A stretch of DNA of 40,197 nucleotides, taken from assembly GCA_037441385.1 (NCBI GenBank), contig JBBISH010000054.1, forward strand, positions 1-40,197. Reading direction: 5' to 3'. Of the stretch, positions 1-40,197 are shown piece after piece (position 1 is the stretch's first letter; every line of letters starts with the position of its first letter). The translations under genes were made by a program, and so were the position numbers. The DNA comes from Myxococcales bacterium (lineage in GTDB: Bacteria; Myxococcota_A; UBA9042). Under the pieces are notes generated by a model. That model saw nothing but the letters and a program-made list of their open reading frames with translations, was not told the DNA's origin and ran no database searches.

Positions 1-1
1 C

Positions 2-799
2 AGCGCGGTGTCGCGGGTCGTCAACGCCCGGCCCAGTGGCGGCAAGACTCGCGGCGTGGTGCACATCCACACGGTCTTGCTGGACGAGCACCGCGAGCGT
101 GTGGTGGACCTAGAGCGACTGGCGCTGGTGCGGCCGGGGCGCCTGACCGCGCGGCCGGGCTCGCCGCAGCTGCGCGCAGAGGACTTGGAGGGCAAGGCCT
201 GGATGGGACGGCTGCCCGGCGTGGACACCGCGACCAACCTGAGTCATGCGATTCCGTCGTCGCTGCGCTTCGATCCGCCGCTATTTGGGTGTTTTGAAGA
301 CCTGGCGCCAGGCAAAGTGTTTGCTCACGCGGTCGGCCGCACGATCGGCGAGTCCGAGCCGATGCAGTTGGCGACATTGCTGCGCAATACCCACCCCATG
401 CACGTCGACGAGTTGTATTGCCGCCGCGAAGGGCCCACGCCCACGCGAATGGTCTATGGCGGCTTGGTGATGGCCTGGGTGGTGACGCTGGCCTCGGTGG
501 ACCTGGGCGGTCACTTGCTGTGGGACGTGGTATGGAAAGAAGGCGCCCATCCCGGCTTTGTGACGGCCGGCGACACGCTGTACGCCGCGACCAAAGTGCT
601 AGAGGCCGAGCCCGTCAACGAGCGCGTGGGCGTGGTCAAAATGCGCCACGTGGGCCTGAAGAACGCCCGTCCTGCCGAACTCTTGGATGCCGGAGCCGAT
701 TTGTTTGGCGCCGAGCTGAGCAAACCCGCAGAAGCGCGGATTGCGGCCAAAGTGTTCGAAATTACCCGCACCATCTTGGTGCGCCGCTTTGGCAAGTAG
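2..799 (+). CDS. Double-hotdog MaoC-family hydratase, mesaconyl-CoA (2-methylfumaryl-CoA) hydratase-like; 5'-truncated by window edge
   Basis: Frame is open from base 2. End of first hotdog (RPSGGKTRGVVHIHT..LERLALV), then second MaoC unit FEDLAPGKVFAHAVGRT..NTHPMHVD..VYGG..AGDTLYA. Confidence 0.75.
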   Translation, partial: SAVSRVVNARPSGGKTRGVVHIHTVLLDEHRERVVDLERLALVRPGRLTARPGSPQLRAEDLEGKAWMGRLPGVDTATNLSHAIPSSLRFDPPLFGCFEDLAPGKVFAHAVGRTIGESEPMQLATLLRNTHPMHVDELYCRREGPTPTRMVYGGLVMAWVVTLASVDLGGHLLWDVVWKEGAHPGFVTAGDTLYAATKVLEAEPVNERVGVVKMRHVGLKNARPAELLDAGADLFGAELSKPAEARIAAKVFEITRTILVRRFGK

Positions 800-806
800 G
801 CTCACC

Positions 807-1358
807 GTGTCCAGCGAGTCCCCGTCCGCCGCGCCCGAAGCCAGTCCCGCCCCCGTCACACGCACCTGGAAGCAGAAACTTGGCGCCGAGTTGCGCAGTT
901 GGGCCGTGACCCTGCTAGTGGTGTGGACCGTCTGGATGGTGGTGCAGTCCCTGCGCGGCGGCGTCAAGGTGGTGGGCCCGGCGCCGGATTTCACTGCAAC
1001 GGCTCTAGACGGCCGCAGCGTCAAGCTATCTGAACTGCGCGGCAAGCCAGTGGTCCTCTACTTTTTTGCCTCGTGGTGTCCGGTGTGCAAGGTGGCCTCG
1101 CCGCTGGTGGATCGCTTTGCCGCCGGCCACCCCGACGTGACCGTCCTGGGCATCGCGGCCGAAGACGCCGAGGACGCGCGCGCCTATGCCAAGGATCATC
1201 CGCGCACGTTTGCGATTCTCCCCGAGACGCGGGCGATCGACGCCGCGTGGCAGGTGCGGGCGCTGCCAACCACCGTCGTCGTCGACGCGCAGGGCCAGGT
1301 GGTGTGGAGCCGCCAAGGGGCGTTGCTCCCCTTCGAGCTCGAGTGGCACACCCCGTGA
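807..1358 (+). CDS. Membrane-anchored TlpA/ResA-family thiol-disulfide oxidoreductase
   Basis: N-terminal TM helix, APDFTATALDG, FFASWCPVC (CxxC), cis-Pro loop ALPTTVVVD. Start placed at GTG 807, just after the upstream stop. Confidence 0.85.
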   Translation: MSSESPSAAPEASPAPVTRTWKQKLGAELRSWAVTLLVVWTVWMVVQSLRGGVKVVGPAPDFTATALDGRSVKLSELRGKPVVLYFFASWCPVCKVASPLVDRFAAGHPDVTVLGIAAEDAEDARAYAKDHPRTFAILPETRAIDAAWQVRALPTTVVVDAQGQVVWSRQGALLPFELEWHTP

Positions 1359-1432
1359 ACCAGTTCTTGGTGTAAGGTTTGCCAGGACCAATGTCGGTTG
1401 AAATTGCCGACCGGCAGCAAGCGGTTCCTTGG

Positions 1433-1948
1433 CTAGAGGCGCGGCAGCTCGCGGAAATCCCAACCGTTTTGGGCGCAGATCTCGCGCAGCAGCCCCTCGC
1501 AACCCGCCCAACACACCTCAAAAACGTGGTCGAAGCCGTGGGCGCCGCCGTAGTAGGGATCGGGCACGCTCGGATCGTCTGCGTTGGGATCGAAGGACCG
1601 CAACAGTGCAAGTTTGCTTCGGTCTTGCGGCTGCCGTACCAGCTCGACCATCGCGGCCAGGTTGTGCCGGTCCATGGCGAGGATGTGGTCGAAGCGGTCG
1701 AAATCGGCCACTTGGAACTGGCGCGCCGCGTGCTGCAAGGGTACGCCGCGGCGGGCACTGGTCGCGCGCGTCCGCGGATCGGGCGACTCGCCGGTGTGGT
1801 AGGCAGCCGTTCCGGCCGAGTCGATGCGCACCCGGTCTTGCAGGCGTAGCTCGCGCACCATGTGGCGGAAAATGCCCTCGGCCTGCGGGGACCGGCAGAT
1901 GTTGCCCAGACATACGAAGAGGACCGAGACAGACGGGGTGGCGGACAT
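1433..1948 (-). CDS. Low-molecular-weight protein-tyrosine phosphatase
   Basis: P-loop VCLGNICRS, DSAGT, DPYYG general-acid loop. Confidence 0.95.
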   Translation of the reverse strand: MSATPSVSVLFVCLGNICRSPQAEGIFRHMVRELRLQDRVRIDSAGTAAYHTGESPDPRTRATSARRGVPLQHAARQFQVADFDRFDHILAMDRHNLAAMVELVRQPQDRSKLALLRSFDPNADDPSVPDPYYGGAHGFDHVFEVCWAGCEGLLREICAQNGWDFRELPRL

Positions 1949-1987
1949 GGGGCTCGCGGGGTTCGGGGTGGCTCGCCGGGACGAGGA

Positions 1988-2332
1988 TCAGGCGTCGATC
2001 AGATCGTTCAGGGTGTTCTGCATCAGCGCCAACCCCACGATTCCGTACGAAAAGAACGCCAGGATCAGGCAGAGCACCGGGAAGTTGGTGTCCACGCGCT
2101 TGCCGCGCTTTTCGGCCAGGTCGTTCAGCAGCTGCGCCCAGCGGTAGCTGACCACAAAGTACCAGAGGCCACAGGTGATGATCGTAAGCAGCAAGTCGGT
2201 GGTGGGTTTGGGCTGATCGTCGCCGCGCAGCGCGGCAATGTCGTTGCCCATCTGGAACATCCAAAACAGGCTGTAGATACCGCACGTCACCACGGTCAGG
2301 ACGATGGCGGTGACCAGATCGCGTCGTTGCAT
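1988..2332 (-). CDS. Small membrane protein, DUF4234-like
   Basis: Two repeats of LT(V/I)(V/I)TCG(I/L)(Y/W) helices and C-terminal Q..LN; GGAGG upstream of ATG 2332. The ORF-track N-terminal extension overlaps the next gene and is discarded. Confidence 0.75.
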   Translation of the reverse strand: MQRRDLVTAIVLTVVTCGIYSLFWMFQMGNDIAALRGDDQPKPTTDLLLTIITCGLWYFVVSYRWAQLLNDLAEKRGKRVDTNFPVLCLILAFFSYGIVGLALMQNTLNDLIDA

Positions 2333-2467
2333 AGAACCCTCCGTGCCCGCAAGGTGGCATGAGGCCTGCTCTCCCGTCAACCTCCGAGCCCAGGCCATCG
2401 GCGCTCGACCCGGAGGCCCCGAATGTGCCAAAGTGCGGTCAGCGCAGTCCGACCTGCCGAGGATCCG

Positions 2468-3436
2468 ATGTCTGTCTCGCCCCACCCGCCGCGGGTCACC
2501 TTGCTGGGCCCCCAGCGCCACGCCATCACCGTCACCGAAGAGCTGGACGCTACTGGGCTTCTGGGCCGCATCGCCGTCATCACCGCCGGCTGGCAAGAGC
2601 GCGAAGCCGAGGACGACGAACTGCAAGACGCGGTAGGTCGGCGCGCCGTCAATTTGCGCCTGCACCAGCGCGTCGACCGCGTCTTTGCGCAAGATTCCGA
2701 ACTCTTTGCCGCCCATCGCAAGCGCCAGGATCGCTTGCGCCATCTGCAGGACCTGTATCGCCTGCGACTGGATGCCTACCTCGGCGCGGCGCAAGCGCTG
2801 TATCACCGCGAGGATGCCCACACCGACCTGCTGACGGCCGAACGTGCCGGCTCGGTGCGGGCGCTGCAAGAGCTGGACGAGCACCACGTGCGGCAGATTC
2901 GGGCCATCCACAAGGAATTCGAGGTGCAGGTCCAGCCCGGATCGCGCGGTCCGCTGCGGCGCGAGCGCGAAGACGTCCTTGATATTTTACATGGTTGCGA
3001 GCTCGTCGCCATCGCGGGCGGCCACGTAGCGACCCTGCTCGCGCGCATCCGCTTGATGGGTCTGGCGGATCAGCTGGGGCAGCGGCCGATCCTGGCCTGG
3101 TCGGCAGGTGCCATGGTGCTCAGCGATCGCTTGGTGCTTTTCCACGACAACCCGCCCGAAGGCCCAGGCAACGCCGAAGTGCTCGATGTCGGTCTGGGTC
3201 TGGCGCCGGGAGTCGTTCCGCTGCCGCACGCCAGCAAGCGCCTGCGTCTGCAGGACGGCCCGCGCATGGCCTGTTTTGCCCAGCGCTTTGCGCCGGCGAT
3301 GTGCCTGGTTCTCGATCCCTACAGCCGCGCGCGCTGGGACGGCGCTGCATGGCACCTGCACGACGGCACGTTCTGCCTAGACGCAACCGGGCAATTGGCG
3401 TCGCAGGACCTGGCGACTTCCGGCAGTATTGCCTGA
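2468..3436 (+). CDS. Peptidase S51 (dipeptidase E/cyanophycinase-like) class I glutamine-amidotransferase-fold protein
   Basis: IAVITAGW, IAGGH, nucleophile elbow AWSAGAM, GLGL..VPLPH His motif; helical insertion in the N-terminal half. Start ATG 2468 chosen; uncertain. Confidence 0.7.
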   Translation: MSVSPHPPRVTLLGPQRHAITVTEELDATGLLGRIAVITAGWQEREAEDDELQDAVGRRAVNLRLHQRVDRVFAQDSELFAAHRKRQDRLRHLQDLYRLRLDAYLGAAQALYHREDAHTDLLTAERAGSVRALQELDEHHVRQIRAIHKEFEVQVQPGSRGPLRREREDVLDILHGCELVAIAGGHVATLLARIRLMGLADQLGQRPILAWSAGAMVLSDRLVLFHDNPPEGPGNAEVLDVGLGLAPGVVPLPHASKRLRLQDGPRMACFAQRFAPAMCLVLDPYSRARWDGAAWHLHDGTFCLDATGQLASQDLATSGSIA

Positions 3437-3492
3437 TATTATTCGGCATTTTGGCGCACCGCCGTCGACCCGCCGCGCCCGCAAGGAGCCCC

Positions 3493-5934
3493 ATGCAGCC
3501 TGCCCAATGGATGACCGTAGTTCGGGGCCTGCGCACCGCACTTTGGCTGGGCGTCGCCTTGGCCGTGGGGTGCAGCGACCCCGCTAGTACCCCGGCCACG
3601 ACCAGCGACGCCACCGCCAGCGCCGACAGCGCCCAACTCACCGACAGCGCTGGCTCCGACGCCCAGGCCGAAAACTGCAGCGCCGGACCGGACATCACGG
3701 CCCCCAAAGACTGGGGCAAGGCGCCCAACCTGCCCAAAGCCACGGCATGCAATTCGGGCTTGGGCTGGATCCCCAGCAAGATGCCAGCGCTCGCCTACGA
3801 CGATGGCGAGGCCAAGTCGTCGCTGCCCAAGCAAAATTGGCACGTCGCCGGCACCTACACCATGAACGACCACCCCACGTGGGAGGCGGTGCGCTTCGAC
3901 GTAGAAAAACCCAGCCGAGTCTGGGGCTTCTCGATCCAATGGGCCGTGACCCCCACCGACGACAGCGCGCAAGCGGCGGCCGAGCTGGTGGCGGGCCTGT
4001 ATCCCGACTTCTCGGACAACGGTTTCGATTTCTACCGCTGGAGCCCGCTGTGGCAAGGCAGTCGCTGCCAGGGCGACGTGAGCAAAGATCCGCTGCCCAG
4101 CGCCCACGGCCAAGGCTGGTTGGACTACGCCCTGCCCCAGCCGCTGCTGATTGACCAGCCCAAGTCGCTCTACGTCGCGCATCTGCGCAAAACGGGCGCC
4201 GATCCGGCATTTGCCATGGACGGCACGCCCCCCGACAACTGCGCGGATCCGCAAAACTGCTGCAACACGTTCACGGCGTGCCACTCGGCCTGGAACCTAC
4301 CAGAACTCCTCAATTTCAACGTGGGTTCTACCGCATACTACAACTGGAATGGCCTGAGCTCTAGCTTGGACCACGACTTCTTGGTGCGCCTGTGGGTCGA
4401 AGAAATTCCGGCGGATACCACCAAGGTTTTCAAGCCGATCAGTGGCGTCGAGGTGAGCGGACGCCAAAGCTTTGGCGACTTTGACGGCGATGGCGACGAC
4501 GACCTGTTCTTGGGGGGCCCCAAGCTGTTCCGCAACGACGGCGGCAAATTCACCGACATCACCACCAGTTCGGGCCTGAGCGGCGGCTGCTCGGGCGGCG
4601 TGTGGGGCGACTACGACAACGACGGCTGCGCGGATTTGTTCTGCTATGTCGAGGACTTCAGCACGGAAGACAGCCTGTGGCGCGGCGACTGCAAGGGCAA
4701 GTTCAGCAACGCGACCAAGGACTCGGGCATTAGCGGCCAGCAGAGCTACAACACCTGCAACGGCAAGGGGAATCACGCCCCCAGCGCCGGTGCCGGCTGG
4801 GCCGATCTCGATGGCGACGGGCTTCTGGACTTGTACATTTCCCGGTTCCAGTGCTGGGACGACTACACCCCCTACGCCGACACCGTGTTCCACAACCTGG
4901 GCGGCGGCAAGTTCGAGAACTGGACGGGCACAAAGGGTTTCTTGGGCGAGAAAGACACCAAGACCCCCAGCCGCGGGGTCGTGCCAGTGGACGCCGACCA
5001 AGACGGCGATATGGACGTTTTTGTCAACAATTACGTGTTGATTCGCAACCTCTACTACCGCAACGACGGCGACACTTTTGTGGAAGAGGGGCAAAAGAAC
5101 GGCCTAGCAGGGCTCAAGACCCTTTGGAGCAGCAAGACCTACTACGGCCACAGCATTGGCGCCGTATTTGGCGACCTGAACGGCGACGGACTGTTGGACG
5201 CGGTCGTGGCCAACCTGGCGCACCCGCGCTTCTTCATCTTCAGCAACAAGACTCAGGTCTTGCTGCAAGACAGCCCCGGTCACTGGGCCGACATCAACGG
5301 CCCCTGGACCGAGAACGGCAAAAGCACGCAACCGCTGCGCCAAGAGGGCGCGGCCGGCTTGCGCTACCAAGAGACCCACAGCGTCCCAGCCCTGGGCGAT
5401 TTTGACCACGACGGCGTGCTGGATCTGGCCATCAGCGCCGTATACGACGGCCGCCCCACGGACTTCTATTGGGGCAATGGCGACGGAACGTTCCACATCG
5501 ACCGCGCCCGCGCGGGCATCAGCAGCCGCAATGGTTGGGGATTGGCCGTGGCCGACGTGGACAACGACGGCGACTTGGACCTGGCGGCACAGGGCGAGCT
5601 ACTCCGCAACGTCTTGCCTTGCAAGGGTAATTGGCTTCAGGTGCGCCTGATCGGCGACGCCGGCAGCAACCGCATGGGCCTGGGCGCCACGGTCAAAGTC
5701 GTCGCGGGCGAGAAGAGCTGGCTGCGCTACGTCTCGGGCGGCAACGGCCAAGGCGGCCAGGACAGCGCGACGCTGCATTTTGGCTTGGCCCAGACGGCCA
5801 AAGTCGATCACATCGAAGTCCGCTGGATTGGTGGCGAAGTGGTGACGTACACGGGCCCGTTTGCCAGCAACCAGCGGCTGTGGCTGCAACAGTCGGGCAA
5901 GGTGACGCCCGGCTGGGGGCCGCCGGCCAAGTAG
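3493..5934 (+). CDS. Lipoprotein with FG-GAP/VCBS repeats and C-terminal ASPIC/UnbV domain (CRTAC1-like)
   Basis: AAGGAG before ATG 3493; lipobox LAVGC; seven DxDxDGxxD repeats; ASPIC signature NWLQVRL..SNRMGLGATV..GQDSATLHFGL..IEVRW. Confidence 0.9.
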   Translation: MQPAQWMTVVRGLRTALWLGVALAVGCSDPASTPATTSDATASADSAQLTDSAGSDAQAENCSAGPDITAPKDWGKAPNLPKATACNSGLGWIPSKMPALAYDDGEAKSSLPKQNWHVAGTYTMNDHPTWEAVRFDVEKPSRVWGFSIQWAVTPTDDSAQAAAELVAGLYPDFSDNGFDFYRWSPLWQGSRCQGDVSKDPLPSAHGQGWLDYALPQPLLIDQPKSLYVAHLRKTGADPAFAMDGTPPDNCADPQNCCNTFTACHSAWNLPELLNFNVGSTAYYNWNGLSSSLDHDFLVRLWVEEIPADTTKVFKPISGVEVSGRQSFGDFDGDGDDDLFLGGPKLFRNDGGKFTDITTSSGLSGGCSGGVWGDYDNDGCADLFCYVEDFSTEDSLWRGDCKGKFSNATKDSGISGQQSYNTCNGKGNHAPSAGAGWADLDGDGLLDLYISRFQCWDDYTPYADTVFHNLGGGKFENWTGTKGFLGEKDTKTPSRGVVPVDADQDGDMDVFVNNYVLIRNLYYRNDGDTFVEEGQKNGLAGLKTLWSSKTYYGHSIGAVFGDLNGDGLLDAVVANLAHPRFFIFSNKTQVLLQDSPGHWADINGPWTENGKSTQPLRQEGAAGLRYQETHSVPALGDFDHDGVLDLAISAVYDGRPTDFYWGNGDGTFHIDRARAGISSRNGWGLAVADVDNDGDLDLAAQGELLRNVLPCKGNWLQVRLIGDAGSNRMGLGATVKVVAGEKSWLRYVSGGNGQGGQDSATLHFGLAQTAKVDHIEVRWIGGEVVTYTGPFASNQRLWLQQSGKVTPGWGPPAK

Positions 5935-5952
5935 CGTGGGGGCGCGGAGGAA

Positions 5953-6927
5953 GTGATGATGCACCGGGTGATCCCTTGGATAATGGCGGCCTGGCTGGCC
6001 GGTTGCGGCAGCGACCACACGGTTCAAATCGTGACGCACACGGTGCTGGATCCCAGCGGCTGCACCTGGCAACTGCCGGTTACTACGGGCCATATCTCGG
6101 ATGCAGACCTGACCGAACTCAGCGGCATGGCGCGCTCGCGGCGATTCCCCGATCGATACTACGTGCACAACGACTCGGGCAATCCGCCCGACGTCTTCGC
6201 CATCGACAGCGCGGGCAAGGTCTACGCCACGTTCCACTTGACGGGGACCAGCAACATCGACTGGGAAGACATTGCGGTGGGCCCGTGCGAGCCGCCCATG
6301 CCCGACGCGCCGACGCCCAGCGACTGCGTGTGGGTCGGGGACATCGGCGATAACCTCAATGAACGTAAGGACGTGCACCTTGTCCGCTGGTCCGAGCCCG
6401 CCGGACTGCCAGCCGCAGCCACCAACGTGAGCGTGTCCGTGGCCAAAAAAGATTGGCAAGAGCTCACGTTCCACTACCCAGATGGCCCGCAAAACGCCGA
6501 GGCGCTGGCGGTGCTGCCCGACGGGCGGCTGGTGGTGCTGACCAAGCGCACCGACGGCACCTCCAAGGTCTTTCGCATCACGCCGCACTGGCCGCAAGTC
6601 GACGACAAGCCGGCCAAAGTCGAGAGCTTGGGCACGCTCGAGCTGGCAGCGGGTGGGGTGACCGAGGGCAGCGAGCTCAAGCTGACGGCCGCGGACCTGA
6701 CGCCAGACGGCAGCAGCCTGATCGTGCGCACCTACGGGAGTCTGCAGCTGTTTCGCGGGGCAGAGGTGCTTGCCGGCCCACCGGCCAATCTAGCTGGTTG
6801 GAAAGCCCTGGTCTTGCCCTCGCCGGCAGAAAGTCAAGGCGAAGCCGTGACCTGGGACGCCGACGGCACCATCCTGACCGCGAGCGAAGGCAAGGATCCC
6901 GCGGTGTTCCGGGTCAAGTGCCAGTAG
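5953..6927 (+). CDS. Lipoprotein, phytase-like/SdiA-regulated-type beta-propeller
   Basis: GGAGGA RBS; lipobox LAGC; ELSGM, HNDSG, DWEDIA, GDIGDN, NAEAL, QGEAV motifs. Confidence 0.7.
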   Translation: MMMHRVIPWIMAAWLAGCGSDHTVQIVTHTVLDPSGCTWQLPVTTGHISDADLTELSGMARSRRFPDRYYVHNDSGNPPDVFAIDSAGKVYATFHLTGTSNIDWEDIAVGPCEPPMPDAPTPSDCVWVGDIGDNLNERKDVHLVRWSEPAGLPAAATNVSVSVAKKDWQELTFHYPDGPQNAEALAVLPDGRLVVLTKRTDGTSKVFRITPHWPQVDDKPAKVESLGTLELAAGGVTEGSELKLTAADLTPDGSSLIVRTYGSLQLFRGAEVLAGPPANLAGWKALVLPSPAESQGEAVTWDADGTILTASEGKDPAVFRVKCQ

Positions 6928-6987
6928 GCGAGCCGCCGCCTGGTACACAGGCGCTGGCAACCCATAAAGAACTTGAGTTTTGGTGTA

Positions 6988-8001
6988 CTAGGCCAAGCGA
7001 GCACTCAGGAACTGGCCGGCCCGCTGCAGCGCCTGATCGGCCTCTGGCGCCAGGCCAACAAAGGCCGGATAGACGTGGACCATGTCCGCGCCGGTGATCA
7101 GCTCCACCTCCACGCCAAGCTCGCGGGCCCGCTGGGCATAGGCCACCACTTGATCGTGCAGGACTTCGCGCTCGCCCACGTGAATGAGCAGGGGCGGCAA
7201 GCCAGCCAGGTCGCCGTGGATCGGCGATGCCAGCGGCTGCAGGGGGTCGGCATCGCCCAGGTACGCCGGCACGAACTGTTCCAAGTGCCCCGCCATCGGC
7301 GAAAGGTAGTCGTAGGCAAGGTTGCGCTGCCACGAAGGCCGCTGGTCGGTCAGGTCGACCGCAGGCGACAGCAGCCAGGCAGCCGCCGGCAACGGGTCGC
7401 CGCGCCCTTTGAGCGCGAGCAAGGTCGCCGCGGCCAGCCCACCGCCCGCCGAATCGCCAGCAATCGCCATACTTTGCGCAGCCTCCCCTTGCTCCAGGAG
7501 CGCTCGCCAGACCGCCACACAGTCGTCTAGACCAGCCGGAAAGCGGTGCTCCGGCGCCAGTCGGTAGTCCAGCCCCACCACTCGCGCCTGCGCCGCATGG
7601 GCCAAGCGCACCATCAGCGCGCGGTGCGTGCCAATCGAACCGGTGACAAACGCGCCGCCGTGCAGGTACAAAACGCAGCGCTTGGGCGAGGTTCCGCGGG
7701 GCCACAGCCACTCGATGGGCCGACCGGCCAGGCTACCGCTGCGACGTTCGGTGGTGTGGCGCAAACGGCGTGGCAGGCCCGGCGACGGCAGGTTGAGCTT
7801 TGCGCCGGTGAGTAGGGGCCCGATCATCAGGCCCACCATGTAGCGCACGACCGCGACGGCGACAGCAAAGGGCAGGGACCAGCTCCGCGGCCACACCCCG
7901 CGCCAACGATTCGCCAGCGCCCCTGCGACGAGCAGCGGGAGCGCGAGCGCGAGGCGCAGCAGCAGCCACGCCCCCAGGAATCGATGCGCGCGGGCGGCCA
8001 C
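6988..8001 (-). CDS. Alpha/beta hydrolase, hormone-sensitive-lipase (family IV) esterase with N-terminal membrane anchor
   Basis: HGGAF oxyanion loop, DYRLAPEH, GDSAGG nucleophile, E..D and MVH triad region; start abuts the upstream stop. Confidence 0.9.
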   Translation of the reverse strand: MAARAHRFLGAWLLLRLALALPLLVAGALANRWRGVWPRSWSLPFAVAVAVVRYMVGLMIGPLLTGAKLNLPSPGLPRRLRHTTERRSGSLAGRPIEWLWPRGTSPKRCVLYLHGGAFVTGSIGTHRALMVRLAHAAQARVVGLDYRLAPEHRFPAGLDDCVAVWRALLEQGEAAQSMAIAGDSAGGGLAAATLLALKGRGDPLPAAAWLLSPAVDLTDQRPSWQRNLAYDYLSPMAGHLEQFVPAYLGDADPLQPLASPIHGDLAGLPPLLIHVGEREVLHDQVVAYAQRARELGVEVELITGADMVHVYPAFVGLAPEADQALQRAGQFLSARLA

Positions 8002-9654
8002 CTACGGGGTGATGACGATCTTGGTCTTGGTGGGATTGAAGGCGTTGTCCAGCTCGCCGTCGACCACGCGCATCGGATCGCCACCCCAGCTGTAACCATA
8101 GGGGATTTCAGCCGACTTCAGCAGCTCCTTGTAGCTGTGCTGCTTGCCGTCCAACAGGGTGCCGATGAACTTGCCCAGCGCGCCGCCCGAGCCGGTGGTC
8201 CAGGTCTCCATGCCGTTGGTGATGAGCTCCAGGTTGGCGGTGCCGCCCTTCTTGAGCGGGAAGTAGTCTTTCTCGTAGTAGTTGTACGACACGCAGCTGT
8301 CGATGAAGAACAGCTGGTAGCTGGTGGGGAAGTCCGCGGCCGTGAAGTTGCTGGGATCCAGCGGGCCGTAGCCGATGTAGCTGTGGCCGTTGTAGATGAA
8401 GACGTCGCTGTTCTTGATGGCGCGCTTGTGCGGGCCCGAGCCGCCGCCCGAGCCAAAGTAGCTCTCGATGGCGACGGTGACCTTGGAGGCCGCCGCGCTG
8501 CCGATCTTGACAGAGACGGGCAGCTCGAACGTCATCCAATTGGCCAGGATCTTGTCGCCCACGGCGGTGCGGAGCTGCTTCTTTTGGTCGGTGGTGGTGA
8601 TGCCGGCCGGCCAGCCGCTGCCGTCCAGCTCCCACTTCATCAGGTCCTCGAACTTGGCGCCGCTGACCTTGACGCTGCCGATGGTGTAGCTGCCAAAGTC
8701 GACGCCGTTTTCGTTCTTGGCCAGGACCCAACCGGGGCGCGCCTTGTAGACCTCGCGCATCATCTTGAACCACTCGGTGTAGCCCTCGTCGTCGATGGTG
8801 CTGGGCTTGGGGCCATTGCCTTCCCATTCGGCCAGCAGGCCGCCCACCACGCCGATGGTCAGGCGCCCCTTCTTGATGCCGCCGGTCCACAGCTTGTCGT
8901 ACTCGGGGTACGAATTGTTGGCATTGGTCTTGTTGCCCACCAGCGCGACCGTGATCGGCAGGTACAGGCGGGCCGTTTCGCTGAGCGGCACCTGGGTCTT
9001 GGGGTCCTTGAGCTTGGCGCGGTCGGCGTCGATGGCCTTTTGCTCCTTGGCGATCGCTGCCTTGCACCCGCTAAGCGACGGGTTGAACACGTACCAGATC
9101 GACGACTGGAAGTCCTGCGCTTCCTTGTCGTTGTCGGTGCATTCCAACAGGATCTTCTGGGTTTGCGCGTTGTAGTTGCCGCTCAGCAGCGCCAGCGACA
9201 GGCTGGACCGCGTGGCAAAGGACTTGGGCACCACCGCCGTGTCCTTGTAGGTGTATTCTACGCGCAGCATCTTCTTGGGCGCCGCGGTGGGTTGCGCGGC
9301 GTCGATCGCGTCGACCGGCGTCTTGACGAACAGCTTGGGGTCGGCCACGCCCAGTTCGCGCTGGTTGGGCATGATGGTGGCCGTGCGCAAAGCACCAAAG
9401 CCCGACTGAGTCTGCTTCTTGATGGCGGCCGCGATCGTCGAAGCGCTGGCCGTGGCATCGACGAAAACCACGCCCTTGAAGGTCATGTCGCGGGCCAGAG
9501 CCGTGTTGCTGGTCAAGTCGTCCGCGGACTCGCCCACGTCGCCGGGCTCAGTGGCGCAGCCGCCCAGCAGGGCCGCAGTGCACAGGCTGGCGAGCAGGCC
9601 GGCCGTGGCGGCGCCGCGCGGTGGGTTGACTGAGTAGTTCTGGACTTGACGCAT
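8002..9654 (-). CDS. Lipoprotein of unknown function with C-terminal clan-CD-like (caspase/gingipain-type) His-Cys motifs
   Basis: GGGAGGA RBS; lipobox LGGC; strong GC3 codon bias; VFIYNGHS and LFFIDSC strands. Confidence 0.8.
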   Translation of the reverse strand: MRQVQNYSVNPPRGAATAGLLASLCTAALLGGCATEPGDVGESADDLTSNTALARDMTFKGVVFVDATASASTIAAAIKKQTQSGFGALRTATIMPNQRELGVADPKLFVKTPVDAIDAAQPTAAPKKMLRVEYTYKDTAVVPKSFATRSSLSLALLSGNYNAQTQKILLECTDNDKEAQDFQSSIWYVFNPSLSGCKAAIAKEQKAIDADRAKLKDPKTQVPLSETARLYLPITVALVGNKTNANNSYPEYDKLWTGGIKKGRLTIGVVGGLLAEWEGNGPKPSTIDDEGYTEWFKMMREVYKARPGWVLAKNENGVDFGSYTIGSVKVSGAKFEDLMKWELDGSGWPAGITTTDQKKQLRTAVGDKILANWMTFELPVSVKIGSAAASKVTVAIESYFGSGGGSGPHKRAIKNSDVFIYNGHSYIGYGPLDPSNFTAADFPTSYQLFFIDSCVSYNYYEKDYFPLKKGGTANLELITNGMETWTTGSGGALGKFIGTLLDGKQHSYKELLKSAEIPYGYSWGGDPMRVVDGELDNAFNPTKTKIVITP

Positions 9655-9686
9655 CGCTTCCTCCCAGGGGTCCGTATTTGCGCAAC

Positions 9687-9715
9687 AGGATCGCGCTGAA
9701 CGTCGCGGGAGTCAA
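9687..9715 (-). promoter_or_regulatory. Candidate sigma70-type promoter for the 8002-9654 lipoprotein gene
   Basis: Minus strand reads TTGACT-N17-GATCCT, ending about 30 nt before the ATG. Confidence 0.45.
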
Positions 9716-9734
9716 GCGAAAAGCGCCCGCACCG

Positions 9735-10535
9735 CTAGGTCGGGTCGCCGGTCTGCAACCGGGCCCGGGCGCGGACTTGATCGCCCACGCGCACCTCGGC
9801 CGCCACGTCCCCCGGTCCCAGCCCTTGCAGGCGCACCTCGACGCGCTCGCCCAGCAACGTCTCGCGCTGGTAGTCGACCGCCATGCGCGCCAACGGCCTG
9901 CTCGCCAAGCCGCGGGCACGATCGCGCAACTGGCGGGCATCGTCGGCCCACTGGGCGTAGCAGGCGTGGTTCACGTGCGAAAACACGTCGATTTCACTCG
10001 GTCGCACCTCGATCGTCCACACGAAATCGGGCTGCTCCACCGCAACGAACTCCAGCCCGGCCAGCGCCGGCTCCGCGGGCTGCTCGCGCGCCAAGCTGCG
10101 CACCGCTTGGGGCACCGGCCGCGGCCGCCGATCGGCGCCAAGTGCTACGGCAGCGATGCTCAAGAACGCAATCCGCTCGGGCGCTTGCGTGGTGTCTGTG
10201 GGCGCCGTCCACAGCGACTGCACGATCTCAAGGCTGCTGTTGCCCACCCGGCCCAGGCCCACCGACAGCACCACTGGCTCGCCCAGCCCCACCGAACGAA
10301 AAAAGGCGCCGCGCTGGCTGCGGACCACGGCAATGCGCCCGTCGCCAAACAGTTCGTCCATCCCCGTGCCGGTGAGCAGGGTCGCTTCCCAGCGACCGTG
10401 TTCGAACCATTGGAGCAAGTGGACGGGCGGAACGGTAGCCTGGCTGCCAAGTTCATCGCCACGGGGTATCAGCCGCGCCACTTGGCGCAGGCCATCGGGG
10501 GTCATCTCGGGGGTATGCATCAACAAGCCTGACAC
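9735..10535 (-). CDS. Double-hotdog acyl-CoA/acyl-ACP thioesterase (4HBT-like)
   Basis: Two hotdog units; second has EIDVFSHVNHACY and VDYQRETLLGE; first has WFEHGR..RVGNSS. Confidence 0.8.
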   Translation of the reverse strand: MSGLLMHTPEMTPDGLRQVARLIPRGDELGSQATVPPVHLLQWFEHGRWEATLLTGTGMDELFGDGRIAVVRSQRGAFFRSVGLGEPVVLSVGLGRVGNSSLEIVQSLWTAPTDTTQAPERIAFLSIAAVALGADRRPRPVPQAVRSLAREQPAEPALAGLEFVAVEQPDFVWTIEVRPSEIDVFSHVNHACYAQWADDARQLRDRARGLASRPLARMAVDYQRETLLGERVEVRLQGLGPGDVAAEVRVGDQVRARARLQTGDPT

Positions 10536-10565
10536 AGCAGAGAGGGCTGGGAGAATACTCTGAAA

Positions 10566-11792
10566 TCAAAACAGATACTTGACGGTGGCGCTGAGGCTCC
10601 ACGACCGGGTGCCCACGCCGTCGCTGTCCACGTCGTTCTGGGTGGCCGCGCCGCCAAGTATGCGGAAGTGCTCGGCGAACTTGTAGTTGGCTTTCAAGCC
10701 AAACGAGGTGTAGTGCCCCAGATCGCCATAGTAATGCGAATACCCCACGTTGGCCGACAGGCGCACCGGCCCCAACTTGTGGCTGACCCCGGCGGTGCTG
10801 CTCCAGTCAAAGGGGGCGACCGCGACGCCTGTGCCAAAGCTGGCCGAACTGCCGTTCACGGTCTCGCCATTGGGGGCCTTCTTGCCCTGGGTGGCCAGGC
10901 TGAAGTAGCCGACCTCGTTGGGATCCTTGTTGTAGAGGTAGTAGGTGGCGCCCAGTGACACATCGGTGTTGCGAAACAGCGTCTCGATGAGCGTGAGCGA
11001 GATCGGTACCACGGCCAGGGTCGCCTCCTGAGCCTTTAGCAGTGGATTCAACCGCTTGCATAGCTTGGCCGTCTTGGCGGTGGTGCCGCCACTGCAAATG
11101 TCCATCAGCTGTTGGGTTGTGGTCAGCTTGCCGTTGCGGCCGATGAACTCTTCAACGCTTTGCTTGGTGGTGACCGCGTTGAGGCCGGCCGAGAGCGTGA
11201 CCTCGCTCTCGTAGCTTGAGGTTCCACCGGTTTCCCAGCCCGACCAAAGGGTTACACCCGCCGACGACGAGGCCACCTGCAACAACGTGGGCGCGTCGTA
11301 GGTCGAGGTCTTGCCGGCCACGGTGTCTTCCATGACCAAGGTGGTCGCCGTGCGCGAGGTGCTTTTGGGCGAAAAGCTGAGATTGCTGCCAAAGCTCCAG
11401 TGATAGGGCACGTCTTCTTCCTCCGTCTCGCCGTCTTCGTCCACAGTGACGGTCGTTTCGCCGGCGCCGGGGATCCAGGTCGCGCCCACGCTCAAGTAGT
11501 GGATGGCTCGCTGAACCTCTTTGGTATAGAGCGGGTTGTCTTTGTCCGCGGCGCCGCGCGGCAAGCTCAGGTTCCAGCCGCCGTCCAAGCTCCAGCGGTC
11601 GTTCGGGTCCCAAAGTCCGCTTAGGCCTGCCGACGTGCTGCCGCTGGCCGGACTGCTGTCGGTGGTCGGCGTGCGCGACACGCCGCCGGACAAGCCCACG
11701 CTGGCACTCCAGGCTGTGGTCGGCGCCAAGGCCGTCCAACAGGCTGCGAGCATCCCGACTACGATGCGCCAGTTCTTCGCCTTTTGCCCCAC
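10566..11792 (-). CDS. Predicted outer-membrane beta-barrel protein
   Basis: Sec signal (..TAWSA), alternating amphipathic Gly/Ser/aromatic strands, C-terminal ATVKYLF (terminal Phe). Confidence 0.7.
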   Translation of the reverse strand: MGQKAKNWRIVVGMLAACWTALAPTTAWSASVGLSGGVSRTPTTDSSPASGSTSAGLSGLWDPNDRWSLDGGWNLSLPRGAADKDNPLYTKEVQRAIHYLSVGATWIPGAGETTVTVDEDGETEEEDVPYHWSFGSNLSFSPKSTSRTATTLVMEDTVAGKTSTYDAPTLLQVASSSAGVTLWSGWETGGTSSYESEVTLSAGLNAVTTKQSVEEFIGRNGKLTTTQQLMDICSGGTTAKTAKLCKRLNPLLKAQEATLAVVPISLTLIETLFRNTDVSLGATYYLYNKDPNEVGYFSLATQGKKAPNGETVNGSSASFGTGVAVAPFDWSSTAGVSHKLGPVRLSANVGYSHYYGDLGHYTSFGLKANYKFAEHFRILGGAATQNDVDSDGVGTRSWSLSATVKYLF

Positions 11793-12027
11793 CTTGCCCT
11801 CGCCTGCGCCGCCCGCGCCCCCCCGTGTGGGCAGTGTACTGGCGTGGGGCCCGTGGATTCAATCCGGTACCGGCAGTTCGCGAACCAGGTTGCCCACAAC
11901 CCAGGCGATCGCTAGTCTGGGGTGGCGCGTCCTTATGCGCCGCTAGCCGCCCATGCTCCACGCCTTGCCAGCCTGCCCCCTGTCTGCCGGTTCGGCCGGG
12001 CGCCCCGCCAACCCCAGCGCCAGCGCA

Positions 12028-14964
12028 ATGCCAAGCCGCCCGCGGCAGACCAGTTGGGCCTCGCCCGCGCCGCGAGGGGCCGGGTCGGTCCTCTTCGCAA
12101 TGGCGCTGTTCGCGACCGCCTGCGGCAGCGACCCCGGCGAGTCCTGTGATCCTGCATCGAGCCGCGGCAAAGCCGAGGTCCAGGCGACGGCCGCCGTGCC
12201 CTGCCCCGTCGACCCCACTTTGCACACCGCCCGCTGCATGGCCAGCGAGGCATCGCTGCTGCAGTGGGCCAGCGGCGCCAAGGGTGCGTGGCCGGCCAGC
12301 AAGTTCGTGATCGGCCGCTTCTTTCAGGCCAGTGGCCCAGCCTGGTTCATGGACCCGGCCTTCTACGCGATGCACGACGAGTGGTACTGGTTCCGCTTGC
12401 TCAGTGGCTACTCCGTCGATGGCGACTGCGCCGTGCCCAAAACCGGCCTGCACTTTCCAGACTTGCCCGCTGCCTACGCCTGGGCCAAGGAGCAGAAGGT
12501 TCCGCCCTACGACCTGGAGTGGTACGAAACACGTTTGTACTCCAGGCGGTTCTACGACCTGGCCAGCTTTTGCTGGACGGCAAAGTGCCCGCCGCGCACC
12601 TTTGGTGTAGGCACGATCTTCCACTTGCCGGCCGATCCCAAGCGCCCGTATCCCCAGGCCCTTTGGGCGTTTGACCTGGAATACCCCGACAATGCCGACA
12701 AGGCCGTCTTGCAGCAGTACTTCCTGCGACTGCAGAAGCTGCTGCCGGCGCAAGTATTTGATCAGCTTCACTGGGTTGCGGCCACCTCGACTCAGCAGAT
12801 CGCGCTGGCCAAGGCGTTGCGGACGGAGGGCGGGCCGTTGGCCGAGCGCGTGTTGACTTGGCCAGACCTGGTCGCGCCGGCCGCGGTCGAAGGCTACACC
12901 TCGGGCATCACGGCGGGCCGCGTCCGCAAACTCGGTGTCGGGCAAGCCGAAGCCGCAGAGCTGGCGCCGACCGATCTGGTGGTCTTGCCCGATGTGCCGC
13001 TGTCGCTGCCGCCGGTCGCCGGTATTCTGACGGCGGTCCCGCAAACACCGCAGGCGCACTTGAATTTGCTATCGGCGGCGCGGGGCACGCCCAACGCATT
13101 CGTTGCCGGGATCCTGGACGACAAGGTCATGGATCTGTGGAGCAAAGAGGGTGCGCGGGTGGTCTTGGAGGTCAAGCCCGATCGCGTACGCTACCAGCAG
13201 ATGGAAGACAGCCAGTGGGTCGAGTGGCTGGCTTTGAACCAGCCTCCGGTGGTCGCGCTGGCGATGGCCAACCTGGACGGAGCGCCCTATTTCCTGCCGC
13301 TCACTGGCGGAAGTGTTGTACTGTCGCGGGCTTGGCTACCCCTGGTCGGCGGCAAGGCGATGGGGCTGATGGCGCTGGCGTCGCTGCCGGGAGTGGAGAC
13401 GCCGCCGCAAGTGTCGGTGATCACGGTCGCTGGCTATGCCGCGCACCTGGCGCCGTTGCGGCCGCTCATCGAAGCCATGTTGGACGACCAAGACTTCAAG
13501 GCCAGCAAGCTGGCCCGCGAGCTCATGCTCGAAGGGCCGACGGCCTTTGCAAGCAAGTACGCGGGCGATACCGACGCCCAGAATTTCTGGAAGGCGTGGA
13601 GCCACGCCACGCACAGCGCAGCGGCGGAAATGCTGGTGGCCGCGGGTGGTTTGCAGACGTTGATTCGCCAGCAGCCGTTGGACCCAGCGTGGTGGAATGG
13701 GGTGGAAGCCCAGCTGAAACAACACTTTGGTCGCCTTGGCCACCAGCAGGCGCTGCGCTTTCGCTCGTCGAGCACGGCCGAGGACATCGACGGCTTTAAC
13801 GGCGCGGGGGTCTACATCTCGACCACGGGTTTTCTGTACCCGGCGGAACAACCCAAGAAAAGCGATCAGGCCTTGAGCGCGCAGAAAGCGGTGACCAATG
13901 TCTATGCCTCGTACTGGGGCTCGCAGGCCGTAGAAGAGCGCATCCTGGCGGGAATCGACCACTTGGAGGGCCGGATGGCGGTAGCAGTCCACCCGCGCTT
14001 CGACAACGAGGTCGAATCGGCCAACGGCGTGGCCATTTTGGCGGTGGTGCGCAGTTCGCAGGGCGATCGCTTCGAGTTCACCGTCAACGCACAACCGGAC
14101 TCGATCAGCGTCACCAACCCGCCCCAGGGGGTCAAGGCACAGCCCGAAATCGATCGGATCAGCCAAGTCGGCACCGGCCTGCCGCAGTTGGTGCGCCTGC
14201 AGCTGGCCGCGACCGAGACGACTGGGCCAGACGGCCTGGTGCTGAGCGACAAAGAACTTATGAATATGTTTGCGCAAGTCGCACCGCTAGCCAGTCAGTG
14301 GATCGACGCAAAGAATGCACCACTTGGGGCCGAAGAGCGCGCGCACAGCGTCCAGCTCGACTTTGAATTCCGCCGAGTGGCAGCGGGTTGGCCGATCCAG
14401 GCCGACGGCGCAACCTTGCGGCCACGGCTGGTGTGGAAGCAAGTGCGTTCGCTTGAGCATGTGGGCGGGGTGCGCGCCGAGCACTTGGACGGGGCCCAGG
14501 TGCCGCGCGACGTGCTGCACGCCGCCATCCGCGCAGTGCGGAAGACCTGCACGACCCCGGCCTTCACCGCCACGCTGACCGAATTGCAGACGAGCGCCTC
14601 GGGGCCCACCTCGGTGGGGGTGCCGCTGACGGACTACTCGGTGCGGCCGTTCACGGCACGGATGCAGCTGCAAATTCACCAGTTCGTGGGCGGACTCATG
14701 CCCGGCATGAAGCTCGACCTGAGCCATGTCGCGGCCTTGTTCAACCACCCAGGTACCACCGCCAAGCACTGGGACCTGCGCGCCGACGTCACTCCCGCCA
14801 CGGCCAAGCAGTGGACCTGGAAGAACCTGACCGTGGACGAGAGCGGCGCGTGGTCCATCGCGGCCGGCGTGAGCCAGTTGCAGGGCAAGGGCGCCGTGTG
14901 CACCACCCAGCTGCTGGCGGCCGGCAAAGAGGCTTTCCTGTCGGAAATCTTGGGCGAACTCTAG
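12028..14964 (+). CDS. Putative lipoprotein with phosphohistidine swivel domain and PPDK/PEP-synthase N-terminal ATP-grasp domain (dikinase-like)
   Basis: Signal/lipobox-like LFAMALFATAC; swivel AGILTAVPQTPQAHLNLLSAARGTPN; ATP-grasp LVGGKAMGL, FRSSSTAED..GAGVYIS, VYASYW, SANGVA, DFEF. Start could be 11953, 12028 or 12100. Confidence 0.8.
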   Translation: MPSRPRQTSWASPAPRGAGSVLFAMALFATACGSDPGESCDPASSRGKAEVQATAAVPCPVDPTLHTARCMASEASLLQWASGAKGAWPASKFVIGRFFQASGPAWFMDPAFYAMHDEWYWFRLLSGYSVDGDCAVPKTGLHFPDLPAAYAWAKEQKVPPYDLEWYETRLYSRRFYDLASFCWTAKCPPRTFGVGTIFHLPADPKRPYPQALWAFDLEYPDNADKAVLQQYFLRLQKLLPAQVFDQLHWVAATSTQQIALAKALRTEGGPLAERVLTWPDLVAPAAVEGYTSGITAGRVRKLGVGQAEAAELAPTDLVVLPDVPLSLPPVAGILTAVPQTPQAHLNLLSAARGTPNAFVAGILDDKVMDLWSKEGARVVLEVKPDRVRYQQMEDSQWVEWLALNQPPVVALAMANLDGAPYFLPLTGGSVVLSRAWLPLVGGKAMGLMALASLPGVETPPQVSVITVAGYAAHLAPLRPLIEAMLDDQDFKASKLARELMLEGPTAFASKYAGDTDAQNFWKAWSHATHSAAAEMLVAAGGLQTLIRQQPLDPAWWNGVEAQLKQHFGRLGHQQALRFRSSSTAEDIDGFNGAGVYISTTGFLYPAEQPKKSDQALSAQKAVTNVYASYWGSQAVEERILAGIDHLEGRMAVAVHPRFDNEVESANGVAILAVVRSSQGDRFEFTVNAQPDSISVTNPPQGVKAQPEIDRISQVGTGLPQLVRLQLAATETTGPDGLVLSDKELMNMFAQVAPLASQWIDAKNAPLGAEERAHSVQLDFEFRRVAAGWPIQADGATLRPRLVWKQVRSLEHVGGVRAEHLDGAQVPRDVLHAAIRAVRKTCTTPAFTATLTELQTSASGPTSVGVPLTDYSVRPFTARMQLQIHQFVGGLMPGMKLDLSHVAALFNHPGTTAKHWDLRADVTPATAKQWTWKNLTVDESGAWSIAAGVSQLQGKGAVCTTQLLAAGKEAFLSEILGEL

Positions 14965-14974
14965 AGACTCGACC

Positions 14975-15000
14975 AATTACTGAACATTCGTTCAGTAATT
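14975..15000. promoter_or_regulatory. Perfect AT-rich palindrome (operator-like or terminator hairpin)
   Basis: AATTACTGAAC-ATTC-GTTCAGTAATT: 11-bp arms, 4-nt spacer, 10 nt after the dikinase stop. Confidence 0.6.
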
Positions 15001-15216
15001 CGCTCTGCCGGTCGCGTCTCCAGCCCCATGTGGGGCGCAAGTGAGCGCCTGCGGCGACTCGCCGCGCCAAGTTCGATGGTGCGGATGTGCGGAGAAAGTC
15101 CAAATTGATCCGCCCTCTAGGAGCCTGTCGGCAAAATGGGCGACGCGACATGTCCATTTAGTTATACATTGTGATCTGATTGGGTGCCGCCAGTCTCCTA
15201 GCCTTCTTCGTTTGTC

Positions 15217-15266
15217 CAACTGGCCGAAAATCGCCCGAAGTGAATTCGTGCGATTTCAGCCAGTTG
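15217..15266. repeat. Long imperfect inverted repeat (stem-loop)
   Basis: CAACTGGC/GCCAGTTG, AAATCGC/GCGATTT and CGAA/TTCG stems nested around a GTGAA loop. Confidence 0.6.
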
Positions 15267-15319
15267 CCGCCGCGCAAGACGCGGCGCTAGGATTGTGCCG
15301 GGATTATCCCGACACGCTC

Positions 15320-17104
15320 CTAGGCCTGGGCGACTTCGCCGACCACCAAGAACGCCGCCACCTTGCCCTTGCCCTTGACGTCGATCTCGCCGCGCGGTTC
15401 GGCGTGATACTGGCCGCCCAGCGCCCGTAGCGTCGCCGCGGTCACCTGCACACGCCCCGGCACGCCATGCGACTCCATGCGGCTGGCCAGGTTCACCGTG
15501 TCGCCCCACAAGTCGTAGATGAACTTGCGCTGGCCGATCACGCCCGCCACCACCGGTCCGGTGTTGATGCCGATGCGCAGCTGCAGCGGTTGCCCAGTCG
15601 GCGTCCGGGTTTGCGCGGCCACTTGCGCCATGGCGAGCCCCATCTTGACCACCGCCTGCGCGTGGTCGTGGCGCAACTCGGGCAGCCCGCCCGCCACCAT
15701 GTAGGCGTCGCCGATGGTCTTGATCTTTTCGAGCCCCAGGCCTTCGGCCAAGCGATCGAACTGTGAAAACAGATCGTTCAAGAACTCGACCAATTCGCCG
15801 GGCGGAAGCGCCTCGGACAGCGGGGTAAAGCCCGCCACGTCGGCAAAAAGCACGGTCACCGACTCGAACCCGTCGGCAATCGAGTGGTGCTCTTCGCGCA
15901 GCCGGTCGGCAATCGACCGCGGCAGCACGTTGAGCAGCAGGCGCTCGGCCTTGTCGTGCGCTAGGGCCAGCGCCGCCGACTTGGCCCGCAGCTCTTCGGT
16001 CTTGCGCTCTACCTCCAGCTCCAAGTTGTGGCGCAGGTAGTCGCGCTCGCGGTACGTGGCGATGATGCTCTCGTTGACCGCGATCGCGGTGAACAACAGT
16101 GAACCCACCACGCCCACTGGCAAAAGCATCGGCGCAGCGGTCATACCGGTCACGGCGAACATGTCGCTGGTCCCAGCCAGGGCAAACACGCCAAAGCCCA
16201 GCGCCTGCCCCAAGGGGGCCAACTTGCGCTCGGCCGTGGGGACGCGCCGCGCCACCCGCACAAACGCAATGGCCAAGAGCGCCAACGTGAAGGCAAACGG
16301 CAAGGTCGTGCCCAGTTGGATGACGTCGCCGGTGCTGCCAGTCAACACCAGCAGCAGCGCGGGCATTACCCACGCGATGTACGCCAGCAAAAGGCGCCGG
16401 CCGATGACCTGCTGCTCGTGCAGGCAAATCGCGGTAAAGATGAAGCCGAGCCAGACTCCGCTGTCGGCGATGCGGTGCGCCGTCCGCATGGGCAGGTCGA
16501 TGCCAAAGGCGCCAGCCGTGCCAAACACAAAATAGACGGACATCGCTAGGTTGGCCAAAGTCAGCGATAGCCAGAGCCGCCGCGGCACCTTGCCGGCGAA
16601 AATGAGGCCAGTCAGGAGCGCCATCAGCAGCAAGGCCCCGCCGGCGACGCTGGGCACCGTCTCGCCCCAAAATGCGTCGTGTGGGGGCTCGTCGACCAAT
16701 TGCGGGGCAAACGCCAACCGCGCAAAATAGCGGGTCGGCGAGTGGACCAACCAACGCAACTCGTGCACACGCGCCACGTCGCCGCAGGGCAGCGCCACCC
16801 CGCCAAAGAACGAATGGGTCGACTGCAGCGTGAGATCGCCCGATCGCAGCAATAAGTGGCCGTCGCCAAAGACCTCTTGGGCGCCATGGACGACCCAGGG
16901 CAGCCGCAACCAGGCGGTGGGGCGGGCCCGACACTGCGCCGGGAGCTCGCGCGACGTAGCGTCGAGGACCCAATGCTCGCCTTGCGGGTCAAAGGCTTGC
17001 GCCACCTGCCAAGCCGTTCCAAGCTGAGGACGCGGGTCGCTGGCCACACCCAGCAAGGCAGACAGCCCCATCAAGATGGCCACGGCATGGGCGGCAATCG
17101 ACAT
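15320..17104 (-). CDS. Membrane-bound class III adenylate cyclase with extracytoplasmic sensor and multi-TM (7TMR-DISM-like) region
   Basis: LLLNVLP, VLFADVAGFT, KIKTIGDAY, RIGINTG, KFIYDLWGDTVNLASRMES (Lys/Asp pair typical of ATP specificity). About 7 hydrophobic helices. ATG 17104 is preceded by AGGA. Confidence 0.9.
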   Translation of the reverse strand: MSIAAHAVAILMGLSALLGVASDPRPQLGTAWQVAQAFDPQGEHWVLDATSRELPAQCRARPTAWLRLPWVVHGAQEVFGDGHLLLRSGDLTLQSTHSFFGGVALPCGDVARVHELRWLVHSPTRYFARLAFAPQLVDEPPHDAFWGETVPSVAGGALLLMALLTGLIFAGKVPRRLWLSLTLANLAMSVYFVFGTAGAFGIDLPMRTAHRIADSGVWLGFIFTAICLHEQQVIGRRLLLAYIAWVMPALLLVLTGSTGDVIQLGTTLPFAFTLALLAIAFVRVARRVPTAERKLAPLGQALGFGVFALAGTSDMFAVTGMTAAPMLLPVGVVGSLLFTAIAVNESIIATYRERDYLRHNLELEVERKTEELRAKSAALALAHDKAERLLLNVLPRSIADRLREEHHSIADGFESVTVLFADVAGFTPLSEALPPGELVEFLNDLFSQFDRLAEGLGLEKIKTIGDAYMVAGGLPELRHDHAQAVVKMGLAMAQVAAQTRTPTGQPLQLRIGINTGPVVAGVIGQRKFIYDLWGDTVNLASRMESHGVPGRVQVTAATLRALGGQYHAEPRGEIDVKGKGKVAAFLVVGEVAQA

Positions 17105-17375
17105 GGTCCGTTCCTGCGGCGCAGCGCGGCGACGAGTGCACCTAGTTGGGCTTGTACGGCCGCACCTATGGGCGGTCAAGGGGCCACTCCAGCGCCCCAG
17201 GCGTCGAACTACAGGCCGATCGCGGAGGTAAGCGTGACATATCCTACGATTTATCCATGGATTTCCTGACACACAACCGGGTAACAAGGCGCGGCGGCGC
17301 CGTGACGGAGGCTTGACGCTGCTGCCCCGCCATCGCACGCTGCCAAGGCGGGCCCAGCGGCCGCGCCGAGTCCAA

Positions 17376-18947
17376 ATGGTCCTTGCCAAGCCAGTCCATC
17401 GCCTGCCGCCGCGCCAAATGGCCTGGCTGCTCGTGGCCCTGGCGGCTTGGCTGGCGTTTGCGCCCAGCTTGCGCGCCGGCTGGTTGTGGGACGACCACTT
17501 CTTCTTTGACCCGCTGGCACCAGCCCTGAACTCGCCCACGCATCTGGCCGCCGTGTTTGGCAGCGACTTGTTCGGCGCGTCGACGCTCGGCCAAAAACAG
17601 CACACTTATCGTCCGCTTACGGTGTATGCCTGGACGTGGGTGATCGCCCTGACCGGAGGCAAGGCCTGGGCGCTCCATGCGTGGTCGCTGCTGCTTCACA
17701 GTGCCGTCAGTGTGCTGGTGGTCGAGTTCGCCTTGGGACTGGGCGCGCCCCTGGCGGGCGCCACGCTGGCGGGCCTGGCATTCGCCGCGTCGACTGCGCA
17801 AACCGAGGCTGCGGTGTGGATTTCTGCGGTGCACGGTGTGGCCGAGGCCGGCTTTGTGCTGGGAGCCGCCCTGGCCACGTTGCGGCTTGCTGGCTGGCAG
17901 CGCGCGGCGGGGGCGGCGGCCTGTGCGACGGGCGCGCTACTGTGCAAAGAGTCTGGGCTTTTGGCGGTGCTGGCGAGCCTGGCCATGCTGACGGCGCGCT
18001 GGCAGCCACGGGGCGGGCAGGACAAGCCCTTCCGCCGCGATCTGCTGACGTGGTCGGCGGCGCACGGGGCGGTGGTCGTCGCGTATCTGGCGTGGCGGAG
18101 CGCGCTGGACTTGCCGGTCGGCCGTCCGCCCTTTGCCATCGACGGGGTCTTGAGCTTGGGCGGGGCGCTGGGGCGGTCGTTGCTGCTGCCGGATTGGCCC
18201 AATGTGTGCCGGCCATTGGTGTCGCCCGCCGATGCCGGGCCGGGGTTGGCGATCTGGCTGGCAGCCACCTTGCTGGTGGTGTGGCGCACGCCGCAGCGGC
18301 GCAATGTGCTGGCAGCGCTTGGGGTCGCGCTGGCCACGTTGCTGCTGCTTGGCCCCATCGCGGCGCAGACCGCGATCGCTTCGGACCGCTACTTGTACTT
18401 GCCGCAGGCGCTGTGGTGGGCCGCGGCGGCCACGGTGGTGCCGGTCTGGTCGTGGGACACCGCAAGTCGCCGCGGACAAGCGCTGGGGCTCGCCGCGGGC
18501 GCTTGGCTGCTGCTGCGCGGCAGTCTGGCTTGGCTGTCAGTCGCCGATCTGGCCAGCGATGTGCCGGCCTTTGCCCATGCGGTCGCCGAGCACCCGGCGG
18601 ATGGCGAAGCGCATTATCACTTGGGGGTGGCCCTGTTGCGCGACCACCGCGTCCCGGCGGCAGTGGCGGCGCTGCGTCGGGGTCTGGAGCTGCGACCGGC
18701 CGACCCGCGGCTGTGGTCCAATCTCACGGGCGCATTGGTCAACGAGCACCGCGATCGCGAGGCGGTGGAGTTGGTCGCGGCCTTCGACGCTCAGCAAGTC
18801 CCATCGGCCAAGGCGGCCTACAATTTGGCGCTGGCCGCGTCGCGCCTGGGGGAGTCGGCCTTGACCCAAAGGTTGGCCGAGCGGGCGCTTGCCTTGGATC
18901 CGAGCTACGCCAAGGCCCGGGCTCTACTGGGCAAACCGCCGCAGTGA
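17376..18947 (+). CDS. TMTC-like GT-C glycosyltransferase (putative protein O-mannosyltransferase) with C-terminal TPRs
   Basis: WLWDD acidic pair after TM1, YRPL, LLH, CKES, DRYLYLP; many TM helices; TPRs AHYHLG..ALRRGLELRP and AAYNLA..ALALDPSY. Start uncertain (17313, 17376 or 17418). Confidence 0.75.
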   Translation: MVLAKPVHRLPPRQMAWLLVALAAWLAFAPSLRAGWLWDDHFFFDPLAPALNSPTHLAAVFGSDLFGASTLGQKQHTYRPLTVYAWTWVIALTGGKAWALHAWSLLLHSAVSVLVVEFALGLGAPLAGATLAGLAFAASTAQTEAAVWISAVHGVAEAGFVLGAALATLRLAGWQRAAGAAACATGALLCKESGLLAVLASLAMLTARWQPRGGQDKPFRRDLLTWSAAHGAVVVAYLAWRSALDLPVGRPPFAIDGVLSLGGALGRSLLLPDWPNVCRPLVSPADAGPGLAIWLAATLLVVWRTPQRRNVLAALGVALATLLLLGPIAAQTAIASDRYLYLPQALWWAAAATVVPVWSWDTASRRGQALGLAAGAWLLLRGSLAWLSVADLASDVPAFAHAVAEHPADGEAHYHLGVALLRDHRVPAAVAALRRGLELRPADPRLWSNLTGALVNEHRDREAVELVAAFDAQQVPSAKAAYNLALAASRLGESALTQRLAERALALDPSYAKARALLGKPPQ

Positions 18948-19007
18948 AGCCTGGCGGCCCCGGCCAGCCAGCGAAGCGCGGGGTTTCGTTCCAGTTCGAG
19001 CGGAGTT

Positions 19008-19382
19008 CTACGGGTAGTCGGCTGGATCGACGGCGGGCTGGTCGTGCCAGATTCGCTCGTCGGGCCACCACAAGTACGTCGCCAAGTCCACGCGCCCGGC
19101 GCCGTCGAACTGGACCCCTTCTGCTTCCAACAATGTGCGCTGCAGGCCGGGCCGGTCCAGGTCGCCGCCCAACGAAATCATGCCCTTGGCGTTGATCACG
19201 CGCTGCCACGGCACGGTCGCATCGCGGACGAAGAACATGGAATAGCCCACCGCCCTGGCTGCGCGCGGCGTGCCCAGCAGCGTAGCGATTTGCCCGTAGG
19301 TCATGACTCGGCCAGGGGGAATCTGCCGGACCAAGGCCCAGGCTGCGGCGTAGATGGTCGGCACGGCGGTCGGTTGGCTCAT
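19008..19382 (-). CDS. Alkyltransferase-like (ATL/YbaZ-type) MGMT-family DNA-binding protein
   Basis: IPPGRVMTYGQIA, ARAVG, PWQRV (Trp in place of the PCHR Cys), LLEAEGV. Confidence 0.9.
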   Translation of the reverse strand: MSQPTAVPTIYAAAWALVRQIPPGRVMTYGQIATLLGTPRAARAVGYSMFFVRDATVPWQRVINAKGMISLGGDLDRPGLQRTLLEAEGVQFDGAGRVDLATYLWWPDERIWHDQPAVDPADYP

Positions 19383-19522
19383 GCTGAACTCGGCGGCGGT
19401 GGCCGCGCGGCCAGACTTTGCCCCTGTGCCAGTCATCGCGCAAGCACAGGTGGCGGCAAGGCGATTGCGGTCAACTGGGCACCAAGAACGGGCGCGTTGG
19501 CGCCGGCAACGGATTGCTTCGA

Positions 19523-19560
19523 CTCGGGTCAAAAGACTTAGGCAGTTCTTTCGACCCGAG
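19523..19560. repeat. Imperfect stem-loop in divergent intergenic region
   Basis: CTCGGGTC-A-AAAGA...TCTTT-C-GACCCGAG. Confidence 0.55.
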
Positions 19561-19775
19561 CCGGTGTCCCCGTTTGATTCTAGTTGGTTGCAGGCTGGAC
19601 CAGCGAAGCTATACCCGCCCGTGTCCGATGGGGTGAGTGGAAAACGGATTCCCTGCGCGCGCACGAGTTGGCACGGCCGTTCGCGTGGATCAGGCCGGGA
19701 ACTTGTGGGCGCCCGGGACGCAGCGGACCAACCAGGATCCACCATCGAAATTCGCCCCGGCCGCCGATCCCCGCT

Positions 19776-19802
19776 GAAAAGCAGTCCACTGGACTGCTTT
19801 TC
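19776..19802. promoter_or_regulatory. Perfect 27-bp palindrome, candidate transcription-factor operator
   Basis: GAAAAGCAGTCCA-C-TGGACTGCTTTTC: 13-bp arms, 1-nt spacer, between divergent genes. Confidence 0.6.
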
Positions 19803-20199
19803 TGGCCTCCGGCCACCACGAGGACCCCTGGATGCAAATCAATGCGCAAGGACCAGAGCGACTAAGGCGACCTAGCGGGCGCCGCAGCGAGAGTAGCGAC
19901 GCAGCAACGCCGAGTTGCGCCCAAAGCGGCGGATCGGGGCCAAAATCACGTCTGGCGCAACGGCTCAGGCGGCGCTACAATTCCAAGGGAGGTGACTTCA
20001 TCGATGCGCGTCCGGGCAGCCGCTGTTGCTTGGCCGCGGCCATTTGGGCTCTGTCGTCCGTCGGGCGGCTCGTCTGCTCAGTCGGCGGGAGCAATGGCAC
20101 GCGGTTCGTCGCAAGACGGCCGGACACGTTGAACGGCTAGGATTTTCCTGTCGAACTAGTCCCGCCGCGATGGGCGGCAGTCTGCGTCAGGAGGGCTCG

Positions 20200-21675
20200 A
20201 TGCGAATCTGCTGCGTGTGCGGACATCGCTCGTCGGCATTCCTATGTGCTCGCGACAGCACGCCAACGTCGCTCATTGAGCAGCACACCGACTTCCCCGG
20301 TCGCTTGCTGCGCGGCGACCAGTTGCTGGGCCGATTCATGGTCGACGAGTTGGTCGGTGTGGGAGGAATGGGAGCCGTCTACCGCGGCGTGCAGCTCGGC
20401 ACGCGCAAGTCGGTCGCCATCAAGGTATTGTGGCGCGATCTTTCTGGCGATGCGACCGAAATCAAACGCTTTGCTCGCGAGGCGCGCGTGGCCAGCATGA
20501 TCTCGCACCCCAATGTGGTCAAGGTCATCGATTTTGGCGCGGACACGGCGAGCAACTCGCTGTTCATCGTGATGGAATTTCTGGTCGGCCAGAAGCTCAG
20601 CGACCTGACCCGGCAGACGCCCATCCTGCCCGTGGCCCGTATCGTCCACATCGCGGCCCAGCTCTGCAAAGCGCTGGCCGAGACCCACCGCAAAGGCGTG
20701 GTGCACCGCGACATCAAGCCCGACAACATCTTCTTACAGGCCGTGCCCGACACCCACGACTTCGTCAAGTTGCTCGACTTTGGCCTGTCGATTCTGGCGG
20801 CGCCGGATCCAAACGAAAAACCATTGACCAAACCAGGTTATGTGGTCGGATCGCCCGAATACATCGCACCGGAACAAGCGGCTGGCGATCCGGTGGGGCC
20901 GGCGGCCGATCTCTACTCGCTGGGTGTGGTGCTCTACGAGGCCCTGAGTGGCCGCCTGCCGTTCTATGGCAACTCGAATCAGGAACTGCTGCGCAAGCAC
21001 ATCCTAAACCCCGCGCCGCCGCTAGTTGCGCCGGTTGGATCCGAGCCGATTCCCGAGCAGCTTCAACAAGTCATCATGCGCTGCCTGGAGAAGGACCCGG
21101 CCCTGCGCCCCGCGAGCGCCGATGTCCTAGAGGCCGAGCTGCACCGGACCTGCGCCCCCACGATGTCGCGGGCGACGGGCCCGGTTCCCGCGGTTTTGCC
21201 TGCGCTGGCGCCCAGTTCCATGGACTCCGAACGATCGGCCGAAGGTCTGGGCGCGGCCGGCGACACGGCCCGCAACGCGCTACTGCCCGCGGACGCGCCT
21301 GCCAGGCCGATTGCCGCTCGATCTGACTCACCCAGCCAGGTGAGTCCGCAACGTTGGGCCTCGGCCGAAGGTGTACCGATTCGGCCATTCCGTGCGGTGG
21401 GGAGCGATCTGACCGGCAGGCTACCCAGCGAGAGCTTTTCTACCCAAGTAGAGCAGCCGTTGGAGCCAGGCACCGCGGCGGGGCAGCCGAACCTGGGCCC
21501 GCTGGATTACGGCGCAATTCCTGGCCCAGCGCTGGCCGTGGCCACGCAAGTAGATGAAAGTGTGAGCAACTACCCAAGCGCGTCCCGCTTGCCAGCCGAT
21601 TGGCCACTCTGGGTCTGGCTGGGCTTGGCGGCCGCAGGCTTGGTGGCGGCGGCCGTGGCGTGGGTGTGGCGCTAG
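20200..21675 (+). CDS. Hanks-type Ser/Thr protein kinase with N-terminal zinc-ribbon-like segment and C-terminal TM anchor
   Basis: CAGGAGGG RBS; GVGGMG, VAIK, HRDIKPDN, DFG, GSPEYIAPE, DLYSLG; terminal hydrophobic helix. Confidence 0.95.
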   Translation: MRICCVCGHRSSAFLCARDSTPTSLIEQHTDFPGRLLRGDQLLGRFMVDELVGVGGMGAVYRGVQLGTRKSVAIKVLWRDLSGDATEIKRFAREARVASMISHPNVVKVIDFGADTASNSLFIVMEFLVGQKLSDLTRQTPILPVARIVHIAAQLCKALAETHRKGVVHRDIKPDNIFLQAVPDTHDFVKLLDFGLSILAAPDPNEKPLTKPGYVVGSPEYIAPEQAAGDPVGPAADLYSLGVVLYEALSGRLPFYGNSNQELLRKHILNPAPPLVAPVGSEPIPEQLQQVIMRCLEKDPALRPASADVLEAELHRTCAPTMSRATGPVPAVLPALAPSSMDSERSAEGLGAAGDTARNALLPADAPARPIAARSDSPSQVSPQRWASAEGVPIRPFRAVGSDLTGRLPSESFSTQVEQPLEPGTAAGQPNLGPLDYGAIPGPALAVATQVDESVSNYPSASRLPADWPLWVWLGLAAAGLVAAAVAWVWR

Positions 21676-21738
21676 CTGGGCCGGGGACCTCGCTGCAATC
21701 GCGCGAGTGGATCGGTCGCGCGCTCGCCCCGTACAAAC

Positions 21739-21767
21739 TTGACGCGGTCGGTGTCAGACTCTAGCGT
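21739..21767 (+). promoter_or_regulatory. Candidate sigma70-type promoter
   Basis: TTGACG-N17-TAGCGT upstream of the 21844 gene. Confidence 0.5.
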
Positions 21768-21843
21768 AGGCGTCACTGCGCCGCGGCACACGCCCATTTT
21801 GGACGCGAGCCAATCGCGCATCCCCCTTTGCTTTGAGGTCGCC

Positions 21844-22362
21844 ATGAAGTCGAAACTCCTCCTTATTCTAGCCACTTTGACCCTTGCCCTTGGCGGGCTC
21901 ACCGGCACCGCGCTGGCGGACGAGGCCGGCGGCGATGTCATCGGCCACAGCAAGAAGTTCGGCCTGGGCGTGGGCGGCGGCAGCCACACGTACGGCTTTG
22001 CCCCCAAGTACTACTTGACCACCAAGGACGCGGTGCAGGGCGTGATCGGCTTGAACCCCGGCGTCTACGGCTCGGAGTACCAGATTGGCGTGGACTACCT
22101 GCGCGAGTTGGGCACCTGGGTCAACCTCCCGCCCGGACGCCTCTGGTGGGGCCTGGGCGCTGGCGTCGAGGCCTACATGTACACGTGGTGGCACGAGAGC
22201 TACACCTCCATCGGCATCGCCGGCATCTTCGAGGTGGGCTGGCACTTCAAGAATTTCCCGCTGGAGTTGACCGCGAGCCTCCGCCCCACCTTCTACCTGG
22301 GCGACCACTACTACAGCGGTTTCTATCCGTATGGCGGCGGCGCCGCGCGCTGGTACTTCTAG
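21844..22362 (+). CDS. Small outer-membrane beta-barrel protein
   Basis: GAGGT RBS; Sec signal MKSKLLL..ALA; Gly/aromatic beta strands (FGLGVGGG); C-terminal ARWYF. Confidence 0.8.
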   Translation: MKSKLLLILATLTLALGGLTGTALADEAGGDVIGHSKKFGLGVGGGSHTYGFAPKYYLTTKDAVQGVIGLNPGVYGSEYQIGVDYLRELGTWVNLPPGRLWWGLGAGVEAYMYTWWHESYTSIGIAGIFEVGWHFKNFPLELTASLRPTFYLGDHYYSGFYPYGGGAARWYF

Positions 22363-22371
22363 CCCAACGCC

Positions 22372-23895
22372 CTACCGCGCCAGGGCAATCCCCTGCCCCA
22401 CGTGCAAGCCCAGCGCATAGATCGAGAGCTGCGGCGGCCCGCCGATCGACGTAGGAAAGAGCGAGCCATCCGCCACCCACAACCCCTTGACGCCGTGGTG
22501 CGCACCGCGCGAATCCACAGGGCCCAGGCGGGGATCGTCGCTCATCGGCACCGAGGCCATCGGGTGCACGGCGGTCAGGCCCGACTGCTCTGGGTCGGCG
22601 CTCAGCACCGTCGCCAACTCGCCTTGGTTGCGCAGCTCCAGCGGCACCGGTTGCGGCAGCAGCACGCGCTGGGCACCGGCCGCCAGCAGCAACTGCGCCA
22701 AGCGTTGCCAGCCCAACAACAACTCTTGCCGGTCGGCGGCGTTCAACTGGTAGTGAATGCGCAAGCCCATGTCGCCCTGCGGCTCTACGCGGCCGGCCGT
22801 GCTGTCGTGCAGCATCGCGGTCAAGACGGCCAAGTGGGCATAACGCCTCATGACGCCGCGGTGCGCCGCGCCAAAGCCCGGCATCATGGTCGCTACACCC
22901 ATCGGGTGGCCAAAGGCGGGCACGATCCAGATGCGGGTCGGTTCGCCCGGCCGACCTGGATCGCCATGGAAGCGGAGGAATTCCGTACACTCCACGGTCT
23001 GCGGGATGCCAGCCCAGGCCTGCACGGGCTCGGCAAAGTCCCCAGCCGCCACCACCGCGGGGTGAATGCGCAAGGTCTGGCCGGTCAGGCCGCTTGGGTC
23101 CGGCAGGTCGGACCGCAGCAGCAGCGCGGCCGTGCCCGTGGCAGAAGCGGCGACGACGACCCGCGGGCAAACGATCCTCACCGAAGTGCGCGCCACGCCT
23201 TGGGAGTCCAGGCCCACCGCATCTACGCCCGCGGCCCGGTCGCCCTCGCGCCGGACCCGCACGGCCTGAACACCGGCAAAAACCGTCGCACCGGCATCGA
23301 TCGCCCGCGGCAGCATCACCTTGGCGGCGTTGTTCTTGGCGTCAAAGGCGCAGCCCAGCTCGCAAAACCCAGAACCGACGCAGTCGGTGCGGTTGTGGGC
23401 CAGCCCGCCCGCCCGCCAGCCGAGCTTCTGCGCCCCCTGCAACAGCAGCCGATTGTGGCGATTCCATTTATCTTCTGGCACTTTGCTTACACGGAGCCAT
23501 TGCTCGACCTGGTCGTAGAGCTGGTTCCAGCGCGCCAGCGGCAAGTGGCGGAGCACCCGCTCTTCGTGCCATTGCTGCAAGAGCGTCGCGTCGATGCGCT
23601 TGACCAGGTTGAGGTTGTGAAGCGACGAGCCGCCCACGCCTTTGCCCTGATGAATTCGCACCTTGCGATCCGCGCTGGTACGGCCGGCACTGTCGCAGTA
23701 CAGCCGCGGCAGCATCTGCTCCTCGCGCTGGGTCATCTGGTCGGGCGCAATGAATTCGCCTTGCTCCAGCACGATCACGCGCAAGCCGGCCTCGGCCAGC
23801 ACCATCGCCGCGGTCAGCCCACCCGGACCCGAACCGATCACGCACACGTCGCAGCGCATCGTGAAATTGCCAAGTTGCAGGGCTTCGTAGATCAC
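22372..23895 (-). CDS. GMC-family FAD oxidoreductase (long-chain alcohol dehydrogenase-like)
   Basis: VCVIGSGPGG, LEQG, GKGVGGSS, CVGSGFCELGC, HPMAS, VADGSLFPTSIGGPPQ. GTG 23895 overlaps the upstream TGA (GTGA). Confidence 0.92.
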   Translation of the reverse strand: MIYEALQLGNFTMRCDVCVIGSGPGGLTAAMVLAEAGLRVIVLEQGEFIAPDQMTQREEQMLPRLYCDSAGRTSADRKVRIHQGKGVGGSSLHNLNLVKRIDATLLQQWHEERVLRHLPLARWNQLYDQVEQWLRVSKVPEDKWNRHNRLLLQGAQKLGWRAGGLAHNRTDCVGSGFCELGCAFDAKNNAAKVMLPRAIDAGATVFAGVQAVRVRREGDRAAGVDAVGLDSQGVARTSVRIVCPRVVVAASATGTAALLLRSDLPDPSGLTGQTLRIHPAVVAAGDFAEPVQAWAGIPQTVECTEFLRFHGDPGRPGEPTRIWIVPAFGHPMGVATMMPGFGAAHRGVMRRYAHLAVLTAMLHDSTAGRVEPQGDMGLRIHYQLNAADRQELLLGWQRLAQLLLAAGAQRVLLPQPVPLELRNQGELATVLSADPEQSGLTAVHPMASVPMSDDPRLGPVDSRGAHHGVKGLWVADGSLFPTSIGGPPQLSIYALGLHVGQGIALAR

Positions 23896-25481
23896 CAGCG
23901 CTCCAAGCCGGGCGGTTCGGCGCCGTTGGGGGCGGCCAGGCGGTCGTAGCTCGGGCGGCGCGGTCGCGGGCCTGCGGGGACCATCGGCCCTGGGTAGGCC
24001 AGCTCTGGCCACATCTCCGGCTGCTGCCACAAGCCAAGCATGGTCAAATCCCGAATACCATTCCACAAATCCAACAGCGGGCCGCCCAGGTCGCGCAAAC
24101 GCAGCAGCCGGGCCAAGCGGTCGCTTCGGCTCGCTCGCGAAAACGGCAGCAGCCCAGGCAGTCCGTGCTCGATGGCCGCAAACAGTGCCAGGATCTCGCG
24201 TTGCATCGCTGCCGGCAGGCCCAAGACGTAGCGGTCAACCGCGAGCGCCAAAGCATTCAAGGTCGCAGGAGCGGGCGGCGGTTCGACCAGCGCCTCTGCG
24301 GCAGCAGCCAAAGTGGCCGCGGCACCGGCCCCCAAAGTTCGGCCATCCCACGGCTCCAGGCGATCGGCGCTCAAGACACGCGCGGCCACGATCGTAGCTG
24401 CGCCGGCCAGCACGGCCCGGCGTGTCCAGCCTGGCTCCGGCTCGGCCGGTTCCAAGCGGCTGCGCAGCCAAATCGGCAGGCGCCCTGACCATTGGGCCGT
24501 ACTAGGCAGCGCGCCACTGCGCCGCACGGTGTTCCAAAACAGCCACGCTGGCGCCGCGCCGGGCGGCTGCGCCAGTGCGTCCGCGTACATCCCCGCCAGC
24601 GCCTTGCCCGTGTAGACATCGTCGGCGGCAAAGCCATGGTCAAGCAAGATCTGCCGCATCACCTGCGATTGCGCGGTGGCGTGGCCGTAGCCGGGGCCCA
24701 ACTGGCCGTTCAGCAGGACCAGTGGCCTGGGTGGCGGCCCGCTGATCCCGTGACGAGCCAGCAGCGCCAACGTGGCCGACTGCAAGGCCATCAACCGCCG
24801 CCCGGTGGTCAGTTGCGGTTCCACGGTATACACGGCCCGGACTTCGCACGGCACCTGCGCCAAGCCCAACCCGATCGCCAGCCCCGCCGCGGTGCCGCCA
24901 GAGCCCAGGGCCACGTAGATCCGCTCGGGGACAGGGAGTTGCCCAGCCGCGATCTGTTCGGCCAGTTCCAGACCGGCCCGGACCAGCCCAAGCGTCCCGT
25001 GCGGCGACGAGCCGCCAGGCGGCACCACGGCCGCGCCCTGCCACTGGCGCGCCAGCAGCACCTGCGGGGCCAACAGCCCCAAGGCGATCCGGTTCCGATA
25101 AAAGCTGAGGCGGTGTGCGTAGCTGGCTGTATAGGCCAGATTCTCGCGCACGCCGAAACTGGGCGGCTCCCAAAACAACGCCGCGTGCAATCGAGCCCCG
25201 CGCAAGCCCGCCGCCGCTGTGGTGGCGACCAAGTGCCCCGAGCCGATCGCCCCCACGGTAGCCCAGTGGTGGGACTTGGCAAAATCCGGACTGGCCAGCA
25301 AGAAGTCCAGCTTGCGGACCTTGCTGCCACCAAAAAGCGGCGCCGTCAGCTCGTCGCACTTGATGCCCAGCCAACCCAGCCGCCAGCGCTCGGCCAAGGC
25401 GGGCTCGGCGAGCACTGGTGTGGGCGTGTCGGCCCAGCCCAGGCGAGCAATTCCGTCTAGATCACGGCGCGTCGCAGTCAT
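23892..25481 (-). CDS. D-cysteine desulfhydrase/ACC-deaminase-family PLP enzyme fused to a C-terminal GMC partner (gluconate-2-DH subunit-3-like) domain
   Basis: TPV, IKCD, GGSKVRKL (PLP Lys), PPGGS, VALGSGGTAAG, GPGYG, VYTGKA, LFWNT; then TRRAVLAG and a helical domain ending WPELAYPGP. ATG 25481 overlaps the upstream TGA (ATGA). Confidence 0.85.
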   Translation of the reverse strand: MTATRRDLDGIARLGWADTPTPVLAEPALAERWRLGWLGIKCDELTAPLFGGSKVRKLDFLLASPDFAKSHHWATVGAIGSGHLVATTAAAGLRGARLHAALFWEPPSFGVRENLAYTASYAHRLSFYRNRIALGLLAPQVLLARQWQGAAVVPPGGSSPHGTLGLVRAGLELAEQIAAGQLPVPERIYVALGSGGTAAGLAIGLGLAQVPCEVRAVYTVEPQLTTGRRLMALQSATLALLARHGISGPPPRPLVLLNGQLGPGYGHATAQSQVMRQILLDHGFAADDVYTGKALAGMYADALAQPPGAAPAWLFWNTVRRSGALPSTAQWSGRLPIWLRSRLEPAEPEPGWTRRAVLAGAATIVAARVLSADRLEPWDGRTLGAGAAATLAAAAEALVEPPPAPATLNALALAVDRYVLGLPAAMQREILALFAAIEHGLPGLLPFSRASRSDRLARLLRLRDLGGPLLDLWNGIRDLTMLGLWQQPEMWPELAYPGPMVPAGPRPRRPSYDRLAAPNGAEPPGLERW

Positions 25482-26287
25482 GGTGGGCAGACGTTGGTTC
25501 CAGGCTTGCAGCCGCCGCCGATGCAGCCGTCGCCCACGGTGCACGAATTGCCGTCGTCGCACGTTGCGGTATTGGGCAGGGCCAGGCACGCGCCGCTGCT
25601 GTGCGTGCAACTGTCGTCGGTGCAAGGGTTTGCGTCGTTGCAGTCCTTGATCGAGGTGCCCTTGCACACGCCGGCTTGGCAGGTATCGCCCAGCGAGCAA
25701 CCGTTGCCGTCGCTGCAGGTGGCCTCGATGGGCAGATAGACGCAGCCCTCGATCTTGTCGCAACTGTCGCTGGTGCAGACGTTGTGGTCGTCGCAAGTGA
25801 CCGCGTTCGCCTGGCAGTCGCCCGCGATGCAAATGTCGCCGGCGGTGCACGCGTCGCCGTCGCTGCAGGGGATGTCGCTCAGTTTCTTGAGTGTGCACTG
25901 CTTGTTCTGGCACACGCCCACTTGGCAGCCGCCTTGGCCTGGGCAGCTGGACTCGTCGGTGGCGCCGTCGCAGTCGTTGTCCAGGCCGTCACAGATCTCG
26001 GTGGGGTCGGCGCTGGGGACACAGGCGACGCAAGCGCCCAGGCCAGACGCTCCCACTTTGCAGTACCCCGAGTCGCACTCGCTGGGTCCGTGGCACTGGC
26101 AGCCGACCGAGCGGCAGGTGGTGCTGTCGCCGCTCGCGTCGCCAGGTGCCGTGTCTTCGGCTACCGCGGCGGTGTCATCCTCTTCCACTACGGTGGTCGG
26201 GGCGGCGTTGGAGCCACACGCAACAGCCGCCAGCACGAACGCGCCAGCCGCCCAGCGGGTCAAGGCAAACGGTTGGATCGAGCGCAT
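25478..26287 (-). CDS. Cys-rich repeat lipoprotein (myxobacterial/Dictyostelium-type CxDGNxCT repeats plus EICDGLDNDCDG putative metal-binding motif)
   Basis: Lipobox AVAC, Asp/Thr linker, five C(D/S/N)DxNxC(T/S)xxDxC-like units. Confidence 0.85.
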   Translation of the reverse strand: MRSIQPFALTRWAAGAFVLAAVACGSNAAPTTVVEEDDTAAVAEDTAPGDASGDSTTCRSVGCQCHGPSECDSGYCKVGASGLGACVACVPSADPTEICDGLDNDCDGATDESSCPGQGGCQVGVCQNKQCTLKKLSDIPCSDGDACTAGDICIAGDCQANAVTCDDHNVCTSDSCDKIEGCVYLPIEATCSDGNGCSLGDTCQAGVCKGTSIKDCNDANPCTDDSCTHSSGACLALPNTATCDDGNSCTVGDGCIGGGCKPGTNVCPP

Positions 26288-26393
26288 CGGGACCTCGCTT
26301 TGCCGGCAGGATCGGCCAGTCCCGCGCTGTAGGCAACGGGCCGCTGCGGCACCGGCCGCCGCTGCCCAGGCACGCACTCCAACGCGAAAGAGC

Positions 26394-27542
26394 CTACGGC
26401 GCCTGGTAGTGGTTGACCGCCTTCCACGGCCCGACCATCCAAATGTCCTTGCCCGAACTGCCCCAGATCGCGCGCAGATTGTCGTCGCCGCCCCAGTCGA
26501 ATTGTTTCCAACTCAGCCCATTGTAGTGCAGCAAGACGCCCATGTTGGCGGGCACCCAAATGTCGTTTGGACCGGCGCCCCACGGCTGATACAGATGGCC
26601 GGCGGGCACCGTCGAGTCAACCTTGGTCCAGTTCGTCCCGTCCCAATGCAGCAAGGTGCCCTGGTCGCCGGCCGCCCACAGGTTGTTGCTTTCGGTGCCC
26701 CAGATGCCCTCGATGCCTGTGGTGACGCCGCTCGGCACCTTCTTGGCGGTCTTGCCGTCGTGATGCCAGATCACGCCGCCGCCGCCGCAGAACCAGATGT
26801 CCGTCGAGTTGAGCGCGAAAACACCATAGAGGTACGGCTCTTGCGAGACGGTTGCGGTGGACCATGTCTTGCCGTCCCAGCGCATCTGCAGGCCGGCATC
26901 GCCAACGGCCCACACGTCGACGGCCGAGGTACCGCTGATCGCCGTCAGCGCCCCGCCGTTGGCCGTGGGCACCTTGGTCCAGGCCTTGCCGTCGTAGTGG
27001 ACGATGGTCTGCGACTCGCCCACGGCCCAGATGTCGCTTGGGCCGCTGCCCCAAATCCCGTGCAACCAGGCGTTGGTCGGCGAGTCCGCCTTGTGCCAAC
27101 CGGCCTCGGCGTAGTGGACAATGGTGCCCAACTCGCCCACCGCCCAGATGTCGTTCGGGCCACTGCCCCAAATCCCGTGCAACACAGAGGGAGCGTCGGA
27201 TGGGACCAGCGTCCACTTGCCGTTGGCCTCGACCGTCTCGACCGCGTCGCCGGCGGCGTCATCGGCGGAATCCGTTGCAATACCATCGGCTTGCGCGGTA
27301 TCCGCCGGAGCGCTGTCGGCGGCCGTGGAATCGGCTCCGGTGGCGTCTTGGCCGGCCCCGTCGGCGGCTACAGAATCGGTCGCAGTTGCGTCGCTTTTTG
27401 CGCTATCCCCGCCGGAGTCCGCTTGGCTGTCGCTTGCCGCATCCTTGGCCGTGGAAGTGCTGGTCGGCGTGCTGGAACAGCCGCCCACCGCGATCGCCGC
27501 CACCAACGCCACCATCCCAGTCCATGCCCATCTGTTTCGCAT
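26394..27542 (-). CDS. Lipoprotein with beta-propeller of about 39-aa LxGIWGSGPNDIWAVG repeats
   Basis: GGAGG RBS; lipobox VGGC; Asp/Ala/Thr linker; about 7 repeats, two of them near-identical in DNA about 117 bp apart. Confidence 0.85.
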   Translation of the reverse strand: MRNRWAWTGMVALVAAIAVGGCSSTPTSTSTAKDAASDSQADSGGDSAKSDATATDSVAADGAGQDATGADSTAADSAPADTAQADGIATDSADDAAGDAVETVEANGKWTLVPSDAPSVLHGIWGSGPNDIWAVGELGTIVHYAEAGWHKADSPTNAWLHGIWGSGPSDIWAVGESQTIVHYDGKAWTKVPTANGGALTAISGTSAVDVWAVGDAGLQMRWDGKTWSTATVSQEPYLYGVFALNSTDIWFCGGGGVIWHHDGKTAKKVPSGVTTGIEGIWGTESNNLWAAGDQGTLLHWDGTNWTKVDSTVPAGHLYQPWGAGPNDIWVPANMGVLLHYNGLSWKQFDWGGDDNLRAIWGSSGKDIWMVGPWKAVNHYQAP

Positions 27543-27663
27543 CATCGCCTCCCTTCCCCCTCCTTATCGCGCTTTGGCGTTGGGCGCAACTTGTGCGGTC
27601 GCAAGGGGGGCGGCGCGGCGGCCCTGCGTGCAACCGGGCCAACCCTGGTGGTAGGCTGCGGCC

Positions 27664-29442
27664 ATGTCGCCCTTGCCCACTCCGTCGCAGTTGTTTGCCC
27701 AGGCCCGTCAAGCGCTGCAAGCGGGCCAGCCCGCCCAGGGCGCTCGACTCGCCCAGGCGGCCCGAGCGGCCTTTGCGGCGGCCGGCGCCCACGACCATGC
27801 CGTCAAGTCCATGATTCTCCAGTCGCGCTGCCAGGCGGCGACCGGCGACCTAGACCGGGCAGCCGCGACGCTAGACCAAGCGATCGCCCACGCCGAACGC
27901 TTTGACCGCCCGGCCGAGGCCTTGGCCGCACGCGGGGAATTGGGTGTCCTGCAAGAGCAATTGGGCCAACTGCCAGAGGCCCTGGCCACGCATCGCGCGG
28001 TGCTGGAGGCCCAGGAGCAGCGCCGCGACATCTTGGGTTCAGCCCTGGCGGCGGCCAACGTGGCGCGGCTGCTGCCGCGTGCCGCCAAGCCCGAGCACCG
28101 CCAGGAAGCCCAGCGCCAGGCGCTGCAATTGCTGCTGCGCGCCGGTCAGGGCTTTGTCGCCAGCGGCAAGCCGGCCTTGGCGGCGCAAGTCCTGGTGGTG
28201 CTTGGGTCCGAACAGCGCAGCGCGGGCGAATTGACCGACGCCGCGAGCACACTACGCGATGCCTGCCGCGCGGCCGACGCCGCCGATGATGCGCGGGTGC
28301 GCGCCTCCGCACGACTGAACCTGGGTCACGTCCTGCGCGATCGCGGCGAGATCGACGCCGCCCGGCAGAACTTTGCGATCAGCGCCGACCTTGCCGGTGC
28401 GTGTGGCGATTTGCTGGGCCAACTGCGGGCGCGGCAAGCGGCCCTGGTGTTGGGCCTGGACAGTGTGCCCGCCACCCAAGCGCTGCAGCATCTGCGCGAC
28501 CTTGTCGGCGAGTTTGCGGCGGCGGGCCAGGTGGCGGCGGCGCTGCCCCTGCGGGCGAACTTGGGCCCGGCCCTGGCCCGCGCTGGTCAGCTGCGGCTTG
28601 CTTGCCACGAACTGGCCGCGACCTTGCGCGAGTTGCAGCAAGCCGGCGAGCGCCTGGGTGTGGCGGAAGTGCAGCTGACTTTGGCCGAATTGCAGTGGAC
28701 GCTTGGCGAGTTCGCTGCGGTCGACGCCACGGTGATGCGGCTCGCGGCCGACGACTTGCCCGAAAAGCTCGCCGTCCGGCTTGCGCTGTTTCAAGCGCGG
28801 CGGGCCAGCGCACAGCTGGACCTGCCGGGCACCCAGGCGGCGTTGACGCGGGCTCTGTCGGGCGAGCCGTCGCATGCGACGCAGTTCGCCGCCGGCCTGA
28901 TCCAGGCGCAACTGGGCACGTGGCTTGGCGATGGTTCGGCGGGGCCGCTGCTGCACGGCTTGCTCGACTTGGCGCAGGCGTCGCCCCGCGAACTGGCCGC
29001 GGCAACCTTGGCGCAGGCGGTGGACGTGGCGTGGCAAGGGGACCGCGACCGCGCAGCGCGGTTGGCTGCCAAAGCCTTGGAAACGTGGGACTTCCTGGGC
29101 GAGCCGCTGGCGCAGGCGTCTTGTCAGATGCTGCTAGGTTGCTTGGGGCGTGCGGACTCCGCCGCTGGGGCGCAGCTACTGGAGGATTTGCGGCGCGAGC
29201 AGCTGACCGAGGCGTACACCGCGTTGCGCGGCGCACTTTGTGCACAAACTGAGGATCTTGTTGGGGTTTTGTCCGCGGTCGAGGCTTTGCGGACCCTGGG
29301 TTGGGCCGCGGCTGCGCTCGCCCTGACACGTCTGTCACGTCTGACCCTGGCAAGTCCGCAACTGATTGAGTGTGAAGCTAGTATTTGGTCCAGTGCCGCG
29401 CAGATTCAGGGTGCCGCGGCGGGTCTGGATACGGCGACCTGA
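27664..29442 (+). CDS. Ala/Leu-rich TPR-like helical repeat protein
   Basis: Repeats such as ARGELGVLQEQLGQLPEALATHRAVL and ARLNLGHVLRDRGEIDAARQNF; no catalytic motif seen. Confidence 0.7.
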   Translation: MSPLPTPSQLFAQARQALQAGQPAQGARLAQAARAAFAAAGAHDHAVKSMILQSRCQAATGDLDRAAATLDQAIAHAERFDRPAEALAARGELGVLQEQLGQLPEALATHRAVLEAQEQRRDILGSALAAANVARLLPRAAKPEHRQEAQRQALQLLLRAGQGFVASGKPALAAQVLVVLGSEQRSAGELTDAASTLRDACRAADAADDARVRASARLNLGHVLRDRGEIDAARQNFAISADLAGACGDLLGQLRARQAALVLGLDSVPATQALQHLRDLVGEFAAAGQVAAALPLRANLGPALARAGQLRLACHELAATLRELQQAGERLGVAEVQLTLAELQWTLGEFAAVDATVMRLAADDLPEKLAVRLALFQARRASAQLDLPGTQAALTRALSGEPSHATQFAAGLIQAQLGTWLGDGSAGPLLHGLLDLAQASPRELAAATLAQAVDVAWQGDRDRAARLAAKALETWDFLGEPLAQASCQMLLGCLGRADSAAGAQLLEDLRREQLTEAYTALRGALCAQTEDLVGVLSAVEALRTLGWAAAALALTRLSRLTLASPQLIECEASIWSSAAQIQGAAAGLDTAT

Positions 29443-29477
29443 TCGCGTTGTCACGGCGCGTTCCCTTGACTTCCCTT

Positions 29478-29493
29478 TGGCGCGTGCTTGGCT
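29478..29493 (+). promoter_or_regulatory. Possible sigma54-type (-24/-12) promoter upstream of lon
   Basis: TGGCGC-GTGCT-TGGC has GG and GC at the canonical spacing, but the -12 element is imperfect. Confidence 0.25.
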
Positions 29494-29569
29494 ATGCTCA
29501 ACGTGGGGCGGCGGCGCGCCGACCTGCAAGCGAAGCCAACGGGCCAACCAGACGACGCGCGAGGAATAC

Positions 29570-31951
29570 ATGAGTTCGGACACCACCCTCAACGGGATCA
29601 ACCTGCAATCGATGCCGATTCTGGCACTGCGCAACGCCGTGCTGTTCCCCGGCGCGGTGATGCCCGTGGTCATCGGGCGCGGCAAAAGCATCAAGCTTCT
29701 GGAAGGCTTGGGCGATCGCCGCCAAACCGTGGTGGGCGTGGTGGCGCAGAAGGACAAGGGCGTGGACAACCCCAAGCCCGACGACCTGTACTGGGCCGGT
29801 TGCACCGGTCAGCTGATCAAGGTGCTGCGCAACGGCGCCGAGACCTACCATGTGGTGATCCGTGGCCTGGAGCGGTTCCGCATCCACTCGTTCGAGCAGG
29901 AGGATCCGTTCCTGCAGGCCAACGTGGAAGTGCTGCCCGAGAAGGCCGAAAACGATCCGCAAATCGCCGGTCTGGTCCACAACATCCGCGACTCGGCCGT
30001 GGAGTTGGTGGGCATGGTGCCCGACAACCCGATCAGCGCCTCGGATTTGCAAGAGAACTTTGAGCACCCGTCGCGGCTCGTCTATCTGCTGATGACGCAC
30101 CTGTCGGTGTCGGTCGAAGAAAAGGTCGACGTGCTGCAGGCGGCCACGCTGCAGGAGATGTTGACCAAGACCCTGCAACTGGTGATTCAGCAAATCGAAG
30201 TGCTGCGGATCAGCCAGCGCATCAACAGCGAGGTCAAGGGCGACCTGAACAAGAGCCAGCGCGAGTACGTGCTGCGCAAGCAACTGAAGGCCATCCAGAA
30301 GGAGCTGGGCGAGCTCGAGGGCAACGAAGGCGACGAGCTGGGCGAGCTGGAAGAGCGGCTGGTCAAGGCCAAGCTGCCCGAAGACGCTCAGAAAATCGCC
30401 AACAAGGAGCTCAAGCGCCTGCGCAATATCCAACAGGGCTCGCCCGAGTACACCGTGGCGCGCACCTACTTGGAGTGGTTCGCGGACATGCCCTGGCAGA
30501 CCCTGAGCGACGACAACTGGGACCTGAACAACGCCCAGCGCGTGCTGGACGAGCGCCATTACGGCCTGGACAAGGTCAAGAAGCGCATCATCGAGTACCT
30601 GGCTGTCAGCAAGCTGAAGCAGGACATGCGCGGCCCGGTGCTGTGCCTGGTCGGGCCTCCCGGCGTGGGCAAGACGTCGCTCGGTCACTCGGTGGCGCAG
30701 GCGCTGGGCCGCAAGTTCCAGCGGATGAGCTTGGGCGGTGTGCGCGACGAAGCCGAGATCCGCGGCCACCGCCGCACCTACATCGGCGCCCTGCCCGGCA
30801 AGATCATCATGAGCCTGAAGAAGGCCGAGTCGCGCAACCCGGTGATGATCTTGGACGAAGTGGACAAGCTGACCCACGACTGGCGCGGCGACCCCACGGC
30901 GGCGCTGCTGGAGGTTCTGGACCCCGAGCAGAACAACGCCTTTACCGATCACTACCTGGACACGCCCTTCGATCTGAGCAAGGTGCTGTTCATCGCCACG
31001 GCCAACTCGCTGGACACCATTCCGGCGCCGCTGCTTGACCGCATGGAGGTGATCGAGCTGTCCGGCTACACGCACGAAGAGAAGTTCCACATTGCCAAGG
31101 AACACTTGTTCCCCAAGCAGTTGAAGGAGCACGGCCTGACCGCCGAGCAGTGCGTGGTCAGCGACGAGATCATGGCCAAGGTCATCTCGCACTTTACCCG
31201 CGAGGCCGGCGTGCGCAGCCTGGAGCGGCGCATGGCCGACATCTGCCGGCAGGTCGCCGTCAAGATTGCCAAGGAAGAAGCCAAGTCCATGACGATCACC
31301 GAAGCGGATCTGGACGATATGCTTGGCAACTTTGTCTACGAGCCCGAGGTGGCGACCCGTACCGAGCAGCCGGGCGTGGCCACGGGCATGGCCTGGACCC
31401 GCGTGGGCGGCGACCTGCTGTTCATCGAGGCGACCAAGATGCCGGGCAAGGGCAAGATGCGCCTGACCGGCCAACTGGGCGACGTGATGAAGGAATCGGC
31501 GCAGATCGCGCTGTCGCTGGTCGAGGCCAACGCCGAGCGGCTGGGCATCGAGCGCAAAGCCTTCGAGGACTGGGACATTCACGTCCACTTCCCTGCCGGC
31601 GCTACGCCCAAGGACGGTCCGTCGGCGGGCGTGACCATGTATACCGCCCTGGTTTCGCTGCTTTCGGGCGTGCGGGTGCGCGGCGATGTGGCGATGACGG
31701 GCGAGGCGACGCTGCGCGGCCTGGTGCTGCCGGTGGGCGGCATCAAGGACAAGGTGCTGGCGGCGATGCGCGGCGGCATCAAGAAGATCATCCTGCCCGA
31801 GAAGAACAAGAAGGATCTTCGCGACATCCCGGCCGAGGCCCGCGAAGGCGTGGAATTCGTGTTCGCGCACCGCATGGACGACGTGCTGGAGCACGCTCTG
31901 GAAGTGCCGCCGTCGCAGTGGAGCAAGACGACCACCCACGCCACCGCCTAG
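29570..31951 (+). CDS. lon: ATP-dependent Lon protease (endopeptidase La)
   Basis: GAGGA RBS; N-domain LRNAVLFPG; Walker A GPPGVGKT; Walker B ILDEVDK; catalytic PKDGPSAG and GGIKDK. Confidence 0.98.
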   Translation: MSSDTTLNGINLQSMPILALRNAVLFPGAVMPVVIGRGKSIKLLEGLGDRRQTVVGVVAQKDKGVDNPKPDDLYWAGCTGQLIKVLRNGAETYHVVIRGLERFRIHSFEQEDPFLQANVEVLPEKAENDPQIAGLVHNIRDSAVELVGMVPDNPISASDLQENFEHPSRLVYLLMTHLSVSVEEKVDVLQAATLQEMLTKTLQLVIQQIEVLRISQRINSEVKGDLNKSQREYVLRKQLKAIQKELGELEGNEGDELGELEERLVKAKLPEDAQKIANKELKRLRNIQQGSPEYTVARTYLEWFADMPWQTLSDDNWDLNNAQRVLDERHYGLDKVKKRIIEYLAVSKLKQDMRGPVLCLVGPPGVGKTSLGHSVAQALGRKFQRMSLGGVRDEAEIRGHRRTYIGALPGKIIMSLKKAESRNPVMILDEVDKLTHDWRGDPTAALLEVLDPEQNNAFTDHYLDTPFDLSKVLFIATANSLDTIPAPLLDRMEVIELSGYTHEEKFHIAKEHLFPKQLKEHGLTAEQCVVSDEIMAKVISHFTREAGVRSLERRMADICRQVAVKIAKEEAKSMTITEADLDDMLGNFVYEPEVATRTEQPGVATGMAWTRVGGDLLFIEATKMPGKGKMRLTGQLGDVMKESAQIALSLVEANAERLGIERKAFEDWDIHVHFPAGATPKDGPSAGVTMYTALVSLLSGVRVRGDVAMTGEATLRGLVLPVGGIKDKVLAAMRGGIKKIILPEKNKKDLRDIPAEAREGVEFVFAHRMDDVLEHALEVPPSQWSKTTTHATA

Positions 31952-31981
31952 TCAGCCGCACGGCGGCAAAGGCCCGACTTC

Positions 31982-32164
31982 ATGCTCACTTCGACCCTGC
32001 TCGTCCCGCCCATGGCGCGTTGCGCGGCCTGTGTCGCCAACGAGACCCCTTACGGTTGGTGGATACTTTCGGGTATCGTGCTGGTCGGCTCGGTGGTGGT
32101 CGCCGGCTGGTTCATCTGGAGTGACGCCAAAGAGCGCGCCAGCTGGACGCCCCCCAGCGAATAG
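31982..32164 (+). CDS. Small single-TM protein with CxxC (CAAC) motif
   Basis: 60-aa ORF filling the lon-methyltransferase gap on the same strand; clean TM helix WWILSGIVLVGSVVVAGWFIW. Confidence 0.55.
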   Translation: MLTSTLLVPPMARCAACVANETPYGWWILSGIVLVGSVVVAGWFIWSDAKERASWTPPSE

Positions 32165-32197
32165 GTCGGCGCGCCGGGCGCGATACACAGGACAATT

Positions 32198-33373
32198 ATG
32201 GAATTCTTAGCCTTGGCGGCGCGCGGCACCGCGGATTTGGTGGCGGCGGAGTGCCGCGCCTTGGGCCTGAAGGTCACGCGCACCGATGCCGAAGGCGTAC
32301 ACCTTGACCTGTCGTGGCGCGAATTGGCTATTGCATTGGTGCACTTGCGAGTGGCACAGCGGCTGATGGTCGAGTTGGGGAACCACCCGGCTTACGACGG
32401 CGACTCGCTGTACGCCGCAGCGCGCAAGGTCGATTGGGGCGAATGGCTGGATGCCCGCTCGACTTTTGCAGTGTATGCCTCTGGCGACATGGTGCAGCCG
32501 GGCAAGACGCCCGAAGGGCGGCCGCACGCGGGCCTGACCAACCTGCAGTTTGTGGGCGTGCGGGTCAAGGACGCCATCGCCGACGACTTGACGAGGCGGC
32601 TGGGCAAGCGGCCCAACGTAAGCCGCGATGATCCGGTGGTGGCGGTGATGGTGCGCGGTCGCCAGGGCCGCTGGCACTTCTACCTGGACGCCGCCGATCC
32701 GCCGCTGTTCCAGCGCGGGGTGCGGATGGCCGACGTGGAGGCGCCGCTGAAAGAGACGCTGGCCGCGGCCTGCGTGGATCTGTGCGGCTGGAACGGCAAA
32801 GGCAAGCTGATCGATCCGATGTGCGGCTCGGGCACGCTGGTCATCGAGGCGGCGAGCAAAGTGCTTGGCCTGGCGCCGGGCTGCACGCGGACGTTTGCCA
32901 TCGAGCGCTGGCCACACCACGGCAAGACGCTGCAGAAGTGGTGCAACGAAATCCGCACGGCGGCAGTGGAAAAGGCCAAGGCGGCCTTGGAAGCGCCGCA
33001 CTTGGACATCGAGGCTTGCGACCTCGATCCAGCGGCCGTGCGCGCGACGCGGGCCAACCTGGAGAACGCCGGCTTGGCCGACGTGGTGCGCGTGGAGTGC
33101 CGCGACGCCCGCCAGCTGCCGGCACAGCCGCCTGGGACCGTCTTGCTGAGCAACCCGCCGTACGGCCAGCGTTTGGCGCCCGGCGAGGCCGAAGGGTTGT
33201 GGCAGGAACTGGGGTCGGCGTGGCGTGGCAAGGGCTTGGCCCAGGCTTGGCTGCTGGCGCCGCCCGAGCTTGGCGAGGCACTGGGCTGGGAGCGCAAGCG
33301 CAGTCACCCGCTGACCAACGGATCGCTGGACGTGGCCCTGCAGGCCTTTGCCGAACCGGCTGCCCAATCTTAG
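32198..33373 (+). CDS. THUMP-domain RNA guanine-N2 methyltransferase (stand-alone RlmL-like)
   Basis: VKDAIAD, APLKETLAAA, DPMCGSGT, NPPYG. Confidence 0.9.
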   Translation: MEFLALAARGTADLVAAECRALGLKVTRTDAEGVHLDLSWRELAIALVHLRVAQRLMVELGNHPAYDGDSLYAAARKVDWGEWLDARSTFAVYASGDMVQPGKTPEGRPHAGLTNLQFVGVRVKDAIADDLTRRLGKRPNVSRDDPVVAVMVRGRQGRWHFYLDAADPPLFQRGVRMADVEAPLKETLAAACVDLCGWNGKGKLIDPMCGSGTLVIEAASKVLGLAPGCTRTFAIERWPHHGKTLQKWCNEIRTAAVEKAKAALEAPHLDIEACDLDPAAVRATRANLENAGLADVVRVECRDARQLPAQPPGTVLLSNPPYGQRLAPGEAEGLWQELGSAWRGKGLAQAWLLAPPELGEALGWERKRSHPLTNGSLDVALQAFAEPAAQS

Positions 33374-33747
33374 CCAGAGCCAGATCGAACCGCGCATCTG
33401 AAGCGTCGCAGTGCCGCTGCCGCGCTCGCCGTCCTGTGTGGGGCGGTGGGCGATGTGCAGGGGGGCGCGGCCGGGGTGGCAGCGCACCTGTCCCACAACG
33501 GGGAGGTGGGCCGTACCGCAAGTGCGGTCTGGTGGTAGGGTACTGCGTGGACGGCTCTTCGGCTGGTTGCTAGACTGGCGGCGGACGGCGCGCATGGCAA
33601 GATGGCAGCGGGACACCGCTTGCCTGAGCTGTGCGCCATCGGCGACTCGGTCTTGGCGAAATGGCCCCTGCGCAACGCACGGAGCACGCCCAGGCACGGG
33701 CGGGCAGCCACAGCCGCCAGACAGCGCGGAATGGCCAGGAGGAACTC

Positions 33748-34731
33748 ATGGATTTGCATACTTTGGGGCGTTCAGCGGCAAGTACCGCTCCGCGTCCGCG
33801 GCACAGCGGTTGGGCACGCTGGGTAGGCCTGTGCGCGGGTCTTGGCCTGCTGACCGCGGCGATGCCTGCACAAGCTGGCGAAGGCAATCTGTTTTTTGAA
33901 GACGGCGCCAGCTTGCTGCAAGGCTACTCGGTCATGGGCGGCGCTTTTGTCGAAGGCGGCGGGGGCGAACTGTCGGGCTGGAAGTACGACCACCCGCTGC
34001 GCCCGACCGGTTACGGCTTCCGCTACTACGAGCGCAACGGCTTCATCACCGGCACCATTGCCGCCATCGCCATCGCGGTGGGGGGCGGCATGGCTGCGGC
34101 GGGCCCCAAGCGCGTAGAAACGTGGGAATCGGGCGGCTACCGCTACACCCGCACCACCTACTACAGCCCGGCCGAGAAGGCCGCCATGGCCGCCGCCACC
34201 AGTGCCGCCGCCGCCGGGGCGTTCGGCTCGGCCAACCAGAGCTTTGACCTGGAGATCTACACCCGGCAAATGGGCGGAAACTCAGAGGGTTGGCGCGTCA
34301 ACGGCATGCTGTTCGGCGTGCCATTTGCCGACGGCCACGGCATGTTCGACATGGGTTTTGGCTACGCCAAGGTCGTGTCGGCCATCGGCGAGTCGGGCAA
34401 GTACTTGATCTCGAACTACCACTACCTGGGCATGCCGATGCGGCTGTCGTACGCATTTGGCCCCTTTGTCACCTACGCGCACTTTGAGTGGAACTGGCTG
34501 GGCCACAGCGACAGCACCGAGTACAACGGCAAGAACAACCAGAACCAGGGCACCGTGAACGGCAAACCCGTCGCCAGTGCGCTGACCGAGATCAATACCA
34601 CCGGATTTCCCTGGCGTTTTGGCGTGCAGGCCGCGCTCATCAGCCGGCTGTATTTGGAGGCCGCGCTGGTCACCCCCAACCTGACCTCCGGGTCGTTCGG
34701 CGGACACGCCACCATTGGCGCACGCTTCTAG
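33748..34731 (+). CDS. Exported protein, probable outer-membrane beta-barrel
   Basis: AGGAGG RBS before ATG 33748; signal ending PAQA; beta strands; C-terminal ATIGARF. Confidence 0.7.
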   Translation: MDLHTLGRSAASTAPRPRHSGWARWVGLCAGLGLLTAAMPAQAGEGNLFFEDGASLLQGYSVMGGAFVEGGGGELSGWKYDHPLRPTGYGFRYYERNGFITGTIAAIAIAVGGGMAAAGPKRVETWESGGYRYTRTTYYSPAEKAAMAAATSAAAAGAFGSANQSFDLEIYTRQMGGNSEGWRVNGMLFGVPFADGHGMFDMGFGYAKVVSAIGESGKYLISNYHYLGMPMRLSYAFGPFVTYAHFEWNWLGHSDSTEYNGKNNQNQGTVNGKPVASALTEINTTGFPWRFGVQAALISRLYLEAALVTPNLTSGSFGGHATIGARF

Positions 34732-34749
34732 GCCCGCCCGGAGGACATC

Positions 34750-35559
34750 ATGGCATTGAATTTCGTGGTCCGGGCCAAGCGCTCGGGGCTGGCGGCACTG
34801 GGCCTGCTGGCGTTGGCAACCAGTCTGATTGCGCCGCAAATCGCGGTGGCTAAAGAAGAAGTCGGCCCGTTCGGCTTGTCTCGCAACGGCGTGGTCACCG
34901 GTGTGTTCGGTACCACCACGCGCAACTACCAAGACGGCAGCAAGACCAAGCAGTGGGACGGCAAGCAATTCTACGTCAATTTTGAAGGCGGCCTCTTTGG
35001 CAAGGTCTCGCCCCTGGGCAACCTGGGCGGCCTGGAGCTGCTCGCGGCCATGGGCTACGACGGAGCCACCCCAGACGGCGCCGACAGCAATCCGCGCGGG
35101 CCACTACTTGGTGGATTCCTCTACGACTTTGCGGTCGGCTTCCCGGTCACCCTGTTCCACCAGTTCACCGACGGCAAGGACCGCTTCCAACTGCAGTTGT
35201 CGCCTGGCTTTGGCATCAGCCACATCCACGCGTACCTGTACGTCAAGACCAAGGCGGCCTACCAGATCACGCCGGACATCGCCGCCGAAGTGCAGTGGCA
35301 ATGGTGGCCCGGCCCCACCAGCGTGATGTGGAACAGCGGCTTTGGCGTCAACCAGCAGTCGGTCAAAGGTTCGGTGTACTTGGGCCGCGCCGGCAGCACT
35401 GGCCTTGCCGTGTTTGCCGAGTACCTGACCAGCGAAACCGAAGAAGAGAAGCCGGGTTTGCCCGTCAGCGGCGCGTTTGGCGGCAAGAATCCCTTTACCC
35501 GCACCGAGCGCAGCGACTACGAAAAAACCCTGCGCTTGGGCGTGGGCGCGGCGTTCTAG
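34750..35559 (+). CDS. Exported protein, probable outer-membrane beta-barrel
   Basis: GGAGGA RBS; signal peptide; C-terminal LRLGVGAAF. Confidence 0.7.
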   Translation: MALNFVVRAKRSGLAALGLLALATSLIAPQIAVAKEEVGPFGLSRNGVVTGVFGTTTRNYQDGSKTKQWDGKQFYVNFEGGLFGKVSPLGNLGGLELLAAMGYDGATPDGADSNPRGPLLGGFLYDFAVGFPVTLFHQFTDGKDRFQLQLSPGFGISHIHAYLYVKTKAAYQITPDIAAEVQWQWWPGPTSVMWNSGFGVNQQSVKGSVYLGRAGSTGLAVFAEYLTSETEEEKPGLPVSGAFGGKNPFTRTERSDYEKTLRLGVGAAF

Positions 35560-35571
35560 GAGGGGCAAGCC

Positions 35572-36636
35572 ATGCGCAACTTTTTGGCACTACTTGTTGT
35601 TTTGCTTGGCGCCGCCGGCTGTCTGCCGCACCTAGAGGACCCGCCGTTGACCGCGACGGGCGAGGCGCCGGCGAACTGGTCGGCCTCGTCGTCCAAGTCG
35701 ACCACGACGGGTGGCGAGGCGGACGTCAAGTCCACGACCGACACCAGCTCGGCCACCAGCGCGGCGACGTGCACCGGCACGTACAACGGCACCTTGACCG
35801 AGGCCAGCACCCAGCCCACCAAGCCGCCGTGCGTGGTCACGGGCACCGTGTCCGTGACCAAAGTGCCGGGAACCAAGTTCCGCGCCACATTGGCCGGCAT
35901 CCAAGAGATCGGCATCTTGGGCCTCAACGCCGACGTCGACATGAGCAGCTACTTCCCCAAGCTCACCAAAGTCGGCAGCTTGCAGGTCAGCGGCGGCGGC
36001 AGCGGCCAGTCGATGCAGATCCCTTACTGGTTGACGTCGCTAGGCAAGCTATCCGTTTTCAACACCGCGCTCGTCAGCTTCAACGGCAACACCGCCGTGG
36101 TTTCGGCCGAGACGATCGCTTTGTCGGGCAACAACTTTCTGACCACGTTCAACGGGTTTCCGAACCTGACGGTGCTCACGGACCTGCAGGTCGCGAACAA
36201 CCCGGTGTTGACCGACTTCAATGGATTCATGAGCGTCCAGTCCCTCCACCAGCTCAGCCTCGACCTGGGCCCAAAACTCACGGGCCTGGGCAGCTTCTCG
36301 GCGCTGAAGACCGTTACCTTCGATTTGACGATCACTGGCTCGCAGATGCAGGTGGTGGGCCAATTTCCACAGCTGACCACCGTCGCGTCGTGGTCGATGG
36401 GTGCCATGCCCGAAGTGACGGCGCTGAACTTCCCGTCGCTGACCAGCGTCAAGAGCATGGCGATGGGCAACATGGCCAAACTGGCCAACTTGGACGGACT
36501 TGGTTCGGTGGCGGTATCTGGAACGCCGATGATTTGCCTGGCGGCGATGCCCTGCGCAGCGCTGGATGCCTGGGTGGCCCAGCACGCCCCGGGCAAGACC
36601 AACAGTGGCTGCGGCGCGACGACCTGCAAGCAATAG
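35572..36636 (+). CDS. Lipoprotein with receptor-L-domain/LRR-like solenoid
   Basis: GGAGG RBS; lipobox AAGC; Ser/Thr-rich linker; repeats FPKLTKVGSL, FPNLTVL, FSALKTV, FPQLTTV, FPSLTSV. Confidence 0.75.
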   Translation: MRNFLALLVVLLGAAGCLPHLEDPPLTATGEAPANWSASSSKSTTTGGEADVKSTTDTSSATSAATCTGTYNGTLTEASTQPTKPPCVVTGTVSVTKVPGTKFRATLAGIQEIGILGLNADVDMSSYFPKLTKVGSLQVSGGGSGQSMQIPYWLTSLGKLSVFNTALVSFNGNTAVVSAETIALSGNNFLTTFNGFPNLTVLTDLQVANNPVLTDFNGFMSVQSLHQLSLDLGPKLTGLGSFSALKTVTFDLTITGSQMQVVGQFPQLTTVASWSMGAMPEVTALNFPSLTSVKSMAMGNMAKLANLDGLGSVAVSGTPMICLAAMPCAALDAWVAQHAPGKTNSGCGATTCKQ

Positions 36637-36713
36637 CTGCGAGTTCGCCTGTTCAAGGGGGACCGTTCGCGGCATACTGGCCCAGCGCGGCCGCCGCGTC
36701 GCCGTGAGCGCCG

Positions 36714-37766
36714 ATGACGCAGAGAATCACCGTTGTTTTTGATACCTACGGTGGCCAGGCCGGCCCGTCTGAGGTCGTGCGCGCTGCGGCGCGCATGTCG
36801 CGGCAGGGCGTAGCCCACGTACTGCTGGTGGGCGACGTAGCGCTCTTGCAGGATCAGCTTGGGCTGATTCCCTACGATCCCATGACGTTGCGACTGGTCC
36901 CTGGCGGTGCTGCCTTTCCGCGGCGGCCGGGCGACACCCTGGCCCAGGCCGAAGCAGCGCGCGTGGGTCTGCCGGTGGCGCTGCAGCTGTTGCGCGAGGG
37001 CGAGGCAGATGCCCTGATTTCGGCGAGCGATCCCGACTTGATCCGCGAGCTGGCGATTGCGCAACTCCCGTTGCTGCCTGGGGCGCGTTCGCTGGCAGCG
37101 GCAGCGGTGGTGCCGACCATGCCGCGCCCCGGTGCCGAAGAGCCGCTGGCGCTGCTGCTGGACGTCTCGGGGCGGCGCACCACAAGTGCAGACGACTTGG
37201 TTCAATTTGCGGTGATGGGCGCGTCGTACGCGCGATCGGTGTCGGCAGTGGCCGAGCCGGCCGTGGCGCTGCTGTCGACCGGGCCGGGGCCGCAAGATGG
37301 GCCGCCCGAGGTGGTCGAGGCGCATCGGCGCCTGAAGTCGATGGGTGGGCTGAAATTCGTAGGCAACATCCGGGCTACGGACCTGTCGCGCGGCCTGGCC
37401 GACGTGGTGGTGGCCGACGGCCTGGTGGGCCACACCGTGCATGGGCTGCTCGAAGGTCTGACCGACATGACCGTAGAGGCTGCGCGCTACGCCTGGAAGG
37501 CCAAGATGACCTGGCGCGTGGGACTGCGGCTGCTGAGCCAAGGCGTGGGTATGCTGCGCAAAGTCAGCGAGTTCAAAGACTACGGCGGCGCGCCGTTGCT
37601 GGGCTTGCAGCATCTGGTCTTGGTCGCGGCGGCGGACTCGCGCGAGCCCGCGTTCGAGAACGCCCTGAGATTGGCAGCCAAGTGTCATATCCGCGGCCTA
37701 CAAAGGGAATTGACGGCAACGATGGCGCAGATGCTGCCTGAAACCGCCGCGAGAGGCACCCCATGA
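36714..37766 (+). CDS. Divergent PlsX-like protein (phosphate acyltransferase fold)
   Basis: Colinear with PlsX (LLVGD, ADALISA, LLLDV, LVQFAVMG, FVGNI, DVVVADG, YGGAPLLG), but many signature residues are altered. Confidence 0.75.
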   Translation: MTQRITVVFDTYGGQAGPSEVVRAAARMSRQGVAHVLLVGDVALLQDQLGLIPYDPMTLRLVPGGAAFPRRPGDTLAQAEAARVGLPVALQLLREGEADALISASDPDLIRELAIAQLPLLPGARSLAAAAVVPTMPRPGAEEPLALLLDVSGRRTTSADDLVQFAVMGASYARSVSAVAEPAVALLSTGPGPQDGPPEVVEAHRRLKSMGGLKFVGNIRATDLSRGLADVVVADGLVGHTVHGLLEGLTDMTVEAARYAWKAKMTWRVGLRLLSQGVGMLRKVSEFKDYGGAPLLGLQHLVLVAAADSREPAFENALRLAAKCHIRGLQRELTATMAQMLPETAARGTP

Positions 37767-38872
37767 GCCCCGCCGCCGCCAGCCCGCCGCCCGAGGTCGT
37801 GTACCGCTGGGACCTGGACAAGACCTATCTGCACACGGATTTTTCGACCGTGCAGGGGCTGCTCACCGCCGCGATCGAGAGCGCGCAACGCCGCAGGACC
37901 ATTCCGGGAATGCGCGCGCTGCTGTCGGCGCTGTCGCAGACCTTTGACGCGCGCGTGGTGGTGGTATCCGGCAGCCCGGTGTTCTTGCGACGGCGCATTC
38001 TGGCGATGTTCCAGCTGCACGGCATCCGCTGCGATCGCTTGGTGCTCAAGGACTTTGGCGCGGCGCTGCGGCGCGGTCGGGTGCGCACGCTGTCGGCGCA
38101 AGTGCCGTACAAGATGCGCGCGCACCTGGAGACGCGGCTGTGGCTGGCGGCGCGCGACGAGACGGCCCCCGAGATCTGCTTTGGCGACGACGCCGAGGTG
38201 GACGCCCTGGTCTATTGCCTGTACGCCGACGTGTGTGCCCGCCGTGTGCCCCCGGCGCGCTTGGCGCGGATTCTGGACGTCTGTGGCGCCTATCCCGATG
38301 AAATCGAAGCCATCTTGGAGCGTGCCGGGCTGGTGGCCAACGCCGATCCGGTGCGGCGGATCTTCATTCACCTGGAGGGCAATTCGCCGCCCAGCCGCTT
38401 TGGGGCCTACCGCGGACGGGTGACGGCGACCTTCAATGCGCTGCAGATCGCCCTGAATTTGGCCAGCGAAGGCCTGGCGGACGAGCGCGTCTTGACCGCC
38501 GTGGCCGAGGAGTTGGTCCGCGAGCACAAGATTGGCGCCGATGGCCTGGCGGGCTCGATCGAGGACGCGGCGCGGCGCGGGCTGTGCACCCGCGAGCTGG
38601 CCGAGCGGCTGGTGGTCGAGATCCTGCCGCGAACCGCGGCGTTGGATGCCGGCTTCAGCGCCGATTTTGGCCAGCGCGTGGCGCGGCGCCTTGGCCAGAG
38701 CATGCCGGTGGATAGCCCAAGCAGTCTGGCGAACGAACTGCCGCAACCCCTGCCGTACGAACAGCTTTTTGAGGCCGAGCGCGCGTTCGCTCACGCCAAG
38801 AAGCTGGCGCGCAAGACCGCCGAGCGCATCGGTGGGCTGACCGATTTCTTGGGATCCCCGCACGACGACTGA
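37763..38872 (+). CDS. HAD-superfamily phosphatase, App1/lipin-like phosphatidate phosphatase family (DUF2183-like)
   Basis: WDLDKT (DxDxT), VVSGSP, YK, FGDDAEVD; ATGA overlap with the PlsX-like gene. Confidence 0.75.
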   Translation: MSPAAASPPPEVVYRWDLDKTYLHTDFSTVQGLLTAAIESAQRRRTIPGMRALLSALSQTFDARVVVVSGSPVFLRRRILAMFQLHGIRCDRLVLKDFGAALRRGRVRTLSAQVPYKMRAHLETRLWLAARDETAPEICFGDDAEVDALVYCLYADVCARRVPPARLARILDVCGAYPDEIEAILERAGLVANADPVRRIFIHLEGNSPPSRFGAYRGRVTATFNALQIALNLASEGLADERVLTAVAEELVREHKIGADGLAGSIEDAARRGLCTRELAERLVVEILPRTAALDAGFSADFGQRVARRLGQSMPVDSPSSLANELPQPLPYEQLFEAERAFAHAKKLARKTAERIGGLTDFLGSPHDD

Positions 38873-38896
38873 TCGAATCCGAACGGGAGGACCGCC

Positions 38897-39952
38897 ATGC
38901 CCATGACCAAGCAAGCGCCGACCGCTACAAAGAAAACTCCGGCGCCGCAGAGTGGACACACGCCGAACACCACCTCTTCGACCCACCAGCAGGCGCAAGC
39001 GCAGCTCAAGGGCACGGGCGGCTACGCCCAGCAGCAGGCGGCGGTCAAGCCCAAGCCGGTCGCGCCGACGAGCAAGACGGACACCAAGCCCGCGACCAAC
39101 CTGGGGATTCCGGGCGCGGCGGGTCAGGCGCAAGGCGGCCTGCCGGACACATTGCAGACCTTGCCCAGCGGCAAGCGGGTGGCGCACGGCACCGATCCCG
39201 GCGATTTCTATTGCGAACACATGTTCTACTCGACCCAGGTGGCCGCCCAGCAGCCGGGCACGTCTATCCTACGCAATGAGCAGGGTGAGTCGCTGACCGG
39301 TTTCTTGCACATGCCGGGCGATCGCGAGGCCACAGACAACGCCAGCGAAGACTACACGCGCAAAACCAGCCAGAAGGACGCGCAGGCGGTGGTGGGCTCG
39401 GCGCTGCGCGGCTGGATCGACACGGCGCTGCCGCAGGTCAGCTCGGGGCCGGTGCGCATGCTGTTGACCGGCTACGCCAACTGGGGCTCGGTGGTGAACA
39501 ACCCCACCGGCGGCTTTGTGTCGGCCAAGAAGAACCTGGACGCGGCGATGGCCCAGGCGTTTGGGGCGCAGTTGAAGACCAAGCAGGGCAAGGCCGTGGA
39601 TCAGGGCGCCGGCACTCACGTTTTCCAGACCTGGTCGTACCGCATCGCCACCGCCACGGGCGAGCGCGAGGTGCAGCTGCGCGGGCAAGTCTTCCCAGTG
39701 GGCGACGAGACCATCGATCGCGGCGCCGCCTCGGTGCAGCAGGCCATCGCCGATTGGGCGCCCCATGGCGTGCTGTCGATGGGCGTGGCGGTGGGGCACG
39801 ACGACTTCTTGGCCGAGCACCACGCCGACGATGGCGGCCTGGACGACGCCCACGCCAAGCACGACGACGCCCAGGGTCCGCGGCACAACCTGCCGGACAA
39901 CTATGCGCTGGCGCGGGGCATTCAAGCCGGCCAGAAGGCCAGGGGCAAGTAG
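38897..39952 (+). CDS. Circularly permuted pyroglutamyl-peptidase I (peptidase C15)-like protein with low-complexity N-terminal leader
   Basis: GGGAGG RBS; DPGDFYCEHMFY and GFLHMP precede MLLTGYANWG..NPT, VFPV, VLSMGV and LAEHHA. Confidence 0.75.
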   Translation: MPMTKQAPTATKKTPAPQSGHTPNTTSSTHQQAQAQLKGTGGYAQQQAAVKPKPVAPTSKTDTKPATNLGIPGAAGQAQGGLPDTLQTLPSGKRVAHGTDPGDFYCEHMFYSTQVAAQQPGTSILRNEQGESLTGFLHMPGDREATDNASEDYTRKTSQKDAQAVVGSALRGWIDTALPQVSSGPVRMLLTGYANWGSVVNNPTGGFVSAKKNLDAAMAQAFGAQLKTKQGKAVDQGAGTHVFQTWSYRIATATGEREVQLRGQVFPVGDETIDRGAASVQQAIADWAPHGVLSMGVAVGHDDFLAEHHADDGGLDDAHAKHDDAQGPRHNLPDNYALARGIQAGQKARGK

Positions 39953-40077
39953 CGGCGACCGCGCGGAATTGCGAACGCGGACGCGGGCGGGCTGGGGGCG
40001 AAGTTCCCGCAGCGACACGGCCGTGGTAGGCTTGCGGGTACAATGCGCACACGCCAGCGCAGCAAGAGCCTGCACGC

Positions 40078-40197
40078 ATGAAAGTCCTTGAAACACGGGT
40101 CTATCAAGGCCCGAACCTGTATGCACACTTCCGCTGCATGCGGCTGACCCTGCAGCTGGGCGTCCTGGAAGACTGGCCCAGCGCCAAAATCCCAGGC
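40078..40197 (+). CDS. cphA: Cyanophycin synthetase N-terminus (3'-truncated by window edge)
   Basis: Manual translation MKVLETRVYQGPNLYAHFRCMRLTLQLGVLEDWPSAKIPG resembles the CphA N-domain start (..GPNxY/W..RLxLDLGxLExxPS..IPG). Only 40 codons are visible. Confidence 0.8.
   Translation, partial: MKVLETRVYQGPNLYAHFRCMRLTLQLGVLEDWPSAKIPG

Follow-up and report, generated by a model that had tools for sequence, protein, structure and literature searches.

RPH consists of an ATP-grasp domain, a central rifampin-binding domain that is its dedicated acceptor domain and spans about 430 aa, and a C-terminal His domain; in PEP synthase and PPDK the ATP-grasp domain is followed by the His domain and a barrel. 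To our knowledge, RPH has no export signal. In GWD1 and PWD, an acceptor domain and a His domain precede a C-terminal ATP-binding domain (PMC13553574). TalE (MK644118), the dipeptide N-kinase of phosphoramidon/talopeptin biosynthesis, resembles PEP synthase/PPDK and has a mass of about 79 kDa including its tag, and its cluster contains an ATP-grasp ligase, an MFS transporter and a regulator (PMC6482885). CotH, VTC-domain and DUF4956 genes form a described set (10.1101/768473; 10.1101/2024.04.20.589940), which adjoins Pel polysaccharide loci (10.1101/768473). Our literature search found no experimental test of whether bacterial VTC proteins export polyphosphate, and one preprint suggests that their polymer may remain in the cytoplasm. 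For phosphorylation beyond the inner membrane there is no obvious energy source.

Here we describe P0001, a predicted exported swivel-His dikinase of 978 aa encoded on the forward strand of a 40,197-nucleotide stretch of Myxococcales DNA, which as a whole we call the window. It belongs to a large exported family found in Myxococcota, Bacteroidota and Acidimicrobiia, with three paralogues in this genome and at least 150 clusters at 50% identity with E better than 1e-178, and uncharacterised in the literature that we searched.

Gene structure and export signal

The open reading frame can start at 11,953 or 12,028 and ends with a TAG stop codon at 14,962-14,964. We prefer the ATG at 12,028, which gives a gene at 12,028..14,964, because the closest relative (83% identical) has its Cys at position 36. 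The predicted lipoprotein signal (12,028..12,123) ends in the lipobox ATAC with Cys32, whose codon lies at 12,121 as given in the preliminary description, and residues 1-34 have low pLDDT in a predicted model with an overall pLDDT of 90.9. Signals were called with a regular-expression rule written for this analysis, by which the Sec/SPII features (basic n-region, hydrophobic h-region and lipobox Cys) are present in P0001 and conserved in its relatives; a lipobox-like Cys after a hydrophobic run occurs in 93 of 120 relatives, and the same rule applied to an internal stretch gives 0 of 120. By this rule, 106 of 120 near relatives have an export signal, as do 124 of 150 wider representatives and 1 of 120 Streptomyces relatives.

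Domain organisation

The sole Pfam match of P0001 is PPDK_N (aa 438-670, E 8.8e-12), and phmmer with P0001 alone gave no PDB match at E 1. Pfam, the family profile and a structure match together define an ATP-grasp (PPDK_N) domain at aa 415-810 (13,270..14,457), containing the motifs GGKA (441-444), RSSSTAED (579-586) and ASYW (627-630) that had been noticed before. The best structural matches to this domain are RPH (5hv1, 5fbs) and small-molecule dikinases including HpeI (9goj), with Z 26.9, rmsd 2.9 and 289 residues aligned for 5hv1, and its best sequence match is the ATP-grasp domain of PEP synthase (8a8e, 9dae, 2ols) and PPDK, 8a8e being recovered at E 2e-41 with the family profile. The catalytic set of swivel-His dikinases with a PPDK_N-type ATP-grasp (Lys, Arg, Thr/Ser, Glu and Gln-x-Arg) is present as K443, R579, S598, E780, Q805 and R807, all kept in 120/120 near relatives, and the first four align with K22, R117, T136 and E297 of RPH (PMC4844700).

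The phospho-His swivel domain (aa 285-399; 12,880..13,224) carries the previously described motif QTPQAHLNLLSAARGTPN and was delimited by structural matches of the model, from aa 285 to about 399, to EI, pyruvate-kinase and PPDK carrier domains (5t12 with Z 9.1, rmsd 4.4 and 102 aligned; 2fm4 with Z 7.9; 2e28 with Z 10.5). Its predicted catalytic His344 (13,057..13,059), whose codon had been correctly placed, is conserved in 120/120 full-length near relatives and in 83/83 and 149/150 wider members. In the model it opens a helix (344-352) of a phosphocarrier domain, and the family profile lines it up with the His of GGRTSH in PEP synthase 8a8e, in a stretch where the alignment is weak. By its domains and residues, P0001 is thus a predicted phosphotransferase of the swivel-His dikinase superfamily.

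Compared with PEP synthase and PPDK, P0001 differs in having His344 before the ATP-grasp domain, QTP(L/Q)(S/A)H in place of GG(R/M)TSH, an export signal and no pyruvate barrel; its 170-aa tail is mostly strands and Pfam finds no PEP-utilizer barrel in it, as the preliminary description had noted. Like RPH, it is built of three parts, one of which is reserved for the acceptor, but it has its His domain on the N-terminal side, leaves no room for the rifampin-binding domain, to which it has no match, and is basic at positions 577, 782 and 804; NF041857 scores it at 22 bits against a cut-off of 999. The proposed resemblance to GWD/PWD holds for the order of acceptor domain, His domain and ATP-grasp, but this order is not peculiar to those enzymes, since a large cytoplasmic Streptomyces branch also has it. 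Furthermore, P0001 is a bacterial predicted lipoprotein with a small alpha/beta N-domain and, unlike GWD1/PWD, lacks CBM modules (no match at E 0.01 in the whole protein or at E 5 in the N-domain). A C-terminal beta-rich domain (aa about 822-968; 14,491..14,931) is present in this subfamily only, with a weak match to CghA (6kbc; Z 7.0, rmsd 4.2, 114 aligned), and family members of 640-700 aa stop directly after the Q-x-R motif.

The domain preceding the swivel is present as described, with about 220 aa (64-283; 12,217..12,876) rather than 250. This alpha/beta domain is modelled with a pLDDT of 95.3, and its conserved K92, H116, R190 and D221 mark a putative acceptor site: K92 is kept in 118/120 near relatives, H116 in 119/120 and R/K190 in 116/120, and all three positions in 120/120 proteins each of the Streptomyces branch. 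Among 48,161 chains no fold matched it at Z of at least 5, the best reaching 3.6, a result that does not imply a novel fold; E. coli polyphosphate kinase gave Z 3.4, which is within noise, and the structure of the GWD central domain, published in August 2026, may be missing from the chains searched. The genes for the Streptomyces proteins (670 aa) share their operons with those for an ATP-grasp ligase and an MFS exporter and, because these proteins have the same N-domain, the acceptor is by analogy probably a small molecule or peptide. Nothing points to the glycan that had been listed among the candidate acceptors.

Basic residues in the ATP-grasp domain

Three positions of the ATP-grasp domain carry family-specific basic residues: R577 (13,756..13,758), where PEP synthase, RPH and the cytoplasmic branch have Val/Ala; R782 (14,371..14,373), Ala/Gly/Cys/Leu in the comparators; and K804 (14,437..14,439), Val/Leu in the comparators. 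At a fourth, preceding the purine-binding backbone, H655 (13,990..13,992) takes the place of a Gln that is found both in PEP synthase/RPH and in the cytoplasmic branch. Near relatives have R577 in 120/120, K/R782 in 117/120 and K/R804 in 120/120, and among 150 representatives K/R is found at 577, 782 and 804 in 143, 138 and 138, respectively. The three positions are non-basic in four aligned solved PEP synthase/RPH sequences and in 120/120 cytoplasmic relatives, which also all keep Gln655.

All three positions are basic in 134 of 145 representatives, while none has two basic residues and 11 have at most one; Gln655 is retained by 10 of these 11, which together with the all-or-at-most-one pattern suggests that the four positions change together. 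Each of these contrasts amounts to about one event, as the 120 cytoplasmic sequences are all Streptomyces proteins at least 78% identical and three of the exported members with a hydrophobic pocket form one clade. We infer from the model that the four positions line a remodelled adenine pocket. This assignment is based on how the strands of the model are in register, on a passage of one paper and on the structure of Ddl. The portions of PMC5371819 and PMC4844700 available to us contain no list of adenine-pocket residues for RPH or PPDK.

Association with VTC and DUF4956 genes

VTC genes were found in 65 of 80 family-bearing genomes and 31 of 121 others, and DUF4956 genes in 67 of 80 and 32 of 121, whereas the control family TLC showed no association (35/80 vs 45/121). 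Genomes carrying the subfamily of P0001 contain VTC in 41/50 and 5/5 cases, and in Acidimicrobiia VTC occurs in 8 of 11 carriers and 9 of 119 non-carriers. Stratification by family, over the 19 families whose totals were known, lowered the VTC association to an odds ratio of 2.6, which was not significant (p 0.14). No VTC match was found in 15 of the 80 family-bearing genomes, and the loci checked in these mostly keep the basic pocket.

At the level of loci, 11 of the 150 family loci listed are no more than 10 kb away from DUF4956, with about 0.6 expected; they come from 10 genomes and 7 family codes. Operons at L242, L245 and L177 combine the dikinase with CotH, phosphate porin O/P, DUF4956 and VTC. 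The genome studied here has a VTC-DUF4956 pair on contig C22 and two CotH genes, but the window contains no VTC, DUF4956 or CotH gene, so that P0001 lacks the adjacency seen in those operons. VTC or DUF4956 flanks 1 of 80 subfamily loci (L032), in addition to L243, which was found separately, and the neighbourhoods of the 80 loci conserve nothing beyond synteny among close kin.

Discussion

The preliminary description of an exported dikinase using ATP can be retained as far as export, the intact dikinase core and a separate acceptor domain are concerned, all supported by sequence and model: relatives carry the signal, the His is conserved and no PEP-synthase assignment with a barrel emerged. 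ATP as donor has become doubtful in view of the basic pocket and the VTC/DUF4956 link. Polyphosphate is a plausible donor outside the cytoplasm, given the basic residues that occupy the presumed adenine pocket, and we tentatively favour, at somewhat less than an even chance, a membrane-anchored lipoprotein dikinase of the envelope that uses polyphosphate rather than ATP and has a small-molecule or peptide acceptor. VTC and DUF4956 would make and export polyphosphate, in analogy to the yeast VTC complex; the polymer would replace ATP in the remodelled pocket; His344 would, like the His of RPH, attack the penultimate phosphate; and phospho-His344 would swivel to K92, H116 and R190, passing the phosphoryl group to an acceptor bound by the N-terminal domain. 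The intact core, the export signals, the basic pocket and the VTC/DUF4956 links count in favour of polyphosphate, and the missing VTC, DUF4956 and CotH genes at this locus, the non-significant stratified test, the rarity of VTC/DUF4956 in the flanks of subfamily loci, the 15 of 80 genomes without VTC (whose checked loci mostly keep the basic pocket), the approximately single-event contrasts and the preprint by which the polymer may remain in the cytoplasm count against it.

A somewhat less likely alternative is that the enzyme is exported yet ATP-driven (ATP + H2O + acceptor -> AMP + Pi + phospho-acceptor), drawing on low levels of ATP in the envelope or on ATP from lysed prey, with the basic residues only tightening binding. 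Every triphosphate- and metal-binding residue is kept, and the exported subgroup of 11 of 145 retains a hydrophobic pocket and, in 10 of 11, Gln655. The ATP Km of RPH is 8.4 uM (PMC4844700), therefore little ATP could suffice, and a nucleotide-transporter-like gene lies on contig C162 of this genome. However, three invariant Arg/Lys and the loss of Gln fit adenine poorly, if the pocket assignment is right, and no ATP/ADP-transporter-like gene was found in 84 loci and the window or in 82 wider loci, for which PF03219 is an insensitive probe. TLC lies beside the family at 1 of 150 loci and shows no link at the level of the sampled genomes, the sampling of which leaves out other phyla.

Improbable is a role in phosphate handling, in which the enzyme would break down or remodel polyphosphate in the envelope (with water, phosphate or a polyphosphate end as acceptor) or run in reverse and make nucleotide for CotH kinases, in the service of phosphorus scavenging and not of target modification. 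The operons in which family genes stand together with phosphate-selective porin O/P, CotH and VTC would fit, as would N-domain Lys, His and Arg typical of anion binding and the 80 loci without conserved substrate-pathway neighbours, but the cytoplasmic Streptomyces branch, with its ligase/exporter operons, has these N-domain residues too. Furthermore, making ATP from AMP requires two high-energy bonds.

Still less probable is a bacterial glucan dikinase that would phosphorylate polysaccharide of the cell surface or of prey in the way that GWD/PWD phosphorylate starch. Besides the shared domain order (PMC13553574) and the genes beside Pel loci (10.1101/768473), the matches of GWD1_pHisD (PF22973) to two of ten relatives scanned, sub-threshold at E 0.12 and 0.25, and an Atlas lead of 0.76 point in this direction, but GWD1_pHisD misses P0001 even at E 10, there is no carbohydrate-binding module, and the acceptor domain has only 160-220 aa and is common to a small-molecule-type operon enzyme. 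It is very improbable that P0001 is a conventional PEP synthase-like enzyme of the cytoplasm whose N-terminus is hydrophobic by chance, or that it is inactive: relatives are named 'PEP/pyruvate-binding domain-containing protein' in databases and 14 of 120 near relatives lack a signal by our rule (several apparently truncated at the start), but signals of either lipobox or cleavable type are kept across phyla, members are fused to lamin-tail, RTX, fn3 and carboxypeptidase-regulatory domains, NCBIfam PEP-synthase models give 18-22 bits against cut-offs of 598-999, and the catalytic residues are invariant.

We put forward with yet more reserve than for P0001 itself, at roughly one chance in three, that there are widespread exported kinases with an adenine pocket rebuilt for polyphosphate, fed by a VTC/DUF4956 exporter and having an acceptor domain of undescribed fold. 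If polyphosphate is indeed used, this would be a new way of phosphorylating in the cell envelope with its own energy supply line, would explain exported CotH kinases and give bacterial VTC/DUF4956 a function, and a polyphosphate-run ATP-grasp dikinase would make a useful biocatalyst. In that case, the ATP-type exported subgroup and the cytoplasmic Streptomyces branch would be natural controls for polyphosphate use.

A quick tree of 50 rows sampled from 390, with long branches flagged and drawn without a PEP synthase, RPH or GWD outgroup, places the subfamily in one group and the Streptomyces set in another and shows nothing further. None of 66 pattern matches in viral contigs is a relative, and for PhtL, considered as a characterised relative, the literature offered only a statement of distant similarity. 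The operons of the Streptomyces branch resemble by description the cluster of TalE, which differs in also having a glycosyltransferase and a MerR regulator and in encoding a kinase that uses ATP (PMC6482885); no TalE-like N-terminus was found among the family proteins examined. The branch is a marker of a biosynthetic cluster that appears to be common in Streptomyces.

Domain architecture and distribution

The most likely reading of the gene at 12028-14964 (+), which we hold tentatively, is that it encodes a lipid-anchored dikinase fed by polyphosphate, with phosphate passing via His344 to an acceptor held by the N-terminal domain (N-domain). The reading frame (11953/12028-14964) proved to be real, and from the ATG at 12028 it encodes 978 aa, with the codons of Cys32 and His344 at nt 12121 and 13057, where the preliminary description had placed them. 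PPDK_N (aa 438-670) is the sole Pfam match. In VIA-align searches with an AlphaFold2 model (120-row alignment, mean pLDDT 90.9), the region from aa 415 matched rifampin phosphotransferase (RPH; 5hv1, Z 26.9, rmsd 2.9, 289 aligned), the region from aa 285 matched phosphocarrier domains (2e28, Z 10.5; 2wqd, Z 10.2; 2fm4, Z 7.9) and aa 285-399 matched that of 5t12 (Z 9.1), while Foldseek ranked RPH, HpeI, PEP synthase and PPDK highest. On these Pfam, VIA-align and Foldseek results, the order described earlier (signal, N-domain, His swivel, ATP-grasp, beta tail) holds, as does the lack of a pyruvate barrel. The predicted way of working is that of RPH- and glucan water dikinase (GWD)-type enzymes, although by membership criteria the protein falls outside PEP synthase, PPDK, RPH and GWD. 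In the literature covered, which included few subscription papers, we found neither an exported member of this dikinase family nor polyphosphate use by such an enzyme described, and PMC11278893, PMC12995831 and PMC5371819 offered nothing decisive.

The query matched 236 proteins among 7,999 candidates, and counts for near relatives refer to the 120 matches listed. Named loci of this subfamily are mostly from Myxococcota, with some from Acidimicrobiia; one record titled Enterobacteriaceae (L006) is probably mislabelled, as its gene matches the query with the range and identity of a myxococcal record (L007). A search restricted to shorter proteins revealed a wider family of 640-760 aa sharing the N-domain, His and ATP-grasp, its named members being from Bacteroidota, Myxococcota and Verrucomicrobiales; the two profiles align across 602 columns (probability 100). 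Among 1.84 billion representatives, 2,800 matched the family profile at E <= 1e-30, PEP-synthase-like proteins included; the best 150 were all better than E 1e-178.

By a rule of our own, a lipobox was present in 93/120 near relatives (0/120 when applied to an internal stretch as control), and a lipobox or hydrophobic N-terminus in 106/120 of them and 124/150 wider-family representatives. The window's own genome carries three paralogues (contigs C54, C9 and C98), and all of them contain a hydrophobic run and a Cys close to the N-terminus. Family members are also fused to lamin-tail, RTX, fn3 and carboxypeptidase-regulatory domains, of types common in extracellular proteins. Two giant proteins, P0361 (3227 aa) and P0362 (2025 aa), each contain two dikinase modules plus Ig/fn3 repeats.

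H344, K443, R579, S598, E780, Q805 and R807 are each present in 120/120 near relatives; K443, R579, S598 and E780 align with RPH K22, R117, T136 and E297, whose roles are given in PMC4844700 (Table 2 among others). In the N-domain, K92, H116, R190 and D221 are kept in all branches. Modelled alone (pLDDT 95.3), this domain had no structural match above Z 3.6 among 48,161 chains; by analogy with RPH, we infer that it is the acceptor domain.

The ATP-grasp pocket

The exported branch departs at four ATP-grasp positions from the comparators, namely four aligned PEP synthase/RPH sequences of solved structure and 120 cytoplasmic Streptomyces proteins. Position 577, two before the catalytic Arg, is Arg in 120/120 near relatives and Arg/Lys in 143/150 representatives, but Ala in the solved sequences and Val in 120/120 cytoplasmic proteins. 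Lys/Arg likewise occupies position 782, two residues beyond the metal-binding Glu (117/120 and 138/150; the comparators have Ala, Gly, Cys or Leu), and position 804, directly before Gln-x-Arg (120/120 and 138/150; the comparators have Val or Leu). Position 655 is His in 107/120 and 133/150, as against Gln in the comparators. From strand register in the query model, where 577/579 share one strand face and 780/782 do likewise, and from likeness to related enzymes, these four positions would line the adenine pocket. We take the GWD stretch E1225-I1227 to lie right after query position 655, and the adenine pocket of E. coli Ddl to be I142, E180, M259 and L269, whose register relative to K144, D257 and E270 is the same. 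The GWD E1225-I1227 backbone bonds the purine (PMC13553574), and a docking passage shows the four Ddl residues clustering and no more than that (PMC10974262).

Among 145 representatives, 134 had three basic residues at 577/782/804, none had two, five had one and six had none; Gln655 was kept in 10 of the 11 with at most one. Because these 11 mostly have lipoprotein-like starts, an exported subgroup of ATP type probably exists, judging from sequence. Exported members keeping the hydrophobic pocket and Gln are P0181, P0216, P0224, P0236, P0239, P0428, P0442, P0448, P0452, P0460, P0467, P0470, P0477, P0485 and P0499; three members sampled in a tree formed one clade. That the dikinase is ATP-driven is a somewhat less likely alternative, with this subgroup on its side and the basic pocket of most representatives on the other.

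Association with VTC and DUF4956 genes

Clustering of wider-family neighbours brought out DUF4956 at 18/80 metagenome loci, 15 of which belong to a single low-GC lineage where DUF4956 stands alone and convergent; polyphosphate-polymerase (VTC) domains, CotH kinases and a phosphate porin each occurred at 2/80. In the phylum, 201 genomes were sampled, and the family profile had a match at 1e-30 in 108 of them; the 80 with a best E of 1e-70 or better were counted as family-bearing, the 28 weaker ones being taken, unchecked, as non-members. On this count, DUF4956 was present in 67/80 family-bearing versus 32/121 other genomes, and VTC in 65/80 versus 31/121. DUF4956 lay within 10 kb of 11 of the 150 listed family places (227 matches in all; ~0.6 expected), spread over 10 genomes and seven family codes. 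Dikinase, VTC and DUF4956 follow in direct succession at G078:C33, G123:C106 and G171:C34 (genome:contig), and operons comprise dikinase, lipoprotein, porin, CotH, DUF4956 and VTC (locus L242) or dikinase, lipoprotein, CotH, porin O/P and CotH (L245). VTC was also found in 41/50 genomes with a subfamily member (from 50 of the 80 loci, ~10 overlapping the phylum sample), in 5/5 further such genomes and, in Acidimicrobiia, in 8/11 carriers versus 9/119 non-carriers.

Against polyphosphate use, VTC/DUF4956 adjacency occurs at only 1/80 subfamily loci (L032), plus L243; the within-family VTC association, computed over the 19 families whose totals are known, has an odds ratio of 2.6 (p 0.14); and 15/80 carriers have no VTC match, and their loci, where checked, mostly keep the basic pocket. 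Bacterial CotH/VTC/DUF4956 sets, of putative function, are described beside pel loci (10.1101/768473), and a preprint raises the possibility that their polymer stays cytoplasmic (10.1101/2024.04.20.589940).

In the favoured polyphosphate-fed scheme, VTC and DUF4956 would supply the polymer by analogy with yeast VTC, described as coupling synthesis with membrane transit. A polyphosphate end would bind in the ATP-grasp site of the lipid-anchored enzyme, His344 would take a phosphate as the His of RPH takes the beta-phosphate, and the swivel would carry it to an acceptor, probably a small molecule or peptide, held by K92/H116/R190; the beta tail may target the enzyme. That the dikinase instead handles phosphate or polyphosphate itself we consider unlikely.

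A ~340-aa conserved lipoprotein, with no Pfam match, adjoins 650-aa dikinases at 11/80 metagenome loci (e.g. L161, L166, L175, L177, L242, L245) and, at G000:C98:13632-14768, the C98 paralogue of the window's genome (G000); it is a possible dikinase partner. Elsewhere in G000, VTC, DUF4956 and a 772-aa adaptor-like gene lie in a row (C22:33983-38019; L198, L201), a set that relatives (L244, L236, L246) extend by HlyD and/or TolC-like genes.

The cytoplasmic branch

Two Streptomyces plasmids encode a dikinase with N-domain, His swivel and ATP-grasp but no signal, in an operon of PAS-LuxR regulator, ATP-grasp ligase, dikinase and MFS transporter (L196:9000-15308, NZ_CP109451.1; L197:4733-11305, NZ_CP100444.1). 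Used as query against 8,000 candidates, it matched 1,047 proteins at E 1e-20. Those listed (120) have identities of 78% or higher and come from Streptomyces where named; one has a hydrophobic N-terminus. In composition the operon resembles the tal cluster minus its glycosyltransferase, and by this analogy looks like an unassigned phospho-dipeptide cluster; TalE phosphorylates a dipeptide amine using ATP (PMC6482885). The GWD-like domain order noted in the preliminary description is present in the query, but does not imply a glucan substrate, since this branch has it too; we regard a glucan kinase as improbable. A cytoplasmic or dead query is very improbable next to the lipobox counts and invariant catalytic residues.

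Other neighbours

A link to ATP/ADP transporters was looked for and not found: there were no matches in 84 loci plus the window or in 82 wider-family loci, and the transporter-like TLC family lay beside 1 of 150 listed family places and occurred in 35/80 family-bearing versus 45/121 other genomes. G000 does encode a 1072-aa protein with a TLC nucleotide-transporter-like domain and helical repeats (C162:5240-8455; L085), with no link to any dikinase paralogue.

The window dikinase has no telling neighbours, and 80 subfamily loci had nothing in common beyond synteny of close kin. Downstream and convergent lies a membrane adenylate/guanylate cyclase (15198-17605, -; Guanylate_cyc, E 4e-62). Upstream and divergent, 10566-11792 (-) encodes a 408-aa exported outer-membrane-barrel-like protein ending in Phe, without a Pfam or NCBIfam match, which adjoins the dikinase in the two closest relatives only (L001, L002). 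The 550-aa lipoprotein-like product of 8002-9654 (-), likewise without a Pfam or NCBIfam match, has a GHS motif followed by a DSC motif, a pair that may be reminiscent of the His/Cys dyad found in peptidases of clan CD.

Follow-up and report, generated by a model that had tools for sequence, protein, structure and literature searches.

Evidence for a natural circular permutant of pyroglutamyl-peptidase I in uncultured myxobacteria

Can the fold of pyroglutamyl-peptidase I (Pcp; MEROPS C15, clan CF) be rewired in nature, with its last part moved to the front and its catalytic residues kept? The question is raised by one gene near the right end of the window (the whole stretch of 40,197 nt analysed here). 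An earlier note on this DNA had claimed that the blocks of Pcp occur in rotated order in an uninterrupted open reading frame with a ribosome-binding site, giving a triad in the order Cys-His-Glu, and had inferred a natural circular permutant with its triad intact and possibly a different substrate. It suggested looking for two split profile matches in reversed order, and it named an assembly chimera among the findings that would refute it. We give a probability of roughly 0.8 to the reading that the product of the gene is a true natural circular permutant of the Pcp fold, likely forming one Pcp-like domain with Cys-His-Glu chemistry.

The gene and its rotated motifs

The frame at 38897..39952 (+ strand, stop codon included) is uninterrupted and encodes a permuted C15-like cysteine hydrolase of 351 aa, here called P0001. 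The sequence GGGAGG at 38885..38890 (+), 6 nt 5' of the ATG, reads as a ribosome-binding site, and the GC3 of the frame is 0.88. Long ORFs also lie on the opposite strand, such as 39269..40126, as expected in DNA of 66% GC. The start is shared with relatives; P0001 and its closest homologue, P0002, have MPMTKQ in common, and P0003 and P0004 begin at the same alignment position. Residues 1-78 (38897..39130, +) make up a T/A/P/Q/K-rich N-terminal region that is predicted to be disordered and has no hydrophobic segment, with a pLDDT below 50 across most of residues 1-77 in the AlphaFold2 model. We saw no TM-like stretch, signal peptide or lipobox on checking the P0001 sequence.

The rest of the protein falls into two segments. 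Segment A (residues 82-172; 39140..39412, +) is equivalent to positions 120-209 of canonical Pcp, its C-terminal part; the Cys and His motifs lie here, as does the long helix with which the canonical enzyme ends. The proposed nucleophile, Cys106, is encoded by TGC at 39212..39214 (+) within DPGDFYCEH and aligns with the Cys of G.Y.CN, while the proposed general base, His138, is encoded by CAC at 39308..39310 (+) within GFLHMP and aligns with the His of GF(I/V)HVP. Segment B (residues 183-349; 39443..39943, +) corresponds to canonical positions 1-134, running from LLTGY..NNPTG through FPV and LSMGV to AEHH. The third member of the triad, Glu307 (39815..39817, +; in LAEHHADD), aligns with the Glu of the ER.A.N motif. 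All the motifs named in the earlier note, including MLLTGYANWG..NNPT from Met188, were found where it had placed them, as were the frame and its ribosome-binding site. The linear order of the triad in P0001 is Cys106, His138, Glu307 and not the Glu...Cys...His of C15, whose triad is Glu81/Cys144/His168 in the Bacillus amyloliquefaciens enzyme.

Swapped homology to Pcp and the predicted fold

To compare the two architectures at the profile level, we collected 19 canonical Pcp domains from genomes within the phylum, leaving out the partial match L025, and aligned the core of the family (residues 79-351) with them in hhalign, allowing alternative alignments. Residues 183-349 matched Pcp positions 1-134 (Prob 95.7, E 9.6e-9) and residues 82-172 matched positions 120-209 (Prob 95.0, E 3.5e-8), so the split matches in reversed order that the earlier note had foreseen are both present, jointly spanning positions 1-209 of 211. 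Glu307, Cys106 and His138 fall in the columns of the catalytic Glu, Cys and His of canonical Pcp. The third alternative alignment had a Prob of only 0.7, and controls with one reversed and five column-shuffled Pcp alignments gave Prob 0.1-2.3 and E >= 0.02. The resemblance to Pcp therefore exceeds chance. A search of PDB sequences with the family profile (31 homologues) points the same way. It found nine sequences at E <= 10, the top six being Pcp chains (2ebj, 1iu8, 3rnz, 5z47, 5z40 and 1aug; E 0.016-0.75), and each of these was matched in swapped pieces, with profile positions 183-199 on chain positions 2-18, 262-298 on 37-68 and 96-142 on 134-172. Here Cys106 aligned with Cys144 of 3rnz_A. 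A phmmer search of the PDB with P0001 alone gave sigma-factor matches at E about 0.3, which we judged to be chance.

Standard family models pick up little of this. P0001 has no match in Pfam, where PF01470 (the Pcp model, gathering score 22.7 bits) is absent even at E <= 10. Sub-threshold PF01470 matches occur in 9/31 family members (best E 5.3e-4); in P0170, model positions 1-29 match residues 251-279. The NCBIfam model for pyroglutamyl-peptidase I (NF009676) scores 18.6 bits against P0001 (E 0.0014), below its 199-bit cut-off, and this match is limited to the Cys-His block (residues 102-148 on profile positions 139-177 of 215).

The AlphaFold2 model, built from the 31-homologue alignment, has residues 79-351 as a confident single domain (mean pLDDT 81.5, pTM 0.79). 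In an exhaustive VIA-align search of 48,161 chains the two best matches were Pcp structures, with model residues 185-350 on chain residues 2-130; the model fragment 79-184 aligned with residues 120-206 of 3rnz_A. With Foldseek, the PDB matches were confined to tyrosine phosphatases (TM about 0.2), an uninformative result, as an aligner that depends on sequence order is expected to miss a permutant. A search of the ESM Atlas gave no usable match.

The model also outlines how the two segments would be joined. A helix at residues 155-180, equivalent to the C-terminal helix of Pcp, is followed by a linker (173-184) and then by a strand (186-193) that is the LLTGY beta1 strand with which canonical Pcp opens. 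The junction (residues 173-184; 39413..39448, +), consisting of the end of the long helix and a short linker, lies between the two hhalign matches and links the old C-terminus of Pcp to its old N-terminus. Both matches overlap at Pcp positions 120-134, and the new termini lie near this point (~120-134). Near-invariant LPD residues were also seen at both ends of the permuted domain, at residues 82-84 (nt ~39140) and ~333-335 (nt ~39893). They may be a relic of an intermediate formed by tandem duplication and later truncated, an idea suggested by the overlap of the two matches at Pcp 120-134, a very short stretch.

Three features of the family are additions to the Pcp plan: a conserved insert of some 40 residues, further invariant polar residues (E107, H108, D311 and H322) beside the catalytic ones, and the disordered N-terminal arm, which is variable. 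Opposite the insert (residues ~213-254; 39533..39658, +) the profile of canonical Pcp has two gaps, one of 18 and one of 22 positions. The insert is modelled as a helix and a beta-hairpin (helix 211-225, strands 232-237 and 242-252), and N213, D215, F222, G223, L226 and Y248 are conserved in it across the 31-sequence alignment. Residues F10, F13, F142 and V143 of 3rnz_A, which line the hydrophobic pocket for the pGlu (pyrrolidone) ring, align with Y193, W196, F104 and Y105, and Q71, of the same pocket, aligns with V297. Position 196 is W in P0001 and F in the family consensus. The four mapped positions thus stay aromatic or hydrophobic, although their identities differ from those in 3rnz_A.

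Taken against the canonical enzyme (PDB 1AUG, 3RNZ, 2EBJ and 1IU8), the permuted family is homologous across the whole catalytic domain at the profile level. The triad sits in equivalent motifs (LLTG(F/Y)..NP(S/T), LPV/FPV, G.AGG followed by the Glu, G.(F/Y).C and GF(I/L)H.P), and Pcp chains are the best structural matches of the model. It differs in the order of the triad (Cys-His-Glu against Glu-Cys-His), in its fused old termini and new ones near Pcp 120-134, in the three additions described above, and in falling below the Pfam and NCBIfam thresholds. The family is homologous to C15 and probably similar in chemistry, but it fails the thresholds of the C15 models and lacks the residue order that defines C15. 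Purine nucleoside phosphorylase and MTA-SAH nucleosidase are neighbours of this fold. A parallel in the kind of event is found in the permuted NlpC/P60 groups (the LRAT and YaeF/poxvirus G6R types), in which a catalytic Cys/His domain has swapped segments, keeps its fold and active site, and forms a distinct family. These, however, have a papain-like fold unrelated to the alpha/beta fold of Pcp.

Distribution, neighbours and fusions

To investigate how widespread the permuted gene is, we used a word-indexed protein search, which gave 87 homologues at E <= 1e-3 (query counted), and an exhaustive search of 50%-identity representatives. The latter gave 318, 213 and 157 clusters at E <= 1e-3, 1e-10 and 1e-30, respectively; the best 150 of the 318 were listed, and the weak tail may include canonical Pcps as cross-hits. 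In an alignment of 31 of the 87 homologues (A1), C106, H138 and E307 are invariant and in the same order in 31/31 sequences. The natural permutation proposed in the earlier note is thus supported, both by the swapped profile matches and by an invariant triad in one order across the alignment.

An assembly chimera is excluded by two observations: a 452-base contig from sequencing run X2, which belongs to a different study and is about 89% identical, spans 39074-39525 and so runs across the junction from the Cys-His half into the LLTGY half, and independent assemblies have the same architecture. Run X1 is identical over the entire stretch, but it is possibly the source sample and hence not independent. 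The gene is real and conserved, and the Cys-His-Glu order is a trait of the family.

We found 16 genome loci, of which 14 are in metagenome-assembled genomes labelled Myxococcota, Myxococcales or Deltaproteobacteria. The other two are labelled "bacterium" and "Klebsiella sp."; the latter label is doubtful, as the locus has a GC content of 69%. Of 121 genomes sampled evenly across the phylum, four carry the permuted gene (a weak fifth match, in G094, turned out to be the N-terminus of a canonical Pcp). Closer to the window it is present in 6/10 other genomes of the same genus, 1/14 from other genera of the family and 0/16 from other families of the class. The family is found mainly in uncultured myxobacteria. 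Some members (P0047, P0059 and P0069) have an EF-hand-like stretch, D.D.NGQISRQEF, in an N-terminal extension ahead of the catalytic domain; Pfam EF-hand matches are weak and limited to 2/31 members (best E 0.019).

Canonical PF01470 is found in 47/121 genomes of the phylum sample. A six-frame search did not find it in the genome of the window (90.9% complete), nor was it found in any of the seven same-genus genomes that carry the permuted gene. Among ten more distant genomes, three (G149, G156 and G157) contain both genes. Canonical Pcp thus accompanies the permuted gene in 3/19 genomes, vs 47/121 in the phylum sample, but as most of the 19 are kin we draw no conclusion of mutual exclusion from these numbers.

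In the window, the permuted gene lies downstream of genes for Lon protease (29366-31951) and an RlmL-like methyltransferase (32198-33373), three consecutive ORFs of 366, 269 and 354 aa (33631-34731, 34750-35559 and 35572-36636, all +) with no Pfam match at E <= 1e-3, PlsX (PF02504; 36714-37766, +) and, just upstream, an APP1-like phosphatase with a phosphatidate-phosphatase domain (PF09949, E 1.1e-7; 37763-38872, +). The PlsX and APP1-like ORFs overlap by 4 nt (ATGA) and look like a translationally coupled lipid-metabolism pair. Downstream, an ORF at 40078-40197 (+) that runs off the end encodes the N-terminus of a cyanophycin synthetase; over 40 aa it shares 95% identity with the beginning of a gene at the syntenic locus L031 that has PF18921, ATP-grasp and Mur-ligase domains. 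Synteny is limited to close relatives (the window with L031, and L038 with L039 and L043), and no conserved neighbour, whether an immunity-like partner or an operon, is common to distant loci. That the gene lies next to those for cyanophycin synthetase and the APP1-like phosphatase is therefore a genus-level feature only, and we did not use the neighbours to assign a function. At L038, L039 and L043, the permuted gene adjoins a convergent pair of genes for an M24 Xaa-Pro-type peptidase and an MR/MLE enolase-superfamily protein, and in 2/3 of these loci a conserved unknown ORF of 319-325 aa lies 3' of it.

Among the best 150 clusters, the domain is often placed at the C-terminus of a large protein, as in P0111 (958 aa), P0120 (971 aa), P0135 (949 aa) and P0168 (1354 aa). 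P0168, a metagenomic protein, has a patatin/CBASS-type phospholipase domain at ~500-795 and the permuted C15 domain at 1039-1332, a two-hydrolase architecture reminiscent of effector proteins. Elsewhere, P0007 combines a PLAT domain with an N-terminal TM helix, P0105 is a PSD1 fusion, and the homologue at L044 (L044:3074-4186, +) has a C-terminal LysM peptidoglycan-binding module (residues 328-370). No fusion was found in more than one cluster. Several members, P0001 not among them, have a single hydrophobic span (residues ~70-150) after a polar N-terminus. We found no Sec signal or lipobox in most members, P0001 included, and no PADLOC match to P0001.

What the permuted enzyme may do

The Cys motif, His motif and terminal helix, which come last in Pcp, stand first in P0001 (residues 82-172), and a short linker joins them to the former N-terminus, from the LLTGY..NNPTG beta1 strand through to the Glu motif (183-349). 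In the mechanism that we propose, the permuted protein would most likely form a single Pcp-like alpha/beta domain, preceded by a disordered, T/A/P/Q-rich arm of 78 residues. Cys106 would attack an amide bond, with His138 as the general base and Glu307 orienting the histidine. We infer that the permuted domain is catalytically competent and that it acts on an amide whose small N-terminal or blocked group sits in an aromatic pocket. A Pcp-like omega-peptidase would fit because the aromatic pocket positions are kept and there is no export signal. The substrate is, however, probably not a classical pGlu-peptide, given the extra invariant polar residues, the conserved insert of ~40 residues and the LysM, PLAT and patatin fusions; the co-occurrence of canonical Pcp with the permuted gene also fits a new specificity. 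Perhaps the domain has gone further and become a new kind of catalytic module whose substrate has nothing to do with pGlu-peptides, for example an envelope, lipid-linked or protein-side-chain amide. E107/H108/H308/H309/D311/H322 and the insert would then form a new binding or metal site, and the module would serve both as an enzyme on its own, targeted by its disordered arm, and as the C-terminal warhead of large multidomain proteins such as the patatin, PLAT and LysM fusions. We regard this extended version as possible but rather unlikely.

Three other explanations have to be weighed against a permuted enzyme of changed specificity. The whole pattern could be an artefact, arising from a chimeric assembly, from decay of a tandem duplicate or from chance motifs in a spurious ORF, as GC-rich DNA has many long spurious ORFs on both strands and P0001 has no Pfam match. 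However, 87 homologues from many independent assemblies with one order, the GC3 of 0.88, the ribosome-binding site, the N-terminus common to the closest homologues, the X2 contig bridging 39074-39525 and the negative hhalign controls refute this reading, and we give it almost no weight. It is more plausible, though still on the doubtful side, that P0001 is an ordinary cytoplasmic pyroglutamyl peptidase in which the permutation is neutral and which replaces the canonical gene in pGlu removal. P0001 has no signal peptide or TM segment, its triad and aromatic pocket positions are kept, the canonical gene is absent from its own genome and from the seven same-genus carriers, and the JGI pipeline names 12/87 homologues "pyrrolidone-carboxylate peptidase". 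Yet that absence falls within one genus and is not independent evidence, and in G149, G156 and G157 the two genes coexist. It would also leave aside the 78-residue disordered arm, the invariant E107, H108, D311 and H322 and the conserved insert, which canonical Pcp lacks, and the fusion of some members to LysM, PLAT, patatin or membrane anchors.

Those same fusions have prompted the opposite suggestion, that the domain is an effector or amidase module directed to the envelope or membrane, delivered or anchored by its variable N-terminal arm or by fused domains. Its new substrate could be, for instance, a stem peptide of peptidoglycan, a lipid-linked amide or a protein of a target cell. The C-terminal placement in P0111, P0120, P0135 and P0168 would suit such a role, as would the patatin/CBASS-type domain of P0168, the PLAT domain and TM helix of P0007, the LysM module at L044, the hydrophobic span at ~70-150 in several members and a variable genomic context with no conserved partner. 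On the other hand, every fusion comes from a single cluster, most members (P0001 included) have no Sec signal or lipobox, no immunity-like neighbour is conserved, P0001 has no PADLOC match, and the gene in the window sits among housekeeping genes. We therefore regard this role, too, as possible but rather unlikely. A permuted Pcp-like domain, probably with a substrate other than classical pGlu-peptides, remains our preferred reading.

A full-text literature search found no description of a permuted C15 or Pcp enzyme or of this permuted family, with subscription journals on Pcp structures lying outside its scope. No Pfam or NCBIfam model captures the family, and NCBI records call its members hypothetical; the JGI names on 12/87 homologues mean that the similarity to Pcp has already been picked up automatically. 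If our reading is correct, circular permutation has occurred naturally in peptidase clan CF, marked by a clear two-match signature and an invariant triad, and it defines a family of about 160-320 sequence clusters that are missed by Pfam and NCBIfam and mostly labelled "hypothetical". It would also provide a natural test case of how far an alpha/beta hydrolase active site tolerates rewiring. Myxobacteria are rich in predatory and secreted enzymes, and the permuted family would flag a set of uncharacterised cysteine hydrolases in these bacteria, some of them fused to lipid- or cell-wall-targeting domains.
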